Shown here piece after piece: positions 1 to 64,000 of a stretch of 64,000 nucleotides of DNA; position 1 is the first letter of the stretch; each line of letters begins with the position of its first letter. The notes under the pieces are model-generated. The model was not told where the DNA came from. It saw only the letters and a list, made by a program, of their open reading frames with translations, and did no database searches. Where the stretch lies: contig CAWEFZ010000004.1 of assembly GCA_963808505.1 (NCBI GenBank), positions 507,058 to 571,057 of the forward strand. Reading direction: 5' to 3'. This DNA comes from an uncultured Alphaproteobacteria bacterium. Its GTDB lineage: Bacteria; Pseudomonadota; Alphaproteobacteria; Rhizobiales; Rhodomicrobiaceae. The position numbers were made by a program, and so were the translations under genes.

Positions 1-24
1 GGAGGTGTTAGCAATAGACTTGCC

Positions 25-960
25 TTACTGGTTTTCAGTTGGTTCCACAAGTCTGGAGCTGTCTTTTGGTTTCTCTCCATAGATTTCTAAAAAATCAGAA
101 AGTCGCATTCCAACTTTCGGCCGTTCGAGTCTCGCTCTGAAATTTCCGATAAAATCTTCTTCGCAGTCAACCCTCTGTTTCTGTCTTTGGTCCAGCATCT
201 GGAGTAATTGCTCTTCACTTTGAGACAGCTGTAAAAAGTGCTGCTTTACCCTAATTTCTATTATCTGTTTGCTTTCTTGAGCACTTCCTCCGTATTGACC
301 GCAATTAGCTTGCAACCATTCGTAAAAACTCGGAGAGTATTCAAGAAAATTTTCATCTTCGATGTTGGTCCAATAAATGTCAGCCGAACTTGTAGCTATC
401 ATGGCCTCAATATATTTCTTTGGAACTTCCATCTCCTCAAGGTAGGCTGCAATCTTTGTTAAGATAGGTTTGTAAATTTTTTCGGCTACGGTGGGCGATA
501 ATTCCCTAAAGCTAGCATCTGTAGTAGAAGGTCTATGAAGCCCAACATCGCCAGACCTGTATGGCGCACCAAACCAAATCAGGGCGCACGCGCTTGCACA
601 GACACAATCACTGCCATTGCAGACAATCTTATGGAAAGATTCGAGATGGAAATCAGAGAAAGTATCTAGACGCCGGGGTGCTATTGAACGAATATAGTAA
701 TTTCGGAACAGATGTCCAATTCTTATTGCTTCTTCGGCGTCTCCACCTGGAGATTGAAGGAGAAAAGCTGATAAAAATGGATGATTGTCTCGCAAAAAAG
801 TCTTGACTCGAAGATAGTCACCCTTAATTATTTCCCCTTTGATATACCCTTCAAGACAATGCGACTTGCCGTGTTGAAAACAGCCTACCTCGGCTCCCAG
901 GCATGGGATCGTCAGCGTCGCCAGCAGCCCCAACAATAGCCCTCGTAGCATCGTGCCCAT
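25..960 (-). CDS. Secreted ClpP/crotonase-fold protein (COG3904-like predicted periplasmic protein) with a C-terminal coiled-coil-like extension
   Basis: Complete 311-aa ORF. It has an N-terminal signal peptide (LLLGLLATLTIPCLGA). The LQSPGGDAEEAIRIG and CASACALIWFG motifs are typical of ClpP-fold periplasmic proteins. The gene is visibly AT-rich compared with its flanks. Confidence 0.55.
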   Translation of the reverse strand: MGTMLRGLLLGLLATLTIPCLGAEVGCFQHGKSHCLEGYIKGEIIKGDYLRVKTFLRDNHPFLSAFLLQSPGGDAEEAIRIGHLFRNYYIRSIAPRRLDTFSDFHLESFHKIVCNGSDCVCASACALIWFGAPYRSGDVGLHRPSTTDASFRELSPTVAEKIYKPILTKIAAYLEEMEVPKKYIEAMIATSSADIYWTNIEDENFLEYSPSFYEWLQANCGQYGGSAQESKQIIEIRVKQHFLQLSQSEEQLLQMLDQRQKQRVDCEEDFIGNFRARLERPKVGMRLSDFLEIYGEKPKDSSRLVEPTENQ

Positions 961-1098
961 GCGACGCCCCTAAAAAGTCATTACAAATGTTGGCGCTTGC
1001 TTAGCCGGTTATGAGGTTGCGGACAAGGACGTCAGCCACAGACAGCCACTGTGGAGAACCGAATCAGTGCTAAGTTGGTTAAAATTAATGGGCGCACG

Positions 1099-1395
1099 AT
1101 GCTCGATGGGCGGAATATCAAGCACAAGGGGCTTCGCAAGCTTTGGGTCGATAACGATCCGAGCGGCTTGAAAGGCGAGTGGGTGGAGAGAGCCGGTCGC
1201 ATTTTGCAAGCCGTTGACGCTGCAGCGACGCCGGAGGAGCTGCTTGGCGTTCCCGCGTACCGCCTGCATCCGCTCAAAGGAAGACGAAAGGGTACGTGGT
1301 CCGCGAGAGTGAGCAAGAATTATCGTATAACCTTCAAGTGGGCTGACGCTGGCCCCTACGACGTGGATTTGGAGGACTATCATGGCCGTGCATAG
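1099..1395 (+). CDS. higB: HigB-type toxin (RelE/ParE superfamily, plasmid maintenance killer protein)
   Basis: ORF 1051-1395, with the internal ATG at 1099 giving a ~98-aa product. IKHKGLRKLW and RLHPLKGRRKGTWSARVSKNYRITF match the HigB pattern. It overlaps the downstream HTH gene by 14 nt. Confidence 0.8.
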   Translation: MLDGRNIKHKGLRKLWVDNDPSGLKGEWVERAGRILQAVDAAATPEELLGVPAYRLHPLKGRRKGTWSARVSKNYRITFKWADAGPYDVDLEDYHGRA

Positions 1396-1711
1396 CAGCA
1401 GGGGGTTGCCGCCGACGCATCCCGGCGTCTACTTGCGCGAGGACGTGCTTCCCTTCATTGAGCCGAGCGAAGCCGAGTTCGCTGAACTGCTTGGCATCGA
1501 TGAGGAGCTTTTGCGGGCCATCCTTGAGCAGCGTGAAGGCATCAACACAGAGACCGCGTTGCGGCTTGGCAAGGCGCTTGGCAACGGCGCGCGTTTCTGG
1601 CTGACGCTTCAGATGCAGTTCGACATTTGGAGCGCCGAACGCGACTTCCAGGCGAGCATCCCACAGGTCAAGCTCACGGAGCTTGGAAGCGGCAAATATT
1701 TAAGTAAGTAA
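1382..1711 (+). CDS. higA: HigA antitoxin (XRE-family HTH)
   Basis: 109 aa. HPGVYLREDVL...FAELLGI...TALRLGKALGNGARFWLTLQMQFDIW is the canonical HigA/VapI HTH pattern. Its start is translationally coupled to higB. Confidence 0.85.
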   Translation: MAVHSSRGLPPTHPGVYLREDVLPFIEPSEAEFAELLGIDEELLRAILEQREGINTETALRLGKALGNGARFWLTLQMQFDIWSAERDFQASIPQVKLTELGSGKYLSK

Positions 1712-2125
1712 CTTTTTCAAAAATGTATGCGGTTTGGGGATCGAGGCCAAAAGCGACCTACCCTATGCCCTCAATAGGGAAGTTAACACCCAAAGATGTG
1801 TTGCCAGCTTTGCGCGTGAAGTGACGTGCCCCGCCCGGCGGACCGATGTCAAGCACGCTTGCTTTGCAGGATGCGAGGCTAAACCTCGTGCTTCTCCCCA
1901 AAGGGGAGAAGCTGAATAAACGTGGCCGGGTGAATGCCCCCGCTGCTTGAGAGTGATTCGCAAGGCGGCAAGAGCGCCGCAATGGCGATGAATATCGAGG
2001 CGGAGCGCGAAGGAAGGAAGGCCGCGACCGAAGCTCTAAGGCGGCGAAATCGCGCCGCTTGGTAGCCCTGTGGTAGCCCGGCGCTTCCAGGTTTTGCCTG
2101 CGGCGCGCTAACCCCTTGGTTTCGT

Positions 2126-2202
2126 TGGTAGCGGAGGAGGGACTCGAACCCCCGACACGCGGATTATGATTCCGCTGCTCTAACCGGCTGAGCTACTCCG
2201 CC
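2126..2202 (-). tRNA. tRNA with anticodon CAU (Met elongator, or Ile2 if lysidine-modified)
   Basis: The reverse complement GGCGGAGTAGCTCAGCCGGTTAGAGCAGCGGAATCATAATCCGCGTGTCGGGGGTTCGAGTCCCTCCTCCGCTACCA folds as a 77-nt cloverleaf. The anticodon loop is AUCAUAA, the T-loop is TTCGAGT, and CCA is encoded. It has a G1-U72 wobble. Confidence 0.9.
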
Positions 2203-2289
2203 ATGCTCCAGGCGACCTCCGCGAACCGAGGTCTCACGCAGGTATAAGAATGACCGGCTTTGCCGTCAAGGCAAGCGTCCAAGGAAGTG

Positions 2290-2928
2290 CTAAGCTTCCT
2301 TCTGCAGGCGCAGCAGCGTGAACAGCCCAAAGGGCGGCAGATCGACCGCTTCGATGAGCCGGAAGCCGGGCGCGCCGGTCACGGTCTTCAGCGGAAAAAC
2401 CGGATGCCACCCAAGCCGCCGGGAGAACCGCGCCAAGCCGTGTTCCGCCGCCGCGCGCAATCCGTGCTCGCGGCTGAAGTGGTTCACCACGATCACGGTT
2501 CCTCCGGGCCGCACCACGCGGCGGATTTCCGCCATGACCGCCGCTGGATCGGGCACCACCGTCATCACAAACATCACGGCCGCGGCGTCGAAGCTGTTAT
2601 TGGCGAAGGAGAGCCGGCTCGCGTCCATCATCATCAGGCGCTTGCCTTTGAGGCCCAGGCGCTCGACACGCTCGGCGGCCTTGTAGAGCATCTCCTCCGA
2701 CAGGTCGATGCCCGTTACGTCGAGGCTCGGTTTGTAGTCCGGCAGGGAAAGCCCGGTGCCGACGCCGACTTCGAGCACGTGGCCCTCCGCCTCGTTCAGC
2801 TTGCGCACGGCGAGGCGCCTGCCGGGGGTGGCGACAAGCCCGAAGCTATAGTCGTAAATCGGCGCCCAGAACCGGTACGCCTTTATCACGGCGCGATCGT
2901 CGAGGGCGTGGCGTCTATATCTCTGCAT
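2290..2928 (-). CDS. Class I SAM-dependent methyltransferase (PmtA/UbiE-like)
   Basis: SAM motif [13 protein letters not shown], followed by GIDLSEEML and [15 protein letters not shown]. The start is taken at the internal ATG (MQRYRRH) because the longer ORF would run deep into mnmA. It overlaps the mnmA stop by 14 nt. Confidence 0.75.
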
Positions 2929-4111
2929 GTCGCCCCGCCGCCGATACAATGAAGCCGCCGCCAAGAACGCGGGCCGAGCCGCCGCCGCTCTCGTAAAAAA
3001 CGCAAGCCTGGCCGCCCGCCACGCCGTATTCGGCCTCATCGAGTTCGACGCACGCCTCGCCAGCCGTCGAAGCCAGCGTGGCGGGCCGCGGCGCCTGCGT
3101 GGAACGCACCTTCACAAAAAGCCGCCGGCGCCCGGCGAGCGCGTCCGCGAGCGTTCCGCCGCCGATCCAGTTCACGTCCTTCAGCCGGATCGACGAGGTG
3201 CGCAACATCTCTCGCGGCCCCACGACCACGCGCCGCCATTGTGTCTCTATACGTAGCACGAAAAGCGGTTCCCCCGTTGCAATGCCCAATCCCTTCCGCT
3301 GCCCAACCGTGAAGCCGACGATGCCTCGATGCGTCCCGAGAACGCGGCCGTCGGCGTGGACGATTTCGCCGGGTTCATTGCTCTCGGGCCGAAGCCCGCG
3401 AATGACCGACGCGTAATCGCCTGTTGGCGCGAAGCATATATCCTGACTGTCGGGCTTGGAAGCTACGGGCAAGCCAAGCTGCGCGGCCAATGCGCGCGTC
3501 TGGGTCTTTTTCATGGCGCCGAGCGGAAAGCGCAGGAAGTCGAGCTGCTCGCGCGTGGTTGCAAACAGGAAATAGCTCTGGTCGCGTTCGGGGTCCGCCG
3601 CCTGATGCATCTCCCACCCGGCCGGGCCGGGGCGGCTGCGCACATAATGGCCGGTGACGAGCGCGGAGGCGCCGAGCTCGCGCGCCATCTTGAGGAGATC
3701 CGAGAACTTCACGGTCTGATTGCAGCGCACGCAAGGCAGCGGCGTCTCGCCCGCCATGTAACTCGCGGCGAAATCGTCGATGACGGACTGGCGGAAGCGA
3801 TCCTCGTAGTTCAGGACGTAATGGGCGATGCCCACATGCTCCGCCACCCGTCTTGCGTCCATGATATCCCGCCCGGCGCAGCAGGCCCCTTTTCGCGCCA
3901 AGGCGGCGCCGTGGTCGTAAAGCTGGAGCGTGACGCCGACGGTTTCGAAGCCCGCGCGGCTAACCAGCGCGGCAGCCAGCGACGAATCGACGCCCCCCGA
4001 CATGGCGACGACGATCCGATGCGCGCTTGGCGGGCCGGCGAGCCCGAAGGACCGGGGATCGAGCGCAAGTCCGTCCCCGCCCTCGGGGATATTTGGCATC
4101 GTTGGCAGCAT
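2915..4111 (-). CDS. mnmA: tRNA 2-thiouridine(34) synthase MnmA
   Basis: 398 aa with the PP-loop [10 protein letters not shown]. Conserved [16 protein letters not shown] and QDICF blocks are present. Confidence 0.95.
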
Positions 4112-4322
4112 TGGGAGACGCTTGTTCCGTGATCTCGGTCTGTTTCCATATGAAAGCGCGATGTCTTTGCGCCTATCCTATACACATCCTTAACGTGTAT
4201 TACTGACGCGTCTCCACTAAAGGTAGAGCACATCGATAACATTTCTAAGATCGGAATTAGGAACCCTTTAAGCGAGCCGGAATAAAGTGCACATCATGGT
4301 CTTGATCGCGTGTGAGAGTACT

Positions 4323-4598
4323 ATGACCGATTTGTTCCGCCCCCGCCTCCGTTACGTCCTCGGCCCTGATGGCAGCCCCCTCACGATAGCCGACCTTCCT
4401 CCTCCAAACACAAAGCGCTGGGTTATACGCCGCAAGGCCGAAGTTGTCGCCGCTGTGCGCGGAGGGCTCCTGAGCCTCGACGACGCTTGCAAACGCTATA
4501 AGCTGACGATCGACGAGTTTTTGAGCTGGCAACGGCTTATCGACCGGCACGGCCTGCCGGGCTTGCGGGCGACCAAGGTTCAGGATTACCGGAATTGA
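4323..4598 (+). CDS. DUF1153-family small HTH protein (the family believed to include the CtrA inhibitor SciP)
   Basis: LPPPNTKRWVIRRKAEVVAAVRGGLLSLDDACKRYKLTIDEFLSWQRLIDRHGLPGLRATKVQDYR matches the DUF1153 pattern. The start is set at MTDLF. Confidence 0.7.
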   Translation: MTDLFRPRLRYVLGPDGSPLTIADLPPPNTKRWVIRRKAEVVAAVRGGLLSLDDACKRYKLTIDEFLSWQRLIDRHGLPGLRATKVQDYRN

Positions 4599-4666
4599 GC
4601 GCTCCTGGCCAGCAAGGCAGAGCATAGCGCCCGCACTTTTGCCGTCCCCGATGCTCTCGCTTTTCT

Positions 4667-4707
4667 GTCGTCCCCGCGAAGGCGGGGACCCAGTATTCAA
4701 TGAGCGC
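4667..4707. repeat. REP-like palindromic unit, family B (GTCGTCCCCGCGAAGGCGGGGAC...)
   Basis: This 41-mer recurs exactly in inverted orientation at 63940-63980. Related units occur at about 37118-37140 and 50610-50760. Confidence 0.8.
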
Positions 4708-4848
4708 TGAGAGTATTAGATTCCCGCTTTCGAGCGTGTGAAAAAATCCGCCGGCATGCCTGGACGGCGCAAAAGCGTCCCCTCTCCCATCCGCATCCGC
4801 TTGCGGATATGTTGCCGCGAAGGCAGCGCCAACCTGCCTCCGGTTGTA

Positions 4849-5151
4849 CTAACGGGCCGCCTTGGGCTGATCCTCGGGGTTGTCCAGGTAAAGGAGCCCC
4901 TCCTGCAATGAGACGGTTTCCGTCCCGTCGAACTCATAGTCTTCCGCATCCGGCAGGCGAATAACGCAGCTTTTTTCGCAAAGCTGCAGTTTATCGCCCG
5001 CCTTGATGGTTTTCTCGTTCTGCTTGTCGCCCTCGATAACAACAATCGTTTGATCGGCGCTGTCGCGATTCGTCAGTGTAAGGGCGAAAGGCGAAGCAGG
5101 CCAAAACGCTAGAGGCGCCACGATCAGAATCCCGCAAGCAAGCCGCATCAT
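4849..5151 (-). CDS. Small secreted hypothetical protein (100 aa)
   Basis: Internal start MMRLACGILIVAPLAFWPASPFA forms a signal peptide. The upstream part of the 271-aa ORF is Arg/Pro-rich shadow sequence. Confidence 0.5.
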   Translation of the reverse strand: MMRLACGILIVAPLAFWPASPFALTLTNRDSADQTIVVIEGDKQNEKTIKAGDKLQLCEKSCVIRLPDAEDYEFDGTETVSLQEGLLYLDNPEDQPKAAR

Positions 5152-5248
5152 GAATCTCTTCCGAAGTTGGAGGGATGTCACGCCTTGCTTACAAGAGAAA
5201 AAGGAAAAAGGGGAAGGAAATGTCTTCCTCCTTTTCCTTCCACGAGCC

Positions 5249-5344
5249 CTACTTCTTGCCGCCCTTCTTGCCGCCCGCCTTCTCGCTGGATTTCTCCTGC
5301 GGCTTCGGGGCATCCTTCGGTTTGGCTTCCGGTTTTTTTGCCAT
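5249..5344 (-). CDS. Possible 31-aa lysine-rich small protein (MAKKPEAKPKDAPKPQEKSSEKAGGKKGGKK)
   Basis: An ATG is preceded by GAGGTG at about 7 nt and the ORF ends in TAG. It is below the ORF-track size cut-off. There is no homology evidence. Confidence 0.3.
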   Translation of the reverse strand: MAKKPEAKPKDAPKPQEKSSEKAGGKKGGKK

Positions 5345-5826
5345 TTCGTCTCACCTCTGAAAGACACGCCAAATGCATTCGGCGCAACCAAGAGTTTGAG
5401 GACATCACGGCCGCAGCGCAACGAAAATTTACTGTGTCTATTGTGGAATCTGTGAACGGATGGCGGATCTAAATGCGCCGGACCCGGATGAGCCTCCGGG
5501 CGCCCCGGGGAGGCGCCCGCGGGTTGCCCGGTCTCCATGGCGGCCGCCGCCGCCTCCGTGAACGGCATAACGGCCGCCCAAGCGATGCCCATCGAGGCGG
5601 GCGCTCCGGAATTTGAAGCGATGGCCGCCGCCTGCCACCCCCGGTTGTTGCTTATTCGCACCATTTACCTAAAGATGTCTCCCAAGAGGAAAAACTCCGT
5701 TTACGTACCGAAGCGCGCGTGCTAGCAAATAACGCTATTCAGCGGCCGGGAATGGATGTCCAAACCGGCATGTGGCTTGGTGTAGGTAACTACGTGTTGG
5801 GGTTCGGTACCGTGTACACGGAGCGC

Positions 5827-6291
5827 TTGAAAGTGTCGGCGGCAATAGCGACTGCATTCGCGGGCGCAGCCCTTAGCTTAACCCCCGCTTCCATGGCCGC
5901 GGATTCGATCAAGATCGAAGTTACCCGCACAATTACGCCCTTCTGTAGCGCCAGCAGCGCGATAGACTGCAACGCGCCCATTCAATACAGCATGCAGCCG
6001 GCGAACAGGGCCTTCCCGCGAGCAAGCGCCCTGGCGGCAGCCGGCAAGATCGGGGCGCCTTCCGGCATTCCTATCGAGATCCCCCTAACGCTTGGCGGCG
6101 CTATCGATGACGTTTGCGGCGGCAAAACGGTCGAGCGGGGAGAAGGCCGTTGTAAGGTCTCGAACTCAGGCCGCAAGATAGCAGTCAGCCGGGCGGCTGA
6201 AGCGCGGATTTCATGGGACGGCGCGCACGTACAGATGATGACTGGTCAATACAGCGGCCGGCTCGCCATTACCGTCGGCCTAAGATCATGA
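5827..6291 (+). CDS. Secreted hypothetical protein; the C-terminus is faintly reminiscent of spore-coat-U/Csu fimbrial subunits
   Basis: Lies in ORF 5719-6291. A TTG at 5827 follows GGAG and gives the signal peptide KVSAAIATAFAGAALSLTPASMA. The C-terminal sequence is TGQYSGRLAITVGL. Both start and function are uncertain. Confidence 0.4.
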   Translation: MKVSAAIATAFAGAALSLTPASMAADSIKIEVTRTITPFCSASSAIDCNAPIQYSMQPANRAFPRASALAAAGKIGAPSGIPIEIPLTLGGAIDDVCGGKTVERGEGRCKVSNSGRKIAVSRAAEARISWDGAHVQMMTGQYSGRLAITVGLRS

Positions 6292-6577
6292 CCGGTTAGC
6301 CATATCCGGGCCGCCGGCTTTTTGCAGGGCGGCCTCTATTCAAAACGTCGAATCGAAACAGCTTCGGAGGCAAGACGGCTCCGAAGAAGGGGAGGCTTTT
6401 TGCCTTGAACGTAGCATTCATCAGGCACTCAGATTGTTGTCAAAGTGAACTTTGCCACTGAATTGTCTAGAAGAGTATGTTATTTAGCGGAGGTAAAAAA
6501 TGAGGATAGGGTGATCGTATCTAAGCTTATGATTGGTTCAAAGTTGTCCGTTTGACAAAAAGTAGGGAGTTAAGTTT

Positions 6578-7429
6578 GTGGTATCGATCGCAATCATGAA
6601 CGCTAAGGGCGGCGTCGGAAAATCTACCCTCACCATGGCTCTTGCCGAGACGCTATCCGCATATCACGGCAAGCGCGTCCTTCTCATCGACTCCGACGGC
6701 CAAATGAGCCTGAGCGTCATGGTCACGCCGATGGCGCGGCTTAATATGCTGCAGAACCAAGGACGGACGATTACGGACTTCCTCAAGAGCCTCTTGCCCA
6801 GAAGCAAGGAGATCGATTGGCGCACCTGCGTCACTGACGGCGCTAGCGACGTTTATGACGCCCGCAGCCTCAGCCTGATCCCGGGCGACATGGATTTGAC
6901 GCTGGTCGAGCGCGACCTCGTCGCCGCGCGCGCGGGCATCCATGTGCGCGAGCGTTGCGGATCGCTTCTGCGCGCCGCATCCGAAGAGTTCGACCTCGTG
7001 CTTGTCGATTGCGCGCCGGGCATTTCCATGATGACCGAGTGCTGGTTGCGGGAATGCGACTGGCATCTGATCCCCGTCAGGCCCGACGTGCTTGCCGTGA
7101 GCGGTTTCCAATATCTGAAGAATTTCAGGAAACGCACGCCCGACGCCCCCTTTGCGCGCCATCTCGGCGTCCTGGTGAACATGAAGCAGGCGCGGTCCGG
7201 CATCGACGATATGATCAATGACCTTCTTCTCACTAATCACGAGATGAACTGCTTTGCCACGGCGGTGCCCATGATCCAGCACGTCCAGAAATCGGCCTTG
7301 TACTCGGTCGAGGAACGCTCCTACCACAATAAATATCCGGGGGAAGCGGGGCTCGCGCTGCGCGACATAGCGACGGAAATCCTCGAACGCCTCTCGCATA
7401 ACAACTGGGTCCAAGCCGTGGCGGCTTAA
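6578..7429 (+). CDS. Orphan ParA/MinD-family P-loop ATPase
   Basis: GTG start and the deviant Walker A motif NAKGGVGKST. LIDSDGQ and VLVDCAPG (Walker B region) are also present. No parB-like partner is adjacent, and an AT-rich 285-bp region lies upstream. Confidence 0.85.
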   Translation: MVSIAIMNAKGGVGKSTLTMALAETLSAYHGKRVLLIDSDGQMSLSVMVTPMARLNMLQNQGRTITDFLKSLLPRSKEIDWRTCVTDGASDVYDARSLSLIPGDMDLTLVERDLVAARAGIHVRERCGSLLRAASEEFDLVLVDCAPGISMMTECWLRECDWHLIPVRPDVLAVSGFQYLKNFRKRTPDAPFARHLGVLVNMKQARSGIDDMINDLLLTNHEMNCFATAVPMIQHVQKSALYSVEERSYHNKYPGEAGLALRDIATEILERLSHNNWVQAVAA

Positions 7430-7481
7430 CGCAGCCGGGGTCCGGGCCTGCCCGCCGCGCGTGCTTGGGCGGGGTGCGCCG

Positions 7482-7912
7482 CTTATCGTTCGAACTTCTC
7501 GAACCGTAGGGCGGCGGGCGATTTTCGTAACGCCGGGCATGGTTAAAATCGCACGGGTTAACGGCCGCCGGAGTGGCGGTTTCCCGCGGACTTTTCCTAC
7601 GGAATCCGCCCGAAAATGCAAAAAAAGCCGGATTCGACGCGAAAAAAGCGAGTCGGAAATCCTAGTTAACGGTTCTAAAGTTGCGCGCGTCAACCAAGAA
7701 TCCGGGCCTGAGGTTGTGGGCGCGCGGTTCGCAACCGCTTTGGATATTGCGGCGCTGGCGTATTTTTCCAAGGAAAACCAATGCGATAGGCGCGTTTAAC
7801 GCGCACGCAAGGCGCTTTCGGCTATACTGGCCGTAATGAGGGAAAAAGGGGCAAAAACCGCGAAGTGGCGGAACCTTATTCCGGGGCGCCAAGGCTAAGA
7901 GCGGGTTAACGG
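7482..7912 (+). repeat. Copy 1 of an unclassified ~425-bp interspersed non-coding element
   Basis: Aligns by eye over its full length with 58508-58929 (+) and 63445-63866 (-). The three copies share GTTAACGG motifs, TTAACCAT, GANTC sites and hairpins. Confidence 0.85.
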
Positions 7913-8055
7913 GCAGCGCGTCCGGCGCCGCCTCGCATTGACAAAACGGTCATGATCGGGCTTCAAGACGTTCGCGGTCCCGATTGCAACCGCCACCCGC
8001 TGCTTGGCTGGGCAAGCGGCCGATGGCGGTCGAGGCGCCGCTCCATGCGGAAGGA

Positions 8056-8613
8056 TCAGCTGGGCTTTTGCCCGAGCCGCGCCAAGGCTTCGCGCGCGTC
8101 GTCCTGACCGGTCAGCTCGTCCTCGATGTCCGTTTTCACCGCCAGCGCGGCCTTGTAATCGGCGATGGCCTTGGCGAGATCGCCCTTCTTTTCATACGCC
8201 GCGCCGCGATTGGCGTAGCCGAGCGCGAGGTTCGGATTGAGCGCGATGGCCTTGTCGCAATCCCGCAAGGCTTGCGCCGCGTCGCCCTTCTGCGCGAAGG
8301 CCCAGGCTCGCGAGGCATAGTAGATCGCATAATCCGCAAGCTCGATGGCCTTGCCGTAATCGGCGATGGCCTTGTCGAACTCGCCCTTGTCGCCATAGGC
8401 GTTGGCGCGCAGGTAATAGGCTTGCGCGCGGGCTTCGGCCGTTTGCGCCGCATCGCTCGCGAGCGCGCCGCAGGCCGCGATTTGCCCGGCGGCGTTTTCC
8501 GTATTTTCGCAGGCCGCCCATTCGGCGTTCTTGTCGGCGGCGCGGCTTGGCGGCGCGCCGAACAGCAGGCTTAAAGCGACCGCCGTGGCGGCTACAGGCA
8601 TTGCGGTTTTCAT
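8056..8613 (-). CDS. Secreted TPR-repeat protein
   Basis: Signal peptide MKTAMPVAATAVALSLLFGAPPSRA. Repeated Y..RA.AY...G....AIADY..AI TPR units follow. Confidence 0.8.
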   Translation of the reverse strand: MKTAMPVAATAVALSLLFGAPPSRAADKNAEWAACENTENAAGQIAACGALASDAAQTAEARAQAYYLRANAYGDKGEFDKAIADYGKAIELADYAIYYASRAWAFAQKGDAAQALRDCDKAIALNPNLALGYANRGAAYEKKGDLAKAIADYKAALAVKTDIEDELTGQDDAREALARLGQKPS

Positions 8614-8707
8614 CGCTCGTCTCCTTCTTGACGCATGGCTCGCTCCGTTAGTGGGCGGAAGGCGGCGAGCGGTTCAAAGCATTGCGAAGGAAGGAAGCGG
8701 CGCGCGC

Positions 8708-10393
8708 CTATTCGGAGGCGCCGGCCTCGATGAAGCGGGCGGCGGCGCTGGCGTTTACGAGACCGTAGCCGAACAACTCATCCCGCCCCTTTGCCGAAAG
8801 GCGGTCCGCCGTCTTCTGCAGGGCCGCGCGAATCTCGTCCGGCGTCGCTTTCGGACGAAGCGCGATCAGATGAGCCGCGATACCGCTGACGGTCGCGGCG
8901 GCAAACGAGGTGCCGGATTCGATGCCGTAAGATTCATGGATTTGAGCCACGATCACATCCACGCCGCGCTCCGAAACCGCGATATAGGGGCCTCTGTTCG
9001 CCGCGCTGTAGAGTCCGCGCCTTGCGTCGGTTGCGGTGACGGCGATGACCTCGGGATAGGCGGCCGGATAGAGCGGCTTCGATGCGGGCCCGGCGTTGCC
9101 CGCCGCGCCAACAAGCACGATCCCTTTCGTGTAGGCCGCCGCGACGGTGCGCTCGACGAGAGCGTCGCTCGGGCCGGCAAAACTGAGATTCACCACGCGG
9201 GCGCCCTGAACGGCCCCCCAATCCAAGGAGAGCACGATTTCCCGGCTTGTCGCGGCGATTTCCTTCTCCTCCTCGGTCACGGTGAAGGCGCGCGCCTCCA
9301 TCAGCGCCGCGCCCGAAGCGAGGCCGTGGACCTTGCCGCGGCCGCCGATGAGGCTCGCCACCGCGGTTCCATGGTTTTCGCCCGCGCACGCATTCGCAGC
9401 CGAGGGCGTCGCGTCGAAATAAGCCTGCACTTCGCCCTGGATTTCGGTGTGATCGCGTTCGATGCAGGTGTCGACGATCGCAACTTTTACGCTGGCGCCG
9501 CCGGATTCGGCGTCGCCCGGCGGCGGCGTAAGCGCGGCTTTCGCTGGCTCCACGGCCGCGCTCCGATCCGTTCCTTGCACAGGAGTGTAAACATAATTCG
9601 GCTGGGCGCTGATGACGCGGTTATCCTGAAGCAGGCGGCCAAGCACGGCGGCCAGGTCTTGATCTCTCACCAGCGTTAATTGCCAGATGCGCGCGTTGAT
9701 CAACGCGACCGCGCCAAGCTCGCGCACCTCGACGCCGTATTGATCGGTAAGCGCTTGTCTAAGCTGAGCGGGGCTGTCATCGGCCACTTCGATCAAGAGC
9801 TCTTTGGCCCGGTGGCGCTTGTTGTTCAACAGCGCGGCGACAGCGGCGGAAGCCTGCGGTCCTTGAAGCCGCGAAAAGCGCGGCGCTATGGGCGGACGCT
9901 CCCCGCCGAAGCCGGCGATGGAAACCGCAGCGGGAGGGACGCCGCCTGCAATAATAACAGGCGGCGGGGGGAGCCTGCGTATCGGCGGCCAGATGCCGAC
10001 AGTACCGCCTGGAGGTTGGGGACGGCCCCTTCCGCCGCCCCATCCACGGCCTGGATGTCTTGACGGATTGTCGGACCCGCCGGACGCGTGCCGCCGGCCA
10101 TCGCCGAAGCCCGCGCGACGCGGGGGAAAGCGAGGCACGCGAGCCTCATGATAGCGGTGGCTCGATTGAGACGACTTTCGCCTGAAGTAGGATCGGGGGA
10201 AATTTTGATGCGCCCCGCGCCCTTCGGCGTGGCGCGCGAAAAAGCCGCCTCCATGACCAAAACGGATCGAACTGAACGCGGCCGTGTTGTCGCGAACTCG
10301 GTCGACCGCAGGGTAGGCGAAAGCCTGAATTGCGCCCATGGAAAAGTAAAACAGAATCGCCGCTGCTGCGCCTGAGGCCCAGTTCGACATCAT
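8708..10393 (-). CDS. S8-family (subtilisin-like) serine peptidase with a long Pro/Gly/Arg-rich N-terminal region
   Basis: Contexts for the catalytic triad are present: VAIVDTCIERDH, ENHGTAVASLIGG and GTSFAAATVSGIAAHL. It has an N-terminal signal/anchor and about 150 aa of low-complexity sequence. Confidence 0.9.
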   Translation of the reverse strand: MMSNWASGAAAAILFYFSMGAIQAFAYPAVDRVRDNTAAFSSIRFGHGGGFFARHAEGRGAHQNFPRSYFRRKSSQSSHRYHEARVPRFPPRRAGFGDGRRHASGGSDNPSRHPGRGWGGGRGRPQPPGGTVGIWPPIRRLPPPPVIIAGGVPPAAVSIAGFGGERPPIAPRFSRLQGPQASAAVAALLNNKRHRAKELLIEVADDSPAQLRQALTDQYGVEVRELGAVALINARIWQLTLVRDQDLAAVLGRLLQDNRVISAQPNYVYTPVQGTDRSAAVEPAKAALTPPPGDAESGGASVKVAIVDTCIERDHTEIQGEVQAYFDATPSAANACAGENHGTAVASLIGGRGKVHGLASGAALMEARAFTVTEEEKEIAATSREIVLSLDWGAVQGARVVNLSFAGPSDALVERTVAAAYTKGIVLVGAAGNAGPASKPLYPAAYPEVIAVTATDARRGLYSAANRGPYIAVSERGVDVIVAQIHESYGIESGTSFAAATVSGIAAHLIALRPKATPDEIRAALQKTADRLSAKGRDELFGYGLVNASAAARFIEAGASE

Positions 10394-10419
10394 GACGGCC
10401 GCCTTTCAGATCGCTCCTG

Positions 10420-11115
10420 TCACTTCTCGGGCAGCGTCAGCTTTACTGTGGGCGACGCGCGCAATTTCTTGTAGGCGAGGTCTCTCGCTTCAAAACTATC
10501 ATTGCTCATTCCGAGGCGGTAGACCCCATCGCCGCGAGGGCCGTCAATTATTCTTGCGCCGGCGTCTTCGAGTACCTTGTTCACGTCAGCCACCGTCGCC
10601 GTTTCCGCAAAAGAAACAATGAAGGCGGGCTTCACGTCAGCGCCGGATTTCGGCCCTGACGCCGCGCCGTATTTCGCAGGATCGCCTGTCTCGTGCGCCA
10701 AATAGGCAATTGCCGCCGCCTGCGCCACGCAGATGGCGACGGCCGCTGCCGCAACGGCCTGCCAGCGGCGCATCGAAAATCCATCGAAGAATTCAGACAG
10801 TGACCCCTTCATGCGCGCGAATGAAGCGTTCCGGCTGCTTTCGGACTTTTCGCGAATATCTTGCTCGACCGATCGTTCAAGCCGTTCCCAAAGCACCCGA
10901 GGCGGCTTGTCCAATGCTTCGTTCGCGGCAGCGGCCGCCTTCCGCTCGTGTTGCGCTTCCTCGATAAGCCGGGCGAATTCCGCATCGTCCTTGGCGAGCC
11001 GTTCAAGCAGGCGCGCCTCGCCCTCATCCAGCCTTCCGGTGACGTACCAAGGCGCCAGAAGCTCGGCTTCGTTCATGTCTCGCGACTCGCCGTTATTTCC
11101 CGTAGCTGAAGACAT
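10420..11115 (-). CDS. Anti-sigma factor (single-pass membrane protein)
   Basis: Sits immediately downstream of, and overlapping, the ECF sigma gene. It carries LLAPWYVTGRLDEGEARLLE and a central TM segment, AVAAAAVAICVAQAAAIAYL. The start could instead be the ATG at 11076. Confidence 0.65.
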   Translation of the reverse strand: MSSATGNNGESRDMNEAELLAPWYVTGRLDEGEARLLERLAKDDAEFARLIEEAQHERKAAAAANEALDKPPRVLWERLERSVEQDIREKSESSRNASFARMKGSLSEFFDGFSMRRWQAVAAAAVAICVAQAAAIAYLAHETGDPAKYGAASGPKSGADVKPAFIVSFAETATVADVNKVLEDAGARIIDGPRGDGVYRLGMSNDSFEARDLAYKKLRASPTVKLTLPEK

Positions 11116-11674
11116 CGTTTTGGTCTCCCTCGGCCAGAAGCATCTCTTTGAGTTTCCTTCGGGCGTAGAACATGCGCGTCTTGACGGTGGCCTCTGGTAT
11201 ATCGAGGATCTCGCTCGCCTCTTTCACAGACATATCGTGATAGTAGACGAGGTCGATGATCTCCCGGTGCTCCAGGGAAAGGGCGGATAGACACGCTCGC
11301 ATATAGTCGCTCGAACTCGCCTGCATCGCCATCAATTCCGGAGTGGGTTCGGGAGGAGTAGGCAGATCGTGTTCCGTCAGCGTTTTCTGCCTACGCCCCT
11401 GATCGTAAGCCTTGTACCGGGCGATAGAAAAAATCCAGGTCGCCACCGTTGAGCGGGCTTCAAACCGCTTTGCGCTCTTCCAGACCTCCAGGAAAACGTC
11501 ATGCGTCAGGTCCTCCGCCGCGGTTCTGTTTGTTGTCAGCCTCAACAGAAACTTGAAAGTCCTGTTGCTATACCTCGTGTAGAGCGTCTCAAGCCCCTTC
11601 TTGTCGCCGTTAGCGACCTGCTTAAGCGCCTCTAAATCAGAGAGCGGCTCGGACATTTGATTCCCGTCTCGCAA
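11093..11674 (-). CDS. ECF-type RNA polymerase sigma-70 factor
   Basis: Region 2 DLTHDVFLEVWKSAKRFE...TWIFSIARYKAYD. Region 4 REIIDLVYYHDMSVKEASEILDIPEATVKTRMFYARRKLKE. Confidence 0.9.
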   Translation of the reverse strand: MRDGNQMSEPLSDLEALKQVANGDKKGLETLYTRYSNRTFKFLLRLTTNRTAAEDLTHDVFLEVWKSAKRFEARSTVATWIFSIARYKAYDQGRRQKTLTEHDLPTPPEPTPELMAMQASSSDYMRACLSALSLEHREIIDLVYYHDMSVKEASEILDIPEATVKTRMFYARRKLKEMLLAEGDQNDVFSYGK

Positions 11675-12206
11675 GGTTAGTCGGCCGACCGTCCAAAAAA
11701 GTTCAACGAATTGTAGCGCGCGCCTGGCTTTGGGCGCAACGCGCGTGAACGTAGCTTTCGTCTGCCTAACTTAGGCTCGGCGGTAAAGTTGGGGCGGCCG
11801 AATTTTTTTGGCTGCATGACTGGGCCATCGACGCGCGCCGACCGCAGGCGTCCGAAATGCGCAAAATGAAACAGCCCTCGACCGTGCTATCGGCGGACTG
11901 CCTTTGCTGAACGCGAGCACGGCGCGGTTGGGAGCGCGTCTTGCAAAGCACGCGCCCTTCGCGACATACGGCCATTCCTCTGAGCACTTTATTTTTTTGT
12001 TGTTCCATACGGAACAGCGGCCGGGTTCTATTTCTGAGATTATTATCTCGAAGCAAACGAAGCTTTCAACCCGCGAAAAACGAAAGGATTACACAATGTC
12101 GCAAGATAATCGCCAGTATACCCGGATGCCGAAAGCCGCGAGCCGTCTTGCTTTTGCTGCCGCGGCTCCAGTTCGGAATGCAATAGGTTATTTCAAGGAG
12201 ATGAAA

Positions 12207-12497
12207 ATGGGCAAGCCCAGGGTCCTGTTAGCAGCAGCAGTAGCTACTTTCGCTTCCACCTTCTTCGTCAACCAAAGCTATGCCTGTGTCAATGGTTCGA
12301 CAAAATGCCTAACCCATATGGTCTATGTCTGCCAATATGGCTATTGGGTTGTATCGATGGGCGTATGCCATTCGAATGATAGTCAAGAAGAGCTGTTCGG
12401 TTCTCACAAATTCGACGTGAAATATTCCGTACCGGCCGAAACGACAGGAGCGAAACCGGCTCCCTTCAAATTCTTGGTCAACTGGAGCTCTCACTAA
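12207..12497 (+). CDS. Small secreted cysteine-rich protein
   Basis: AAGGAG lies 6 nt upstream of the ATG. The signal peptide is GKPRVLLAAAVATFASTFFVNQSYA, and the mature part has 4 Cys (CVNGSTKCLTHMVYVCQYGYWVVSMGVC). It lies in an AT-rich pocket. Confidence 0.5.
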   Translation: MGKPRVLLAAAVATFASTFFVNQSYACVNGSTKCLTHMVYVCQYGYWVVSMGVCHSNDSQEELFGSHKFDVKYSVPAETTGAKPAPFKFLVNWSSH

Positions 12498-12504
12498 TCG
12501 CACG

Positions 12505-12531
12505 CGGTTCCTTGCCTTCGGCGAGGAACCG
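12505..12531 (+). terminator. Strong hairpin after the small secreted-protein gene
   Basis: CGGTTCCTTGCC-TTCG-GGCGAGGAACCG forms a 12-bp stem with a TTCG loop. It is not followed by a clear T-tract. Confidence 0.35.
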
Positions 12532-12597
12532 CTGTCATCAGCCTTCGGGACACGCGTCCAGGGGCGTCAGCTACAGCGGGCGCCTCTTCCGGTTCAG

Positions 12598-12814
12598 CAT
12601 CGAAGCCCACGGCTGTCCGGTTTAATTTCGCAGCGTTTTCAGAATCGTCATCCCGGAAGGGCGCCTCTTGCGCCCTATCCGGGATCTTTCAAAACCTCGA
12701 ATCGAAGTCTTGGAACACCCCTGATAAGCGCCAAGGCGCTTTCCGGGGTGACATTGAAGTGTGAGCGAAGACACCCGCAAATAAAACGAACCGGACAGCC
12801 GTGGGTCGAAGCCC
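12598..12814. mobile_element. MITE-like element bounded by 17-bp perfect inverted repeats
   Basis: The left end is ...CCCACGGCTGTCCGGTT and the right end is AACCGGACAGCCGTGGG.... The interior contains a family-A-type palindrome (CGTCATCCCGGAAGG...CCGGGATC). No coding capacity is evident. Confidence 0.4.
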
Positions 12815-13062
12815 GGCCATGACAACGCATGTGGCTGACCCAGAGGGTGGCGTCATAAACCGGCGCCACGCGCCGCAGGGGAACTTGGACGGAAGTCATC
12901 AAAAATATTTAGGGCATGGCTCGCTTCAGCACGCCCAGCGTTAATAGAGCTTTTTATTTCTAATAATTGTCGCGAGACATGTTCCATAAGGAACAGCGGG
13001 TTCGTGAGGCATATGCGATGATTATTAATCGAAATAGATCGGTTTCTTGGAAAGGAAACATT

Positions 13063-13659
13063 ATGGTATACCGTCCGCTCTTCGATGAATCTTCATGGGC
13101 CTATCCCGACTTACTTACTAGCCGCGACGACGGCGCGCGGAGGTGGCTGTATTGGAGCGGTGTTCTCATGGGAGCCGTTACCCTGTTCAGCCTTGCTCAG
13201 AAAGTGTTTGAGCTGAAATTAGCTCCGGCCGCTACTCATGTCGTGGTTGCACTTAGAGCTGTCATGTATCCATTCGAAAAAGCCTTTTTCGGTGGCTTTG
13301 GGTTTATTCCCGGCCTGACGAATTTTGAGTTTCCGTATGCGCAACCTGAGATCATATTTATATATGTTCTCATAGGCATTGCGCTTGTGCGCATACTTTT
13401 TGAAGCCGTATCGGACATCGATCTTGATTTCTCCGGTAATAAAAGCGCAGCGGACGGAGTCAAAGCCTCCATTGTGTTAATATTAAAAGCTATGACATAT
13501 AGCCTTATATGGCCATTCTTTTTGATCGTTATATTATACTATGATGTATTTATGGATGATGATGATCATGGTATACTGAGGCGCTTCGCTTTTACCCTGA
13601 TACATGTCGTAGCCGTTCTTCTCCTCATGCTTGCAGCTAACGCAGGTTTTTTTGCGTGA
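13063..13659 (+). CDS. Hypothetical polytopic membrane protein (AT-rich gene)
   Basis: Lies in ORF 12967-13659. AAGGAA lies 6 nt before the ATG at 13063. Several hydrophobic segments are present. No family was recognised. Confidence 0.55.
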   Translation: MVYRPLFDESSWAYPDLLTSRDDGARRWLYWSGVLMGAVTLFSLAQKVFELKLAPAATHVVVALRAVMYPFEKAFFGGFGFIPGLTNFEFPYAQPEIIFIYVLIGIALVRILFEAVSDIDLDFSGNKSAADGVKASIVLILKAMTYSLIWPFFLIVILYYDVFMDDDDHGILRRFAFTLIHVVAVLLLMLAANAGFFA

Positions 13660-13727
13660 TGCAGGCTGATAGAGCATCGGTATCTTGTCGTTTCGCCGCC
13701 ACAAGACTCTGGAATTGCTTCTAATCG

Positions 13728-15350
13728 GTGGAGATCGATGTGGGACTGACGGTTGTTAAAGGGAATGGCGGCGCCCCCGCCGCCACGCAAGTCGAGGCGA
13801 GCGCGTCAATGCCCGCGCTGACGGCGCGCCGGAAGTTCATTATTCTTGGCGTAATGGCTTTCGGGCAATTCATGGCGCTGCTCGATATTCAGATCGTTGC
13901 GGCCTCGCTGAATGACATTCAGGCCGGGCTTTCCGCGGGACCCGATGAAATCAGCTGGGTTCAGACAGCCTACCTTATGGCCGAGCTGGTGATGATACCC
14001 TTTTCCGGGTTTCTCGCGTTAGCTCTTTCCACGCGATGGTTGTTCGTTTTATCCGCAGGCTTGTTTACTCTCTTCAGCGCACTTTGCGCCGTCGCCTGGG
14101 ATATTCCCTCAATCGTCGTCTTCCGCGCGCTCCAAGGTTTTACCGGCGGCGCAATGGTTCCGACCGCTTTTGCGACGGGCTATACGATCTTTACCGGGCG
14201 TCAGCGGGCCATGATCCCCGCGATCCTCGCGGTCGTCGCCACTCTGGCGCCTACGCTCGGACCTACTGTCGGAGGCTGGATCAGCGACATCTTGGGTTGG
14301 CGCTGGATTTTTTACATTAATGTCCCGGCGGGCGTCCTAATAGTTGGCTTCTCGATAACTCTGCTCAAAATCGACCAGCCAAATCTCGCAAAGCTCCGCC
14401 ATATCGACTGGAGCCACTTGGCGGCCATGTCGATTTGCCTCGGCTGCCTTCAATACGTTCTGGAGGAGGGGCCGAGGCGCGACTGGTTCAGCGACCCGAA
14501 TATCGCTATCGCAAGCTGGATATCGTTCGTCGCATTTGTTCTTTTCATCGAGCGATCGTTCTTCTCGAAAGCCCCGATCGTTTCGCTCGCGCCCTTCCGG
14601 CGCAGCATTTTCACGTTGGCCTGTGCATTCAATCTCATCATTGGCTTTGGTCTTTACTCTGCAATCTATCTCGTGCCGGTTTTTTTGGCGCGCGTGCGGG
14701 GCTTTTCGAGTCTCGATATCGGCGCCACAGTTTTTGTGACGGGCATCGCCATGATTTGCGGCGCTCCAGTCGCCTCCGTGCTCTATCGGCGCGTCGATCC
14801 GCGGATCGTCATTGCCGCGGGATTTACGCTTTACGGCGCAGCTCTTTGGATGTTTTCCGCCATGGGGCCAGAGTGGGGGTTCTGGGAACTCTTATGGCCT
14901 CACGCGCTGCGTGGATTTTCGATCCTACTGTGCATCGCGCCCGCTGTAGATATGGCCCTTGCCGAGTTCAGCGCGGAAGAGCTCAGCTACGCGTCCGCGC
15001 TCTTCAACCTTATGCGCAATCTGGGCGGCGCCGTTGGCATCGCTGTCGCCAACACCTGGCTACAAGATTTTACGCGTATTCATACTTTACGCCTCGACGA
15101 GGCATTGGGGCAAAGCGCACGCGTCGCGCCCGCATACGTGGGCAGCTTGGCGGAACGCATGGCTTCGATAAGCGCCGACCCCGATCATGCGCTGAAGCTT
15201 GCTCAGGGAGAACTCGCGAAAGAGGTGACGAGGCAGGCTCAAACACAGGCCTTCGGAGACGTTTTCGTGCTAATGGCCTGGATTTTCGCCGCAGCGCTTC
15301 TCCTTGTTCCTTTGTGCCGTGTCTCTGCGAAACATCTTCAGGTTCGCTAG
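13728..15350 (+). CDS. MFS transporter, DHA2 (EmrB/QacA-like, 14-TMS) drug-efflux family
   Basis: FMALLDIQIVAASLNDIQ, WVQTAYLMAELVMIPFSG and RWIFYINVP motifs. The start is uncertain (GTG at 13728 or ATG at 13809). Confidence 0.9.
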   Translation: MEIDVGLTVVKGNGGAPAATQVEASASMPALTARRKFIILGVMAFGQFMALLDIQIVAASLNDIQAGLSAGPDEISWVQTAYLMAELVMIPFSGFLALALSTRWLFVLSAGLFTLFSALCAVAWDIPSIVVFRALQGFTGGAMVPTAFATGYTIFTGRQRAMIPAILAVVATLAPTLGPTVGGWISDILGWRWIFYINVPAGVLIVGFSITLLKIDQPNLAKLRHIDWSHLAAMSICLGCLQYVLEEGPRRDWFSDPNIAIASWISFVAFVLFIERSFFSKAPIVSLAPFRRSIFTLACAFNLIIGFGLYSAIYLVPVFLARVRGFSSLDIGATVFVTGIAMICGAPVASVLYRRVDPRIVIAAGFTLYGAALWMFSAMGPEWGFWELLWPHALRGFSILLCIAPAVDMALAEFSAEELSYASALFNLMRNLGGAVGIAVANTWLQDFTRIHTLRLDEALGQSARVAPAYVGSLAERMASISADPDHALKLAQGELAKEVTRQAQTQAFGDVFVLMAWIFAAALLLVPLCRVSAKHLQVR

Positions 15351-15460
15351 GACTGCTCAAGATGTCCTTGTCTCGGCGGAGACAGCTTAAAACGAAGCGA
15401 CGGTCTACAAATATTGGCGGGAGGTCGAATGGATCGACCTCGTGGCGTCCGGAGACCATT

Positions 15461-16612
15461 ATGGCTTTCGATCTCTCCAAAACATTCTCGACGTTTTCAA
15501 AATTGCAAAAACAATTCGCCGGCCTGCGCCAGGTCACGGTCTCGCGGTCGTCCTCGGCGCGGTCGCTTTATGCCGTGAGCGGCGCGCTTTTTCTCGCAGG
15601 CGCCGGGATCGCATACATCTCCTCGCCCAAGGCGAGCGTAACGACCGAGGATGCCTATTTGAAGGCCGACAACACGACGGTCGCTCCAAGGATTCGCGGC
15701 TTGGTCGCGGAAATCCTTGTTCACGATAACCAATCGGTAAGGGCGGGAGACCCGCTTGTGCAGATCGAACCTGAGGAGTTCGACGCACGGGTGGCCGCCG
15801 CAACAGCCGATCTCCTAAGCGCCCAGGCGGGCGTGGATGCGGTCAAGGCCGCGCTTGCCGGCCTCGATGCGGAGGAACAGCTTGCCGCCGCCAATGTCAG
15901 AGCCGCCGAAAGCTCAATTCAGTCAGCCGACGCACAGAATAGCAAAGCGTCCGGGGATCGGAAGCGATACGATAGGCTGGTCATCACGGGTACGGCCTCA
16001 CAGCGCGACGCCGATCAATATCGTGCGGCGGCGGCAACCGCACAATCGGAAGCGGACCGCACCCGCGCGGCGTTGGACGTCAGCAAAAGCCAGGTTTCCG
16101 TTACGCAGGCGCGACGGCCGCTCCTTAGAGCTCAACTTGCTCAAGCGGAGGCTGCCGCCGCAAAAGCCAAAGCGGCCCTGGATCTGGCGCGCCAGGATCG
16201 GGCGCACACTCTTATCAGGGCGCCCATCGATGGCGTTGTCGGAAACCGCCAAGCGCAGGCGGGCGACTATGTACAGCCCGGCACGCGGTTGCTCACACTC
16301 GTTCCGGTTCATGCAGTTTATGCTCTGGCATTTTTCAAGGAGACGCAAACGGGCAGGATGACGCCGGGGCAGGAAGCCATCGTGGAAGTAGACGCATTTT
16401 CAGAGCTTAAGCTGAAGGGCAAGGTTGAAAGCCTTGCTCCTGGTTCAGGCTCCGAGTTCGCTCTTCTTCCATTTGAGCCGGGTACGGGAAACTTCACAAA
16501 AATCGTCCAGCGCATCCCGGTGCGAATTATTTTGGAGCCGGGCCAGCCCGATCTTTCGAATCTGCGGCCTGGCCTTTCCGCAACTGTTACGGTCGCGCTG
16601 AAGCAAAAGTAA
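15461..16612 (+). CDS. HlyD/EmrA-family membrane fusion (periplasmic adaptor) protein
   Basis: An internal ATG gives 383 aa. It has an N-terminal TM segment, then TTEDAYLKADNTTVAPRIRGLVAEILVHDNQSVRAGDPLVQIEP. A coiled-coil Ala-rich hairpin and a C-terminal beta-barrel follow. Confidence 0.9.
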   Translation: MAFDLSKTFSTFSKLQKQFAGLRQVTVSRSSSARSLYAVSGALFLAGAGIAYISSPKASVTTEDAYLKADNTTVAPRIRGLVAEILVHDNQSVRAGDPLVQIEPEEFDARVAAATADLLSAQAGVDAVKAALAGLDAEEQLAAANVRAAESSIQSADAQNSKASGDRKRYDRLVITGTASQRDADQYRAAAATAQSEADRTRAALDVSKSQVSVTQARRPLLRAQLAQAEAAAAKAKAALDLARQDRAHTLIRAPIDGVVGNRQAQAGDYVQPGTRLLTLVPVHAVYALAFFKETQTGRMTPGQEAIVEVDAFSELKLKGKVESLAPGSGSEFALLPFEPGTGNFTKIVQRIPVRIILEPGQPDLSNLRPGLSATVTVALKQK

Positions 16613-16852
16613 ACCGGCACGCACTCCGGGGGAGGGTACGCTCACCGGCCCAGCGGCACGCCAATTCCCACAAACTTTTGAGCGAGCGGCGTCAGGTTCC
16701 GAGTGAATGAAGTCGAGCACCCAAGGTAATGTAGCATCGCCACTCGAACGACGGCGCCTCCCGAACTTCGCAGCTTAATCGTAGGAGGGCATTACGACAT
16801 CTCTATTTGGCGGCCTCGATGACTCGAAAAAGCAATTTTTAAAAATGAATGG

Positions 16853-19000
16853 ATGGCCATGAAACACATCCATATTCGGTGCGATCCGGTTCGACTTTCT
16901 CGAAAACTGAAGAAAAATTTACCGCTTGCGACCGGCATCGTTACATTGGCGGCCTGCCTTTCGATCGCCGCGCTGCTACCGGCGCCAATGAAAGAACTGC
17001 TGCGCGAGAACGCGTTCGACCTCGTGCTCGCTGCCGGCCAGCATTTTGTAACATCCCAGGGTTCAAGCTCGCCGGTCATCGTCGTCGATATCGATAGACC
17101 TTCGCTCGATGCCCTCGGACCCTGGCCTTGGCCGCGTGAAACGTTCGCGCGCTTGGTCGAGAAGATCGCCGCCGAGAAGCCATCGTCAATCGCAATCGAC
17201 GTGCTCTTCGAGAAGACGGACGATCGCTCCCCCGCGGCTCTTGCGCGGCGCCTGGGCGACTTGGCGGGACGCCCGGAGATTACAGCGCTCGCCAACCAGC
17301 TGGAGGATGGAGACAAGCGCCTGGCGAGCGCTATGGCGAACGCGCGCGTCGCTCTCGGCTTCGTTCTCGATCCGGAAATTGACATGACGCTCAATGGAGC
17401 GCCCATCGTGATCCGCGGAGCGTTGCCTTTCGATGACTTGTGGCAAAGCCGCGGTAAGATCGGACCGGCGCCCACTCTCCTGAAGTCGGCAAGCGGCATT
17501 GGAACGCTTTCGCTTCCCGGAGGCTATGACGGCGTGGTTCGCTACATTCCCATGTTTGTCGCCGCGGGGCAGCAAGTGTTGCCGGGTCTGGCCGTCGAAG
17601 CGATTCAACTCGCGCAAGGCGGGGCAAGCATTCTCATCACGGCAAAGCCCCCGGCGGTGGAACTCGCCGGCCGCCATATCCCGCTTCCTCGCAATGGCTT
17701 GCTAAGGCTTCTGCCTGTCCCTTTGCAATGGCGGCAAGCCCGCACGCTTTCTGCAGCCGATGTGATCGATGGCCGTATCGATGGGAGCCGGCTGCATAAT
17801 TCTTCGATTGTAATCGGGAGTTCGGCGCCAGAGCTTGGCGGCCTGAGAAAAACGCCGGCGGATCCGCTCCTGCCGTCGGCGCAGATCCAGGCGGACGCCA
17901 TCGAGCAGATGCTTGCGGGGCGCACGCCGCGCGAGATCGATGCGGCGGGCCTGTTCGAACTCGTTTCCATCTTTTTGGCGGGCGCCTTCGCGATCGCGGC
18001 TGGCGCCGCGATGTCTCCGGTCTTGGGGCTGGCAACTCTTGCGGCCGCCGGCGCCATCATGTGGAGTGCGGCAGTGATGCTCTCAATATTCACCGGCCGG
18101 CTTGCAGATCCTCTTATGCCCTCGATTGTGTCCTTAATTACTTTCGCGCTCACGTCAGGCACGGCCTATTCTTCAGTGCGTCTGCGCGGGCAGATGATGC
18201 GCCGGCGGCTCGAACAGCACTTAGCGCCTTCGGTCGTCCGCCAGATCGCCGAGAATCCGAGCCTGATAAAGCTTCAAGGCGAAAAGCGAGAGATTACCGC
18301 TCTGTTCACCGATGTCGAGAATTTCACCGCCACCATGCATCGAGCCGGTCCTGAAGAACTCCTTACCGTGCTTGACCGGTATTTCGAAGGAATTGCAGGA
18401 ATTGTGATCGAGCATGGAGGCATGATCGATAAGATTGTCGGCGATGGCGTGCATGCGCTTTTCAACGCGCCTGTCGATCTCGACGATCATCCACGCCGGG
18501 CCATTGAATGCGCCGTGGCCATTCGATCCTGGACCGAGGCTTACCGCTGCAATGGCGCGGCATCCCTCATTGGCCTTGGACGAACGCGCATTGGCATAGA
18601 AACAGGGCCTGCCGTGGTCGGCGATGTGGGCATCCGCTCAAAACTCGATTATACCGCGCATGGCGATGCAGTGAACATGGCCGCGCGTCTCGAAGCCGAG
18701 AACAAGCGATTTGGCTCAGCGGTTTGTATCGGCCCCGGGGCGGCGGCCCGGTGCGGAGCGCATCGATTGCGGCCGCTGGGATCGATTACCGTGCGGGGCC
18801 GCGCCGAACTTGTTACAGTTTTTGAGCCCTGGCCGGACGGCGCATCCCCTGAGTGGCGCGAAGCCTATGTCGCCGCCTATGGCATGATCGAGAGCGATCC
18901 AGGCCAGGCGGCCTGTCTTTTTGAAAGAGTTTCCGCCGCCTTTCCCACCGACGCGGTTCCTCGTCAAATCGCCGAACGGCTCCGGCGCTCGTCAGCCTAA
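16853..19000 (+). CDS. CHASE2 sensor domain-containing adenylate/guanylate cyclase
   Basis: An N-terminal CHASE2 region (VVVDIDRPSLDALGPWPWPRETFARLVEKI) and a TM cluster. The class III cyclase domain reads REITALFTDVENFT...GGMIDKIVGDGVHALFNAP...HGDAVNMAARLE. Confidence 0.9.
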   Translation: MAMKHIHIRCDPVRLSRKLKKNLPLATGIVTLAACLSIAALLPAPMKELLRENAFDLVLAAGQHFVTSQGSSSPVIVVDIDRPSLDALGPWPWPRETFARLVEKIAAEKPSSIAIDVLFEKTDDRSPAALARRLGDLAGRPEITALANQLEDGDKRLASAMANARVALGFVLDPEIDMTLNGAPIVIRGALPFDDLWQSRGKIGPAPTLLKSASGIGTLSLPGGYDGVVRYIPMFVAAGQQVLPGLAVEAIQLAQGGASILITAKPPAVELAGRHIPLPRNGLLRLLPVPLQWRQARTLSAADVIDGRIDGSRLHNSSIVIGSSAPELGGLRKTPADPLLPSAQIQADAIEQMLAGRTPREIDAAGLFELVSIFLAGAFAIAAGAAMSPVLGLATLAAAGAIMWSAAVMLSIFTGRLADPLMPSIVSLITFALTSGTAYSSVRLRGQMMRRRLEQHLAPSVVRQIAENPSLIKLQGEKREITALFTDVENFTATMHRAGPEELLTVLDRYFEGIAGIVIEHGGMIDKIVGDGVHALFNAPVDLDDHPRRAIECAVAIRSWTEAYRCNGAASLIGLGRTRIGIETGPAVVGDVGIRSKLDYTAHGDAVNMAARLEAENKRFGSAVCIGPGAAARCGAHRLRPLGSITVRGRAELVTVFEPWPDGASPEWREAYVAAYGMIESDPGQAACLFERVSAAFPTDAVPRQIAERLRRSSA

Positions 19001-19017
19001 AGTTCGCTGCCGATCAT

Positions 19018-19156
19018 CGTCATCCCGCCCAAGCGAAGCGCGAGCCGGGATCGCACAAAATCAGCGCCGCGATTTATTAAGTTCCCGGATAAAGCTCCGC
19101 CTTTCCGGGACGAACAAAGGGCATCCGTTGGCTTCATTGGGAAACTCTGCTTAGCC
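19018..19156 (+). repeat. Composite REP-like element, family A
   Basis: CGTCATCCCG..CAAGCGAAGCGCGAGCCGGGATCG...TCCCGGATAA.GC..CGCCTTTCCGGGA...CATCCGTTGGCTTCATTGGGAAACTCTGCTTAGC. Closely related copies occur at 44362-44478 (+) and 58312-58415 (-). Confidence 0.75.
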
Positions 19157-19181
19157 TGAGCCTCGACTCTGAGGTCGATCG

Positions 19182-19790
19182 CTACAATACTTGCGCGAAT
19201 AAGGCGTCGACACGCTTTTGTTTCCATTCAACAGGAACTGAGGGTTGTGCTCCTTGCGTTGCAAAATCGGTCCCCATGCCGCTCGTCAAGAGTACCGATG
19301 CGCCACCCCCTGACACTTCCACTTTGCCGCGGCTGACAAAAACCGCGAATTTGCCGTTGCTTGAGCCAGCAACAAATCTGGTGCCGCGAACCGCAATGAG
19401 CCCATAGGGAGTGTTCACCCGGTAGTTGCCCGGCGTTTGCCTCGGTTCCCGGTCAAACAACATCGTTCCCTGATTGAAATCGAGTTCTCCTCCCGCATCG
19501 ACAATATAACTTTCTATCCGCAGTTTGGTCTCCGCGCCAAGACGAAGCGACGTGTTCGAACCAAGGGCAAGACCAAGGCGGGATTCGACGCCGGTCCCAA
19601 CGAGGTCGCCGAGTAAAACTGGAGCTTTGACTGACAGCGGACGTGTTTTATCCTCTATAGATGCGGTCGCGTTTCCGGTCAGGTCCGATACTTTCCCAAC
19701 AATACTCTCCGCGCTACAATATTCCGGCCCAACAATCGTTAGTGTAGCGGTCAGCAGCAGCGCTTCACGGCGTGAAAATTGTATCGCCAT
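19182..19790 (-). CDS. FecR-domain periplasmic protein
   Basis: A Tat/Sec-like leader (RREALLLTATLTIV), then the FecR pattern VGKVSDLTGNATA...VLLGDLVGTGVESRLGLALGSNTSLRLGAETKLRI. It is convergent with the CHASE2 cyclase. Confidence 0.7.
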   Translation of the reverse strand: MAIQFSRREALLLTATLTIVGPEYCSAESIVGKVSDLTGNATASIEDKTRPLSVKAPVLLGDLVGTGVESRLGLALGSNTSLRLGAETKLRIESYIVDAGGELDFNQGTMLFDREPRQTPGNYRVNTPYGLIAVRGTRFVAGSSNGKFAVFVSRGKVEVSGGGASVLLTSGMGTDFATQGAQPSVPVEWKQKRVDALFAQVL

Positions 19791-20011
19791 GCTTATTCCT
19801 CTCCCAAAGAAGTATTTTCTGTTCTATTATATAGGCCCAGTCTTGTCTATGCTTTTGTTAATTCCTAAAACGGAGCCGCCGCGGCGCGCACGGGATGACG
19901 GCGAGCGGCGGTGAAGCGTTCAGCCGGATTCGGTATAACTCATGAACTGTTGGCCGGGAAGACTTCAACCGCGACGTTCGCCATGACGCCGTCCGCCGGG
20001 GCTGAGCCCTG

Positions 20012-20716
20012 TCACGGGGCATCGTCCTCCTGCGCGATCTGGGCAAGCATAGCGGGATCGCAAAAGAGCCGGTCCAATGTCCTACGGATAGCTCCGGTGG
20101 ATTCGAGGACGCCGAGCGCCGCGTTAACCTTCGGGCGGCTTGCGCCCAACAGCCGTGCGAGCTCGCTTTGCGAAAATCCAAGCTCAAGCGGAACGCGTTT
20201 GCCGGCTGCGTCTTGCTGAGGGGGCAAGGCGTGCAGGAGAAACCGGGCCAGGCGTACTTCAAGCGAGAAGAGCGCGATTGCCTCCAACTGCCCGCTCGTC
20301 TCCCTAAGTCTCCGGCACAAAAACTTCACCATCGCCGCTCCGATCGGAGCATACGCACGGATGAGTTGGTGCAGCGCGCGGTGATCGAGAGCGTAGGCGA
20401 TCACAGGCGTTAGCGCGGTCGCGTCAGCGGTTCTCGGACCGCCATCAAGCGCGGCGATCTCGCCAAAGAGATCGCCGGTGGCGGCGAGCCGGAAACTTAG
20501 CTCTCTGCCTGTATCCGATACGACCGCCAAGCGAACGCAGCCTTCGGCGATGAGATAGACGCTATGTCCGATGTCGCCGCGCGCAAACAGCATTTTTCCT
20601 TTCTCGAATTCGATTTTGCGAAAAGCCGCGGCGCAGGCCGCCAGTTCGGTATTAGACAATTCTTTAAATAGATCGGTCTTTGCCAGATGCTTAATGATCG
20701 TTTCTGTCTTCTGCAT
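20012..20716 (-). CDS. Crp/Fnr-family cyclic-nucleotide-binding transcriptional regulator
   Basis: The cNMP-binding fold reads FARGDIGHSVYLIAEGCVRLAV...GRELSFRLAATGDLFGEIAALDGGPRTADA. The C-terminal HTH reads FSQSELARLLGASRPKVNAAL. Confidence 0.9.
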   Translation of the reverse strand: MQKTETIIKHLAKTDLFKELSNTELAACAAAFRKIEFEKGKMLFARGDIGHSVYLIAEGCVRLAVVSDTGRELSFRLAATGDLFGEIAALDGGPRTADATALTPVIAYALDHRALHQLIRAYAPIGAAMVKFLCRRLRETSGQLEAIALFSLEVRLARFLLHALPPQQDAAGKRVPLELGFSQSELARLLGASRPKVNAALGVLESTGAIRRTLDRLFCDPAMLAQIAQEDDAP

Positions 20717-20992
20717 CGCTCTTGTCAGCGCCTAGAAAAAACGAACTTTCAGCGCCCCGGCCGCTTGCATTCAACAGAAGCGCTATGAAAGCAGTCGAAC
20801 CTTGCCGACCGCCGTCCAAACGCTTGTACGCGAAGACGCTCGCCTTCAGAATGACATGACAGTGACGAGAGTTTAGTGCCCAGCTTTTATTTTGAGAATT
20901 TTCATGCCATTGAAACTGCCGCGCTTGAACAGATGGGACGCTGACGCGCTTCGAGGCGCACAAGCCGCGCAACTGAAACTCGGCGTCCGCCC

Positions 20993-21943
20993 TTATCCGT
21001 TCCGCGGCGGACCGCCGGGGAGGGCATCGAGGATGGCTTTCGCCTTGGCGCAATCGTCCGCCATCTGCGCGGTAAGCGCGTCCATCGACCGGAACTTCAT
21101 GTCCACGCGAATGAACGCGATGAACTCGATCTCAATGGTTTTCCCGTAAAGGTCGCCGTCGAAATCGAAAAGAAAAATCTCCAGCACCGGAAGGCCCGCG
21201 TCGAAGGTCGGCCGCGTGCCGAGATACCCCGCGCCCCTGAGTTTCCGCCCTTCGACATAGGCGTTCACGGCGTAGATGCCGTGCATGAGCGTCACGCCTT
21301 CGTCGAGCCGGACGTTGGCCGTGGGAAAGCCCATCACGGTGCCCCGGCCCGCGCCGCCCTCGACGACGCCCGCAATGCGCCACCACGAGCCCAGCATCTC
21401 GGCGGCGGCGGCCACGTCGCCCTCCGCCAAGAGTTCGCGAATGCGCGTCGATGAAAATACGTCGCCGTCGTTTCCTTGCGCTTCCACCATCGTCACCCCG
21501 AACCCATGAATGCCGCCCTGTTCGGCAAGCACGCCCGGATTGCCGCCGCGCCCTTTGCCGAAGAAAAAGTTCCAGCCCACGCTCGCATGGCGGATCGCGT
21601 AGCCCTCAACCAGGATCTGCCGCACGAAGTCCGCGGCAGGCAACTCGGCGAGCGTCTTGTCGAACGGAATCACCGCCGTGAAATCGCAGCCATACGCGGC
21701 GAGCAGCTGCAATTTGCGCGGCAGCGGCGTGAGCCGGAAGAACGGCTTTTGCGGCTGGAAGTATTTTCGCGGATACGGCTCGAACACCATGGCGCCCATC
21801 GGCGCCTTCAGCCCGGCGGCCGTGGTCTGCGCCGCATGGAGCACGGCGCGATGGCCGAGATGAACGCCATCGAAAGTGCCAATCGCCAGCGACCCGCCCT
21901 TGAGCCGCCGAGGGACTTCATGCCAGCCATGGACAACGTCCAT
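20993..21943 (-). CDS. ribF: Bifunctional riboflavin kinase / FMN adenylyltransferase
   Basis: GTFDGVHLGHRAVL and GVTMVE...SSTRIR, plus the C-terminal kinase block GFPTAN...GIYAV...RPT....LEIFLFDFDGDLYG. The start is set at MDVVHGW; the upstream part of the 379-aa ORF is a MaoC-derived duplicate. Confidence 0.9.
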   Translation of the reverse strand: MDVVHGWHEVPRRLKGGSLAIGTFDGVHLGHRAVLHAAQTTAAGLKAPMGAMVFEPYPRKYFQPQKPFFRLTPLPRKLQLLAAYGCDFTAVIPFDKTLAELPAADFVRQILVEGYAIRHASVGWNFFFGKGRGGNPGVLAEQGGIHGFGVTMVEAQGNDGDVFSSTRIRELLAEGDVAAAAEMLGSWWRIAGVVEGGAGRGTVMGFPTANVRLDEGVTLMHGIYAVNAYVEGRKLRGAGYLGTRPTFDAGLPVLEIFLFDFDGDLYGKTIEIEFIAFIRVDMKFRSMDALTAQMADDCAKAKAILDALPGGPPRNG

Positions 21944-21960
21944 TCCGCCTCGCTTATGTT

Positions 21961-22080
21961 GAACCATCGGCGCCGCTTCGCCTTCGAGCGCCGCCTTGCA
22001 AACACATGGCAAAATCGCGCGTCTTCTCTCCGGGATCAAGTCCGTAATCGTAACGGTGGCGATCACTTCCGCGCCACTAT
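21961..22080 (-). pseudogene. Decayed duplicate of the 3' end of the MaoC dehydratase gene
   Basis: Aligns with 22340-22470. AEVIATVTITDLIPERRRAILPCVCKAALEGEAAPMV matches AEVIATVKITDLLPEKRRAIFSCVCKVAGKAVLEGEAVLMV, with a 12-nt gap. It is in frame with the ribF upstream ORF. Confidence 0.8.
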
Positions 22081-22127
22081 GCGCCAGGGATCGCCGCAGC
22101 CGCCGTCTTGGCCAACCACTCTCCTTT

Positions 22128-22220
22128 GTCATCCCGGAAGACGCTTGCGGCTATCCGGGATCGTTCCGGGCCGCAGCGCCTTTTGCGATCCCGGCTCGCG
22201 CTTCGCTTGGCCGGGATGAC
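22128..22220. repeat. ~95-bp palindromic MITE/REP-like unit, family A (GTCATCCCGG...CCGGGATGAC)
   Basis: Near-identical in architecture to 42785-42880. It has terminal inverted repeats GTCATCCCGGAA / CCGGGATGAC. Confidence 0.75.
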
Positions 22221-22316
22221 GAAGGGAGAAGCTGTCGGCCGGAATGATGCGATCTGCAGGCCGAATTGGCGGAGGCTGCTTAACTGTCCGCCTCCCCTCT
22301 GCGGCGCGCGCCGCGC

Positions 22317-22760
22317 TTATTTTTTCGGCGCGCGCGAAGGAACCATCAGCACCGCTTCCCCTTCGAGCACGGCCTTGCCGGCGACCTTGCAGACACACGA
22401 GAAAATCGCGCGCCTCTTCTCGGGGAGCAGGTCCGTAATCTTCACGGTGGCGATCACTTCCGCGCCGATATACACGGGCGCCTTGAAGTTCAGCGTCTGG
22501 GAGACGTAGATGCAGCCCGGCCCCGGCAGACGCGTGCCGAACAGCGCCGAGATGTAGGAGGCGGTGAGGATGCCGTGCGCGATGCGCTGCTTGAAGGGGG
22601 TGGCGGCGGCGTAGGCGTCATCGAGGTGAACGGGGTTGAAGTCGCCCGAGATGCGCGCGAAGGCCTCGATCTCTTCCGCCGTGACCGTGTGGGCGAGGCT
22701 CTCATTCATGCCGGCGGAGAGATCCTCGAAATAAAGCCCCGGCGCGATGTCGATTGGCAT
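22317..22760 (-). CDS. MaoC-like (R)-specific enoyl-CoA hydratase (hot-dog fold)
   Basis: ISGDFNPVHLDDAYAAATPFKQRIAHGILTAS is the hydratase motif. The internal start MPIDIAPG gives 147 aa. Confidence 0.85.
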   Translation of the reverse strand: MPIDIAPGLYFEDLSAGMNESLAHTVTAEEIEAFARISGDFNPVHLDDAYAAATPFKQRIAHGILTASYISALFGTRLPGPGCIYVSQTLNFKAPVYIGAEVIATVKITDLLPEKRRAIFSCVCKVAGKAVLEGEAVLMVPSRAPKK

Positions 22761-22903
22761 GGCTCCTCCTTTGCGTGTCCCGCGAGCGGTTTGGCGCGCG
22801 CCATGATGAGTGTATCGCGGACGGAAGGAGGAAACGTAGCGTTTTGTTGCGCGCCCGGCGGCGGTTGTGCTGTCGCGGCGAGGCCGATTTTGCCGATGCG
22901 GGA

Positions 22904-23521
22904 TCAGCCTTTGCACGTTTCCACGGCGATCTCGACGCGGCGGTTCTTCTGGCGCCCTTCCGGGTTATCGCTGCCGTCTTCGAATGTATTCGGCGCAATG
23001 GGCTGCGACTTGCCGAAGCCAACGATCCCCGCGCTTGCCGGCAAGACATCGCGCCGCGCCAGCCAATCCCTCACGGAGCGCGCCCGGGCTTCCGAAAGCC
23101 TCATATTATAGGCGTCGCTTCCCTTGCCGTCGGTGTGCCCCTCCACGCGCGCGGGCCGCTTCCCGCCCTCCGTGGCCTGCCTGATTTCCGGGATCGCGGC
23201 TTCGAGCGTCGCCTCGGCGTCCTCGCGCAAATCCGCCTTGTCGAAATCGAACAGCGCGTCGGCAAGCACGCCGATATGCGTCTCGCATTCCGTCGCGGTC
23301 GCCTTCACGGCCTCGATGCCCTTCGGCGCTTGGATTTCGCCGGGTTTTTGGATATCGCCAGCCTGCTGAATCTCGCCCGGCTTTTGGATTTGGCCGATTT
23401 GCGGGTTCCAGTTGCGCAGCTTCTGCATTTGTTCCGCGGATGGCCAGTTCCCGTCTCCGGCGAAGGCGGGACCGCCGGCAAGGAGGAAGGCGAGGACAAA
23501 GGCTTTGCTGACGAGCGGCAT
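22904..23521 (-). CDS. OmpA-family (peptidoglycan-associating) protein with a short tandem peptide repeat
   Basis: Signal peptide MPLVSKAFVLAFLLAGGPAFA. A repeat IGQIQKPGEIQQAGDIQKPGEIQAP follows. The OmpA_C block reads FDFDKADL...VEGHTDGKGSDAYNMRLSEARARSV. Confidence 0.85.
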   Translation of the reverse strand: MPLVSKAFVLAFLLAGGPAFAGDGNWPSAEQMQKLRNWNPQIGQIQKPGEIQQAGDIQKPGEIQAPKGIEAVKATATECETHIGVLADALFDFDKADLREDAEATLEAAIPEIRQATEGGKRPARVEGHTDGKGSDAYNMRLSEARARSVRDWLARRDVLPASAGIVGFGKSQPIAPNTFEDGSDNPEGRQKNRRVEIAVETCKG

Positions 23522-23932
23522 GGGACGTCTCCCCGGTGGGCTTGACCGAAGCGGCAAACCTACCATCGAGAGGCGAACGCGATGTTACCGCGATGATGAA
23601 AACTGCTCCCAAGCACGGGAAGAATTCCGGCGCCGATGACGCAAACTTGACCGCCCGCCGGCGTGGTTCGCATATCAAGCCGTTGGTGAAAACATCCTGC
23701 TCTGTCACGAGGCGGCGGTCTCTCGTAAGCCCGCTGTTGAATATCCTGCCGGACTTCCTCTACTTAGAAATTATGATAACTTCGAGACATTTAGGCTCTC
23801 GGCGCCCTTCGGTACGAAAAGTATCCGGGGTCCAGCCGAGGTAGTTATTTTTATCTAAGCTGTGTCTGGGTTGCACTATTGTAAGCCCATGGGGGATGCT
23901 AGGCCTGCAATTGCGCTTAAGGGAGAGCGGTT

Positions 23933-25558
23933 GTGAAGAAGTCTATGTTTGTTTTTCCGCTTTGTAGCGTTTTTGTTGCGGGCTGCATGAACACGCCTCC
24001 GCTTGTCCAAGCCACGGACGGCCAGGAAAGTCATGTAATGATCCGCGACGTCGTCCAGCGCGTGAAGTGCGAGCTATCGAACGCGTTCGACGAAAAAACC
24101 GAGCAGCCGGAGTACCGTTGGCTCTCGAACTGGGTTGCCCACGCCGATTTGACGCTTACGATCGCCGATAATGCCGGCCTTTCCCCAACCGGCAGCTTCA
24201 CGCAAACCCTTCACAGCCAGCTCAATCATGATGTCGGACCAGCTGGCCTTGTTGGCGGCAAGTTTCCTGCGGTCGGGCAAAGTTTCGTTGTGAGCGCGGG
24301 CGCAAATTTAAGCGGTACCGCCACGCGTACAGAAACGCTCAGTTTCACCGTTGCGCTGAACGAATTGAAAATGTGGCGGAGAGCGCTGGATCGGCTTGAA
24401 GCTGCCTATCCCCCTGAAAAGAGGTCGTGCAACTTCGGCGCGGCAACGGGGATCACTGGTAATCTCGGCCTTGAGGAATGGGTCGACGCCGCATTCTATC
24501 CGGCGGAAATCCGTCAGCTGGAAGCTGGCATCCACTCTGCAGCCAGCCCGAAACTGTCTTCGGTATCCTCGCCTTCGTCGGGTCAGCAGAAAAACGCGAA
24601 CCCCGCGGGAGGGATCAATATCGGCGCCTGGATCGATAACGTGAAAAAGTGGCAAAGAATTTTAACGGCTTTCGACCAGGAAATTGCATGCCCCACTTCT
24701 CCCGGCTCCAGCGCGGGAGGCAGCAATAAGACGACTGGCCTGGCTTCCAGCGTAAAAGCTGGCGCTAAATCGTCTAGCTCCGGCTCGGACCAGCAGACCT
24801 GCAATAAGACGCTGATTCAAAACGCGGACACGACCCTCAAGAGCGTTGAGGACACGGTAAACGAGAACAAGAAGCAAGTAAGCAAATATCAAGCGGTTTT
24901 GGCTTCTTATCTAAAGAAGCAATACGCATTTGTCGATGGAGAACTGCAAATAGCCGACCGTAATGTCAAGGTGTGCAATGATGCGTTGACGAAACTGATT
25001 GCGAACATCGGTGATGGTCAACGATGGGCAAAGCAACTCCTGGAAGCTTTGGAAGCGCCGAAAGACGGTAATTTCAAGCCTCTTCAGAGAACCGACTCGG
25101 TGGAAAGCTTACAAAATTACGATGAGCTAAGCACGTTGTATAATGAGCTCGAAACACTCGTGGACTCAGACTACCGAAGGAACGTGGTTCCCGGCACGGA
25201 CGCTATATTGCCCGATGTCAAGAGCAACCCGTTCATCGTCCAAATAGCTCAATGCGGAAAAGCGATACAGCAGATACAGAATTTGTCGCAAAACTTGCCC
25301 ACGCAAGTCGATCCGCCAATTGACGGAATTTCTCACTCCTTGACTTTCGTCCTGAATTATAACGCGAGCATCACGCCAAGCTGGTCACTGATCCAATGGA
25401 AGGGACCTGGGCAGACCGGGAACTTCTTTTCGGCAGGTGGCGTTAGAACCCACGGGCTGGTCATAGCGCTTTCAGCACCGAACGGAAACTCGTCGTTTAC
25501 TGAGGAACAGAGCCGGCTGATCCAGCTCCAAGCCATCAGGTCCATCGCCGGGCAATAA
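23933..25558 (+). CDS. Large hypothetical lipoprotein (541 aa), no family recognised
   Basis: GTG start after GGGAGAG and the lipobox FVAGC. The protein has a central Ser/Gly-rich linker, a coiled-coil-like middle region and a beta-rich C-terminus. Confidence 0.7.
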   Translation: MKKSMFVFPLCSVFVAGCMNTPPLVQATDGQESHVMIRDVVQRVKCELSNAFDEKTEQPEYRWLSNWVAHADLTLTIADNAGLSPTGSFTQTLHSQLNHDVGPAGLVGGKFPAVGQSFVVSAGANLSGTATRTETLSFTVALNELKMWRRALDRLEAAYPPEKRSCNFGAATGITGNLGLEEWVDAAFYPAEIRQLEAGIHSAASPKLSSVSSPSSGQQKNANPAGGINIGAWIDNVKKWQRILTAFDQEIACPTSPGSSAGGSNKTTGLASSVKAGAKSSSSGSDQQTCNKTLIQNADTTLKSVEDTVNENKKQVSKYQAVLASYLKKQYAFVDGELQIADRNVKVCNDALTKLIANIGDGQRWAKQLLEALEAPKDGNFKPLQRTDSVESLQNYDELSTLYNELETLVDSDYRRNVVPGTDAILPDVKSNPFIVQIAQCGKAIQQIQNLSQNLPTQVDPPIDGISHSLTFVLNYNASITPSWSLIQWKGPGQTGNFFSAGGVRTHGLVIALSAPNGNSSFTEEQSRLIQLQAIRSIAGQ

Positions 25559-26021
25559 ATATGCGCGTCCGCCGCAGACTACCCCGGCCGCGACGTGGCC
25601 GAAAGCGCCCAAGGCGTCGGGCCGCATAAGGATGGCGGCTTCGTCATCGTGCTGCCTGTCTGTCGAGCCCTCTCGATTTGCGGGATCGAGTCGCCTTTGA
25701 CGGCGACGGCGGCTTGGGTCGCAACCTGAAATACTCACGTTGAGCAAATCCGGGCGGCCAGGCCTCCGGAACCGGACCCACAGAGCCGGCGCCTCTTGCG
25801 GCGGCGCGTCCGCCACAATCGGCCCCAGATATCTTCATCGCTTGCGGGTTTTGTGCAAAACCCCTTGCGTCATAGTCATCTATGAGCTTGACGTAGCGGT
25901 TGAGCAATCAGCAGTCTGAACTCTTGGTCGCATTAACCGTGGTTCTATTTCGAATGTATGATTGCGAATCGGGGTGCGCATAAGCAAGAAGATAATTGCA
26001 TCGGGGGGACGCCGGCGATCC

Positions 26022-28406
26022 ATGAAAGCACAAAATGGACCGCGTTATAGCGTGGCGCTGATCGCGTTTGCGGGTGGCTGGGCGCTTTTCGCTTCGCCGT
26101 GGCTTTGCGGCGCGGTTACTATCCCCTACGACGCAAAAGCGCATTTCCAGGCGCAGCTTCAATTCCTGGCGAATTCGCTTCACACGGGCCAATCCCCGTT
26201 CTGGACACATAACGTGTTCGCCGGGTCGCCCCAAATCGCCGACCCGCAGTCGCTGATCTTCTCTCCGGCGCTTTTGCTCGCCTACCTTGAGCCTATGCCG
26301 AGCTTTCGCCAGCTCGATTTTTATTGCTTCGCCCTCCTGGCTCTCGCCGGCCTATCCGTGGTCATGTTTTTCAAGGATCGCGGCTGGCATCCTGGCGGCG
26401 CCGTCGTGGCGGGACTCGCCACCGCGTTTGGCGGCTCGTCCATCTGGCGCATTCAGCACATCAAGCAGATCGAATCGTTCGCGTTTCTCATGCTGACGCT
26501 TTGGCTTCTGGAGCGCGCTCTCGAACGCAGAAGCAGTCTTTACGGCGCTTTTTCAGGCGCCGCCGCGGGCTTCATGATCATGGAGCCCGGTCAAGTCGCG
26601 ATGCTTGGCTGCTACCTTCTTGCGGGCTATGCGCTCCATCATTGGCTCAGCCAGCCCAGATTTTGGACGGCCGCGCGGCAGTCGCTTCCGGCGCTTCTCT
26701 GCGGCGGTCTTACGGCCGCCGCGCTCGCCGCCGCGCCGATCCTGTTCAGCCTCCTGTTCGTGCTCAGTTCGAACCGCCCCGAAATTCCCTTCAAAGAGGC
26801 GGTTCGGGGCTCCTTGCACCCAGCCTCCCTCCTGACCGCAATCGCGCCGAATCTCTATTCGGTCCGGGGAGAGCTGCCCTATTGGGGACCGGGCAGCATG
26901 GAGTGGCCGGCGACTTGGTTGTCGATGAGCGAGAATATGCTCGAAGTCTATATCGGCGCGCTTCCAATTCTGCTTCTCTTGTCGGTGGGGCTTATCAAGG
27001 GGCGTCTTTGGTCCCGCGAAATTCGCTTCTTCTCCATCGCCATGGTCGCGCTGTTGATCTATGCTCTCGGGCGCTATTCCTATGTCTTCACATGGATGTA
27101 TGCCTATATCCCCGGCGTCGATCTTTTCCGAAGGCCGGCGGACGCGACCTATACGCTTGGCGCAATGGCGTCTATCTCTTCGGGTTACTTCTTGCATTTG
27201 CTTCTCAGCGGCAAGGAAAGTCTGGCTGGAAAAAGAAGCTACGCCGTCTTTCTCGTCCTAACACTGTTGTTCGCCGCAAGCTTAGCCATTGCTGCGGCTT
27301 ACGGCCATTTGCGATCCGCAATCGGACCGGTTGCGTTCTCGGCCGCTATCTTTGCTAGCGGATGGCTCGTGCTGCTTTTCGTGCAGCGCTATCGTGAAGA
27401 ATACGCCGTCGCCGCAATCGCGCTCTTGGCCGGCTTTGTGACACTCGACCTCGCCATCGGTAATGGACCGAACCGGTCCACGGGACAGCCGCCTTCAAAA
27501 TATGAAGAACTTCGCGCCGACACGCCGAACGAGACGGTCGCTTTCCTGAAGAGCCATCTTAGCCGGCCCGAAGGCGACGCGCATCGCGACCGCGTCGAGA
27601 TGGTGGGGATCGGATTCGAGTGGCCGAATATCGGCCTGATCCATAATTTCGATCATGTCATGGGCTACAATCCGGTTCGCCTCGAAGCGGCTGTCGAGGG
27701 CATCGGCGCCTCCGAAACCGTGGCCGAAGTTTGGGAGCGGCATTTCTCGCCGCTGTTTCCGTCCTATCGTTCGCTTATGGCGGACATGCTCGGGCTCCGC
27801 TATATTGCGATCAAGAAGCCCATCGAGTCCGTCGACAAGTCTTTGCAGCCAGGCGATCTCAAGCTCATCGCCCGGACCGCCGACGCCTATATCTACGAGA
27901 ACCCCCGTGCTTTCCCCCGCGTCATGCTCGCTCAGAATTGGCTCCCCGCCGATTTCGGCAAGCTCATGAAGGACGGGCAATGGCCGAAATTCGATCCGGC
28001 GCGCACCGTTCTCCTCGATGGGATGCCGTCGCGGCTTCTGACCTCGCGTATCTCGCCGGTCTCGCTGTCGAGCGCGACAATCGCTCTGCGAAAGTATGAG
28101 AACACCGAAGTCGAGATCGACGTGAATGCTCCCGCAGGCGGGTTCGTGGTCCTCAACGATATCTGGCACCCCTGGTGGTTCGGCGCCGTCGACGGCAAGC
28201 CCGCGAAAATTCTTCGGGCCAATGTGCTGTTCCGGGCAATCCAGGTTTCACCGGGGCGACATACCGTGCGCTTCGAATTCAGGCCCGTGGAAGGCGCAAT
28301 AAAAGAGGTCGAGACGCGTCTTTACGGTCCGGCGCGAAGCCAAGCGCCGGTCGCCACTCGAAGCAGGCCGCAAGCCAGCGCGCAATCCCCGGCGTTTAAG
28401 GGGTGA
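26022..28406 (+). CDS. Large polytopic membrane protein, YfhO-like (glycosyltransferase-C-fold) family, tentative
   Basis: About 13 hydrophobic segments are followed by a ~300-aa soluble C-terminal domain. An N-terminal DAKAHFQAQLQFLANSLHTGQSPFWTHNVFAGSP block is present. The start is set at the ATG at 26022. Confidence 0.6.
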   Translation: MKAQNGPRYSVALIAFAGGWALFASPWLCGAVTIPYDAKAHFQAQLQFLANSLHTGQSPFWTHNVFAGSPQIADPQSLIFSPALLLAYLEPMPSFRQLDFYCFALLALAGLSVVMFFKDRGWHPGGAVVAGLATAFGGSSIWRIQHIKQIESFAFLMLTLWLLERALERRSSLYGAFSGAAAGFMIMEPGQVAMLGCYLLAGYALHHWLSQPRFWTAARQSLPALLCGGLTAAALAAAPILFSLLFVLSSNRPEIPFKEAVRGSLHPASLLTAIAPNLYSVRGELPYWGPGSMEWPATWLSMSENMLEVYIGALPILLLLSVGLIKGRLWSREIRFFSIAMVALLIYALGRYSYVFTWMYAYIPGVDLFRRPADATYTLGAMASISSGYFLHLLLSGKESLAGKRSYAVFLVLTLLFAASLAIAAAYGHLRSAIGPVAFSAAIFASGWLVLLFVQRYREEYAVAAIALLAGFVTLDLAIGNGPNRSTGQPPSKYEELRADTPNETVAFLKSHLSRPEGDAHRDRVEMVGIGFEWPNIGLIHNFDHVMGYNPVRLEAAVEGIGASETVAEVWERHFSPLFPSYRSLMADMLGLRYIAIKKPIESVDKSLQPGDLKLIARTADAYIYENPRAFPRVMLAQNWLPADFGKLMKDGQWPKFDPARTVLLDGMPSRLLTSRISPVSLSSATIALRKYENTEVEIDVNAPAGGFVVLNDIWHPWWFGAVDGKPAKILRANVLFRAIQVSPGRHTVRFEFRPVEGAIKEVETRLYGPARSQAPVATRSRPQASAQSPAFKG

Positions 28407-28409
28407 CTT

Positions 28410-28919
28410 TCATGAGCGCCTGTCGCTTCCCGCAAAGAAGGGCTCGCCCAGCCGCCACATTTCGCCAAACATCACAAGAAGAAGCGAACCGACGAAGACA
28501 GGATTTATCAACCAAGAGGCGGGCAGGCCGTGGGCTGGAACTATGAACGCATCGATTCCGGCGGGCGGGTGAACGGCGCTAAAAGCGATCATCAGGAATG
28601 TGGCGGCGCCGACGGCGACAGCGCTTGAAGCCTCGCCATGTCCGAATGTCCAAAAGCAAAGCAAACCGCATCCGCTCGATAGCAGATGACCGGCGATTAC
28701 TGCTCTCGGCTTCGCGGCTTCGCTATTCGGGAGCGCCATCACCAGGACGATGGACGTAACGAATGGAATCCTCGCCAAAGGTTCGCCCGCAATACCGGCG
28801 AGCATCTCCATGAGTCCAATCGCCACCGCCGCGCCGAGAGCCCGGTAGGCCCAGGTTCGGGCCGAACTTCGGTTGACGCTACGCGGCGGAGCTTTCCCGG
28901 TATCGCTTTGACGATGCAT
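28410..28919 (-). CDS. HPP-family membrane protein
   Basis: A four-TM protein carrying the signature AVHPPAG. Confidence 0.8.
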   Translation of the reverse strand: MHRQSDTGKAPPRSVNRSSARTWAYRALGAAVAIGLMEMLAGIAGEPLARIPFVTSIVLVMALPNSEAAKPRAVIAGHLLSSGCGLLCFWTFGHGEASSAVAVGAATFLMIAFSAVHPPAGIDAFIVPAHGLPASWLINPVFVGSLLLVMFGEMWRLGEPFFAGSDRRS

Positions 28920-29105
28920 TTCGTTCTTATCTTTTCGCTTCCAGCCACGCTCGAAAGCGTAGCCACTCCCGCGCGATTTTGAAAGGCCGCACCGTCTTCG
29001 AAATGCAAGAGGAGACGCTCGCCAACTGGTCAGCCACAGCGTCGTACACTCCGTTTTGCGCCGGCGCCGGGTCGAGCGCCACGGCGGTCAGGCGCGTGTC
29101 GTTCG

Positions 29106-30104
29106 ATGTCGCGGTCAGCGGATTCAGAAGCCGGCGCCAAGGCGCTGCTGATGGCCGACGATTGTACGGATCGCCGCACCCCGCGCGTGGATGTGGCGCC
29201 CGCCTTGCGCAACCTCACCCGCGTCTATGGCCGGGCCGCCGGCGGCGCCGCGCCGATCGAGCCCGGCCTTCTTGGCGAGCATCATGTCGCCTGCATGGCC
29301 GATGACGAGTCGATCGAGGGCTGCCTCGCCTGGATCGAAACGCAGTCCGAGGCGGACCGCGAGAGGCGCCGCCGCGATTTCATCGCCACCCTGCAGCGCG
29401 CGACCCTTGCCGAGCACGGCGCCAACGCCAGCGCTCAAGCGGCGGCCCGGCTCGATTATGTTATTCTCCGCCATATGCCCGCTCTCGCCGCCGATCTCGT
29501 CGCAGTGATGGCGCAAACGCCCGGTCAGTTCCAGAGCCGCGTCGAGGCCGCCCTCGATGCCCTCGATTTCGAGGCGCGGCGCGCCCTCGAACTCGCGCTT
29601 CCCGCCGGGCGCCTCCAACTGCTGAATGCAGGCCGCCGGGAGGAAGCGCTCGCGGCGAATCAGGAGGCGGCGGACATGGGGAGGGGGTTCGCGGAGGCCC
29701 CCCCGGATGCCTTCCTGCCCAGTTCGGAAACGGGCCTGAGAAACCTTGAAAAACACCTCTCCGGTCTCGACTGCCGCGAGGAGGAGGCGGACGTCCAAAG
29801 GCGGCTGGCCGAAGCCCGCCCGGAAGTCCTGCCCGTTTTGGCTAATAGCCTTGGGACGCTAGGCCTGGCATTCACGGGGCAAGGGCGGCATTTGGAAGCC
29901 GCGGGGGCGCTGAAGGAGGCGCTTGAGATTGTCGCGCCCTTTGTGGAGAAGCTGCCGCGGGCTTTTTTGCCGCTTTCCGCAAAATTGCTGAAAGCTTACG
30001 CGCCGGCGTGCCAAGACGCAGGCGTCGAGGCGGACGCGTCTTTGCTGGAGCGCCTGGAGCGCCCGGACTTGGCTTTGCAACAAACGCAAAGCGAGACGCT
30101 TTGA
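29106..30104 (+). CDS. Hypothetical protein with a TPR-like helical C-terminal half
   Basis: A 332-aa ORF with GC3-rich codon usage. LANSLGTLGLAFTGQGRHLEAAGALKEALEI is TPR-like. The start is uncertain and no family was recognised. Confidence 0.45.
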   Translation: MSRSADSEAGAKALLMADDCTDRRTPRVDVAPALRNLTRVYGRAAGGAAPIEPGLLGEHHVACMADDESIEGCLAWIETQSEADRERRRRDFIATLQRATLAEHGANASAQAAARLDYVILRHMPALAADLVAVMAQTPGQFQSRVEAALDALDFEARRALELALPAGRLQLLNAGRREEALAANQEAADMGRGFAEAPPDAFLPSSETGLRNLEKHLSGLDCREEEADVQRRLAEARPEVLPVLANSLGTLGLAFTGQGRHLEAAGALKEALEIVAPFVEKLPRAFLPLSAKLLKAYAPACQDAGVEADASLLERLERPDLALQQTQSETL

Positions 30105-30131
30105 GACTGAAGCTCTCGCAAGCGATTTCGT

Positions 30132-33100
30132 CTAAACCGATTCCTGCTCTGTTTCCGGCTTGGCGTCTTCGGGATCGGCGCCGCGACTCAGAAACAGGGT
30201 TTGCAGCGCGGGGACCACGATCAGCAACATGATGGGGCCGATCAGCATTCCGCCCACGACAACAATGGCGAGAGGCCTTTGGACCTGACTGCCGATGCCC
30301 GTGGACAAGGCGGCCGGAAACAGTCCGATGCAGGCCGATAACGCGGTCATGAGCATTGGGCGCATCCGCTGCGTCGCGGCCTGGAACATCGCATCGGTGG
30401 CGCTGGGGACCGAGCGGCGCAATTCGTTGAAGTAGGTCATGATCAGAATGCCGTTCATGACCGAAACGCCGAACAGCGATACGAAACCGATCGCCGCCGA
30501 TATGCCGAATTCCTCTCCCGAAACCGCAAGCGCGACGATCCCGCCGCCCACCGCGAACGGAATGCCCGTCAAAACAAGAAGACTGTCGCGGATGCTGTTG
30601 AAGAGGGCGTAGAGCAGGCCGAGAATAAGGACGAGGCTGAGAGGAACAACGAGGGCCAATCGCTTTTGCGCCTGTTCAAGCTCCTCGAATTCTCCCGCCC
30701 ATTCCAGCCGGTATCCATTCGGTACTGCGACGGCCTTGGCGATCCGGTCTTTAGCCTCCGCGACCGCTCCGCCAAGATCGCGTTCCCGCACGCTAAATTT
30801 GATCGGTATGAATCTCTGGTTTTTCTCGTGAAAGATATAGGATGCGCCCGTATCGAGGGTGATGTCCGCAACTTCGCTGAGAGGGATGTACGCGGCGCCA
30901 TTGGGCGTCGTGTAGTTGATTTTTGCGTTTCTGACGCTTTCGACGAAATCGCGGAATTTCGGGGCCGCGCGGACATTGACGCCGAACTGGCGGTCCGATT
31001 CGTAAATGGTGGTCGCGACATTGCCCCCAAACGCCGTCTGAACGAAGGTGTTGACGTCGCCTGCGTTGAGCCCATAACGCGCCGCCTTGTTGCGATCCAC
31101 CTTGACGTTAAGATTGGGCTGGCCGAGGACGCGGAATATGCCGAGGTCGGTTACGCCTTGAACTTCGCTCATAATGCGCTTTATCTGCGTCGCAAGCTCC
31201 TCCAGCTTGAAGAGATCGGGGCCGATAATCTTGACCGAGTTCGCGCCTTTGACGCCGGACAGGCCTTCCTCGATATTGTCTTGGATATATTGAGAAAAGT
31301 TCAGATCGATCCCGGTGAACTCCGCGGAAAACTCATTTTGCATATCCTTGATCAAATCTTCCTTGTGACGCCCCGGCGCCCATTCGCCGAATGGCTTCAG
31401 CGGCACAAAGAACTCGGCGTTGAAGAAGCCGGTCGCATCGCTGCCATTGTCGGGGCGGCCGTGCTGGGAAACGACGGTGATGACTTCGGGGTGACTTTTA
31501 AGAATCTGCCTCATTCTGTCGACGACAGGCATTCCGGCTTCGAGAGAAATCGTGGGCGGCATCGATGCGCGAATCCAAAGGTTTCCCTCCTCAAGGGCCG
31601 GGAGAAACTCCGTTCCGAGCCTCGACGCCAGGAAACCGCTGAAGATCAGAAAGACGACGCCGATGGCGACGGTCACGACGCGCGCGCGAAGCGCAAGCCG
31701 CAGCAAGGGCGTATACGCGCCGCGGATCGCGCGGACCACGATTGTTTCTGTCTCCTCGACGTGTTCCGGGATGAGGAACGAAGCAAGGACGGGCGTAATC
31801 GTGAACGTGGCCAGCAGGGCGCCCACGAGCGCGTATGCGTAAGTTCTGGCCATCGGGTTGAAGATTTGCCCTTCAACGCCCTGCATTGTGAAGAGCGGAA
31901 CAAAGGCGGCAAGAGTAATGGCGGTGGAAAAAAGCACCGCTGTATCGACCTGCATAGCGCTGATATAGATCAAGCGTATCCGGGTGATCAGGCTTGCGTT
32001 CTTGCCATTCCGTTCTATTGGCACAGGCGTACTTAGGATTTGCTCTCGCTCCCTGGCCTGAAAGACACGGAAGATATTTTCAACCAATATAACAGCCGAA
32101 TCGACGATGATTCCGAAGTCCACGGCGCCCAATGAGAGAAGGTTGGCGTCTTCATCTCGAAGAACGAGTATGATGATGCTAAAGAAAAGCGCGAATGGTA
32201 TATTGACTCCAACGATAATGGCGCTTCGCAAATCGCCAAGGAAGATCCACTGTATAAGAAATACAAGAAGGCAGCCGAAGACGAGATTGTGGAGCACGGT
32301 TTCGGTTGTAACCGAGACCAGCGAAGAGCGGTCATAATAGGGAACGAGCTTTACGCCGGGTGGAAGGCTTCCATCCGTGTTGATTTTCTCCACTTCCGCC
32401 TTGATGCGCCCAATGACATCGTTTGTATGAAGCGTCCGGTTCATGACCAGGATAGCGGCGACAACGTCATCGTTATCGTCGCGGCCGGCTTTGCCAAGCC
32501 TTGGCACATAGCCGACATAAACTTTTGCAACGTCCTTGAGCTGGACGGGCACGTTATTAAATTCGCCGAGAGTTATATTTTCGATGTCTTCAACCTTGTG
32601 GCCGCCGATAAGGTCTGTCGATCCGCCATCGTCGATCAAGCCGATCCCGCGTATATTTACAGATTGCTTCCCGATATTGATGGTGCGCGCGCCGACATTG
32701 ACGTTCGCGTTGCTCACGGCGCTTACGAGCTGCGCCACCGTCACGCTATAGGCTTCGAGCCTGTCCAGGTCGGCCTCGACCTCGTATTCCTTGGTCGTGC
32801 CGCCCCAGGTGTTAACCTGCACGACGCCCGGAATGGTCAGAAAGCGGCGTTGCAGAATCCAGTCTTGAATGGTACGAAGATTTGTGAGGCCGATATGTTT
32901 CGGGCCTGTAACTTGATAGCGATAGATTTCGCCGACGAGACTCGAAGCTTGGATTTGCGGTTGTACGTTATTGGGCAGGGTGACATTCTGCAAAAGACTG
33001 ATCTGAGCCTGCTGCAAGGCGAAATAGAAATCGACCCCGTAATTGAATGTTACACGGACAAAAGACAAACCATAGAACGATGTCGAACGGATGTTGTTAA

Positions 33101-33335
33101 CTCCGGGCGTCGGCGCAAGCCCGACCTCCATCGGAATTGTGTAGAGACGCTCCATTTCCTCCGCCGAGAGCCCAGCCGACTGCGCCGTGATTTCCAGGAT
33201 GGCCGGCGCCGGATTTGGGTACGCTTCAATATTCAAGCGCAAGAAGGCGACGCCGCCGCCCACGATGAAAGCGAGGAGAAGTAGAATAACGATGGGCCGG
33301 CGCGTTAAGCCAAACGTCACAAGAGCTTTGAGCAC
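30132..33335 (-). CDS. RND efflux permease, CzcA/CusA-like (heavy-metal efflux type)
   Basis: 1067 aa with a 12-TM RND architecture. The TM4 motif AVDFGIIVDSAVILVEN is close to the HME signature DFG-x3-DGA-x3-VEN. Confidence 0.9.
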   Translation of the reverse strand: MLKALVTFGLTRRPIVILLLLAFIVGGGVAFLRLNIEAYPNPAPAILEITAQSAGLSAEEMERLYTIPMEVGLAPTPGVNNIRSTSFYGLSFVRVTFNYGVDFYFALQQAQISLLQNVTLPNNVQPQIQASSLVGEIYRYQVTGPKHIGLTNLRTIQDWILQRRFLTIPGVVQVNTWGGTTKEYEVEADLDRLEAYSVTVAQLVSAVSNANVNVGARTINIGKQSVNIRGIGLIDDGGSTDLIGGHKVEDIENITLGEFNNVPVQLKDVAKVYVGYVPRLGKAGRDDNDDVVAAILVMNRTLHTNDVIGRIKAEVEKINTDGSLPPGVKLVPYYDRSSLVSVTTETVLHNLVFGCLLVFLIQWIFLGDLRSAIIVGVNIPFALFFSIIILVLRDEDANLLSLGAVDFGIIVDSAVILVENIFRVFQAREREQILSTPVPIERNGKNASLITRIRLIYISAMQVDTAVLFSTAITLAAFVPLFTMQGVEGQIFNPMARTYAYALVGALLATFTITPVLASFLIPEHVEETETIVVRAIRGAYTPLLRLALRARVVTVAIGVVFLIFSGFLASRLGTEFLPALEEGNLWIRASMPPTISLEAGMPVVDRMRQILKSHPEVITVVSQHGRPDNGSDATGFFNAEFFVPLKPFGEWAPGRHKEDLIKDMQNEFSAEFTGIDLNFSQYIQDNIEEGLSGVKGANSVKIIGPDLFKLEELATQIKRIMSEVQGVTDLGIFRVLGQPNLNVKVDRNKAARYGLNAGDVNTFVQTAFGGNVATTIYESDRQFGVNVRAAPKFRDFVESVRNAKINYTTPNGAAYIPLSEVADITLDTGASYIFHEKNQRFIPIKFSVRERDLGGAVAEAKDRIAKAVAVPNGYRLEWAGEFEELEQAQKRLALVVPLSLVLILGLLYALFNSIRDSLLVLTGIPFAVGGGIVALAVSGEEFGISAAIGFVSLFGVSVMNGILIMTYFNELRRSVPSATDAMFQAATQRMRPMLMTALSACIGLFPAALSTGIGSQVQRPLAIVVVGGMLIGPIMLLIVVPALQTLFLSRGADPEDAKPETEQESV

Positions 33336-33376
33336 ACACCACCTCTAGAGGTTGAGTTCCGGGCGTCCGGCTTCGA

Positions 33377-34519
33377 TCATTGGCCAACGTTGACGTATTG
33401 ATTGGCGATGAAGAGCGAGCCGTCTGTCGCCACCAGTTCGCCAGCCTGCACGCCCTCGCGGATCTCGATGTATCCCCCATCGATCAGGCCCGTCTTGACG
33501 ATGCGCTTGATGAATTTCTTCCGGTCGCCCGTCACCCAAACGGTCATCGTTCCATCGCCTTCGCGAACCACGCCATCCTGCGGGACGGCGAGCGCCTTTC
33601 TCGGGGCGGCCACCGTGATTTCGAAATTGGCGAGCATGCCGCCCCGGAGCTCATAATTGGGGTCCGCGATCTCGGATCGAACGAGAACACGCCTCGTGTT
33701 CGGGTCGATCGTGGCGCCGATTGTAACAATCTTGCCTCGGAAGATGCGCCCCGGCAGCGATGAAACCGTTGCTATCACCTCTTGGCCCGGCCTGAGGGCT
33801 GGCGCATCCTTTTCGGAGACGTTCGCGAGCATCCACATCGAGGACGTATCGGCCACGATGTAGACGGGCGGCGGATTTCCGGGCTGAACCAGAAGACCGG
33901 GCGACGCATTTCGCGCGGTTATCAGCCCCGTTATGGGGCTTGGCACAACAAGGGCCGGATCGATCTTGCGTTCGGCAACGATTTTGTCGATCTCGGCGCC
34001 GGTCTTGCCGAAGACTTTGACGGCCGCCCGGGCCGCGTTTAAAGCGCCTTCGGCGGCTTGCTGGTCCGATATCGATTGCTCGTAATCTTTCTGGGCGGCA
34101 GCGCTCTGTTTGAAAAGGTTCTTCTGCCTTTCGAGGGTCTTGCTTGTGAGTTCGAGCACGCCCGCGGCGGCGATCAGCGTCGACTCGGCCTGCACGAGGT
34201 CGGGGCTGTCGATGGTGAAGAGCGTGTCGTCCTTCTTCACGCGATCGCCGACGCTTGCGAACGCGTTGAGAATACGGCCTTGATACGGCGTAAAAACCTG
34301 AGTCAACCGCTCCTGATTGAAGTCTATTGTGCCAACCGCCTGCTGCACTTGCGGAAAGCGATGCTCGATGACGGGCTCGCTCTTGATGGACTTAACCTGG
34401 GACTCCGACAGCTCGACAACGGCTTCAGCGGCGGACGGCTTCGTATCCGCGGCCGTTGCGGGCAGACCGGCAAAGGCCGCGATGCTCAGTAGGAGAGCCG
34501 CGGGCATGAACTTGATCAT
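33377..34519 (-). CDS. RND efflux periplasmic adaptor (membrane fusion) subunit
   Basis: A signal peptide, then a lipoyl/hairpin/beta-barrel pattern (GRILNAFASVGDRVKKDDTLFTIDSPDL...). It sits between the OMF and RND genes. Confidence 0.9.
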   Translation of the reverse strand: MIKFMPAALLLSIAAFAGLPATAADTKPSAAEAVVELSESQVKSIKSEPVIEHRFPQVQQAVGTIDFNQERLTQVFTPYQGRILNAFASVGDRVKKDDTLFTIDSPDLVQAESTLIAAAGVLELTSKTLERQKNLFKQSAAAQKDYEQSISDQQAAEGALNAARAAVKVFGKTGAEIDKIVAERKIDPALVVPSPITGLITARNASPGLLVQPGNPPPVYIVADTSSMWMLANVSEKDAPALRPGQEVIATVSSLPGRIFRGKIVTIGATIDPNTRRVLVRSEIADPNYELRGGMLANFEITVAAPRKALAVPQDGVVREGDGTMTVWVTGDRKKFIKRIVKTGLIDGGYIEIREGVQAGELVATDGSLFIANQYVNVGQ

Positions 34520-34567
34520 AGATGAACTCCTGGCGCATTGCCGTCATAGCAATTCGAGCCCGCGCCG

Positions 34568-36190
34568 TCATCTCGCTTCATTCTTTGTCGCTCCGGGGTA
34601 TTCGACGGCTACGGGATCGGGCTTCGCGCCGATCACACTTGTCAGCCAAGCTTCAGGCGCCCCCGGATGGGGAGACGAGGCGCGATTCCACCAGCCGCCG
34701 CCCAAAGCCTGAAAGAGTGCGACGGTGTCGCTAAACCGGTTTGCTTGCGCCTGTATGACAATCAGAGAGGCTTGGAGATAAACGGTTTGCGCGTTCAAGA
34801 CCTGCTGAAAGGCGATTTGCCCTTCATTTAATTGAATGCGCGTCAGTTTCAGCGTCTTTTCCGCCGCGGCTTCGGCAAGGATCGCCTTCTGCAGTCCGAC
34901 GGTGTCGTGACGGATCGCGTAAAGCGAGTCGGCCACATTCTGGAATGCCGTGAGAACCGCCAGACGATATTGCGCGGCAGCCTGATCGAAGCCGGCTTCG
35001 GCGGCTCGTTGCCTTTGCTGCAAGGTGAACCCGTCGAAGATGACCTGCGTTGCATTCGCGACGCCGGTATAGAAGTAGAAAGCGGGATTGGCGCTGAACA
35101 GGTTCTGGAACAGGGGGCCGCTACGGCCGATGTCGCCGTTCAGCGAAAATTGGGGCAGCCGATTTGCGATCGCAACGCCGATAAGCGCGCAAGCGGCGTG
35201 GAAGTTTTCCTCGGCGGCCCGGACATCTGGCCTTTGGGCTACCAGCTCGGAGGGCAGGCTCACAGGCAGATGCGGTGGAAGCTTCAACGAGGAAAACTCG
35301 AATTTCTCCTGAAGGCCTTCGCCCGGCAGATGGCCGGACAGCACGATCAAGGCATCGCGCTGCTGCGCGAGCGCTTTGCGAAGCGGCGGCAATGTTGCTT
35401 CGGTTTGGGCGACGAGAGCCTCCTGTCCGGCGACGTCGAGTTCCGTCAGCTGGCCTAACTCTTTCTGTAACCGCACCTTTTCCAGGATGTCGCGGGAGAT
35501 GGCGATCAACCGGTTAGTTACCGTGATTTGCTCACGCAGCGATGCTTCCTGGATGGCGCCCAATGCGATGTTCGAAGTAAGCGTCAGAAACGTCGCCTCG
35601 TTCATGAAGCGCTGGTTTTCCTTGAGCGCTTCCAGATTCTCGATTTGCCGCCGCGTGCCGCCCCAAATATCCGGGACGTAAGAGACCGTGAGTTGCGCCG
35701 TGTGAAGCGAATAATAAACTGGGTTGCCTCCGGAGGCGCTGACGACCGGCGCTGCGACGCCGCCTCCGCTGGGCGAAGTCGCCACCTTGCCTCCCGTTGC
35801 CTGATAGTTTCCAGTGGCGAGCGGGAAGAGCTGACCGACTTCCGCGTAAACATTGGCTTGAGCCGCGCGCATGGCGGCCTGCGCCGCGTCGAACGTTGGG
35901 TTATCCCGAAGCGCGCGCCTCATCAGGCCCGTCAATTCGCTTGAGCGAAAGAGAGTCCACCACTCGGCCGGCAGTTCCCGGCCCACGTCGAGATGCTGCG
36001 TCTTGCCTCCCGCCGAGTTCTGCGCAGGCAGTTGCGAAGGGGTGAAACTCCCTATATCCGGCGATTCTGGAATTTTGAAATCCGGCCCTACGCATGACTG
36101 GAGGCCGATCAGAGCCGCCAAACCGAGCGCGGCGCCAAACCTGCGCGCAGCCCGTTTTGAAACGGCCGCGATACCTCTGTTATAGCTCAT
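34568..36190 (-). CDS. Efflux outer-membrane factor lipoprotein, NodT/CzcC family
   Basis: Lipobox LIGLQSC and two OEP repeats. The C-terminal ALGGGW motif is present. Confidence 0.9.
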   Translation of the reverse strand: MSYNRGIAAVSKRAARRFGAALGLAALIGLQSCVGPDFKIPESPDIGSFTPSQLPAQNSAGGKTQHLDVGRELPAEWWTLFRSSELTGLMRRALRDNPTFDAAQAAMRAAQANVYAEVGQLFPLATGNYQATGGKVATSPSGGGVAAPVVSASGGNPVYYSLHTAQLTVSYVPDIWGGTRRQIENLEALKENQRFMNEATFLTLTSNIALGAIQEASLREQITVTNRLIAISRDILEKVRLQKELGQLTELDVAGQEALVAQTEATLPPLRKALAQQRDALIVLSGHLPGEGLQEKFEFSSLKLPPHLPVSLPSELVAQRPDVRAAEENFHAACALIGVAIANRLPQFSLNGDIGRSGPLFQNLFSANPAFYFYTGVANATQVIFDGFTLQQRQRAAEAGFDQAAAQYRLAVLTAFQNVADSLYAIRHDTVGLQKAILAEAAAEKTLKLTRIQLNEGQIAFQQVLNAQTVYLQASLIVIQAQANRFSDTVALFQALGGGWWNRASSPHPGAPEAWLTSVIGAKPDPVAVEYPGATKNEAR

Positions 36191-36656
36191 ACCAACCCCG
36201 GCCCTGTCTGCGCCCTCAATAGCGGAAGCTCCACGTTGTCCCTACAACAATCACACATTTTGGATTGGTAAAGAGCCACGTTCTTGGGCGACAAAAGAAT
36301 TTCAGAACTGTGCTGCATAAGACACATGTTTACGAGCGATGCTGGCATGAGCAGCGGCCTGATTGGCCGAGAAGCGACAAGCCTCGATTTGCTCCGTTAT
36401 TCAATCGCTTCTTATAGGTATTGTTTCACAAAGCTTGTAATGTGCAAAAAAATAGCACAGAAATCTTCGAAACTTACAGACACAGCCTGTGAACCTTGCG
36501 CGAACCTGAAGGAGATTTGGCGCGCTGTCAATAGGGCCACGACTCCCTGGGCTCGACCGGTATATATTTCGAGCACAAAACATGGTCTTCTTTATGAGAC
36601 GCCCTTGGCCAAGAAGGGCGCGACCAAATCACGAATTTGGGGAAAGAGAGAATCGC

Positions 36657-37004
36657 ATGCGCCACGTCGAAACTGCCCTTCAATTGCGGATCTTTCTGGG
36701 CGAGGACGACAAATACGAGGGAAGGCCTCTCTATGAGGAGATTGTGGTTCAGGCTCAGAGATCGGGAATCGCCGGAGCGACCGTGTTTCGCGGCTACTTG
36801 GGCTACGGCAAGGCGAGCGGTCTCAATCCAGGCAAGATTCTGAGAGCCTCAAAGGACCTGCCGGTCGTGGTCGAGATCATGGACGCCGAGGGAAAAGTGA
36901 ACACGTTCATGGAGATCCTCGATAAGATCCTCCATACCGGCGTGGCCACGCTTGAAAAAGTGCAACTTTATCGGTTCAGCGGCAAACCGAAAAAGAAGGC
37001 ATAA
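36657..37004 (+). CDS. DUF190 (PII-like fold) protein
   Basis: LRIFLGEDDKYEGRPLYEEIVVQAQRSGIAGATVFRGYLGYG...PVVVEIMD matches the DUF190 pattern. The start is set at MRHVE. Confidence 0.75.
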   Translation: MRHVETALQLRIFLGEDDKYEGRPLYEEIVVQAQRSGIAGATVFRGYLGYGKASGLNPGKILRASKDLPVVVEIMDAEGKVNTFMEILDKILHTGVATLEKVQLYRFSGKPKKKA

Positions 37005-37191
37005 TGCCGGCTGGCTCATCGTCAGGCGATGCGCCGGGCGTCCTGGCCCCGCGTGAGCGGGGAAACAATCTCATATCCGCACGAACATCTCAGACATTGC
37101 GGTCCAGCCGCTTTTCCGTCGTCCCCGCGAAGGCGGGGCCGGGAATGACGCCGAAGGGCATGAGGCCGATTCCGGCATTAAGTCCGATGCT

Positions 37192-38118
37192 CTAAGCGCG
37201 CTTTTGGGCCAGCAGCCCGCGATGGATGACCTCGAACTGATCCATGGACTTGTACCGGATGATGACCTCTCCCGCCTCGCCGCGGCCGGGATTGATGACA
37301 ACGGTCAGCCCTAACGCATCGGTCATTTCGCGCTCGGCGGCGCGCGTATCGGGATCTTTCTGAGGGGCCGCCGTCTTGGACCCGCCGGATTTCGGCCCCG
37401 CCGGCTTGCGTCCCATGACGAGCGCTTCCACGTCGCGGACGTTGAGCCCCTTCTTCACGATGTCCTGCGCAACGGCCTCGGCGTCGTCATGCCCGATCAG
37501 GGCGCGCGCATGACCCGCGCTGAGCGAACCGTCGCGCACGAGCCCCTGCACGGCATCGGGCAGCTTCAGCAGCCGCATCGTATTGGCGAGATGGCTCCGG
37601 CTCTTGCCGATGATCCCGGCCAGTTCCTCCTGCGTGTAGCCGAAGCGCTCGACGAGCTCCTTATACCCGCCCGCCTCTTCGATGGCGTTGAGGTCGGTGC
37701 GCTGGACGTTCTCGATGATGGCGAGTTCGAGCGCTTCTTGGTCCGACAGCGAGCGCACGATGACGGGAACGAGATGCATCGAGGCCTTCTGGGCCGCGCG
37801 CCAGCGCCGTTCGCCGGCCACGATCTCGTAATTCGTGCCGGTGGCGTCGGCGGGCCGGACGATAAGCGGCTGGACCAGCCCCTTCTCCCGGATCGACGTG
37901 GCAAGCTCGTCGAGATCGGCGTCGTTGAAGTTCTTGCGCGGGTTCAGCGGGCTCGGCCGGACGCGGTCGATGGGAACCATCCGGCTTTCGCCGTTCGCCG
38001 GAATGACGCGCCCGCCAACCGGGAGGTTTTCGCCGATGAGAGAGGCAAGGCCGCGGCCGAGCCGGCTCTTTTGAACGGGCGATGGCCCTGTCGCTAAAGC
38101 GCCCGATCTAGTCTGCAT
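37192..38118 (-). CDS. parB: Chromosome partitioning protein ParB
   Basis: LGRGLASLIG and PLNPRKNF. GLVQPLIVRP...YEIVAGERRWRAA and the HTH ELAGIIGKSRSHLANTMRLLKLP are also present. Confidence 0.95.
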   Translation of the reverse strand: MQTRSGALATGPSPVQKSRLGRGLASLIGENLPVGGRVIPANGESRMVPIDRVRPSPLNPRKNFNDADLDELATSIREKGLVQPLIVRPADATGTNYEIVAGERRWRAAQKASMHLVPVIVRSLSDQEALELAIIENVQRTDLNAIEEAGGYKELVERFGYTQEELAGIIGKSRSHLANTMRLLKLPDAVQGLVRDGSLSAGHARALIGHDDAEAVAQDIVKKGLNVRDVEALVMGRKPAGPKSGGSKTAAPQKDPDTRAAEREMTDALGLTVVINPGRGEAGEVIIRYKSMDQFEVIHRGLLAQKRA

Positions 38119-38229
38119 GTCGATCTCCCGTCGAAGAGAAAAGTGCTCAAATGTCTTTGCCGCCCCTGAAGGCAGCCGCCCACGACATACTCACCACGCC
38201 AACCTGGCTTCGGGCGCCGGGCCAAGCCC

Positions 38230-39063
38230 TTACGCCGCCTGAGCCGCCGCCGCGCGCTCGCGATTGATCATCTCCGCGGCGAGGTCCATATAGGCGCGGC
38301 TGCCCGCGCTCTTGTGATCGTAAAGAAGCAGCGGCTTGCCATGCGACGGCGCCTCCGCGATCCGGACGTTACGCGGAATGATCGTGTCGTAAACCTTTTC
38401 GCCGAAGAAGGCGCGAACCTCCCTGGCCACTTCGTCCGAAAGCTTCGTCCGCCCGTCGTGCATGGTCAGAACCACGCCATGGATCTCAAGAGAAGGATTG
38501 AGGCTCGACCGCACGAACTCGATGGTCTCCCGCAATTGGGTGATCCCTTCGAGCGCGAAAAATTCGCATTGAACCGGCACCAGCGCCGCATCCGCCGCCG
38601 CAAGCGCGTTCAGGGTCAGGATGCTGAGCGAAGGCGGGCAATCGATCAGCACATAGTCGAGGCGGTCGGCTTCCTTGCGGTCGAGTTCGGACGCACGCAG
38701 CGAAGCGATCGCATCCCGCAGGAAGTAGGCCCGGTTCGGCGCCGCGGCGATTTCGGGCTCAAGGCCCGCCAGGTCTCGCGTGGACGGCGCCACGAACAGG
38801 CCCGGTACGGCCGCCGGCGTCATCGCCTGCTCCAGCGCGGCCGCGCCGGCCAGCACGTCGTAAGTGGAGACGTGGCGCGCTTCCTCGGGCACGCCGAGGC
38901 CGGTGCTCGCATTGCCCTGCGGATCGAGATCGATCACGAGCACCCGTTCGCCGACCGACGCCAATGCCGTTCCCAGATTGATCGCTGTCGTGGTCTTGCC
39001 CACGCCGCCCTTCTGATTGGCGATGGCAAACACCCGAAGGCCCTTTTGCTTTGTCTTTGTCAC
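38230..39063 (-). CDS. parA: Chromosome partitioning ATPase ParA (Soj)
   Basis: Deviant Walker A motif NQKGGVGKTTTAINL, VIDLDPQGNAS and the ParA box. It overlaps rsmG by 4 nt. Confidence 0.95.
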   Translation of the reverse strand: MTKTKQKGLRVFAIANQKGGVGKTTTAINLGTALASVGERVLVIDLDPQGNASTGLGVPEEARHVSTYDVLAGAAALEQAMTPAAVPGLFVAPSTRDLAGLEPEIAAAPNRAYFLRDAIASLRASELDRKEADRLDYVLIDCPPSLSILTLNALAAADAALVPVQCEFFALEGITQLRETIEFVRSSLNPSLEIHGVVLTMHDGRTKLSDEVAREVRAFFGEKVYDTIIPRNVRIAEAPSHGKPLLLYDHKSAGSRAYMDLAAEMINRERAAAAQAA

Positions 39064-39710
39064 TGCTCGCCACCCTGTCTAAGCATCGGCTTCCCGATTT
39101 CCAAGATACAGCCTTGCGCATCGCTGACGCTGGCGTGGGTCGCAAGATCGAAGGCCCATCGCGCCCGGGCGCCGGCGATTTCTACTTCGGCCTCGCGGCC
39201 TTTCAGAAACAACCCAACGGACGCAGAACCGAAGAACGGCAGGGCGAGCTCCAAGAGAGCATCCAGCGGCGCCAGCGCCCTAGCCGTCACCACGTCGGCG
39301 GCGGGGATCGCCCCGCTTTCGGCGGCCTCGGCGATGCGCATCGCGTGCACGCGGGCGGACGCCCCAGTCTGCCGCGCGACCTCGGAGAGGAACGCGCATT
39401 TGCGGCTGTTGCTCTCGATAAGGTGCACTGAACACTCTTTCTGATTCGCGAGCATAATAGCAATCGCAAGCCCGGGGAAACCTCCGCCCGATCCGAGGTC
39501 GATCCAGGTTTTTGCGTGCGGCGCCAAGGCGATAAGCTGCGCGGAGTCGGCGAAATGCCTGCGCCAAACCTGTGGAAGAGTTGTGGGCGATACGAGGTTG
39601 ACCGCCTTCTGCCATTGCTGGAGCAGGCGCGCGTAAAGCTCAAGCCGCTCCAGTGTTTCATGTGAAACGGAGAAGGCTCTCGCGAAGTCTGCGGCGTTCT
39701 CGATTTTCAT
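39060..39710 (-). CDS. rsmG: 16S rRNA (guanine527-N7)-methyltransferase RsmG (GidB)
   Basis: WIDLGSGGGFPGLAIAI and HLIESNSRKCAFL motifs. The mnmG-rsmG-parA-parB synteny supports the call. Confidence 0.95.
   Translation of the reverse strand: MKIENAADFARAFSVSHETLERLELYARLLQQWQKAVNLVSPTTLPQVWRRHFADSAQLIALAPHAKTWIDLGSGGGFPGLAIAIMLANQKECSVHLIESNSRKCAFLSEVARQTGASARVHAMRIAEAAESGAIPAADVVTARALAPLDALLELALPFFGSASVGLFLKGREAEVEIAGARARWAFDLATHASVSDAQGCILEIGKPMLRQGGEQ
39654..39669. promoter_or_regulatory. parS-like site TGTTTCATGTGAAACG (inside the 5' end of rsmG)
   Basis: Matches 14 of 16 positions of the chromosomal parS consensus TGTTNCACGTGAAACA. Confidence 0.6.
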
Positions 39711-39905
39711 GGCCTCTATACGGCTCGTTCGGCTTTTCTTCCTCTCCGTTCCAGCATGCGTGCTTCGCGGCGTCTTGTGAATCCCAAATCGGCGGCGCGC
39801 GGTTCCTCGCGCTCAAGACGAGGAACGCCGGTTGAACAGACTTGGCCGAACCTCCTCTCCCACAGGGAGAGGGAGCCGCCGCGACCGGAGGCGTTCGCGC
39901 TTCCG

Positions 39906-39921
39906 CGTTTCACGTGAAACG
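39906..39921. promoter_or_regulatory. parS site CGTTTCACGTGAAACG
   Basis: A perfect 14-bp palindromic core, GTTTCACGTGAAAC, of the parS consensus. It lies about 200 bp upstream of rsmG. Confidence 0.75.
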
Positions 39922-40075
39922 CCAACTCGAACGGATGGGAAACGGAAGCGGACGCCGTTCGCGTTCTTAACTCCTTGCTTAGTTTTCCGGCTGGCGCCGC
40001 ATCCACTCACCCTGTCCCCAAGGGAGAGGAAGTCCGCCTCTTGCCGCCCCTTCGCCGCAGCCTTATTCTTGAAGC

Positions 40076-40639
40076 ATGAACGCGCTCGCACAGCCAAAGA
40101 TGACGGTCGATGAATTCCTCGCCTGGGCCGATGGCCGCGAGGGCCGCTGGGAGCTGCGCGACGGCGTGCCGGTCGCGATGTCGCCCGAGCGCGTGATCCA
40201 TGGCGCAACGAAATTCTCAGCCGGGACGGCGCTGCGGGATGCGCTACAAGCGGCCAGTCTATCTTGCGAAACCTTCGTCGATTGCCTCGCGGTCCGCGTC
40301 GATCAGCACAAAACCTTCCAGCCGGATGTGGTTGTCAATTGCGGCGAGCGCCTCGGACCGGACGTGATGGAGGCGCCCAACCCCGTTATCGTGGTGGAAA
40401 TCCTGTCTCCCTCGACGCGCGCCCGCGATCTGGGTCTGAAGGTCCGGCGCTATTTCGATCTGCCGAGCATCCACCATTATCTCATCCTCGATGCGGACAG
40501 CCGTTCCGTCATCCATCACGCGCGGGGCACGGGCGATGCACTCGTTACTCGCATCGTCAGCGAGGGCGTCCTGCGGTTCGACCCGCCGGGGTTCGCCGTC
40601 GAGGCGCGGTCGCTCTTCCCCGAGCCTTACGAGGGATAG
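40076..40639 (+). CDS. Uma2-family (DUF820) putative endonuclease
   Basis: MTVDEFLAW...WELRDG, PDVVV...PVIVVEILSPSTRARDLGLKVRRYFDLPSIHHYLILD shows the PD-(D/E)xK Uma2 pattern. Confidence 0.85.
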   Translation: MNALAQPKMTVDEFLAWADGREGRWELRDGVPVAMSPERVIHGATKFSAGTALRDALQAASLSCETFVDCLAVRVDQHKTFQPDVVVNCGERLGPDVMEAPNPVIVVEILSPSTRARDLGLKVRRYFDLPSIHHYLILDADSRSVIHHARGTGDALVTRIVSEGVLRFDPPGFAVEARSLFPEPYEG

Positions 40640-40644
40640 GTCTT

Positions 40645-40804
40645 CGCCCCTCACCCCAGCCCTCTCCCATGCAAGCTCGCCTTGGCGAACTTGCTGCGTT
40701 GGAGTGTCCGCATTCGCAAGCGAATGCGGATCGGAGAGGGAGTCCCGTCGAAGCCGTCGAACTGGCGTACCCTCTCCCAGGGGGAGAGGGACAGGGTGAG
40801 GGGC
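40645..40804. repeat. Composite REP-like element, family C (CCCTCTCCC-N4-GGAGAGGG / CAGGGTGAGGGG units)
   Basis: Nested palindromes. The 34-mer CCCTCTCCCAGGGGGAGAGGGACAGGGTGAGGGG at 40770-40803 is identical to 54089-54122. Related units lie at about 39853-39880, 40005-40050 and 48970-49000. Confidence 0.8.
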
Positions 40805-40812
40805 TGCGCCGC

Positions 40813-42679
40813 TCAGGCCGCGCGGGTCGTCTTGCGGATGTGCGCGAGGAGCAGCATCAACGCGGCCGGCGTCATGCCGTCGATGCGGGCGGCCTGCGCG
40901 AGCGTGGCGGGGCGGTGGCGTTCGAGCTTCTGGCGAACCTCGTTCGACAGGCCGGCGATGGCGGCGAAGTCGGTCGAAGGCGGGATGGCGGCGGCCTCGT
41001 CCTTCTTGAAGGCGACGATGCTGGCCTCCTGGCGGTCGAGGTAAACCGCATAGCGCGCGTCCACCTGAAGGCGCTCGACGGACGGCGCGGGGATCGCCGA
41101 CAGCTCCGGCCAGATCGCCGCGAGCCCGCTCACCGACAGGCCCGGCAGCGCGAGAAGGTCGAAGGCGGAGCGGCGGCGGCCGTCGCGGTTGAGCGCGATC
41201 CCGTATCCGGCCGCCTGGTCCGGCGTCAGCGACAAGCTCTCCAGCAGGCGGCGGGCGCCGGCCAGCGCGTCAGCCTTCGCTGTGTAAGACCGCAGCCGCT
41301 CGCCGCCCACGCAGCCGATGCGCGCGCCGGCTGGCGTCAGCCGCTCGTCGGCGTTGTCGGCGCGGAGCCGCAGGCGATATTCGGCGCGGCTCGTAAACAT
41401 GCGGTAGGGCTCGGAGACGCCGCGCGTCACGAGGTCGTCGATCATCACGCCGATATACGCGTCCGTGCGCGAGATGACGAAATCGGCCAGCCGCCCGCCC
41501 GCCTTCAGCGCCGCGTTCACGCCCGCGACGAGCCCCTGCCCCGCCGCCTCCTCGTACCCCGTCGTGCCGTTGATCTGCCCCGCGAGGAACAGGCCGGGCA
41601 GACGCTTCGCCTCCAGCGTCGGCGCCAATTCACGGGGATCGACGTAATCGTATTCGATGGCGTAGCCGGGCCGGACGATCGCGGCGTTCTCCAGCCCCGG
41701 GATCGTCTTCAGGAAGGCCCGCTGCACATCCTCGGGCAGCGAGGTGGAGATGCCATTCGGATAGACGGTGGGATCGTCCAGGCCCTCCGGCTCCAGGAAG
41801 ATTCTGATGGCTGCCGCGATCCTTGAAGCGGACCACCTTGTCCTCGATGGACGGGCAGTAGCGCGGGCCGATGCTCTCGATCTGCCCGGAGTACATCGGC
41901 GCGCGATGGATGTTGGCCGCGATGATCGCGTGCGTCTCGCGCGTCGTCGCCGTGATGTGGCAGGCGATCTGGGGCGTCGTTATGCGCTCGCTCAAGAAGG
42001 AGAAGGGAACCGGCGGCTCGTCGCCCGGCTGCGCTTGAAGCCGCGCGTAGTCTATGGCGCCGCCATCGAGCCTAGGGGGCGTGCCGGTCTTGAGCCGCCC
42101 CATGCGAAGGCCGAGCGCATAGAGCCGGTCGCTCAGCCGGATCGCGGGCGCCTCGCCCACGCGCCCCGCCGGGATGCGCGTCTCGCCCATGTGGATCACG
42201 CCCTTCAGGAACGTGCCCGTGGCGATGACCACCGCGCCGCAGCGCAGCGCGCGCCCGCTCGCCGTGACCACGCCCAGGGCGGCGCCGCCCGCGACGATCA
42301 AGTCCTCCACCGGCTCCTCGATCACCTCAAGGCCCGGCTGCGCGGCGATGGCCTCCTGCATATGGCGCCGGTAAAGCTTGCGGTCCGCCTGCGCGCGCGG
42401 CCCCTGGACGGCCGGCCCCTTGGAGCGGTTCAGCATGCGGAACTGGATACCGGCCCGGTCGATCACGCGGCCCATCAGCCCGTCGAGCGCATCGGCCTCG
42501 CGCACGAGGTGGCCCTTGCCGAGACCGCCGATGGCCGGGTTGCACGACATCTCGCCGATGGTCGCGCAGGCGTGCGTGACAAGCGCCGTGCGGGCGCCCA
42601 TGCGCGCCGCCGCCGCCGCCGCCTCGCAGCCCGCGTGTCCGCCTCCCACAACGACGACGTCGAATGCTCGTCCGCTCAT
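40813..42679 (-). pseudogene. mnmG: tRNA uridine 5-carboxymethylaminomethyl modification enzyme MnmG (GidA), split by a +1 frameshift at about 41802-41803
   Basis: The N-terminal ORF ([14 protein letters not shown] ... [15 protein letters not shown]) is 41630-42679 and the C-terminal ORF ([16 protein letters not shown]...) is 40813-41727. Removing one A from CAG-AAT-CTT restores [29 protein letters not shown]. Confidence 0.9.
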
Positions 42680-42784
42680 GTCCTCAAACTCTCAAAGCTC
42701 TCGCGGAAGATAGGCGAGCGCGCGCGCCTGGAAAAGGCGGCACAAGTAAAGCAGGCTCTGCCGGGCTCGCCCAGCCTCTCAGTT

Positions 42785-42880
42785 GTCATCCCGGAAAGGC
42801 GAAGCCAATCCGGGATCGTAACAATGCGATACGCTCGCCTCTTTGCGATCCCGGCTCGCGCTTCGCTTGGCCGGCATGAC
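42785..42880. repeat. ~95-bp palindromic MITE/REP-like unit, family A
   Basis: GTCATCCCGGAAAGGCGAAGCCAATCCGGGATCG...GCGATCCCGGCTCGCGCTTCGCTTGGCCGGCATGAC. It is a sister copy of 22128-22220. Confidence 0.75.
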
Positions 42881-43215
42881 GATCCAGATACCGCAAGCCG
42901 ATGTCATAAAGATAGGTTACAATCGGCGTCTTGGTGAACGGGACGAGGATTGCGATGTCGAACCCGAGATTCAGCGCAAGCCGATAGAGGCCAAGCGCGA
43001 GCCCGGTCCATGCGGAGGGTCTCGCCTTGCGGAATGCGAGGACGAGCAGAAACGCCGCGAAACCGCCGCCCGCGTCGGCCATCGATGACTCGAAAAGCGG
43101 TTGCGAAATGAGGAGCTGTCCGCTTCTGTCGAAAAAACAGGAACGACAGGGTAAATGGGATAAGCCAGGACAAAATGCCCAGGCCGGCGGCGCGAACTGT
43201 GACAATTTTTTCCAT
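42786..43215 (-). pseudogene. Small (3-4 TM) membrane protein gene, apparently frameshifted in a T6 run; its 3' end is read out of the family-A repeat
   Basis: ORF 42904-43215 (MEKIVTVRAAGLGILSWLIPFTLSFLFF...) and ORF 42786-43238 (...DRSGQLLISQPLFESSMADAGGGFAAFLLVLAF...) join seamlessly if the run 43132-43137 has 5 bases rather than 6. Confidence 0.4.
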
Positions 43216-43303
43216 GCTTCCCGCCTAGCGCAAGTCAACGGCGGGGATTAGTTCCCGGACGACAGTTTCACCAACTCTCGAACCTTGAGGGAAGGAGCCA
43301 TGA

Positions 43304-44308
43304 ATGCAAGCGCGTGACGTCATGACGACCGATGTGGCTTTTGTTAAGCCGGAAACGCCGATCCAGAAAATCGCCGAGCTGCTTCTTGAGAGAAAGATCA
43401 GCGCCGTGCCCGTCGTGGACGCAAGCGGCGCGGTTGTCGGCATGGTGAGCGAGGGCGACTTGCTGGGCGCCAATTCGGCCGAGCGCGAGAAGCGGCGCGA
43501 ATGGTGGCTTGAACTCCTGGCGGAGGGCGAGCCCTTGAGCGGCGATTTCCTGGCGAGCATGCAGAATACGCACCGCACCGCCCGGGACATCATGACGGCG
43601 CCGGTCATGACGGTGAGCGAGGACACCGACCTGACCGAGATCGGGAAGCTTCTAACCTCGCTGCAGATCAAGCGCGTTCCGGTGCTGCGGGAGGGCCGGC
43701 TTAGAGGCATCGTCAGCCGGGCCGACCTCATCCGCGTGTTTGCGAAGCTGCGCCCGACGCGCCCCCAAGGCGAAGGATTGTTCGGGTGGTCGCTCCATTT
43801 CGATCCGTTCGGCCCGCATAACGAGGCGCCGACCGAGACGGCCGAAGAAAAAGCGCCTGCTGACGAACCGGGTCTCTCGGCCACGGATTTCCGCCATCTC
43901 GTCGCCGACGCCGCATCGAAGAAAGCGCGTCAGCAGGAGATCGCCCGCCAGGCGGAGGAGGAGGCGCGCAGCTCCACGATCAAGGAGCTGGTCGACCACC
44001 ATGTCACCGACGACCGTTGGCGCGCCATCCTCCATCAAGCGCGGGCGGCGGCGGAACGCGGCGAGCGCGAACTGCTGATTTTCCAGTTCCCCGCTCAGCT
44101 TTGCAGCGATGGGGGCAGGGCGATCAACGTCGCCGAGCCGGACTGGCCCGCCACGCTGCGCGGAGAGGCGGCGGAAACCTATCTGCGGTACGAGCACGAT
44201 CTGAAGCCGCGCGGGTTTCAGCTGATCGCCAAGGTGCTCAATTTCCCCGCGGGCTATATCGGCGATATCGGCCTGTTCCTGCATTGGGGCGGCGTCAAGG
44301 AGACCTAA
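43304..44308 (+). CDS. CBS-pair domain protein with a ~180-aa C-terminal domain of unknown function
   Basis: There are two CBS motifs, DVMTTDVAFVKPETPI...ISAVPVVD and DIMTAPVMTVSEDTDL...IKRVPVL. Confidence 0.85.
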   Translation: MQARDVMTTDVAFVKPETPIQKIAELLLERKISAVPVVDASGAVVGMVSEGDLLGANSAEREKRREWWLELLAEGEPLSGDFLASMQNTHRTARDIMTAPVMTVSEDTDLTEIGKLLTSLQIKRVPVLREGRLRGIVSRADLIRVFAKLRPTRPQGEGLFGWSLHFDPFGPHNEAPTETAEEKAPADEPGLSATDFRHLVADAASKKARQQEIARQAEEEARSSTIKELVDHHVTDDRWRAILHQARAAAERGERELLIFQFPAQLCSDGGRAINVAEPDWPATLRGEAAETYLRYEHDLKPRGFQLIAKVLNFPAGYIGDIGLFLHWGGVKET

Positions 44309-44361
44309 CCCGACTCCGCCGATTTGCGCACCGCATCGCCATCCCGGCTATCGGCGCGCGC

Positions 44362-44478
44362 CGTCATCCCGGTCAAGCGAAGCGCGAGCCGGGATCGTAA
44401 AAAAATCAGCGCTGCGATTTATTACGGTCCCGGATAAGGCTTCGCCTTTCCGGGAAGACGAACAAGGGGCATCCGTTA
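44362..44478 (+). repeat. Composite REP-like element, family A
   Basis: A sister copy of 19018-19156. Confidence 0.75.
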
Positions 44479-44491
44479 TGCCCTAACAAAA

Positions 44492-44507
44492 TGTTTCATG
44501 TGAAACA
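44492..44507. promoter_or_regulatory. parS-like site TGTTTCATGTGAAACA
   Basis: Matches 15 of 16 positions of TGTTNCACGTGAAACA and lies just downstream of mnmE. Confidence 0.65.
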
Positions 44508-44538
44508 TGCCGGCGGCGGGGCGCTCTTGTCCGCCCCG

Positions 44539-45901
44539 CTATTTCCCGACGCAGAACTCGGAGAAAATCTGGGCGAGCACATCCTCCACGTCGAGCCGGC
44601 CGGTGAGCCCGGCCGAGCGCGTCGGACGCATCGCGCAGATGCTCGGCGGCAAGCTCCGTTTCATGGCCAGCCGCCGCGCTCTCAAGAAAGGCCTTCAGCG
44701 CCGACCGCGCCCGCTCGATCTCCTGACGGTGGCGCGCGCGGGTGATCAGCGGCGTGTCGCCCGAACCGTAAATCTCCTCGGCGATACGAACGAGCGCGGT
44801 CTTGAGCGCGTCCAGCCCGTGGCCCGTCTTGGCGGAGATCGCAAGCGCGCTGTGCGGCGGCGAAGCCCCCGGCGCGAGATCGATCTTGTTGACGAGGGTC
44901 AGCGTGATCCGCGCCTTCCCCGCGCGCGCCTCATCCTGTCCTTCTTCCTTCGTCAAAAGTTCCGCGGCCGCTCCTTGCGTCCGTGGCGCGGACGCATCCT
45001 GCATGAGAAGAACGATATCCGCGTCCCTGGCGCTGGCGAGCGCGCGGCGGATGCCTTCCCGCTCGACAGGGCTTTCCGTCTCCCGAAGGCCGGCGGTATC
45101 GCGCAGGATGAAAGGGAAGCCGTCGAGATCGAGCGCGATTTCGATGACATCGCGGGTCGTTCCCGGCTCGTGAAAGACGATCGCCGCCTCCCGGCCCGCA
45201 AGCGCATTCAGGAGGCTCGACTTGCCGGCATTGGGCGCGCCAAGGATCGCCACCTGGACGCCTTCGCGGACGATCTCGCCACGGCGGCCATCGGCCAGCG
45301 CGCGCTCCAGCTCCCCAAGCAGGCCGCGCGCCTGGGGCAGGGCTTCCCGGAACGCGTTTTCGGCGATGCCCTCCTCGTCCGAAAAATCGAGGCTGGCTTC
45401 GACGTAGGCCATGGCGCGCAACAGCGTGGTGCGCCAAAGCTCGTAGTGGCCGCGCAGCGCGCCGCAATGCTGCGCGAGCGCCTGCCTGCGCTGGCAAGCC
45501 GTTTCGGCATTGAGAAGGTCGGCGAGGCCCTCCGCCTCGGTCAGATCGATCTTGCCATTGCCAAAAGCCCGTCTCGTAAATTCGCCCGGCTCGGCAAGGC
45601 GCAACCCGGCGGCGGCCAGCGCATCCAGCACCCCGGCTATGACCGCGCGCCCGCCATGGACATGGAGTTCGGCCATGTCCTCGCCCGTGAAGTTCGCCGG
45701 CCCCGGCAGCCAAAGCACAAGCGCTTCATCGAGGACCTCGGCGGTCTTGGGATGACGCAACCGCCGGAAACTCGCCATGCGCGGCGCCGGCAGCCTCCCA
45801 TGGCACAAGGCGTCGAGCGTGCTTCTCGCGGCTCTGCCTGAAATCCGGATGACGGCGATGCCGCCACGCCCCGGTGCGCTGGAGAGGGCAAATACGGTCA
45901 T
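44539..45901 (-). CDS. mnmE: tRNA modification GTPase MnmE (TrmE); a +1 frameshift at about 44608-44610 displaces the last 22 codons
   Basis: N-terminal GGIAVIRISG and the G-domain AILGAPNAGKSSLLNAL...DTAGLR. Removing one G from GGC-CGG-GCT restores [26 protein letters not shown]-stop (stop at 44539-44541). The as-read ORF runs on to 44483. Confidence 0.9.
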
Positions 45902-46036
45902 GACGGCGGTTTCCTAAGCCGTAAACCTGGACGATAAGTTCCAGGGTACATATGCCGAAAAAGCGTATATTTGTAGTGACGGCCTGTCGAGCTTCCGGCG
46001 CGCCCAATCGAGCAAATTGGTGAACAAGGTTGCCTC

Positions 46037-48094
46037 ATGGGTTTGAATCGTTTGAGCGAAGAAACCAGCCCCTACCTCCAGCAGCACAAGAACAACCCTG
46101 TTGATTGGTGGCCCTGGCGTCAGGAGGCTTTCGAGGAGGCCCAGCGGCTCGATAAGCCGGTCCTGCTTTCGATAGGCTACGCCGCCTGCCATTGGTGCCA
46201 TGTGATGGCGCACGAAAGCTTCGAGAATGACGAAACGGCCAAGCTCATGAACGAGCTGTTCGTGAACATCAAGGTGGACCGCGAAGAGCGCCCCGATGTC
46301 GATACGCTCTACATGACGGCGCTGCAGGAGCTGGGCGAGCAGGGCGGCTGGCCGCTCACGATGTTTCTCACGCCCGACGGGATGCCCTTCTTCGGCGGCA
46401 CCTATTTTCCGAATACGCCCCGCTTCGGGCGGCCGAGCTTCACCGAAGTGCTGGTCAACGTCGCGCGCGTCTACGCGAACGAAAAGGAGACCATCGCGCA
46501 GAACACCGCCTATCTGAAATCGCGGCTCATGCCCCGGCTGAACTACGACGCCGCGCCCGAGATTTCGGAGGAGCAGCTTGCCGCCATCGCCAGCAAATTC
46601 ATCGGCGGCATCGATCCAACGAATGGCGGGCTGCGCGGCGCGCCCAAATTCCCCAACACGAGCATCTTCGGTTTCCTCTGGAGGGCGGGGCTGCGCTATG
46701 GCCTGAAGACCTGCCTCGAAGAAGTGAAGAATACGCTCCTGCATATGTGCCAGGGCGGTATCTACGATCACATCGGGGGCGGCTTCGCGCGCTACTCCGT
46801 CGATGAGCGCTGGCTCGTGCCGCACTTCGAGAAGATGCTCTACGACAATGCGCTGCTGATCGAACTCATGACCGAGGTCTGGAAGGAGACGCAATCCGAC
46901 CGCCTGCGCGCGCGCGTCAGCGAGACCATCGGGTGGTTGTCCCGCGACATGATCCTCGAAGGCGGAGGGTTCGCCTCGTCCGTCGATGCGGATACGGAAG
47001 GGGAGGAAGGAAAGTTCTACGTCTGGACCGCCCAGGAGATTACCAACATCCTCGGCCATGACGAGCAGGCGGCGCTTTTCGCGCAGGTCTACGACGTGAC
47101 CGAGGGCGGCAACTGGGACGGCAAGACCATCCTCAACCGGTTGAATGCGCTGGCGCTGCTGAGCCGCGAGGAGGAGCAGGCCCTGGACGCGTGCCGCGCG
47201 AAGCTTTTTGCGGTCCGGGACCGGCGCAAGAAGCCGGGCCGCGACGACAAGGCGCTCGCCGACTGGAACGGCCTCGCGATAAGGGCGCTTTCCAAAGCGA
47301 GCGACGCGTTCGCGCGGCCGGAATGGACGAGGCTGGCCGAAGACGCCTACGCTTTCGTCTCGGGCCGCATGATCTCGCAAGGCCGCCTGTTCCATTCAAG
47401 CCGGAACGAAAAACTGAAAGGCCCGGCAACCTCGGCCGACTATGCGAATACGATCTCGGCGGCGCTGGCCCTTTATCAGGTTACCAACGCCAGGCGCTAT
47501 CTGGACGATGCCCTTGCCTGGACCGCGATCATGAATCGCCATTACGGCGCCGAGAGCGGCGGCTATTACCTCGCCGCGGACGACACCAGCGATCTCATTT
47601 TGAGGCCGCTTTCGGCGAGCGACGACGCGACCCCCAATGCGAACGCGACGATGCTGCAAAATCTCGCGGACCTCTACACGTTCACGGGCGATGCGGCGTA
47701 TCTCAGACAGGCGGACCAGCTCCTGGCCGCCTTCCAGGGGGTCGCCCAATCGATGGCGCTGGCTTACACCGGCCTGTTGTCGAGCGCGCTTTCGCTGATA
47801 TCGCCGCAGCACATCGTCATCGCCGGAGACAGGGCGGAGGAGGGCGCCGGCGCTTGGCGAAAAGCCTTGGCCGAAGTTTCCCTGCCGGGCGCCATCATCC
47901 AATGGGTGGGCGGCGGCGCGGATGTCTCGCCCGCGTCGCCTGCCGCTGGCAAAGGCCGGGCCGGCGGCAAGATCGCCGCCTATATCTGCATGGGGGAGCG
48001 ATGCTCGCCGCCGCTCACCGACCCGGACACGGTGAAAGACAGGCTGAAGGAAGAGCGGCACGTTTCGGTGCAGGTCGCCGCGTCATCCGTGTGA
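46037..48094 (+). CDS. Thioredoxin-domain protein of the YyaL/DUF255 (SSP411-like) family
   Basis: [17 protein letters not shown]...[23 protein letters not shown], followed by an (alpha/alpha)6-barrel-like remainder. Confidence 0.9.
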
Positions 48095-48276
48095 GGAATA
48101 GCAGCCCGCCCACGACATTGGCCGGCGTTTCGCCATGCCTGTCCGAGCAGCGCTGACATTCGCTTACCTGAGCGTGCGCTTTACCAACGACGGCGAGCAT
48201 CTTTAGGCTCAATCTCCCGCGATTCTTAGAGCGGCTGACATGTGCGTCGCCGCATGCGTTTCGCTGAGGCGCGGGG

Positions 48277-48882
48277 ATGCCGGAAGTATTGCTGGGAGCG
48301 CTTTGCGCGGCCTACGATGAGATGGCCCTGGCCGTGCTCATCCTTTCCATGAAAGGGCGCATCCTGTTCGCCAATCTGACGGCGAAGACGATGCTCGAAA
48401 CCTGCTGGCCGATCCGCGCCTTCGACGGGCATGTCCAGGCAATCGAGCCGGCGGCGAATACGCAACTTCGAAAATCGATAGAGAAGCTGGGCCGGGCGGA
48501 CGGCGAAGCAACCGAACATGAATTCTGTCTCGTCCGGTCCTCGGCGGAAAAACCGGGCGCGATCGGATGCTTGCGCCTGCTGCAATCGTTGAGCGGAGGA
48601 GAGCCGGCGATCGCTTTTTTTATCACCGAGACCGGCCAGAAAAGCCATTACGGGCTGGACGGTTTCGCCGAGGCCTACGGTTTGAGCAAAGCCGAGGCTC
48701 GCACCCTCAAGGCTCTTATCGAGGCGCAAACGCCGGCCAACGCCGCTGTTCGCCTGAACGTCGCTCTATCCACGGTCAAAAGCCATATCCGCAAGATCTT
48801 CCAGAAGACGAACATATCCCGGCAGGCTGACTTGCTGCGCCTCGTGGAGAGCTGCCGCACCCCTTTCCGCAAAACGGAATAG
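48277..48882 (+). CDS. LuxR-family transcriptional regulator with a PAS-like N-terminal domain
   Basis: The C-terminal HTH reads LSKAEARTLKALIEAQTPANAAVRLNVALSTVKSHIRKIFQKTNISRQADLLRLV. Confidence 0.85.
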   Translation: MPEVLLGALCAAYDEMALAVLILSMKGRILFANLTAKTMLETCWPIRAFDGHVQAIEPAANTQLRKSIEKLGRADGEATEHEFCLVRSSAEKPGAIGCLRLLQSLSGGEPAIAFFITETGQKSHYGLDGFAEAYGLSKAEARTLKALIEAQTPANAAVRLNVALSTVKSHIRKIFQKTNISRQADLLRLVESCRTPFRKTE

Positions 48883-49010
48883 GCGCGCGCCTGGACGCCG
48901 AGTACCCAAGCGCCAAAAGTCCTGGCCGCTTTCGGCGTGTGAAAAAATCCGCATACGCCGGAATTTGCGCCGCAGCTCGCCTCTCCCCCTGGGAGAGGGG
49001 ACGCATGCTC

Positions 49011-50276
49011 CTAGGTGTTCATCGAATCGAAGAAGTCGTTGTTCGTCTTCGTCTGGCGCAACTTGTCGAGCAGGAACTCGATGCCGTCCATCGGACCCAT
49101 CGGGTTGAGGATGCGGCGGAGCACGTACATCTTGCGCAGCTGCGCCTGCGGAACCAGCAGCTCCTCTTTGCGGGTGCCGGACTTTGCGATGTCCATGGCC
49201 GGGAACACGCGCTTGTCGGCCACCTTGCGGTCGAGGACGAGCTCGGAATTGCCCGTGCCCTTGAACTCTTCGAAGATCACCTCGTCCATGCGGCTGCCGG
49301 TCTCGACGAGCGCGGTGGCGATGATGGTGAGCGAGCCGCCTTCCTCGATATTGCGCGCGGCGCCGAAGAAGCGCTTCGGCCGCTGCAAGGCGTTGGCGTC
49401 GACGCCGCCCGTGAGCACCTTGCCGGATGAGGGAACGACGGTGTTGTAGGCGCGGCCGAGGCGGGTGATCGAATTGAGCAGGATCACGACATCGAGCTTA
49501 TGCTCGACAAGCCGCTTGGCCTTCTCGATCACCATCTCGGCCACCTGCACGTGCCGCGACGCCGGTTCGTCGAAGGTCGAGCTGATGACCTCGCCGCGCA
49601 CCGAGCGCTGCATGTCGGTCACTTCTTCGGGCCGCTCGTCGATGAGAAGCACGATCAGATAGCATTCCGGATGGTTCGCGGTGATGGAGTGGGCGATGTT
49701 CTGCAAGAGAACCGTCTTGCCGGTGCGCGGCGGGGCCACGATCAGGCCGCGCTGGCCCTTGCCGAGCGGCGCCACGATATCGATCACGCGCGGGCTTAAA
49801 TCCTTCGATTCCGGCCGGTCCGTCTCCATCTTCAGCCAGTCGTTCGGATAAAGCGGCGTCAGGTTGTCGAAGTGAATCTTGTGCCGGACCTTCTCCGGGT
49901 CGTCGAAGTTGATCTTGTTGACCTTGAGCAGCGCGAAGTAGCGCTCGCCATCCTTCGGCCCGCGGATCTGCCCTTCAACCGTGTCGCCGGTCTTGAGCCC
50001 AAAGCGGCGGATCTGGCTCGGGCTGACATAGATGTCGTCCGGGCCGGGCAGATAGTTCGAGTCCGGCGAACGAAGGAAGCCGAAGCCATCCTGCAGAATC
50101 TCCACGACCCCGTTTCCGGTAATTTCTATCTCTCGCGCGGCGAGCTGCTTCAGTATCGCGAACATCAGCTCCTGCTTTCGCAGGGCGCTCGCGTTTTCGA
50201 CGGCAAACTCCTCCGCGAAGGCGAGAAGCTCGGTGGGAGACTTTATTTTAAGGTCCTGAAGTTTCATTTCTTGCAT
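49011..50276 (-). CDS. rho: Transcription termination factor Rho
   Basis: The start is set at [10 protein letters not shown], giving 421 aa. GFGFLRS, the Walker A motif PPRTGKT and LIDERPEEV are present, followed by the classic C-terminal sequence. Confidence 0.95.
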
Positions 50277-50763
50277 GTTGGGGACGACTTCCGGGAGGTG
50301 AAATTGGCGCAGCAGAGCCTGCGAGCCGGATGGAATGAGGACTGTCGTTAGGCCGCTTGTCTTCTTGAGGGGGGAGTGTGCGGCTTCTTCACTCGATTCG
50401 AGTTCCGGCAAATCCCACCCCGTAAAATGGCGGCTGCCGGAAGCTTACGACACTTTGAATATAGCAGCCTTCATTCCTTTCGGAAAGATTGGAACATACG
50501 GGACGCCGCATTTTCCAGTGAATTCCCGAAAGGAAGGGTTGCACAACCGCCAGGATTACGATCCCGGCGAGAAATAATACCGGCGGCCGAAAGTCTTGGC
50601 CGCTCCGCGGCGTCGTCCCCGTCCCCGCCTTCGTGGGGATAAACTCCGGCGGGGACCCAGGTATCGCTGCGCTATTTCAATAGCTTCCGCCGCCGGGATA
50701 CCTGGATTCCCGCTCCCCGTCCGCGCGGGGACAAGCTTCGCGGGAATGACGCCGATGGGCGCG

Positions 50764-51822
50764 CTAAGCTTCCGATCTGACGAGACGGATGAGCTTTTCA
50801 ACGTGCTCGATGGGGGTTTCGGGAAGGATCCCGTGGCCGAGATTGAAGACATACGGCTTGGGCGACAGGGCATTCAGAATCGCTTTGACCCTTCGCTCCA
50901 TAGCATCCCCGCCAGCGAGCAGCAACAGCGGATCGAGATTGCCCTGCACGGGGAGCTTGTCCTGTATCGCCGCAATCGTCTTGAGCGGCGCTGCTGTGTC
51001 GCAGCCGAGCGCATCGACGCCGGTCTTCGCCACATACTCCGCATATTGCGGCGAGCTTCCGCGCGGGAAACCGATGATCGGAACGTTCGGATGGACGGCT
51101 TTCACCTTCTTCACGATTCGGGCGGTGGGCTCGATCGCGTAGGCTTCGAAGTCGTTATCGGCGAGCGCGCCGGCCCAGCTGTCGAAAATCTGGAGCGCGC
51201 GGGCGCCGGCGTTCACCTGCCCGATGAGGTAAATACTGGACGCTTCCACGAGCAGATCGAGGATCGCGCCGAAAACCTCCGGATGGCGATAGGCGAGAAG
51301 CTTGGCGGCCTTGTAATCGCTGGAGCCGTGGCCCTCGACCATGTAGCTCGCCACGGTCCAGGGCGCGCCGCAGAAGCCGATCAGGGGCGCGCGGCCTTCG
51401 AGGCCGGCGATGGTCTTGTGGATCGCTTCGTAAACGATCTCGAAGGTCGCCTTCGCCTTTTCGACCGAAAGCTTGGATAGATCCTTCAGTGTCTCGATTG
51501 GCTCAAGGTGCGGCCCTTCGCCTTCGCGGAACTCCAAATGCTGGCCGAGCGCGTGCGGCACCACGAGGATGTCGGAAAAGATGATGGCGGCGTCGAAGCC
51601 GAAGCGCCTGATGGGCTGGATCGTCACCTCGGCCGCGAGCTTCGGGTTGTAACACAGGTTCAGGAAAGACCCTGCCTGCGCCCGGACTTCCCGGTATTCG
51701 GCGAGATAGCGTCCCGCTTGCCGCATGAGCCATAGGGGCGGCGCTTTGTGAGCCTTTCCGGCCAGAGCTTCGAGGAACTTCGGCGCCTGTTTCTGGGAGG
51801 CGGCTTCGGAGGCTGACTTCAT
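50764..51822 (-). CDS. hemE: Uroporphyrinogen decarboxylase
   Basis: PPLWLMRQAGRYLAEYREVR and FDAAIIFSDILVVP signatures. Confidence 0.95.
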   Translation of the reverse strand: MKSASEAASQKQAPKFLEALAGKAHKAPPLWLMRQAGRYLAEYREVRAQAGSFLNLCYNPKLAAEVTIQPIRRFGFDAAIIFSDILVVPHALGQHLEFREGEGPHLEPIETLKDLSKLSVEKAKATFEIVYEAIHKTIAGLEGRAPLIGFCGAPWTVASYMVEGHGSSDYKAAKLLAYRHPEVFGAILDLLVEASSIYLIGQVNAGARALQIFDSWAGALADNDFEAYAIEPTARIVKKVKAVHPNVPIIGFPRGSSPQYAEYVAKTGVDALGCDTAAPLKTIAAIQDKLPVQGNLDPLLLLAGGDAMERRVKAILNALSPKPYVFNLGHGILPETPIEHVEKLIRLVRSEA

Positions 51823-52146
51823 AAGAAAAATTCCACTCTGGATCTGTTGCTTCTTTTCTTAGGGGATGCATAACGCGGAAACACGAAGTTTTGCCGCGTT
51901 CATCCCCTGGGTTGAGATGCAGGCTGCGCTTGAAGATGCGAGCGGCTTGGCTCATGTTGAAAAAGCCCGCGCTCACATCGGTTTCATCTTGTGCTGTTTA
52001 GCCTTGCTTTGCCCCTTTCAGCAATGAATAACGTAGGGAACAACCTGTGAAGACTCAGCGCAGGCCCCGATCGGGTGTTAACAAAGAGCTTTTTTTCCAG
52101 AGCTCCAAGAGCTGTGCGCTCTTTTTTAATTGGCGTGGAGGACTCA
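51823..52146. other. Candidate chromosomal replication origin (oriC) region
   Basis: This is the hemE-adjacent intergenic region, as in Caulobacter and rhizobia. Conserved genes switch from the minus strand (left) to the plus strand (right) exactly here. Only degenerate DnaA-box-like 9-mers were found, for example TTTTCCAGA at about 52092. Confidence 0.3.
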
Positions 52147-53034
52147 ATGACGGATGACGGAGCCAAGCCCAGCGTAAGCGGGACGGAGACCCCTTTATCC
52201 TCGGAATTCACACCAATCCCCACCCCGAAGCATTTCCATCTCCACCTCGTTTCGGATGCTTCGGGCGAGACGCTGACGACCATGGCGAAGGCGGCCGTGG
52301 TGCAGCTCGCGGGCGCGAAGCCGAACCGGCACATGCATCCGCTGGTGCGCAACCAGAAGCAGCTTGCTATGGTCTTGCAGCAAATCGAGACGTTGCCGGG
52401 CATTGTGCTCTATACGCTCATGAACCCCGAACTCGCGGAGCATCTGGAAACACGATGCGCCGAGCTTGCCGTCCCGTGCGTGGCGGTGCTGAAACCGGTT
52501 CTCCTGGCGTTCGAGCACTACTTGAAAATATCGTCGCGCGCGGTGGTCGCCGGGCAGCACACGCTCGACGCCGATTATTTCCGGCGCATCGACGCCATGG
52601 ACTTCACGCTCGGCCATGACGATAGCCAAGGCACCGACAACCTGGACAAGGCGGATATCGTGCTGGTGGGCGCGAGCCGAACCTCGAAGACGCCCACCAG
52701 CATCTATCTCGCGAACAGAGGCTTCAAGACCGCAAATGTATCGCTTGTTCCGAATATTCCATTGCCTGCCGGGCTCTTAGGCCTGAAGGCGCCCTTCGTG
52801 GTCGGACTCGTTGCAAGTCCCGAGCGCACTGCGGAAATTCGCCGCAATCGGCTGCTTGCCTTGAACAGCAATAAGTTCGATGATTATGTCGACGCAGACA
52901 TGATAAAGAACGAAATGGCGTTTACGAAAAGGCTTTGTTCGCAGAACCGCTGGCACGTCATCGATGTCACACGGAAGTCCATCGAGGAGACCGCCGCCGC
53001 AATAATCGCCCTTTACGAAAACAGCCGCGGATAG
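52147..53034 (+). CDS. Pyruvate, phosphate dikinase / PEP synthase regulatory protein (DUF299 kinase-pyrophosphorylase)
   Basis: HLHLVSDASGETL and the P-loop VLVGASRTSKTPTSIYLANRG. The start is set at MTDDGAK. Confidence 0.9.
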   Translation: MTDDGAKPSVSGTETPLSSEFTPIPTPKHFHLHLVSDASGETLTTMAKAAVVQLAGAKPNRHMHPLVRNQKQLAMVLQQIETLPGIVLYTLMNPELAEHLETRCAELAVPCVAVLKPVLLAFEHYLKISSRAVVAGQHTLDADYFRRIDAMDFTLGHDDSQGTDNLDKADIVLVGASRTSKTPTSIYLANRGFKTANVSLVPNIPLPAGLLGLKAPFVVGLVASPERTAEIRRNRLLALNSNKFDDYVDADMIKNEMAFTKRLCSQNRWHVIDVTRKSIEETAAAIIALYENSRG

Positions 53035-53084
53035 CTGGCCACTGTCCGCTCAAGTTCTAGCTAAAACAAGGTAAATTTCGCGCG

Positions 53085-53687
53085 ATGCAAGCCGATTACC
53101 CAGCGATCATCCTCGCGTCCGCGAGTTCAGCGCGCGGCGCCATCCTCGCGCACGCGGGCGTGCGATTCCATCAGCGGCCGTCCATGGTGGACGAGGCCGA
53201 GGAGCGTAAGCATTTGGCCAGCAGCTTGGCGCCCGTCGAAGTTGCGAAGGCTTTGGCGCGCCTGAAGGCCGACAATGTGCTGGAGACGGAGCCGGGCGCC
53301 ATCGTCATCGGCGCCGATCAGGTTTTGGCCATCGACGGCGAGATTCTTCAGAAGCCGAGGAGCCGGGACGAGGCGCGCAGCCAGCTTTTGAAGCTTCGGG
53401 GCCGCACGCATCAGTTGCACACGGCGGCGGTGCTGCTTTACAAGGGCCACGCGGCAAACTTCTCCGATGTCGCGACGATCGCGCTCCGCGATTTCTCCGA
53501 CGAATTCCTGGACTGGTATCTCGATTTGGCGGGCGAAGGCGTGCTGACCTCCGTCGGCGCCTACCACATCGAAGGCCTCGGCATTCATCTGTTCTCCGAG
53601 GTGCGGGGCGATTATTTCACCATCCTCGGACTGCCCATCATCCCGGTTCTGGACGAGCTGCGCCGTCTCTCTATCCTTATGAAGTAG
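53085..53687 (+). CDS. maf: Maf-like nucleoside triphosphate pyrophosphatase
   Basis: ILASASSARGAIL, IGADQVL and GAYHIEGLG motifs. Confidence 0.9.
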   Translation: MQADYPAIILASASSARGAILAHAGVRFHQRPSMVDEAEERKHLASSLAPVEVAKALARLKADNVLETEPGAIVIGADQVLAIDGEILQKPRSRDEARSQLLKLRGRTHQLHTAAVLLYKGHAANFSDVATIALRDFSDEFLDWYLDLAGEGVLTSVGAYHIEGLGIHLFSEVRGDYFTILGLPIIPVLDELRRLSILMK

Positions 53688-53696
53688 GAAGCGCCG

Positions 53697-54605
53697 ATGA
53701 AGCGCGCGTGTGTGATCGGCTGGCCCATCTCGCACTCCCTGTCTCCGGCGATTCACGGCTATTGGCTCAAGCGATACGGCATAGACGGCGACTATGTGAA
53801 GGAAGCGGTCGAGCCGAAGGATTTCGAAGGCTTCCTCAAGAGTTTGGCCGAGCGCGGCTTTCGCGGCGCCAACATTACCGTTCCTCACAAGATCGCAGCC
53901 TTCCGCCTCTGCGACGCCCGCGACGCGGCCGCCGAGGCCATCGGCGCGGTCAACACGGTTTCGGCCGGCGGCGGCAAGCTCGCGGGCTCGAACACCGATG
54001 CTTTCGGCTTCCTCGCCAGTCTCGACAGCGCGGCGCCGGGCTGGGACCGGTCAGGTAGATTCTCCGGCACAGCCGCCGGAACATCGTGCCCTCTCCCAGG
54101 GGGAGAGGGACAGGGTGAGGGGAGATCCGCGGTTGTTATCGGCGCCGGAGGGGCGGCCCGCGCGGTCGTTTGGGCGCTCCGTCAGCGCGGCTTCGAGGAG
54201 ATTCGCATCGTCAACCGCACGAGCGCCCGCGCCGAAGACTTGGCGGCGGCTTTCCCCGCCGCCCGCGCCTACGGTTTCGAGGCGCTGGCCCGCGCGCTTG
54301 AGGGCGCCTGTTTTGTCGTTAACGCATCCACGCTTGGCATGAAGGGCGCGCCGCCGCTCGACATCGATCTTTCGCCCGCCGCGCGCGATGCGACCGTCTG
54401 CGACATCGTCTACACCCCGCTCGAAACCGGCCTTCTCGCGGAGGCGCGGCGCCTCGGCCTCAACGCGGTGGATGGGCTCGGCATGCTGTTGCATCAAGCC
54501 GCGCCGGGCTTCGAGGCGTGGTTCGGCGTCCGGCCTGAAGTTACGGCGGAGTTGCGCGCGGCCGTGCTTGCCGCCATCGCGGCGCGGGAGGCCGCGTCCG
54601 CATGA
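53697..54605 (+). CDS. aroE: Shikimate dehydrogenase carrying an in-frame ~24-aa insertion derived from a family-C repeat
   Basis: SLSPAIHG, ANITVPHK, NTVS, GSNTDAFGF and VIGAGGAARAV motifs are present. The NTD-to-GAGG spacing is about 24 aa longer than in E. coli AroE. Confidence 0.9.
   Translation: MKRACVIGWPISHSLSPAIHGYWLKRYGIDGDYVKEAVEPKDFEGFLKSLAERGFRGANITVPHKIAAFRLCDARDAAAEAIGAVNTVSAGGGKLAGSNTDAFGFLASLDSAAPGWDRSGRFSGTAAGTSCPLPGGEGQGEGRSAVVIGAGGAARAVVWALRQRGFEEIRIVNRTSARAEDLAAAFPAARAYGFEALARALEGACFVVNASTLGMKGAPPLDIDLSPAARDATVCDIVYTPLETGLLAEARRLGLNAVDGLGMLLHQAAPGFEAWFGVRPEVTAELRAAVLAAIAAREAASA
54089..54122. repeat. Family-C palindromic unit inside aroE
   Basis: This 34-mer is identical to the intergenic 40770-40803. 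Here it is translated as PLPGGEGQGEG. Confidence 0.9.
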
Positions 54606-55228
54606 TCGTCGCGGGACTCACAGGCTCGATCGGGATGGGCAAGAGCACGGTTGCCGCTTATCTCCGCGCGCGGGGCGTTCCCGTTCTCGACGCCGACAAG
54701 ATTGTCCACGACCTCTATTCGGGCGAGGCCGCGCCGCTGATCGAGGCCGTCTTTCCGGGGACGGCCAAGGACGGCGCCGTGGATCGCGCGGCGCTCGGCG
54801 CACGCGTTCTCGGCTCGGAAACGGCGCTGAAAAAGCTCGAAGCCATCGTCCATCCCCGCGTCCGCGCCGCCGAATGGCGCTTTCTGCTCTCCGGGCAGGA
54901 CAAGGGCGCCGACCTCGCCATCCTCGAAATCCCGCTCCTGTTCGAGACGGCGCCGCACGGGCTGTTCGACGCTGTCATCGTTGTCAGCGCCCCGCCCGAG
55001 GCGCAGCGCGCCCGGCTGCTGCTGCGGCCCGGCATGACGGAGGAGAAGCTCGAAGCCATCCTCGCGCGCCAGATGCCGGACGCCGATAAGCGCGCCAAGG
55101 CGGACTTCGTTGTGGATACCGGCGCGGCCCTGGAAGACACCTACCGCCAAATCGATGCAGTTGTAACGGAGATCCTGAAACGGCCGCCGCTGGCTTACCA
55201 GCGCTGGGCCGATCTCCACCAAGACTGA
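54602..55228 (+). CDS. coaE: Dephospho-CoA kinase
   Basis: P-loop GLTGSIGMGKST. It has a 4-nt overlap with aroE. Confidence 0.95.
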   Translation: MIVAGLTGSIGMGKSTVAAYLRARGVPVLDADKIVHDLYSGEAAPLIEAVFPGTAKDGAVDRAALGARVLGSETALKKLEAIVHPRVRAAEWRFLLSGQDKGADLAILEIPLLFETAPHGLFDAVIVVSAPPEAQRARLLLRPGMTEEKLEAILARQMPDADKRAKADFVVDTGAALEDTYRQIDAVVTEILKRPPLAYQRWADLHQD

Positions 55229-55246
55229 CCGCATCGATGGGGCGCC

Positions 55247-55960
55247 ATGCGCGAACTTGTCCTCGACACCGAGACGACCGGGCTCGACCCGAAGGACAAT
55301 CACCGCATCATCGAGCTGGCTTGCGTCGAACTCATCAATTTCATCCCGACCGGCGCCACGTGGCATTGGTATTTCAATCCCGAGCGCGACGTGCCGAAAT
55401 CCGCGACCGAGATCCACGGCCTGACGGGCGCCTTTCTGGCCGACAAGCCGCTGTTCGGTTCGATCGCGGCGGACATCGTCGCGGCGCTGGGCGACGCGCG
55501 GCTCATCATCCATAACGCCGCCTTCAACGTCGGCTTCCTCAACGCCGAATTCGGCCGGCTCGGGCTTCCGCCGCTCAGCATGGAGCGCGTCACCGATACG
55601 CTGGCGCTCGCCCGCCGCAAGCACCCCGGCAGCCCCAACAATCTCGACGCGCTGTGCCGCCGCTACGGCATCGACAATTCGAAGCGCGAGAAGCACGGCG
55701 CGCTGCTCGACAGCGAACTCTTGGCGGATGTGTATCTGCGGCTCGTCGGCGCGGAGCAGGCCGGCCTCAACCTGATGACGCACTCGGCGTCCGAACAGGC
55801 GGAGGCGGCCGAAGCGGCGGTGCAGGTGCGGCTGAAGCCCTTGCCGCCGCGCATCACGGCGGAGGAGGAAGCCGCGCACGCCGCTTTCGTCGCGACGCTC
55901 GGCCCGAAGGCGATCTGGGCGCGCTATGCCGCGCCCGCGCCGGAGCAGTCCGCGGCTTAG
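55247..55960 (+). CDS. dnaQ: DNA polymerase III epsilon subunit (3'-5' exonuclease)
   Basis: ExoI LDTETTGL, ExoII IIHNAAFNVGFL and ExoIII HGALLDSELLADVY. Confidence 0.95.
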   Translation: MRELVLDTETTGLDPKDNHRIIELACVELINFIPTGATWHWYFNPERDVPKSATEIHGLTGAFLADKPLFGSIAADIVAALGDARLIIHNAAFNVGFLNAEFGRLGLPPLSMERVTDTLALARRKHPGSPNNLDALCRRYGIDNSKREKHGALLDSELLADVYLRLVGAEQAGLNLMTHSASEQAEAAEAAVQVRLKPLPPRITAEEEAAHAAFVATLGPKAIWARYAAPAPEQSAA

Positions 55961-56094
55961 TCATCCCGGCCAAGCGAAGCGCAGAGCCGGGATCTGCCTG
56001 CGATAACGTCCCGTGTCTGCGCAGTCCGCGCCTTGCCGCCACAACAAGCCGAGCGCCACTTTGTGTTCCCGGTCACGACTGTTATAGTGCGTCT

Positions 56095-56397
56095 ATGATC
56101 AAAAAGCGCGAAATGGTCGACGAGAAAGTGACCAAGGTTGTCAACGCGGTGCTCAAGGAACGCATGGAGCGGTTCGGCTTCCAGCGGGCGACGGTGCTCG
56201 TGGGCCAAGATCACGATGGGGACCCGGTGCTGCTGATCGATGCCGACTACGCATACTCAAGCGACCCCATAGACGTTCGCGCAACGGTTGGCCTTGTCAG
56301 CGCGCTACGTGACGCCCTTGAGGACATCGGTGAGTTTCGCTTCCCGCACGTCCGGCACCATTTCGATGAACGGCAGCGCACGGCGAAATCGGCGTGA
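56095..56397 (+). CDS. Hypothetical 100-aa protein, upstream partner of an overlapping two-gene module
   Basis: This is the internal ATG of ORF 55654-56397. The stop overlaps the next start (ATGA). VLVGQDHDGDPVLLIDADY is only faintly reminiscent of minimal nucleotidyltransferase cores. Confidence 0.55.
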   Translation: MIKKREMVDEKVTKVVNAVLKERMERFGFQRATVLVGQDHDGDPVLLIDADYAYSSDPIDVRATVGLVSALRDALEDIGEFRFPHVRHHFDERQRTAKSA

Positions 56398-56861
56398 AGG
56401 CGCCGGAGCTGATCGCCCAGGCGAACAGGTTGGCGAAGGCTACTGGTCGCAAGCCTCTCCAAGTCGACCTCAAGCGTGCGGTTAGCGCAGCATACTACGC
56501 CATGTTCCACGCGATGGCGAAAGAGTGTGCGGACACGATAGCGGGCACCGGGCGACATCGCAGCGATAAGGCGTGGGTTCAGGTCTATCGAGCCTTAGAG
56601 CACGGCGTCGCGAAAAACGCCTGTAAACAAGTTAGGAACAAGGGTTTTCCACCTCAGATTGTCAGTTTTGCCGACACGTTCGTTGCTCTGCAAGAAGAGC
56701 GGCACTCCGCGGACTACGACCCGCAATCTTGTTATGCGCGGGCAACCGTAACCACGCTAGTTGCGAATGCGGCTCAGGCGATAGCCGATTTGGCGCAAGC
56801 CCCGAGGTTCGATAGACGTGCGTTTGTGGCGCTGGTGCTGCTCAAGGATCAAAAACGATAG
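56394..56861 (+). CDS. All-alpha 155-aa protein with HEPN-like features
   Basis: AQANRLAKA...LKRAVSAAYYAMFHAMAKECA and LQEERHSADYD resemble HEPN-domain helices and the R..(a)DY motif. The start is coupled to the upstream ORF. Confidence 0.55.
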   Translation: MKAPELIAQANRLAKATGRKPLQVDLKRAVSAAYYAMFHAMAKECADTIAGTGRHRSDKAWVQVYRALEHGVAKNACKQVRNKGFPPQIVSFADTFVALQEERHSADYDPQSCYARATVTTLVANAAQAIADLAQAPRFDRRAFVALVLLKDQKR

Positions 56862-56949
56862 CCCCTCTTGGCGTTCGGGTAGGGCTGCCCTTCCTCAAGA
56901 ATCAGCATCGGCAACTCGTAGAGCCCGCGGAGCCTGATGCGGCGGTTCA

Positions 56950-57082
56950 CGCGCAGCTCAAACCCTTGCTGCCGCGCATCACGGCGGATGAGGAAGCGCG
57001 CACGCCGCGTCGCTCGGCCCGAGGGCGATCTGGGGGCGCTATGCGCATGCGCCGGAACAGTCTGTCGCTTAACGCTGAAAAC
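56950..57082 (+). pseudogene. Decayed duplicate of the dnaQ 3' end
   Basis: Aligns with 55817-55960 at roughly 80% identity by eye, with three short gaps, including the region around the stop. Confidence 0.8.
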
Positions 57083-57111
57083 GGAATATTATCACTTTGA
57101 CAAAGTAGTTG

Positions 57112-57732
57112 CTAAATGTTTACCGCTAATGCGTCAGCCACAAAAACTTGTACCTTTCCGCCATCACTCATGTTCCTAAGCATGCATCCAAATAGCCTAT
57201 CAGAATTTATCGCTATTATATGGAAAGAAAGTAGATCATTAATTTTCTGCGTCCATTCTATTATTTCTGGTACACTTATATTCAGATCGAGTGCGCTGTC
57301 AGCATTCAAGAGACCTTTAAGACTGCCTCTGTGAAGGTGCCTATGGCATTTCCCGTACAGCAAGATCAGCTCTTCCTTTGGAAGAGGCGACTTGTCAAAA
57401 ATTATGTCGATCCTAAATGAATTTCCAACAGTTTGGGTTGCTGCCATCGGATAGAAATGCGGTCGTAGCTTACTTAATTCATTCAGGATATCTTGCGCAG
57501 CAGTTGTTTTTCCTATTTTATGCGGCTGAACAAGAGTAATGTCGCCGTGCGCAACCAAGCATGCAATCGCGACCAGTTCGCATAGCATTCGCAGTTGCAA
57601 GTAGCAGAATTCTCTGACGATCGGAGTGGGAAGCCCCGTTCTTCCATTCGCCGCATTATCGATGCATGTTACGCGGAGTTTCACCTCTTCCATCAAATCC
57701 GCGTAGAGTTGAATCTGCTTATTTTGATCCAT
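57112..57732 (-). CDS. AT-rich orphan hypothetical protein (~206 aa)
   Basis: Lies in ORF 57112-57840, with the start set at MDQNKQ. Its GC content is markedly lower than the flanks. No family was recognised. Confidence 0.55.
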   Translation of the reverse strand: MDQNKQIQLYADLMEEVKLRVTCIDNAANGRTGLPTPIVREFCYLQLRMLCELVAIACLVAHGDITLVQPHKIGKTTAAQDILNELSKLRPHFYPMAATQTVGNSFRIDIIFDKSPLPKEELILLYGKCHRHLHRGSLKGLLNADSALDLNISVPEIIEWTQKINDLLSFHIIAINSDRLFGCMLRNMSDGGKVQVFVADALAVNI

Positions 57733-57968
57733 TCGAAAAATCTCTGCGATGAGCAAGGCCAAGATTGAGCAGCCTAAGTCTGAACTTTGGCACATCCCGG
57801 CAGTTCTTTTTGTAAGTCGATTCGACGCCCCGAGTCCCATTCGGCTACTGTTCTTTTGGGCGCTTCGTTAGTCTGCCGATAGGTAAGACGCTTCCCTTAC
57901 GGGCGGCTTCTTGATTATGGAAAATTGGGTTTGAGAAGTCTGATCTGATGCTATTCCTTCATGATACC

Positions 57969-58289
57969 CTAGCGCCGCTTCTTCTGCGGCGCCGGAAGCT
58001 CGGCCGCCGTCAGCAGAATGAGCCGGGACAGCCACTCCGCGTCATCCCAGCGCTCCGCCGCGATCAGGAAATGCGGCTTGGCGTTTGGGTAGGGCTGCCC
58101 TTCCTCGCAATCGCCGATGAAGGCGCGCCCGGCGGCGGTTGGCTTCACGTAAAGCGCGTCATCGCAGACGAGCGCCGCCATCTTGCCGCCGCAGTAAATG
58201 CCGTACTCGCCGAACATCTTTCGAGCCGATGCCTGCGCCGGCTGGAGTTGCTCGACGAGATAGTCGACGATGCTTTGCCGTGACGCCAA
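57969..58289 (-). CDS. TfoX N-terminal-domain protein
   Basis: IVDYLVEQL...ARKMFGEYGIYCGGKMAALVCDDALYVK shows the TfoX_N pattern. Confidence 0.8.
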   Translation of the reverse strand: MASRQSIVDYLVEQLQPAQASARKMFGEYGIYCGGKMAALVCDDALYVKPTAAGRAFIGDCEEGQPYPNAKPHFLIAAERWDDAEWLSRLILLTAAELPAPQKKRR

Positions 58290-58311
58290 CGCAAGTCTCC
58301 CATCCGGAAAG

Positions 58312-58415
58312 AAGCGAAGCTAAGCAGAGTTTCCCGATGAAGCCAACGGATGGTTTGCTTGTCATGTGTGGATGGCCTTCGTTCGTCGTCCCGGAAAGGC
58401 GAAGCCTTATCCGGG
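58312..58415 (-). repeat. Composite REP-like element, family A (partial)
   Basis: Its reverse complement shares TCCCGGATAAGGCTTCGCCTTTCCGGGACGA...CATCCGTTGGCTTCATCGGGAAACTCTGCTTAGC with 19018-19156. Confidence 0.7.
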
Positions 58416-58507
58416 ACGGCGATGCATTGGGCAAATCGACGGAGTTTGCGTAGCGTGGAAAAGGCCGCACAGCATACGCCGCGCGCGGTCCCTCGCCCTC
58501 CCATGCG

Positions 58508-58929
58508 CCTTACAGTTCAAGATTCTCGAACCGTAAGGCGGCGGGCGACGGCCGTGGGCCGCGTCATGGTTAAAATCGGCCCAGGTTAACGGCCGAAAAG
58601 GCGAAGGTTTTTCGCGGGCTTTTCCTACGAATCGCTACGAAAAATACGAAAAAACCCGATTCGACCCCGAAAAAAGCGAGTCGGAAATCCTAGTTTACAG
58701 TTTTATTGTTGCGCGCGTTAACCACGAAACCTATCCTGAGATTGCCGGAGCGCGCGTTGCAACCGCGCGGACTCTCGCGCCGCTGGCGGAATTTCGCTAG
58801 CAATATCAACGCAATGGCCCCGTTTAACGCGTCCGCAAGGCGCTTTCGGTTATGATGAACAGAATGAGGGGAAAAGAGCGAAAAACCGTGAAGTGGCGTA
58901 ACCTTATTCAGCTGCGCCAGGGTTAACGG
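58508..58929 (+). repeat. Copy 2 of the ~425-bp interspersed non-coding element
   Basis: See copy 1. This copy lies just 3' of secB. Confidence 0.85.
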
Positions 58930-58983
58930 AGGGTGAACGCCATCGCCGGCGCCGGGGAAATTTATTAGTTAGACAGAGCCAAT

Positions 58984-59490
58984 TTACTCCGTCGCGATGG
59001 TCGGCTCCTGCCCCATCTCGGCGCGGCGGCGGAAGAGGCCGGCGAAGTCGATCGGGTCGAGCAGCAGCGGCGGGAAGCCGCCCTCGCGACTCAGGTCGGC
59101 GACAATGCGGCGCACGAACGGGAACAGCAGCGCCGGACATTCGATGAAGAGCACCGGCTGGATCGCTTCCTTCGGCAAGTTCTTCAAGACGAACGCGCCC
59201 GCGTAAAGCAGCTCGATGTTGTAAAGCACGCCCTCCTCGCTCTTGGCTTCGCCCTCAAGGGAAAGCGCGACCTCGAACGCATCCTGCTGGAGATTGCGAA
59301 CCTGAACGTTGAAGTTGATCTGCAGGTTCGGGTTCTTGCCGGGCCCGCGGAAGAAGCGCGTCGCGTCGGGGCACTCGAAGGACAGGTCCTTGATATATTG
59401 GCCTATAACGTTGACCTGCGGGTGCTGGGAGTTGTCCGGCCCCTGTTGCGGGATGCCGCCGCCGCCACTCTTTCCATTGCTATCGGTCAT
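58984..59490 (-). CDS. secB: Protein-export chaperone SecB
   Basis: The internal start MTDSNGK gives 168 aa. VNVIGQYIKDLSFE...LLFPFVRRIVADLSREGGFPPLLLDPIDF is present. The upstream part of the 382-aa ORF is shadow sequence. Confidence 0.95.
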   Translation of the reverse strand: MTDSNGKSGGGGIPQQGPDNSQHPQVNVIGQYIKDLSFECPDATRFFRGPGKNPNLQINFNVQVRNLQQDAFEVALSLEGEAKSEEGVLYNIELLYAGAFVLKNLPKEAIQPVLFIECPALLFPFVRRIVADLSREGGFPPLLLDPIDFAGLFRRRAEMGQEPTIATE

Positions 59491-59675
59491 GGTTCGCTCT
59501 CCGCGTTCTCGGCTGGCGTTCGCGTAAAAATTGCGCCCTTGCCGCAGGCGCCGCGCAGTCGGAATCGGAGCTAGCATGGCGAACGGCGAACTGCAATGCC
59601 TTCGGCGCCCCGATCGCCTCTCGTCCCAAGAAATGACGAGCCGGGCAGCTCGCCTGGCTCCAGCGCCGCAAACGG

Positions 59676-60878
59676 TCACTCCGCCGGCGCCGCCGCGAGC
59701 TGAGACCGGCCGCGGACCAGCGCCCACGTTCCAAGCGCGCAGACGAAGATGACGCCGGCGACGGCGGCGGCCGCGATCAGCACCGCGTCGAAGCCGCCGC
59801 GCTTGTGCAACGCGCCGATGATCGGGACGGCAAGCCCGCCCACCGTGAAGCCGAAGAAGAAGCGCAGCGAATAGATGCGGTTGCGCATCTCGTCCGGAAC
59901 GTAGCGGCCGATCATGGCGTCGTTGACGACGACCTGCCCATAGATCGCCGCCGTCACGAGCGTCAGCCCCGCCGCCATCGGCAAGCCGGTCGCGGTAGCC
60001 GCCGCGGCCAGGCCCCCAAACTGCAGCAGCGCGAGGCCCACAAAAATCGCCGGCAGCTCCATCCGGTCGACCAGCCGGCCGACCACGATTTGCGTGAGCG
60101 CGCCGCAAAAGAAGATCGCCGTCGTCAGCCACCCTGTTACAGCCAGCGGGATCGGGAGCCCGAGGCGCTCGTCGATCATCTTCGGCATGGCGATGGTCAC
60201 GATGTTGAAGGTCAGTCCACCCGCGAGGATGGCGGTCATGAACAGCGCGACAATCGAGATCAGCCGCTTGCGCCCGATGTTGAGCGTATGGCTGGCCGCG
60301 CCCTTCTTGCCCGTGACTTGGCTATCCCGGACCAGCAAGACAAAAGCGAGACCCGTGGCGATGAGCGCCGCGCCTGGGACGAGAAAGGCCGCGCGCCACC
60401 CGAACGAGGCCGCGAGCGCGGCGCTGATGCCCGAGGCGAGCGCGGCGCCCACATTGCCCCACACGCCGTTCACGCCGAGGGCGCGGCCCATCTGCTTCGC
60501 GTTGGCGATGATCATGGCGCTGCCGATGGGGTGATAGATCGCGCTGAAGACGCCGACGAGAAAAAGCGCGGCGGCGAGCATCGTGAAGCTGGCCGAGGCC
60601 GCCACCAGAAAGCAGGCTGCGCCGTATCCGAAGAAGAAGGCCGTCAGCAGCGCGCGCCGTCCGAAGCGGTCGGCGAGCCACCCGACTGGCAGCGCGAAAA
60701 GGCCGAAAGACAGGAAGGCGCCGGTCGAGAGCCAAATCAGATCGCTATAATCGCGATGAAGATCCGCCGCGATGGCGATGACCGCGGTGGGAAAGATCAA
60801 GAGAACGAAGTGATCGAGCGCATGCGCCCAGTTCACGAACAGGATTGTCCGGTTCGTACCGCCTTCATCTGCCGACAT
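59676..60878 (-). CDS. MFS transporter (12-TMS)
   Basis: The internal start MSADEGG gives 400 aa. The MFS motif A GWLADRFGRR is present. Confidence 0.9.
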   Translation of the reverse strand: MSADEGGTNRTILFVNWAHALDHFVLLIFPTAVIAIAADLHRDYSDLIWLSTGAFLSFGLFALPVGWLADRFGRRALLTAFFFGYGAACFLVAASASFTMLAAALFLVGVFSAIYHPIGSAMIIANAKQMGRALGVNGVWGNVGAALASGISAALAASFGWRAAFLVPGAALIATGLAFVLLVRDSQVTGKKGAASHTLNIGRKRLISIVALFMTAILAGGLTFNIVTIAMPKMIDERLGLPIPLAVTGWLTTAIFFCGALTQIVVGRLVDRMELPAIFVGLALLQFGGLAAAATATGLPMAAGLTLVTAAIYGQVVVNDAMIGRYVPDEMRNRIYSLRFFFGFTVGGLAVPIIGALHKRGGFDAVLIAAAAVAGVIFVCALGTWALVRGRSQLAAAPAE

Positions 60879-61163
60879 GGATCCGATGTTCCGCCTTGCG
60901 CCGCTTTGGCGCCACTTTACCCTTATGCAAAGGCAGTTCGACCCGAAAACTGTCGCACCCTGTGTCGATGCCGGGCGCTCTGCCGGGCATGAAGCCGCCG
61001 CCGAAACAACCCGGCGCCCGCTTTCGTGGCCGCCAAAAGAACAGGTCTGGTTTTGCGGGCTCTTCTCAACCATTCTTAAGTCCAAGAGCGTAGTTTCGCC
61101 TTGATTGGCCGCGCAGGCTCGACAATCATGACTTTGGGCGACGGTTGCCTCAAGGGCTTTCGC

Positions 61164-61499
61164 ATGAGTGAAGACACGTTGGCGCGATTGGCGGCGACGA
61201 TATCCACGCGCCGTTCCGCCATAGCCTCCTCCTCTTATACAAAGGCGCTGCTCGATAAGGGACCGGCCGCCTGCGCCAAGAAGCTCGGCGAGGAAGCGGT
61301 TGAGACTGTAATCGCGGGCGTTTCCGAGAGCGACGAAAAGCTCTGTGCGGAGGCGGCCGATCTCGTCTATCACCTTCTCGTACTGCTCGAGGCCCGCAAC
61401 GTGCCGTTCGGCGCGGTGTTGAACGAACTCGACCGCAGAACCTCGCAATCTGGTCATGCCGAGAAAGCCTCCCGGAAGCCACGCGGAAACGCCTCATGA
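61164..61499 (+). CDS. hisE: Phosphoribosyl-ATP pyrophosphatase
   Basis: [28 protein letters not shown]...[13 protein letters not shown]. The start is set at MSEDTL. Confidence 0.9.
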
Positions 61500-62476
61500 G
61501 TCTGCCCTTACAAGTCCTGGATCTTGAGCCCCGGCCGGCGTTCGAGCTGTCGCCCTACCGCACGTTCACGCGGAAGGAATGGGCGGAGCTTCGAAACGGC
61601 GTGCAGCTTGCGCTCACCGACGAGGATCTGGCCCGCCTCTCGGGTCTCATCGAGCGCATCTCGCGCGACGAGGTGACCGAGATCTACCTGCCGGTGTCGA
61701 AGCTCGTGAACTATTATGTGCGCGCGGCCCAGCTCCTTCATTCCGCGACCTCGAAATTCTTCGCGCGCGGCGAGGCCAAGATGCCGTTCATCATCGGCAT
61801 CGGCGGAAGCGTGGCTGTCGGCAAGAGCACGTCGGCACGCGTTCTGCGCGAGCTTCTCGCCCGCTGGCAGAACCATCAGCGCGTGGACCTCGTCCCGACG
61901 GACGGCTTCCTTCTGCCGAACGCGGAGCTGGAGCGGCGCGGCATCATGCACCGCAAGGGGTTTCCCGAAAGCTTCGACCAGACGCGGCTTCTGCAATTCG
62001 TGGCCGACGTGAAAGCCGGGCGCTCCAATGTGGAGGCGCCGGTCTATTCGCATTTTTCCTATGACATCGTGCCGGGCGAGACAATCGTCGTCGACCGGCC
62101 CGACATCCTGATTGTCGAAGGCCTGAACGTGCTCCAGCCCGCGAAACTGCCGCGGCACGGCGACGCGGTGCCTTTCGTCTCGGATTTCTTCGACTTCTCC
62201 ATCTATATCGACGCGGACCCGGCCGTCATCGAGCAGTGGTACGTCACCCGCTTCCTGCGCCTCTGCCGCACGGCTTTCCGCGACGAAGACGCCTATTTCT
62301 ACCGGTATTCGAAGCTGACGGAGCAGGAAGCGAAAGCCCAGGCGCTGAAGTTGTGGCGCACCATCAACCTCGTGAACCTGAAGAAGAACATTCTGCCCAC
62401 CCGCAAGCGCGCCAACCTGATCCTCAGCAAGGGCGAGGCTCATCGCGTGGAGACCGTGTCCCTGCGGAAGCTTTAA
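61496..62476 (+). CDS. coaA: Type I pantothenate kinase
   Basis: P-loop [26 protein letters not shown] and [11 protein letters not shown]. Confidence 0.95.
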
Positions 62477-62489
62477 TTCGGTATGGCGC

Positions 62490-63440
62490 ATGCCGAACCT
62501 TATCAAGCCGCCGAAACTTGCCGCGCAAACAAGCCTCAACCGGCGCGGCGGCAAGCGCGGCGATGCGGCCTACATTGCGGCGCGTCTCAAGGCGCCGGAC
62601 GCGAAGGTTCTGGCGCTGATAGACTTGCGGGTTCCGATCATCCCCTCGGCGGACAGGGCTACGGCGCGCATCCGCTGGCTATCCGTGGCGGAGGCGGAAG
62701 CGCTGGCTACGCCGGCCGAGTTTGTATTCCTGGGCGACGGCGAAGCCGGCGCCGCCGTGTTCGCCCGCAACGTCCAGCCTTTTCAAATCGCGCATGCGCC
62801 GCCCGCCGCCGAGGCGCTGAAGCCGCTGGTCGATCTGCGCTCTCTCGCCTTGCAGGGCGCGCTTCGCGAGGCGGAGCTGATGATCGCCTCGCAGGCGCGC
62901 GCGATCCTCGGCTGGCATGCGCTCAACCGTTGCTGCGCGCGCTGCGGCGCCCGCTTGCGCGTCGATGAAGGCGGCTGGCGGCGCACGTGCCCGGCCTGCG
63001 GGCTCCACGCCTTTCCGCGCACCGACCCCGCCGTCATCATGCTCGTCACGCATGGCGGCCGCTGCCTGCTCGGGCGCGAGAACCGCTTCCCCGGCAAGAT
63101 GTATTCGGCGCTGGCGGGCTTCGTCGAGGCGGGCGACGACATCGAGAACGCCGTGCGCCGCGAGGTGGAGGAGGAGGCGGGCGTCGCGGTCGGCGCGGTG
63201 CGCTATGTGGCGAGCCAGCCCTGGCCGTTTCCGCATTCGCTGATGATCGGCTGCTGGGGCGAGGCGCTCGGCGACGCGCTGACGCTCGACGCTTCGGAGA
63301 TCGCGGACGCCCGCTGGTTCAGCCGCGAGGAAGCCGCCGCCATGCTCGCCTTCGCGCATCCGGACGGGCTGTTCGTCCCGCCGGCGATCTCGATGGCGCA
63401 CACGCTGATCCGCGGCTTCGTCGATGGCGCCTTCGGGTAA
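62490..63440 (+). CDS. nudC: NAD(+) diphosphatase NudC (Nudix with zinc ribbon)
   Basis: Zinc ribbon CARCGARL...CPACG and Nudix box GFVEAGDDIENAVRREVEEEAGV. SQPWPFPHSLMIG is also present. Confidence 0.9.
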   Translation: MPNLIKPPKLAAQTSLNRRGGKRGDAAYIAARLKAPDAKVLALIDLRVPIIPSADRATARIRWLSVAEAEALATPAEFVFLGDGEAGAAVFARNVQPFQIAHAPPAAEALKPLVDLRSLALQGALREAELMIASQARAILGWHALNRCCARCGARLRVDEGGWRRTCPACGLHAFPRTDPAVIMLVTHGGRCLLGRENRFPGKMYSALAGFVEAGDDIENAVRREVEEEAGVAVGAVRYVASQPWPFPHSLMIGCWGEALGDALTLDASEIADARWFSREEAAAMLAFAHPDGLFVPPAISMAHTLIRGFVDGAFG

Positions 63441-63444
63441 CCGC

Positions 63445-63866
63445 GCGTTAACCTCGATCGCCCTGAATTAGGTTACGCCACTTCGCGGTTTTCCGGCTTT
63501 TTCCCCTCATTATGGTCATTATAGCGCAAAGCGCCTTGAGGATGCGTTAGCATCGCCTATCGCCTTGGTTTCGCTTGGGAAAATGCGCCTACGCCGCGCG
63601 ATTCGAAGCGGTTGCGAACCCCGCGCCCGCAACCTTAAGCGAGGTTTCGTGGTTAATTCGCGCAACAAAAGAACCGTTAACTAGGATTTTTGAGTCGCAT
63701 TTTTCGCGTGTTTTTCAGCTTTTTTCGCGTTTTTCACCGGATTTCGTAGGGAATCGGCAAAAAACGCAGCCGGCTTTTCGGCCGTTAACCTGGGGCGAAA
63801 TTAACCATGCGACGGCGGTTCGAAATTCAGCCGCCGCTTACGGTTCGAAAATCTCGAACTGTAAGG
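63445..63866 (-). repeat. Copy 3 of the ~425-bp interspersed non-coding element (inverted)
   Basis: Its reverse complement aligns with copies 1 and 2. It starts 5 nt after the nudC stop. Confidence 0.85.
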
Positions 63867-63939
63867 CCGCGCAGGGCGCCGGGATCGGCCTCATGCCCTT
63901 CAACGTCATTCCCACGAAAGTGGGAATCCAGTAACCCCG

Positions 63940-63980
63940 GCGCTCATTGAATACTGGGTCCCCGCCTTCGCGGGGACGAC
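63940..63980. repeat. REP-like unit, family B
   Basis: An exact inverted copy of 4667-4707. It is preceded by a GTCATTCCCACGAAAGTGGGAATCC palindrome. Confidence 0.8.
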
Positions 63981-64000
63981 GGAAAGGCGGCTGCGTCCCT

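Follow-up and report, generated by a model that had tools for sequence, protein, structure and literature searches.

The window, i. e. the whole stretch of 64,000 nucleotides analysed here, harbours three copies of an intergenic DNA element. Copy 1 lies between a parA-like gene and a convergent TPR gene, starting 52 bp past the stop codon of the former. Copies 2 and 3 each have a small repeat on their 5' side, a family-B repeat together with a divergent TfoX_N gene in the case of copy 2 and a family-C repeat, followed by a TIR-NACHT gene just outside the window, in the case of copy 3; the element co-locates with these two other small repeat families. A preliminary description had reported the three copies and had let each of them begin close to the 3' end of a gene. 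The latter is true for copy 1, but copies 2 and 3 have their 3' end, not their 5' start, next to the stop codon of a convergent gene, secB and nudC, respectively (Table 1). With a profile built from the three copies, nhmmer found exactly these three full-length matches in the window (E 1e-141 to 1e-144), the sole other match being the self-complementary 5' hairpin of the element. The limits proposed for the copies were correct except at the 3' end of copies 2 and 3, where another 10 nt or so are homologous and, in copy 3, overlap the nudC stop codon.

These ~390-430-bp non-coding DNA cassettes are a real, previously undescribed family that is restricted to Rhodomicrobium-like Hyphomicrobiales. 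The window copies share 72-76% pairwise identity (74-76% according to blastn). A MAG of the same organism (GCA_049279195.1, "Rhodomicrobium sp.") contains at least two additional, more diverged copies; at least five deeply diverged copies that are 70-76% identical are thus present in this genome. One copy was found in one other alphaproteobacterial MAG that is distinct at the genus level (locus L005). Moreover, 21 protein clusters, all labelled hypothetical, are translated fragments of further copies. The family-wide comparison at the DNA level rests on five copies, three from the window and two from outside (copy 4 and the L005 copy). As proposed previously, the element belongs to no described family: Rfam returned only a tRNA match for the whole window at the gathering threshold and no match for copy 1 with its flanks at E<=10, blastn against plasmids and phages gave no match, and our literature search on Rhodomicrobium repeats and on TTAACCAT returned nothing relevant.

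Scans with the exact 20-mer GAAGTGGCGNAACCTNATTC detected one true copy (L005) among the 10 matches listed for genome contigs, none among the 7 listed for metagenome contigs, and no match in viral contigs. These scans failed because the block at 7854..7881, from which the 20-mer was taken, is poorly conserved family-wide; AAATCCTAGTTAACGG or ATGGTTAA-N-GGTTAACGGCC are better queries for the whole family. With AAATCCTAGTTAACGG, viral contigs gave 7 chance matches and no true copy, and a 2202-aa six-frame concatenated pseudo-protein had no match among the best 8000 candidates from an index of 5.8 billion proteins.

The surroundings of the copies follow a pattern. The neighbours on the 5' side are of the accessory or defence type: the parA-like gene, TfoX_N, TIR-NACHT, an M78 peptidase gene with an adjacent uncharacterised 129-aa ORF, presumed to encode a regulator, and a ParDE toxin-antitoxin pair. 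The 3' end of the copies is directed at a conserved gene, i. e. secB, nudC, glnD, uvrD or the TPR gene; this orientation rule is based on five copies, and counting the TPR side of copy 1 as core is a matter of judgement. The copies sit in spacers or islets of lower GC content, the neighbouring genes are different at every site, and the islets have no genes in common. No Pfam domain of an integrase, transposase or recombinase is present among the scanned genes near any copy, in agreement with the earlier statement that no transposase is encoded nearby. The contig of one assembly ends inside copy 1, and in practice the element breaks short-read assemblies of these genomes.

Conserved anatomy and sequence motifs

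Table 1. Positions of the three window copies, their neighbouring genes and their conserved features.
Feature	Copy 1 (+)	Copy 2 (+)	Copy 3 (-)
Element	7482..7912 (nhmmer E=1e-144 and alignments)	58508..58940	63434..63866
nhmmer match	7482-7910	58509-58938	63436-63865
Neighbouring genes	parA-like gene (stop 7429); convergent TPR gene (stop 8056)	convergent secB (stop 58984), ~45-55 bp from 3' end	convergent nudC (stop codon 63438-63440), within ~5 nt of 3' end; homology overlaps stop
5' hairpin A (CTTAYNGTTCGA-loop-TCGAACCGTARG)	7482..7510	58509-58537	63837-63865
Block CATGGTTAAWWTCG-N-GGTTAACGGCCG (two GGTTAA(C) sites ~16 bp apart; TTAACCAT on opposite strand)	7538..7567	58565-58595	63779-63809
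4-6 A-tracts, spacing ~10-11 bp (predicted static bend)	7612..7660	~58639-58689	~63686-63745
Most conserved block of the family, GAAAAAWGCGASTC..AAATCCTAGTTAACGGTT...TTGCGCGCGTYAACCA	7641..7696	58669-58724	63650-63705
Inverted repeat GGTTGYG-N11-CGCAACC	7712..7736	degenerate	63610-63634
-10-like hexamer	TATACT 7823..7828	TATGAT 58851-58856	TATAAT 63518-63523
Candidate 20-codon mini-ORF MR(G/E)KxxKT(A/V)KWRNLIxxxxG-stop	7836..7898	58864-58926	63448-63510
Block AAAACCGYGAAGTGGCGKAACCTWATTC	7854..7881	58882-58909	63465-63492
3' terminus, two GGTTAACG-type sites ~12 bp apart	7891..7912 (GGCTAAGA + GGTTAACG)		second site GGTTACCC, ~63436-63443, overlapping nudC stop codon

All landmarks listed in the preliminary description are present, and conservation is organised in blocks: its variance along the element is 6.8 as compared to 3.6 in permutations, and none of 2000 permutations reached such a value. 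All five DNA copies share the CATGGTTAAWWTCG-N-GGTTAACGGCCG block without variation, and it can be recognised as WLKS..VNG or MVKI..VNG in almost every one of the 21 translated fragments. The most conserved block of the family contains two GTTAAC-type sites in opposite orientation and appears in the 21 clusters as the peptide RIRREKCxSEILVNGxxVARVN. The positions of the A-tracts are kept in 5/5 copies, and the AA autocorrelation peaks at lags of 10-12 and 20-22. Other parts are more variable: hairpin A is found in three of the five copies and is missing from both copies outside the window, hence it is an optional part and the 5' boundary is fuzzy. The AAAACCGYGAAGTGGCGKAACCTWATTC block is less conserved family-wide, reading GAACTGGCG in copy 4 and in P0261.

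GTTAAC and GANTC had been described as much denser in the copies than in the flanking DNA, and this was confirmed for the window. Nine of its 15 GTTAAC sites are located within 1.3 kb of element DNA, corresponding to 6.9 sites per kb inside and 0.096 per kb outside (Poisson P ~1e-14, with homologous copies that are not independent observations). With the same dependence between homologous copies, the 8-mer GGTTAACG/CGTTAACC has 7 of its 8 window sites inside the element, TTAACCAT has all three, and GANTC occurs 12 times in the window copies as compared to 2.5 sites expected, a roughly fivefold enrichment. The conserved positions attributed to GTTAAC apply to the 5' GGTTAA/GGTTAAC pair, the only one that is invariant in all five DNA copies, but each of the other sites is present in only two to four of them. 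Similarly, the richness in GANTC is a property of the window copies but not of the family: the five copies carry 4, 5, 3, 1 and 1 sites, and no site is common to all.

These motifs had suggested a reiterated cell-cycle module. According to this idea, CtrA or SciP would bind TTAACCAT, and methylation of GANTC by CcrM would provide the read-out. A CtrA circuit is to be expected in Rhodomicrobium, a budding alphaproteobacterium, and the invariance of TTAACCAT in the five DNA copies, its implied presence in most translated fragments, its confinement to the element within the window and the local GANTC enrichment all fit such a module. However, there is no TTAA-N7-TTAA(C) full site, the TTAAC sites being 15-16 bp apart from start to start rather than 11, and no GANTC site is conserved. 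Moreover, no conserved -10 region is found downstream of TTAACCAT on its own strand, and the copies are not located upstream of cell-cycle genes. We therefore regard a cell-cycle module as very unlikely.

Coding capacity, transcription and RNA structure

The element is non-coding. Most copies have stop codons in all frames, the frames switch between copies and, in the 21 translated fragments, between blocks, and the variable columns of the whole element are distributed over the codon positions without bias (58/46/51, p=0.53). The earlier view that reading frames are not conserved was thus correct.

A structured non-coding RNA had been among the candidates. For a large structured RNA gene family speak the size of the element, its block-wise conservation and several local hairpins, among them a GC-rich hairpin before CATGGTTAA in which the pairing persists while the sequence differs and a short hairpin with a T-run after GGTTAACGGCCG. 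One copy is also more stable than its shuffled versions on the minus strand (z = -2.18). However, the other copies gave z-scores of 0.07 and -1.15, the RNAalifold covariation terms were positive, i. e. unfavourable, on both strands (+4.5 and +3.8 kcal/mol, with the low power of 4-5 sequences), and only 5-6 of about 88 pairs were compensatory. A global RNA structure is thus not supported by covariation or folding stability. In addition, the middle and 3' thirds lack structure, neither a promoter nor a terminator delimits the element, and Rfam gave no match. In the GGTTGYG inverted repeat, the mismatches are compatible with G-U pairs on one strand in some copies and on the other strand in others; therefore, this repeat is not clearly an RNA helix. 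Taken together, a structured RNA is highly improbable. Paralogous alphaproteobacterial sRNA families with conserved promoters, such as alpha-r14 and AbcR, also comprise several diverged paralogues per genome that have conserved upstream motifs and lie in intergenic regions near accessory DNA; the element differs from them by the lack of an Rfam match, of a framing intrinsic terminator and of a supported secondary structure, and by conservation over ~400 bp. The Rfam models of the HEARO/omega-RNA type did not match copy 1 with its flanks either (E<=10).

A different possibility is that the element is a small stand-alone transcription unit, one of a family of paralogous small genes carried in variable regions. 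A long upstream regulatory region with the GTTAAC/TTAACCAT sites as operator-like sequences and bent DNA would control a -10-only promoter, and the transcript would start at or next to the ATG, giving a leaderless mRNA that encodes a basic ~20-aa peptide, or else a short sRNA without structure or an antisense RNA reaching into the convergent neighbour. Several observations are consistent with this scenario. First, positions T1, A2, T3 and T6 of the -10-like hexamer are invariant in 5/5 copies, T1, A2 and T6 being the functionally critical ones, whereas positions 4 and 5 vary. Second, the spacer between the hexamer and the ATG is exactly 7 nt long and variable in sequence, and this pattern is found in 4/5 copies; judging from GY(D/T)GHNE, a motif of translated fragments, other genomes have kept TAT(G/A)(A/C)T..AATGAG as well. 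Third, the start and stop columns of the mini-ORF are identical in four of the five copies, and the in-frame stop is retained even where the overlapping GTTAAC is mutated (GGCTAAG, GGTTAGCG, GGTTAATG), although the chance of such a retention is estimated to be about 0.14. Finally, the RNA downstream has less structure than its shuffled versions (z = +0.3 to +1.6), and the block-wise constraint extends along the entire element. On the other hand, copy 4 has ATA in place of ATG, several peptide positions vary freely, and the variability in the mini-ORF shows no significant preference for a codon position (5/9/12, p=0.24). There is no recognisable -35 region, a sigma-70 consensus scanner called no promoter in any copy, and no terminator follows the mini-ORF. 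Of candidate sigma-54, ECF/EcfG, RpoH and extended -10 promoters, inspected by eye, none was conserved or convincing either. The mini-ORF peptides have no match in Pfam or NCBIfam, and the other strand contains no conserved ORF with a usable start. We consider a transcription unit of this kind, the main rival of the explanation preferred below, possible but doubtful. If it was a leaderless micro-gene, it would add a multi-copy family of small proteins or small RNAs that annotation pipelines overlook or mis-call as 'hypothetical proteins' of 60-180 aa, as in the 21 clusters.

The E. coli LDR and QUAD/SIB sequences were first seen as unexplained repeats as well and were later recognised as type I toxin-antitoxin loci, each with its own promoter and a tiny ORF. 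With them, the element shares the intergenic location, a length of a few hundred bp and the presence of 3-5 diverged copies per genome. It differs from them in that its mini-ORF is hydrophilic and basic, lacks the ATG in one copy and has no clear coding signature, and in that neither an antisense RNA gene nor a terminator can be recognised. The hydrophilic 20-aa frame is the only ORF that is conserved in position; the hydrophobic-looking minus-strand frame (IRLRHFAVF...SALR) was rejected as it has no conserved start codon. Candidate dif/Xer sites, an oriT nic-like ATCCTAG, tRNA fragments and group II intron ends were also inspected by eye, and none of them was conserved or convincing.

Insertion at gene ends and a putative platform for DNA-binding proteins

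Relatives whose SecB is 86-93% identical do not have the element next to secB and nudC, and relatives whose UvrD is 87-92% identical do not have it after uvrD. Since close relatives lack it at the same sites, it arrived by insertion or horizontal transfer. In these relatives, the spacers by secB, nudC and uvrD are unalignable hot spots of differing content, and exact insertion boundaries are therefore unreadable there. A GTTAAC-rich spacer by nudC in L024 and L026 was considered as a further homologue, and the similarity was not significant (E=0.15). At L005, the element is part of an insert of about 800 bp, and 62 bp from the 3' end of uvrD are directly duplicated at the two borders of this insert (Smith-Waterman score 39.5 as compared to 11.4 +/- 1.4 for the null). 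At copies 1-4, alignment of the 3' and 5' flanks gave null-level scores, i. e. no direct repeats of the neighbouring gene ends. The absence of terminal inverted repeats and target-site duplications noted before was confirmed: in the three window copies with their flanks, the search detected internal hairpins only and no pair joining the termini.

The suggestion of a non-autonomous mobile element is thus supported by presence and absence between close relatives and by one insertion with a duplicated target, but the features that define MITEs are lacking. An old and inactive MITE-like element with decaying copies, whose blocks reflect heterogeneity of mutation or alignment or past transposition signals, would be multi-copy, intergenic and polymorphic between relatives, might co-locate with other small repeats and would have no recognisable function, all as observed. 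Moreover, about 53% of the columns are invariant in four copies, which is near the estimated expectation for star-like neutral decay at ~27% pairwise divergence. Against decay, conservation is significantly clustered, the same blocks are retained in 21 diverged clusters from other genomes, and neither a defined 5' end nor young, near-identical copies from a recent burst exist: every pair is 70-76% identical. The L005 copy is as distant from the copies of the other genome as these are from each other (71-76%, all pairs), and this equal divergence fits independent acquisition or long-term constraint rather than a recent burst. A decaying mobile element is in our opinion unlikely. MITEs and ERIC, RIME, Correia and REP/BIME sequences resemble the element in that they are non-coding, multi-copy and intergenic and often lie by the 3' ends of genes; they also vary in presence between strains or species and tend to break assemblies. 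The element deviates from them by its larger size (~400-430 bp) than most, the missing terminal features, the age of its copies (70-76%) with no young subfamily, and its internal rather than terminal conservation. As to PATEs derived from IS200/IS605, which have subterminal hairpins at either end and a constant target tetranucleotide, a 5' hairpin is found in only 3/5 copies, and a 3' hairpin is absent.

Our tentative preference is that the element is horizontally acquired cis-acting DNA, a putative protein-binding or att-arm-like platform. It would work as DNA rather than as an RNA or a protein gene and might serve as a platform for sequence-specific proteins. The two invariant GGTTAA(C) sites and the further GTTAAC-type sites in both orientations flank phased A-tracts that are predicted to form a built-in bend, and this layout resembles an att arm, an intasome site or another looped nucleoprotein complex. 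It is tempting to speculate that a recombinase or regulator that is encoded elsewhere uses the site in trans, so that the integrase-less islets would behave as cis-mobilizable elements, and that a short transcript directed outward may arise from the -10-like hexamer close to the 3' end. Some findings count against the platform: copies 1-4 are not flanked by direct repeats, no integrase or transposase gene is seen nearby, neither GTTAAC sites outside the element nor self-blast of the flanks revealed a partner site or another islet end, the element is not sharply delimited on its 5' side, and the orientation rule comes from five copies. In addition, conservation extends over about 400 bp, a considerable length for one att arm, and the different neighbouring genes at every site argue against a single site-specific integrase.

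A close parallel to the putative platform is provided by CIMEs, which have lost the genes for integration and transfer and kept attL and attR (ICEberg 2.0, PMC6323972). Like CIMEs and the att arms of tyrosine-recombinase elements, the element is integrase-less DNA against a conserved gene end; the L005 copy, bounded by the direct duplication of the 3' end of its target gene, recalls attL/attR, and the short sites repeated in both orientations around a bend recall arm-type sites with an IHF bend. In contrast to CIMEs and att arms, 4/5 copies have no flanking repeats, the neighbours differ from site to site, the conserved stretch is longer than expected for one arm, and the islets share no genes; moreover, a cognate integrase or ICE was not identified in the scan of the neighbouring genes.

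One may go further and regard the element as a new kind of 'islet-end' module: a recombinase-less putative platform with GGTTAA(C) sites, a static bend and an outward promoter that would be recognised in trans, and through which small defence or accessory islets would be picked up, relocated or insulated where housekeeping genes end, throughout the Rhodomicrobium-like bacteria. Such a module would correspond in function to integron attC sites or pdif modules while being unrelated to them in sequence and partner protein; this extended version is speculative and, in our judgement, decidedly unlikely.

Hot spots at the 3' ends of core genes are widely observed and mostly explained only by flanking homologous recombination. 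If the platform is indeed recognised in trans, it would offer a mechanism that lodges integrase-less accessory or defence islets at such gene ends, and it could serve as a sequence tag to find islets in Hyphomicrobiales metagenomes. As the element is limited to a single, little-studied clade and its functions are putative, its present value is moderate.

The window also contains a different insert of about 1 kb at the 3' end of dnaQ that carries the same duplication signature (score 68 as compared to 10.5). Together, the signatures at uvrD and dnaQ indicate that integration into gene 3' ends recurs in this lineage.

A family of non-coding DNA with old paralogues

The element represents a real, lineage-restricted, non-coding and horizontally acquired DNA family that includes old paralogues and is under block-wise constraint. 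A profile built from three copies returned exactly three full-length matches in the window with nhmmer (E 1e-141 to 1e-144; see the table); all remaining matches cover only the self-complementary 5' hairpin. The preliminary description had aligned these copies over their full length: such an alignment was obtained (74-76% identity by blastn), and every landmark listed was located and its coordinates fixed. The three stretches had been placed correctly except for the 3' ends of copies 2 and 3, where homology runs about 10 nt further. Likewise, a start close to the 3' end of a gene holds for copy 1 (parA-like gene, 52 bp) but not for copies 2 and 3: here, it is the 3' end of the element that faces the stop codon of the convergent gene, with a gap of about 45-55 bp to secB for copy 2 and an overlap with the nudC stop for copy 3.

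Positions of the element, its neighbours and other features (window coordinates unless a locus is named)
Feature	Position	Strand	Remarks
Copy 1	7482-7910	+	nhmmer; 5' parA-like gene; 3' TPR
Copy 2	58509-58938	+	nhmmer; 5' TfoX_N and phage-type ORF (DNA GC 0.47); 3' secB
Copy 3	63436-63865	-	nhmmer; 5' TIR-NACHT gene; 3' nudC
TIR-NACHT (STAND-type) protein, 1566 aa	L011 11510-16210		just past the window's right end
Copy 4	L038 10030-10420		5' M78 peptidase and 129-aa ORF; 3' glnD
M78 peptidase (RmrA/CapP-like), adjoining 129-aa ORF	L038 7657-9530		GC 0.52-0.56
L005 copy	L005 1336-1728	-	5' ParDE-type toxin-antitoxin pair; 3' uvrD
uvrD ends	L005 1240-1302; 2044-2103		functional; decayed
dnaQ (RNase_T domain gene)	55247-55960		duplicated end 55811-55959; pseudo-end 56936-57071
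ORFs between dnaQ ends	56095-56397, 56394-56861
Interrupted copy 1 orthologue	L021 5585-5780
MVKIxxG-stop region	7539-7565, 58566-58589, 63785-63808
Second repeat family	19018-19129, 22119-22222, 42785-42883, 44362-44477, 55956-55994, 58319-58417; L038 17400-17543
Third repeat family	4658-4732, 37105-37176, 48926-48952, 63878-63993
Third-family copy absent from L019	4603-4850
Region beyond tRNA-Met	1-2202		tRNA-Met 2126-2202, minus strand
nudC spacers of relatives	L024 4806-5665; L026 4922-5679
Local direct repeat	21961-22075, 22340-22466

In agreement with the initial impression of an undescribed family, the element had no match in Rfam, either at the gathering threshold or at E<=10, and none by blastn among 72,556 plasmids and 50,697 phages. 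We file it as new among bacterial intergenic or insertion repeats, a broad class, and as a member of no named family. Exact 20-mer scans, with a query block that is not conserved family-wide, found at least one more copy, which lacks the 5' hairpin, in L005, a region of an uncultured alphaproteobacterial MAG. The spurious 112-aa ORF of copy 1 matched 21 clusters among 1.84 billion representative proteins (E<=1e-3), every one a 'hypothetical protein' and the majority from JGI metagenome contigs. Two of them come from the window's own MAG: copy 4, about 70% identical, and P0262, the translated fragment of a fifth copy in this MAG. Copies of one genome are as similar to each other as copies from different genera (71-76% pairwise identity), which argues against a recent transposition burst and would fit either independent acquisition with different islets or long-term selection. 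In P0246, encoded on a 67.7-kb JGI contig, the 5' part of the element occurs twice in tandem (DFRNAAAWVKSARLTAKRGGGVSYEI ... DFRNAVSWLKSAGLTAKCGGGVSYEI); thus, partial tandem duplications exist. Contigs of MAG GCA_049279195.1 (NCBI name "Rhodomicrobium sp.") match the window at 99.95% identity, and SecB of this MAG shares 77-80% identity with that of named Rhodomicrobium species; one of these contigs terminates within copy 1, as expected of a repeat.

Neighbouring genes and traces of insertion

The block nudC / PRK-family kinase / PRA-PH / MFS transporter / secB is retained, with no element within 10 kb, in relatives whose SecB is 86-93% identical, and no element follows uvrD in relatives with 87-92% identical UvrD. 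These spacers are hot spots, because gene content differs in each genome. L005 has two copies of the final 62 bp of uvrD (local-alignment score 39.5 vs null 11.4 +/- 1.4), and the functional and the decayed end bracket an insert of about 800 bp, of which the element forms the uvrD-proximal 400 bp. The functional end departs from that of a close relative (L029) at three sites, and by direct reading the decayed end has the relative's state at all of them, which fits displacement of the native end. Both the relatives without the element and this duplication support the earlier candidate of mobile or inserted DNA. The absence of terminal inverted repeats and target-site duplications was also confirmed: an inverted-repeat search found no terminal repeats, and local alignment found no gene-end repeats flanking copies 1-4. 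Unlike a MITE, the element thus has neither of these features, nor young copies. Among the neighbouring genes scanned, none at any copy encodes a recombinase.

A second case of this signature, without the element, is found in the window itself: a degenerate pseudo-end repeats the final 149 bp of dnaQ (79% identity; local-alignment score 68 vs null 10.5), and the DNA between the two ends, about 1 kb, contains two small ORFs. Such a duplication is the signature of integration into a gene 3' end, here without an integrase. In the strain represented by L021, an interrupting sequence breaks the copy 1 orthologue after element position 288; translated from its other strand, it looks similar by eye to an IS5-family (DUF772-type) transposase N-terminus. 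The TIR-NACHT protein next to copy 3 has weak Thoeris/SAVED-TIR similarity. The 129-aa ORF next to the M78 peptidase, presumed to encode a regulator, had no Pfam or PADLOC match.

Conserved blocks and possible function

The reading frames are not conserved, as had been proposed: stops are present in every frame of most copies, the 21 translated fragments change frame between conserved blocks (WLKS..VNG in some is MVKI..VNG in others, and some continue into a QGAxGYxGHNE frame), and variable columns show no codon-position bias in the long-ORF frame of copy 1 (58/46/51, p=0.53). A structured RNA, one of the original candidates, is unsupported, with low power for five sequences, and appears highly improbable: some local hairpins persist and 5-6 of about 88 pairs are compensatory, but the RNAalifold covariation terms are unfavourable for either strand (+4.5 and +3.8 kcal/mol), folding z-scores of the whole element are 0.07, -1.15 and -2.18, shuffled controls fold better than its 3' quarter, and Rfam is silent.

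Invariant columns are clustered (variance 6.8 in 15-column windows vs 3.6 permuted), and none of 2000 permutations reached this value, which speaks against an inert, decaying mobile element, a distinctly unlikely explanation. The first invariant block of the five-copy alignment, CATGGTTAA..TCG..GGTTAACGGCCG, contains a pair of GGTTAA(C) sites spaced by about 16 bp, the opposite strand bearing TTAACCAT; the others are AAATCCTA.TT.AC.GTT, TTGC.CG, CAAGGCGCTT, TAT..T, AAT.AGGG.AA and AAAACC..GAA.TGGCG.AACCT.ATTC. The stretch that separates the first block from the second has four to six A-tracts in conserved places, and every copy shows AA autocorrelation maxima at 10-12 and 20-22 bp, a phasing that predicts a static bend.

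The claimed motif densities hold inside the window: the 1.3 kb of element DNA contain 9 of 15 GTTAAC sites, 7 of 8 GGTTAACG/CGTTAACC sites, all three TTAACCAT sites and 12 GANTC sites vs 2.5 expected, counts that are not independent events because the three copies are homologous. The first GTTAAC is the sole invariant one, the remaining sites being kept in two to four of the five copies; the translated fragments have either ILVNG or ILVYG, and ARVN is replaced in some by ARVH, ARIK or other variants. From the suggested CtrA/CcrM module, which we regard as very unlikely, the CtrA half-site TTAACCAT stands, but the full site is absent and GANTC is not conserved (4, 5, 3, 1 and 1 sites in the five copies, none universal).

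The 3' end of each of the five copies carries TATAAT, TATACT or TATGAT (T1, A2, T3 and T6 invariant); exactly 7 nt of variable sequence follow and then, in four copies, an ATG that opens the 20-codon frame MR(G/E)KxxKT(A/V)KWRNLIxxxxG. Its stop sits in the terminal GGTTAA and is retained despite mutation of this hexamer (GGCTAAG, GGTTAGCG, GGTTAATG). This layout would match leaderless-mRNA geometry, the mini-ORF being a candidate only. The constant spacing, the ATG and the retained stop speak for a small leaderless transcription unit; we consider this reading rather doubtful, as ATA replaces ATG in copy 4, codon-position variability is 5/9/12 (p=0.24), no -35 was found, and the peptide has no family match. 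Across all copies, a consensus scanner called no sigma-70 promoter; matches of terminator type stayed within the shuffled expectation.

Our tentative preference, possible rather than probable, is that the element acts as DNA and not as an RNA or protein gene, the best analogy being an att arm or a CIME recombination site used in trans. A nucleoprotein complex would assemble on the arrayed GGTTAA(C)-type sites, which occur in both orientations and surround a fixed bend, and the element may then serve in trans, as an att arm or as the recombination site of a cis-mobilizable element. CIMEs retain attL and attR and lack integration genes (PMC6323972), whereas flanking att repeats accompany the element in only one of five copies.

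Four of the five copies have a 7-codon ORF, ATG GTT AAA ATC ... GGT TAA (MVKIxxG-stop), that extends across both invariant GGTTAA sites. In copy 1, the spacer is 1 nt shorter, and this ORF is fused to a spurious 86-aa ORF annotated by gene callers.

Other repeats and islands

A second, palindromic repeat family of the GTCCCGGA..TCCGGGAC type (about 100-115 bp, 78-97% identical) has one member directly 5' of copy 2, and two metagenomic ORFs (P0242, P0259) have its translation, RSRIAASGFRD, ahead of the element. A third family (about 75 bp, 88-97% identical) has a member that adjoins copy 3 on its 5' side; another member is absent from strain L019 and is therefore a recent insertion/deletion polymorphism. 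Beyond the tRNA-Met 3' end, a region with a 311-aa ORF and HigB/HigA (GC 0.44-0.57) has no similarity to L019 and has the appearance of a strain-specific island beside the tRNA gene. The nudC 3' end of two relatives is followed by an AT-rich, GTTAAC-rich non-coding spacer of 760-860 bp, with a perfect TTAA-N7-TTAA in L026; as element homologues these spacers were rejected (nhmmer E=0.15, not significant). Finally, the window contains a local direct repeat of 127 bp with 79% identity.

Follow-up and report, generated by a model that had tools for sequence, protein, structure and literature searches.

What do two short overlapping open reading frames (ORFs) encode when neither protein alone gives a significant match in Pfam, NCBIfam, or PADLOC? 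This question is raised by ORF1 and ORF2, a pair found in a window of 64,000 nucleotides (the whole stretch of DNA analyzed here) from an uncultured member of the Rhodomicrobiaceae. Against PHROGs, the only matches were to families of unknown function. An initial sequence-only reading proposed a toxin-antitoxin (TA) or defense pair of an unrecognized type, made up of a HEPN-like protein preceded by what might be a very degenerate minimal nucleotidyltransferase (MNT). That would resemble the MNT-HEPN pairs of type VII TA systems; should the upstream protein not be an MNT, the pairing would be novel. We asked what each protein is, how strictly the two occur together, and which mode of action would best suit the pair.

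Gene layout and genomic context

Both ORFs lie on the forward strand, with the boundaries that the initial reading had given them (Table 1), and they are true genes rather than chance ORFs because both are conserved. A word-index search returned 617 homologs of ORF2, and the ORF1 family comprises 954 representative clusters (50% identity) at an E value of ≤1e-3 when all of 1.84 billion representatives were searched with HMMER. The 4-nt overlap between the frames was first described as ATGA; read directly, the sequence is GTGA, so ORF2 starts at a GTG codon, and ORF1 starts at ATG. Judging from the sequence, this overlap would give translational coupling of the two genes. The peptides quoted in the sequence-only reading were all found, with SAAYYAMFHAMAKE corresponding to residues 31 to 44 of ORF2, EERHSADYD to residues 101 to 109 of ORF2, and VLVGQDHDGDPVLLIDADY to residues 34 to 52 of ORF1.

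A possible promoter, identified by our own reading of the sequence, ends 6 nt ahead of the ORF1 ATG and, if used, would yield a leaderless or near-leaderless mRNA. A consensus scan found no promoter ahead of ORF1 and no terminator; it missed this candidate because the −35 hexamer agrees with the consensus at only 3 of 6 positions. No Shine-Dalgarno-like sequence precedes the ORF1 ATG, an Rfam scan of positions 55500 to 58500 returned nothing credible, and the 5' intergenic region shows no more stable folding than shuffled sequence does (z = -0.78). The window sequence occurs only in DNA runs from soil and moss metagenomes, with no RNA-seq runs among them.

The module occupies a strain-variable hotspot. 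The segment from 55817 to 57082 had been described as inserted, and it is real as a module between two copies of the 3' end of dnaQ. The dnaQ gene is at 55247 to 55960, and its last ~150 nt (55792 to 55958) recur at 56917 to 57070 as a diverged remnant, about 79 to 90% identical to the original and carrying two small deletions. Positions 56867 to 56896 repeat 30 nt from the interior of a TfoX_N-domain gene, and an AT-rich gene of 242 amino acids follows the module. Contig L081 is 99.3% identical to the window up to position 56633 and then diverges inside ORF2, at about codon 80; it encodes a truncated HEPN protein without helix 3 and carries instead a PIN-like gene and a gene of 291 amino acids. 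The HEPN gene is likewise disrupted beside an intact ORF1 in L049, L080, and L084, and the reverse, a truncated ORF1 beside an intact HEPN gene, is seen only in L010. This 4-to-1 asymmetry among pseudogenes, which is based on too few cases for significance, is suggestive of the HEPN protein as the toxic partner.

Table 1. Positions of the two genes, their conserved motifs, and associated signals in the window
Feature	Positions	Strand	Description
Possible promoter	56061..56088	+	TTGTGT, 16-nt spacer, TATAGT; own sequence reading
ORF1	56095..56397	+	100 aa; unannotated small alpha-beta-beta-alpha-beta family; proposed antitoxin
ORF1 acidic loop	56209..56223	+	D39-H-D-G-D43 of beta-hairpin; alignments and model secondary structure
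GTGA overlap	56394..56397	+	ORF2 GTG start over ORF1 TGA stop
ORF2	56394..56861	+	155 aa; basic; HEPN fold, AF0298/UPF0332-like HEPN-T type; proposed RNase toxin
ORF2 helix-2 motif	56484..56525	+	S31-AAYYAMFH39-AMAKE; family alignment
ORF2 helix 2/3 insert	56574..56606	+	W61-VQVYRALEH70-G; alignment and model
ORF2 helix-3 motif	56700..56723	+	R103-H-S-A-D107-Y108-D-P110; end of helix 3, counterpart of Rx4-6H

The HEPN-fold protein and its small partner

ORF2 has a HEPN fold and falls into the AF0298/UPF0332-like HEPN-T type. Its AlphaFold2 model (mean pLDDT, 93) is all-helical, as anticipated from the sequence, and contains seven helices (residues 3-14, 23-50, 58-67, 70-79, 87-108, 116-135, and 138-149). 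The best PDB fold match is 2hsb, "UPF0332 protein AF0298" (Foldseek probability, 1.0; E = 7.8e-3). Toxins of MNT-HEPN systems (8yuf, 8xeh, 5yep, 7bxo, and 7ae6) rank next, ahead of 2q00, 1ufb, and the sacsin HEPN domain; E values in this search are weak, the best included, yet HEPN proteins dominate the match list. The ORF2 family profile also matches 2hsb at an E value of 1.8e-4, over the S-x-AYYAxFHA helix and, weakly, the R-x3-D-Y motif, and it has a weak match to 9xbd, a "HEPN domain-containing protein." The Pfam HEPN family PF05168 is matched by 30 of the 58 family members examined (E values of up to 1; best, 1e-5), one homolog has a precomputed PF05168 match, and some are named "UPF0332 family" by JGI. 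The HEPN likeness that had first been noticed in two short motifs is therefore borne out by profile and fold. ORF2 is basic (pI 9.8), as is the family uniformly (pI range, 9.4 to 11.3).

Conserved residues of ORF2 sit at the positions of HEPN catalytic residues. In an alignment of 58 sequences, S31, Y34, A46, W61, R66, H70, F96, R103, A106, D107, Y108, P110, and F144 are invariant. Within the helix-2 motif, Y35 is conserved in 57, F38 in 56, and H39 in 48 of the 58 sequences, and D47 also maps to helix 2 of the HEPN architecture. Besides the invariant R, A, D, Y, and P, the motif at the end of helix 3 has H104 in 56 of 58 sequences. ORF2 lacks the canonical Rx4-6H motif, as had been cautioned: its sequence here reads R103-H-x-A-D107-Y108, so that D107 and Y108 stand at +4 and +5 from R103, and no histidine is present at +5 to +7. 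In AF0298-like HEPN-T proteins and AbiV, the arginine is kept, aspartate replaces the histidine, and an alternative conserved histidine is supplied by an insert; HEPN proteins of this variant are predicted to be RNases still (Anantharaman et al. 2013, PMC3710099). ORF2 has the features of the AF0298-like HEPN-T subtype, with R103 kept, D107 in place of the histidine, and H70 in an insert between helices 23-50 and 87-108 of the model. H70 is thus a candidate alternative catalytic histidine, whose equivalence to the AF0298 histidine is suggested by its position rather than by superposition. For AF0298-type HEPN proteins, such an alternative active site is, to our knowledge, itself a prediction only (PMC3710099).

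ORF2 and AF0298 have in common the helical HEPN fold, the helix-2 motif S-x-AYYAxFHA (STAYYAMFHA in AF0298), R-x3-D-Y instead of Rx4-6H where helix 3 ends, a conserved histidine within the helix 2/3 insert, a small size, and the downstream place in a two-gene operon. The relationship is nevertheless remote: the fold alignment shows only ~16% identity, and Pfam does not detect ORF2 on its own. Unlike AF0298, ORF2 has a longer, two-helix insert with invariant W61, R66, and H70, as well as an extra RH dipeptide. AF0298-like HEPN-T proteins (UPF0332; PF05168; 2hsb) are usually paired with an MNT, whereas the partner of ORF2 is not one. The COG2250 HEPN subfamily, the MNT-partnered group that we took as the closest relatives of ORF2, is mostly thermophilic or archaeal (Makarova et al. 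2009, PMC2701414); in contrast, members of the ORF2 family are mesophilic and come largely from proteobacteria or Chloroflexota.

Little about ORF1 could be read from single-sequence searches, which returned only 11 relatives. ORFs upstream of ORF2 relatives in other genomes align clearly with ORF1, and the resulting family consists nearly entirely of stand-alone proteins of 95 to 125 amino acids, with a few tandem dyads and rare fusions. ORF1 is weakly acidic (pI 6.1) and belongs to an acidic family. Its AlphaFold2 model (pLDDT, 86) comprises helix 10-27, strand 29-38, the DxDGD loop, strand 44-52, helix 61-77, and strand 83-89; DxDGD is the best-conserved motif of the family. PDB fold matches of the model were weak and generic, including C-terminal domains of CDF transporters and of ANL enzymes and the PrgK ring-building motif (best E value, 1.8e-3), and a fold search in BFVD was uninformative. 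Against PDB sequences, the family profile gave a chance cystatin match alone (E = 0.89), and no consistent Pfam match was found at an E value of ≤1 among the 56 members scanned. In the PDB fold search, the ORF1 fold was none of the classical antitoxin folds, and neither ORF1 nor its 56 relatives had HTH, RHH, or AbrB matches; because ORF1 has no recognizable DNA-binding domain, the usual type II autoregulation is unexplained, although antitoxins of this kind commonly rather than obligatorily carry one.

The proposal that ORF1 is a very degenerate MNT did not survive the evidence from its fold, motifs, and family. The model, with its order of helix, beta-hairpin, helix, and strand, lacks the strand-GS-helix-DxD core of Pol-beta nucleotidyltransferases. 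The pattern hG[GS]-x9-13-DhD is likewise absent, as ORF1 has no helix preceded by a G[GS] turn, and DxDGD forms the loop of a beta-hairpin. The 50 best PDB fold matches include no nucleotidyltransferase, a scan of 56 family members gave no match to a nucleotidyltransferase Pfam family at an E value of ≤1, and a BFVD match to a Pol-beta nucleotidyltransferase domain protein is insignificant (rank 26, E = 0.054). The family profile, built on 56 proteins, has no invariant or nearly invariant column, which would be unexpected for an enzyme. Because ORF1 is not an MNT, the fallback of the initial reading, a novel pairing, applies.

Co-occurrence, distribution, and mobility of the pair

Across 185,579 species, each represented by a single genome, at least 577 loci encode an ORF2 relative. 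An ORF1-family gene adjoins the HEPN gene on the same strand in all 80 of the loci that were fetched from this set, upstream in 76 and downstream in 4; the HMM used to score this co-occurrence was built in part from the same loci, and eight loci left out of its construction (L010, L012, L023, L052, L065, and L073-L075) still scored. Look-ups from the ORF1 side found a HEPN gene immediately downstream in three of three cases. Homologs of the two proteins therefore co-occur, a point that the sequence-only reading had put forward as a check. With heuristic start choice, 60 of 74 related loci have frames that overlap or abut (gap of ≤0), most often with an overlap of 14 nt (25 loci) or 4 nt (14 loci). 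Such a conserved pair of small neighboring genes, in the same orientation and tightly spaced or overlapping, has the layout of a type II module.

The two families have also diverged together. Their distance matrices correlate with a Mantel r of 0.70, a value reached in 0 of 2,000 permutations, and ORF1 evolves about twice as fast as ORF2 (mean pairwise identities of 24% versus 49%). Their charges are complementary, with a median pI of 5.0 in the ORF1 family versus 10.1 in the HEPN family.

Neither the partner family nor the conserved pairing is described in the libraries and literature that we searched, in keeping with the novelty suggested at the outset. A literature search on UPF0332 together with HEPN found no paper. 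The NetFlax study, which by its own statement missed HEPN-MNT, mentions no such pair (PMC10440598). A possible earlier sighting of this HEPN-partner association is in Table 1 of PMC3710099, where a family named "HEPN-T (Cpin_6617)" is joined to a ferredoxin-domain dyad.

Across phyla, the distribution of the pair is patchy. ORF2 relatives are found in Alphaproteobacteria, Gammaproteobacteria, Dehalococcoidia, Acidobacteriota, Latescibacterota, Binatia, and one cyanobacterium, and several genomes contain two loci or tandem pairs. Each gene was matched on about 30 to 35 plasmids, mostly conjugative Rhizobium plasmids, where adjacency was confirmed in the records inspected and both genes are labeled "hypothetical protein" in the records listed. 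On pRltCC275eB, the one plasmid inspected in this respect, the pair (proteins WP_245304490.1 and WP_033182425.1) has a ParB-family gene as its neighbor and is 2.3 kb away from repABC. The rlegTA system of Rhizobium leguminosarum, considered as a possible identity, is a DUF1814/COG5340 system and unrelated. Spread over many phyla, carried on plasmids, located at a strain-variable locus, and present in multiple copies, the pair shows the patchy, mobile distribution of a type II system.

Defense-island enrichment, which the sequence-only reading had also suggested surveying, was not seen: among 135 flanking ORFs, a coarse sample of immediate neighbors with heuristic ORF choice, no clear defense-island signal emerged. 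The Pfam matches of these ORFs are mostly metabolic or housekeeping, their PADLOC matches are single scattered proteins, and no third gene recurs near the pair. Viral carriage is rare, with the pair on 3 of 2.9 million viral contigs, all three of which carry both genes.

Candidate functions and implications

We consider it probable that the pair is a stand-alone, horizontally mobile, type II-like TA module. ORF2, basic and with the HEPN fold of the AF0298-like HEPN-T clade, would be the toxin, and ORF1, small, acidic, fast-evolving, and devoid of enzyme-like invariant residues, would be the antitoxin, neutralizing the predicted RNase by binding. ORF1 would be translated first, with translation of ORF2 coupled to it through the GTGA overlap, and would attach to the HEPN protein and cover its basic, RNA-binding face, perhaps by means of the DxDGD loop. 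The toxicity and RNase activity of ORF2, its direct contact with ORF1, and the choice of ORF2 as the toxic partner are all predicted from the sequence comparisons. We favor this type II-like module because all comparative hallmarks of a TA cassette are present and because the HEPN protein is conserved, basic, and enzyme-like, with a fast-evolving, acidic partner encoded first.

Comparable arrangements are known. RnlA-RnlB and LsoA-LsoB consist of HEPN RNase toxins with small, nonenzymatic protein antitoxins. These systems and AbiV are similar to the present pair in that a HEPN toxin is neutralized by, or interacts with, a small unrelated protein that is not an MNT, and AbiV additionally has the alternative-histidine motif variant seen in ORF2 (PMC3710099). 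However, the RnlA, LsoA, and AbiV families have no detectable sequence relationship to ORF1 or ORF2, and RnlA and LsoA are much larger, multidomain proteins encoded by the first gene, whereas the partner comes first here. The type VII HepT/MntA system (SO_3166/SO_3165 and relatives) is similar in its small upstream partner, downstream HEPN protein, overlapping genes, and mobile two-gene cassette, and structures of HEPN toxins (5yep, 7bxo, 8xeh, and 7ae6) are among the fold matches of ORF2. In contrast to ORF2, HepT belongs to the DUF86 (HEPN-M) clade with a canonical Rx4HxY motif. The MntA-type antitoxin is an enzyme that AMPylates the toxin, whereas ORF1 has neither a nucleotidyltransferase fold nor a catalytic signature.

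A phage-defense role for the pair is compatible with the data but not specifically supported by them. In an abortive-infection (Abi) system, ORF1 would act as an inhibitor or sensor, and its displacement or degradation upon infection would free the HEPN RNase. HEPN proteins are common Abi effectors, among them AbiV with its alternative-histidine variant (PMC3710099); the hotspot carries foreign cargo, such as the AT-rich gene here and the PIN-like pair in L081; and ORF2 has a weak match to the phage protein family phrog_5176 (E = 2e-5). Against this stand the absence of a PADLOC match for either protein, the mostly metabolic or housekeeping neighbors with only scattered single defense matches, and the rarity of the pair on viral contigs, and the proximity to repABC in pRltCC275eB fits plasmid maintenance at least as well. 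We regard a dedicated Abi function as possible but unlikely. It largely overlaps with the TA reading, from which it differs only in biological role.

A nontoxic couple with a regulatory or RNA-binding role, rather than one in addiction or defense, appears improbable; here ORF2 would be a catalytically dead HEPN domain with RNA or nucleotides as ligands, and ORF1 would serve as its cofactor. The missing Rx4-6H motif would suit such a role, since HEPN domains without the motif can be noncatalytic RNA binders, as in MtlR (PMC3710099), and many copies of the pair lie among housekeeping genes. However, the invariant R, H, D, and Y of ORF2 cluster at HEPN active-site positions, and the AF0298-type variant that they resemble is predicted to be active. 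The mobility of the pair makes a regulatory role less likely: patchy spread across phyla, multiple copies, pseudogenes, plasmid carriage, and presence or absence at the strain level form the signature of a selfish or mobile element rather than of a housekeeping one.

ORF1 could instead be a signal-responsive switch whose DxDGD hairpin binds a metal or a phage or plasmid trigger and thereby frees the HEPN toxin. This idea arises because the acidic hairpin is placed on a fold resembling the metal-binding C-terminal domains of CDF transporters, and we give it only a slim chance. If true, the pair would be a new sensor-effector system for defense or plasmid competition, and it would offer the first experimental handle on a HEPN active site with a histidine supplied by an insert. 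Finally, a type VII mechanism, with ORF1 as a degenerate MNT that AMPylates the toxin tyrosine Y108, would agree with the gene order, the overlap, and the invariant tyrosine beside the arginine motif but is essentially excluded because the MNT is missing.

Returning to the type II-like module, HEPN toxins and the swapping of TA partners are known already; what is new is the partner family and its conserved pairing with a HEPN protein. The pair would therefore add no new principle but a new partner family inside a known logic. If confirmed, it would represent a widespread TA family whose HEPN-T toxins are kept in check by small proteins of an undescribed family instead of by a nucleotidyltransferase, extending the known partner swapping to the HEPN-T clade. 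It would also provide a tractable model in which to test the alternative active site predicted for such HEPN proteins, since conjugative repABC plasmids of the culturable Rhizobium leguminosarum carry the pair, and it could account for part of the stability of these symbiosis-relevant plasmids.

Copy number, gene order and domain architecture

The arrangement of ORF1 and ORF2 varies among their relatives. In some genomes (loci L033, L042 and L066), the whole pair is present in two tandem copies or is accompanied by an additional ORF1 copy, and four loci (L052, L065, L073 and L075) carry the reversed order, with the HEPN gene first. On a metagenome contig of 7,998,203 bp (L091), the pair is directly followed by a gene of the PaREP1 family, another HEPN-T family. 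Tandem dyads of the ORF1-family domain also occur within single proteins recovered by the profile search (architecture set P0222, P0223, P0230, P0246, P0348 and P0329), and P0329 joins the domain to an unrelated C-terminal region (~270 aa). In P0285, ORF1 seems to have been joined by a frameshift to the first part of the HEPN gene.

Features surrounding the pair and its relatives, by sequence and position
Feature	Sequence	Position	Strand	Related positions
GC-rich hairpin-forming element	Window	55960-55995		Inverted copy, L081 9409-9438
Partial TfoX_N-domain gene copy and dnaQ pseudo-copy	Window	56867-57070		Compare 55792-55958 and 58077-58106
242-aa ORF	Window	57112-57840	-	
TfoX_N-domain gene	Window	57969-58289	-	
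Truncated ORF2 and remaining hotspot	L081	6300-8678		
PaREP1-family gene next to pair	L091	3804-4175		

An AT-rich ORF and a hairpin-forming element

The 242-aa ORF was probably acquired recently, as the GC content of its region is 41 to 50%, against 60 to 70% in the surroundings. No match was found in Pfam, PADLOC or PDB, and NCBIfam gave only an insignificant match far under the cutoff; the sole informative match was phrog_13799, a family of unknown function (E=1e-15). A GC-rich hairpin-forming element, GTCATCCCGGCC...GCCGGGATC, sits right behind the stop codon of dnaQ, the gene upstream of the pair. This element appears to be a REP-type repeat, and the sister contig, L081, has a copy of it in inverted orientation (97% identity) close to the tfoX-like gene.

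The sister contig and the region 3' of ORF2

L081, from a near-identical strain, is 99.3% identical to the window as far as position 56633. Its ORF2 is broken at about codon 80, leaving a 100-aa product without helix 3, and the remaining hotspot encodes a PIN-like 175-aa gene overlapped by a 291-aa gene on the opposite strand, which together may constitute another two-gene module. In the window, ORF2 is closely followed by 30 nt that match an internal segment of the TfoX_N-domain gene at 97% identity, and then by a diverged pseudo-copy of the final ~150 nt of dnaQ, including the stop. These copies seem to mark a junction, either one left by a partial tandem duplication or one between two alternative cargo cassettes that recombined at a dnaQ-tfoX/secB hotspot.
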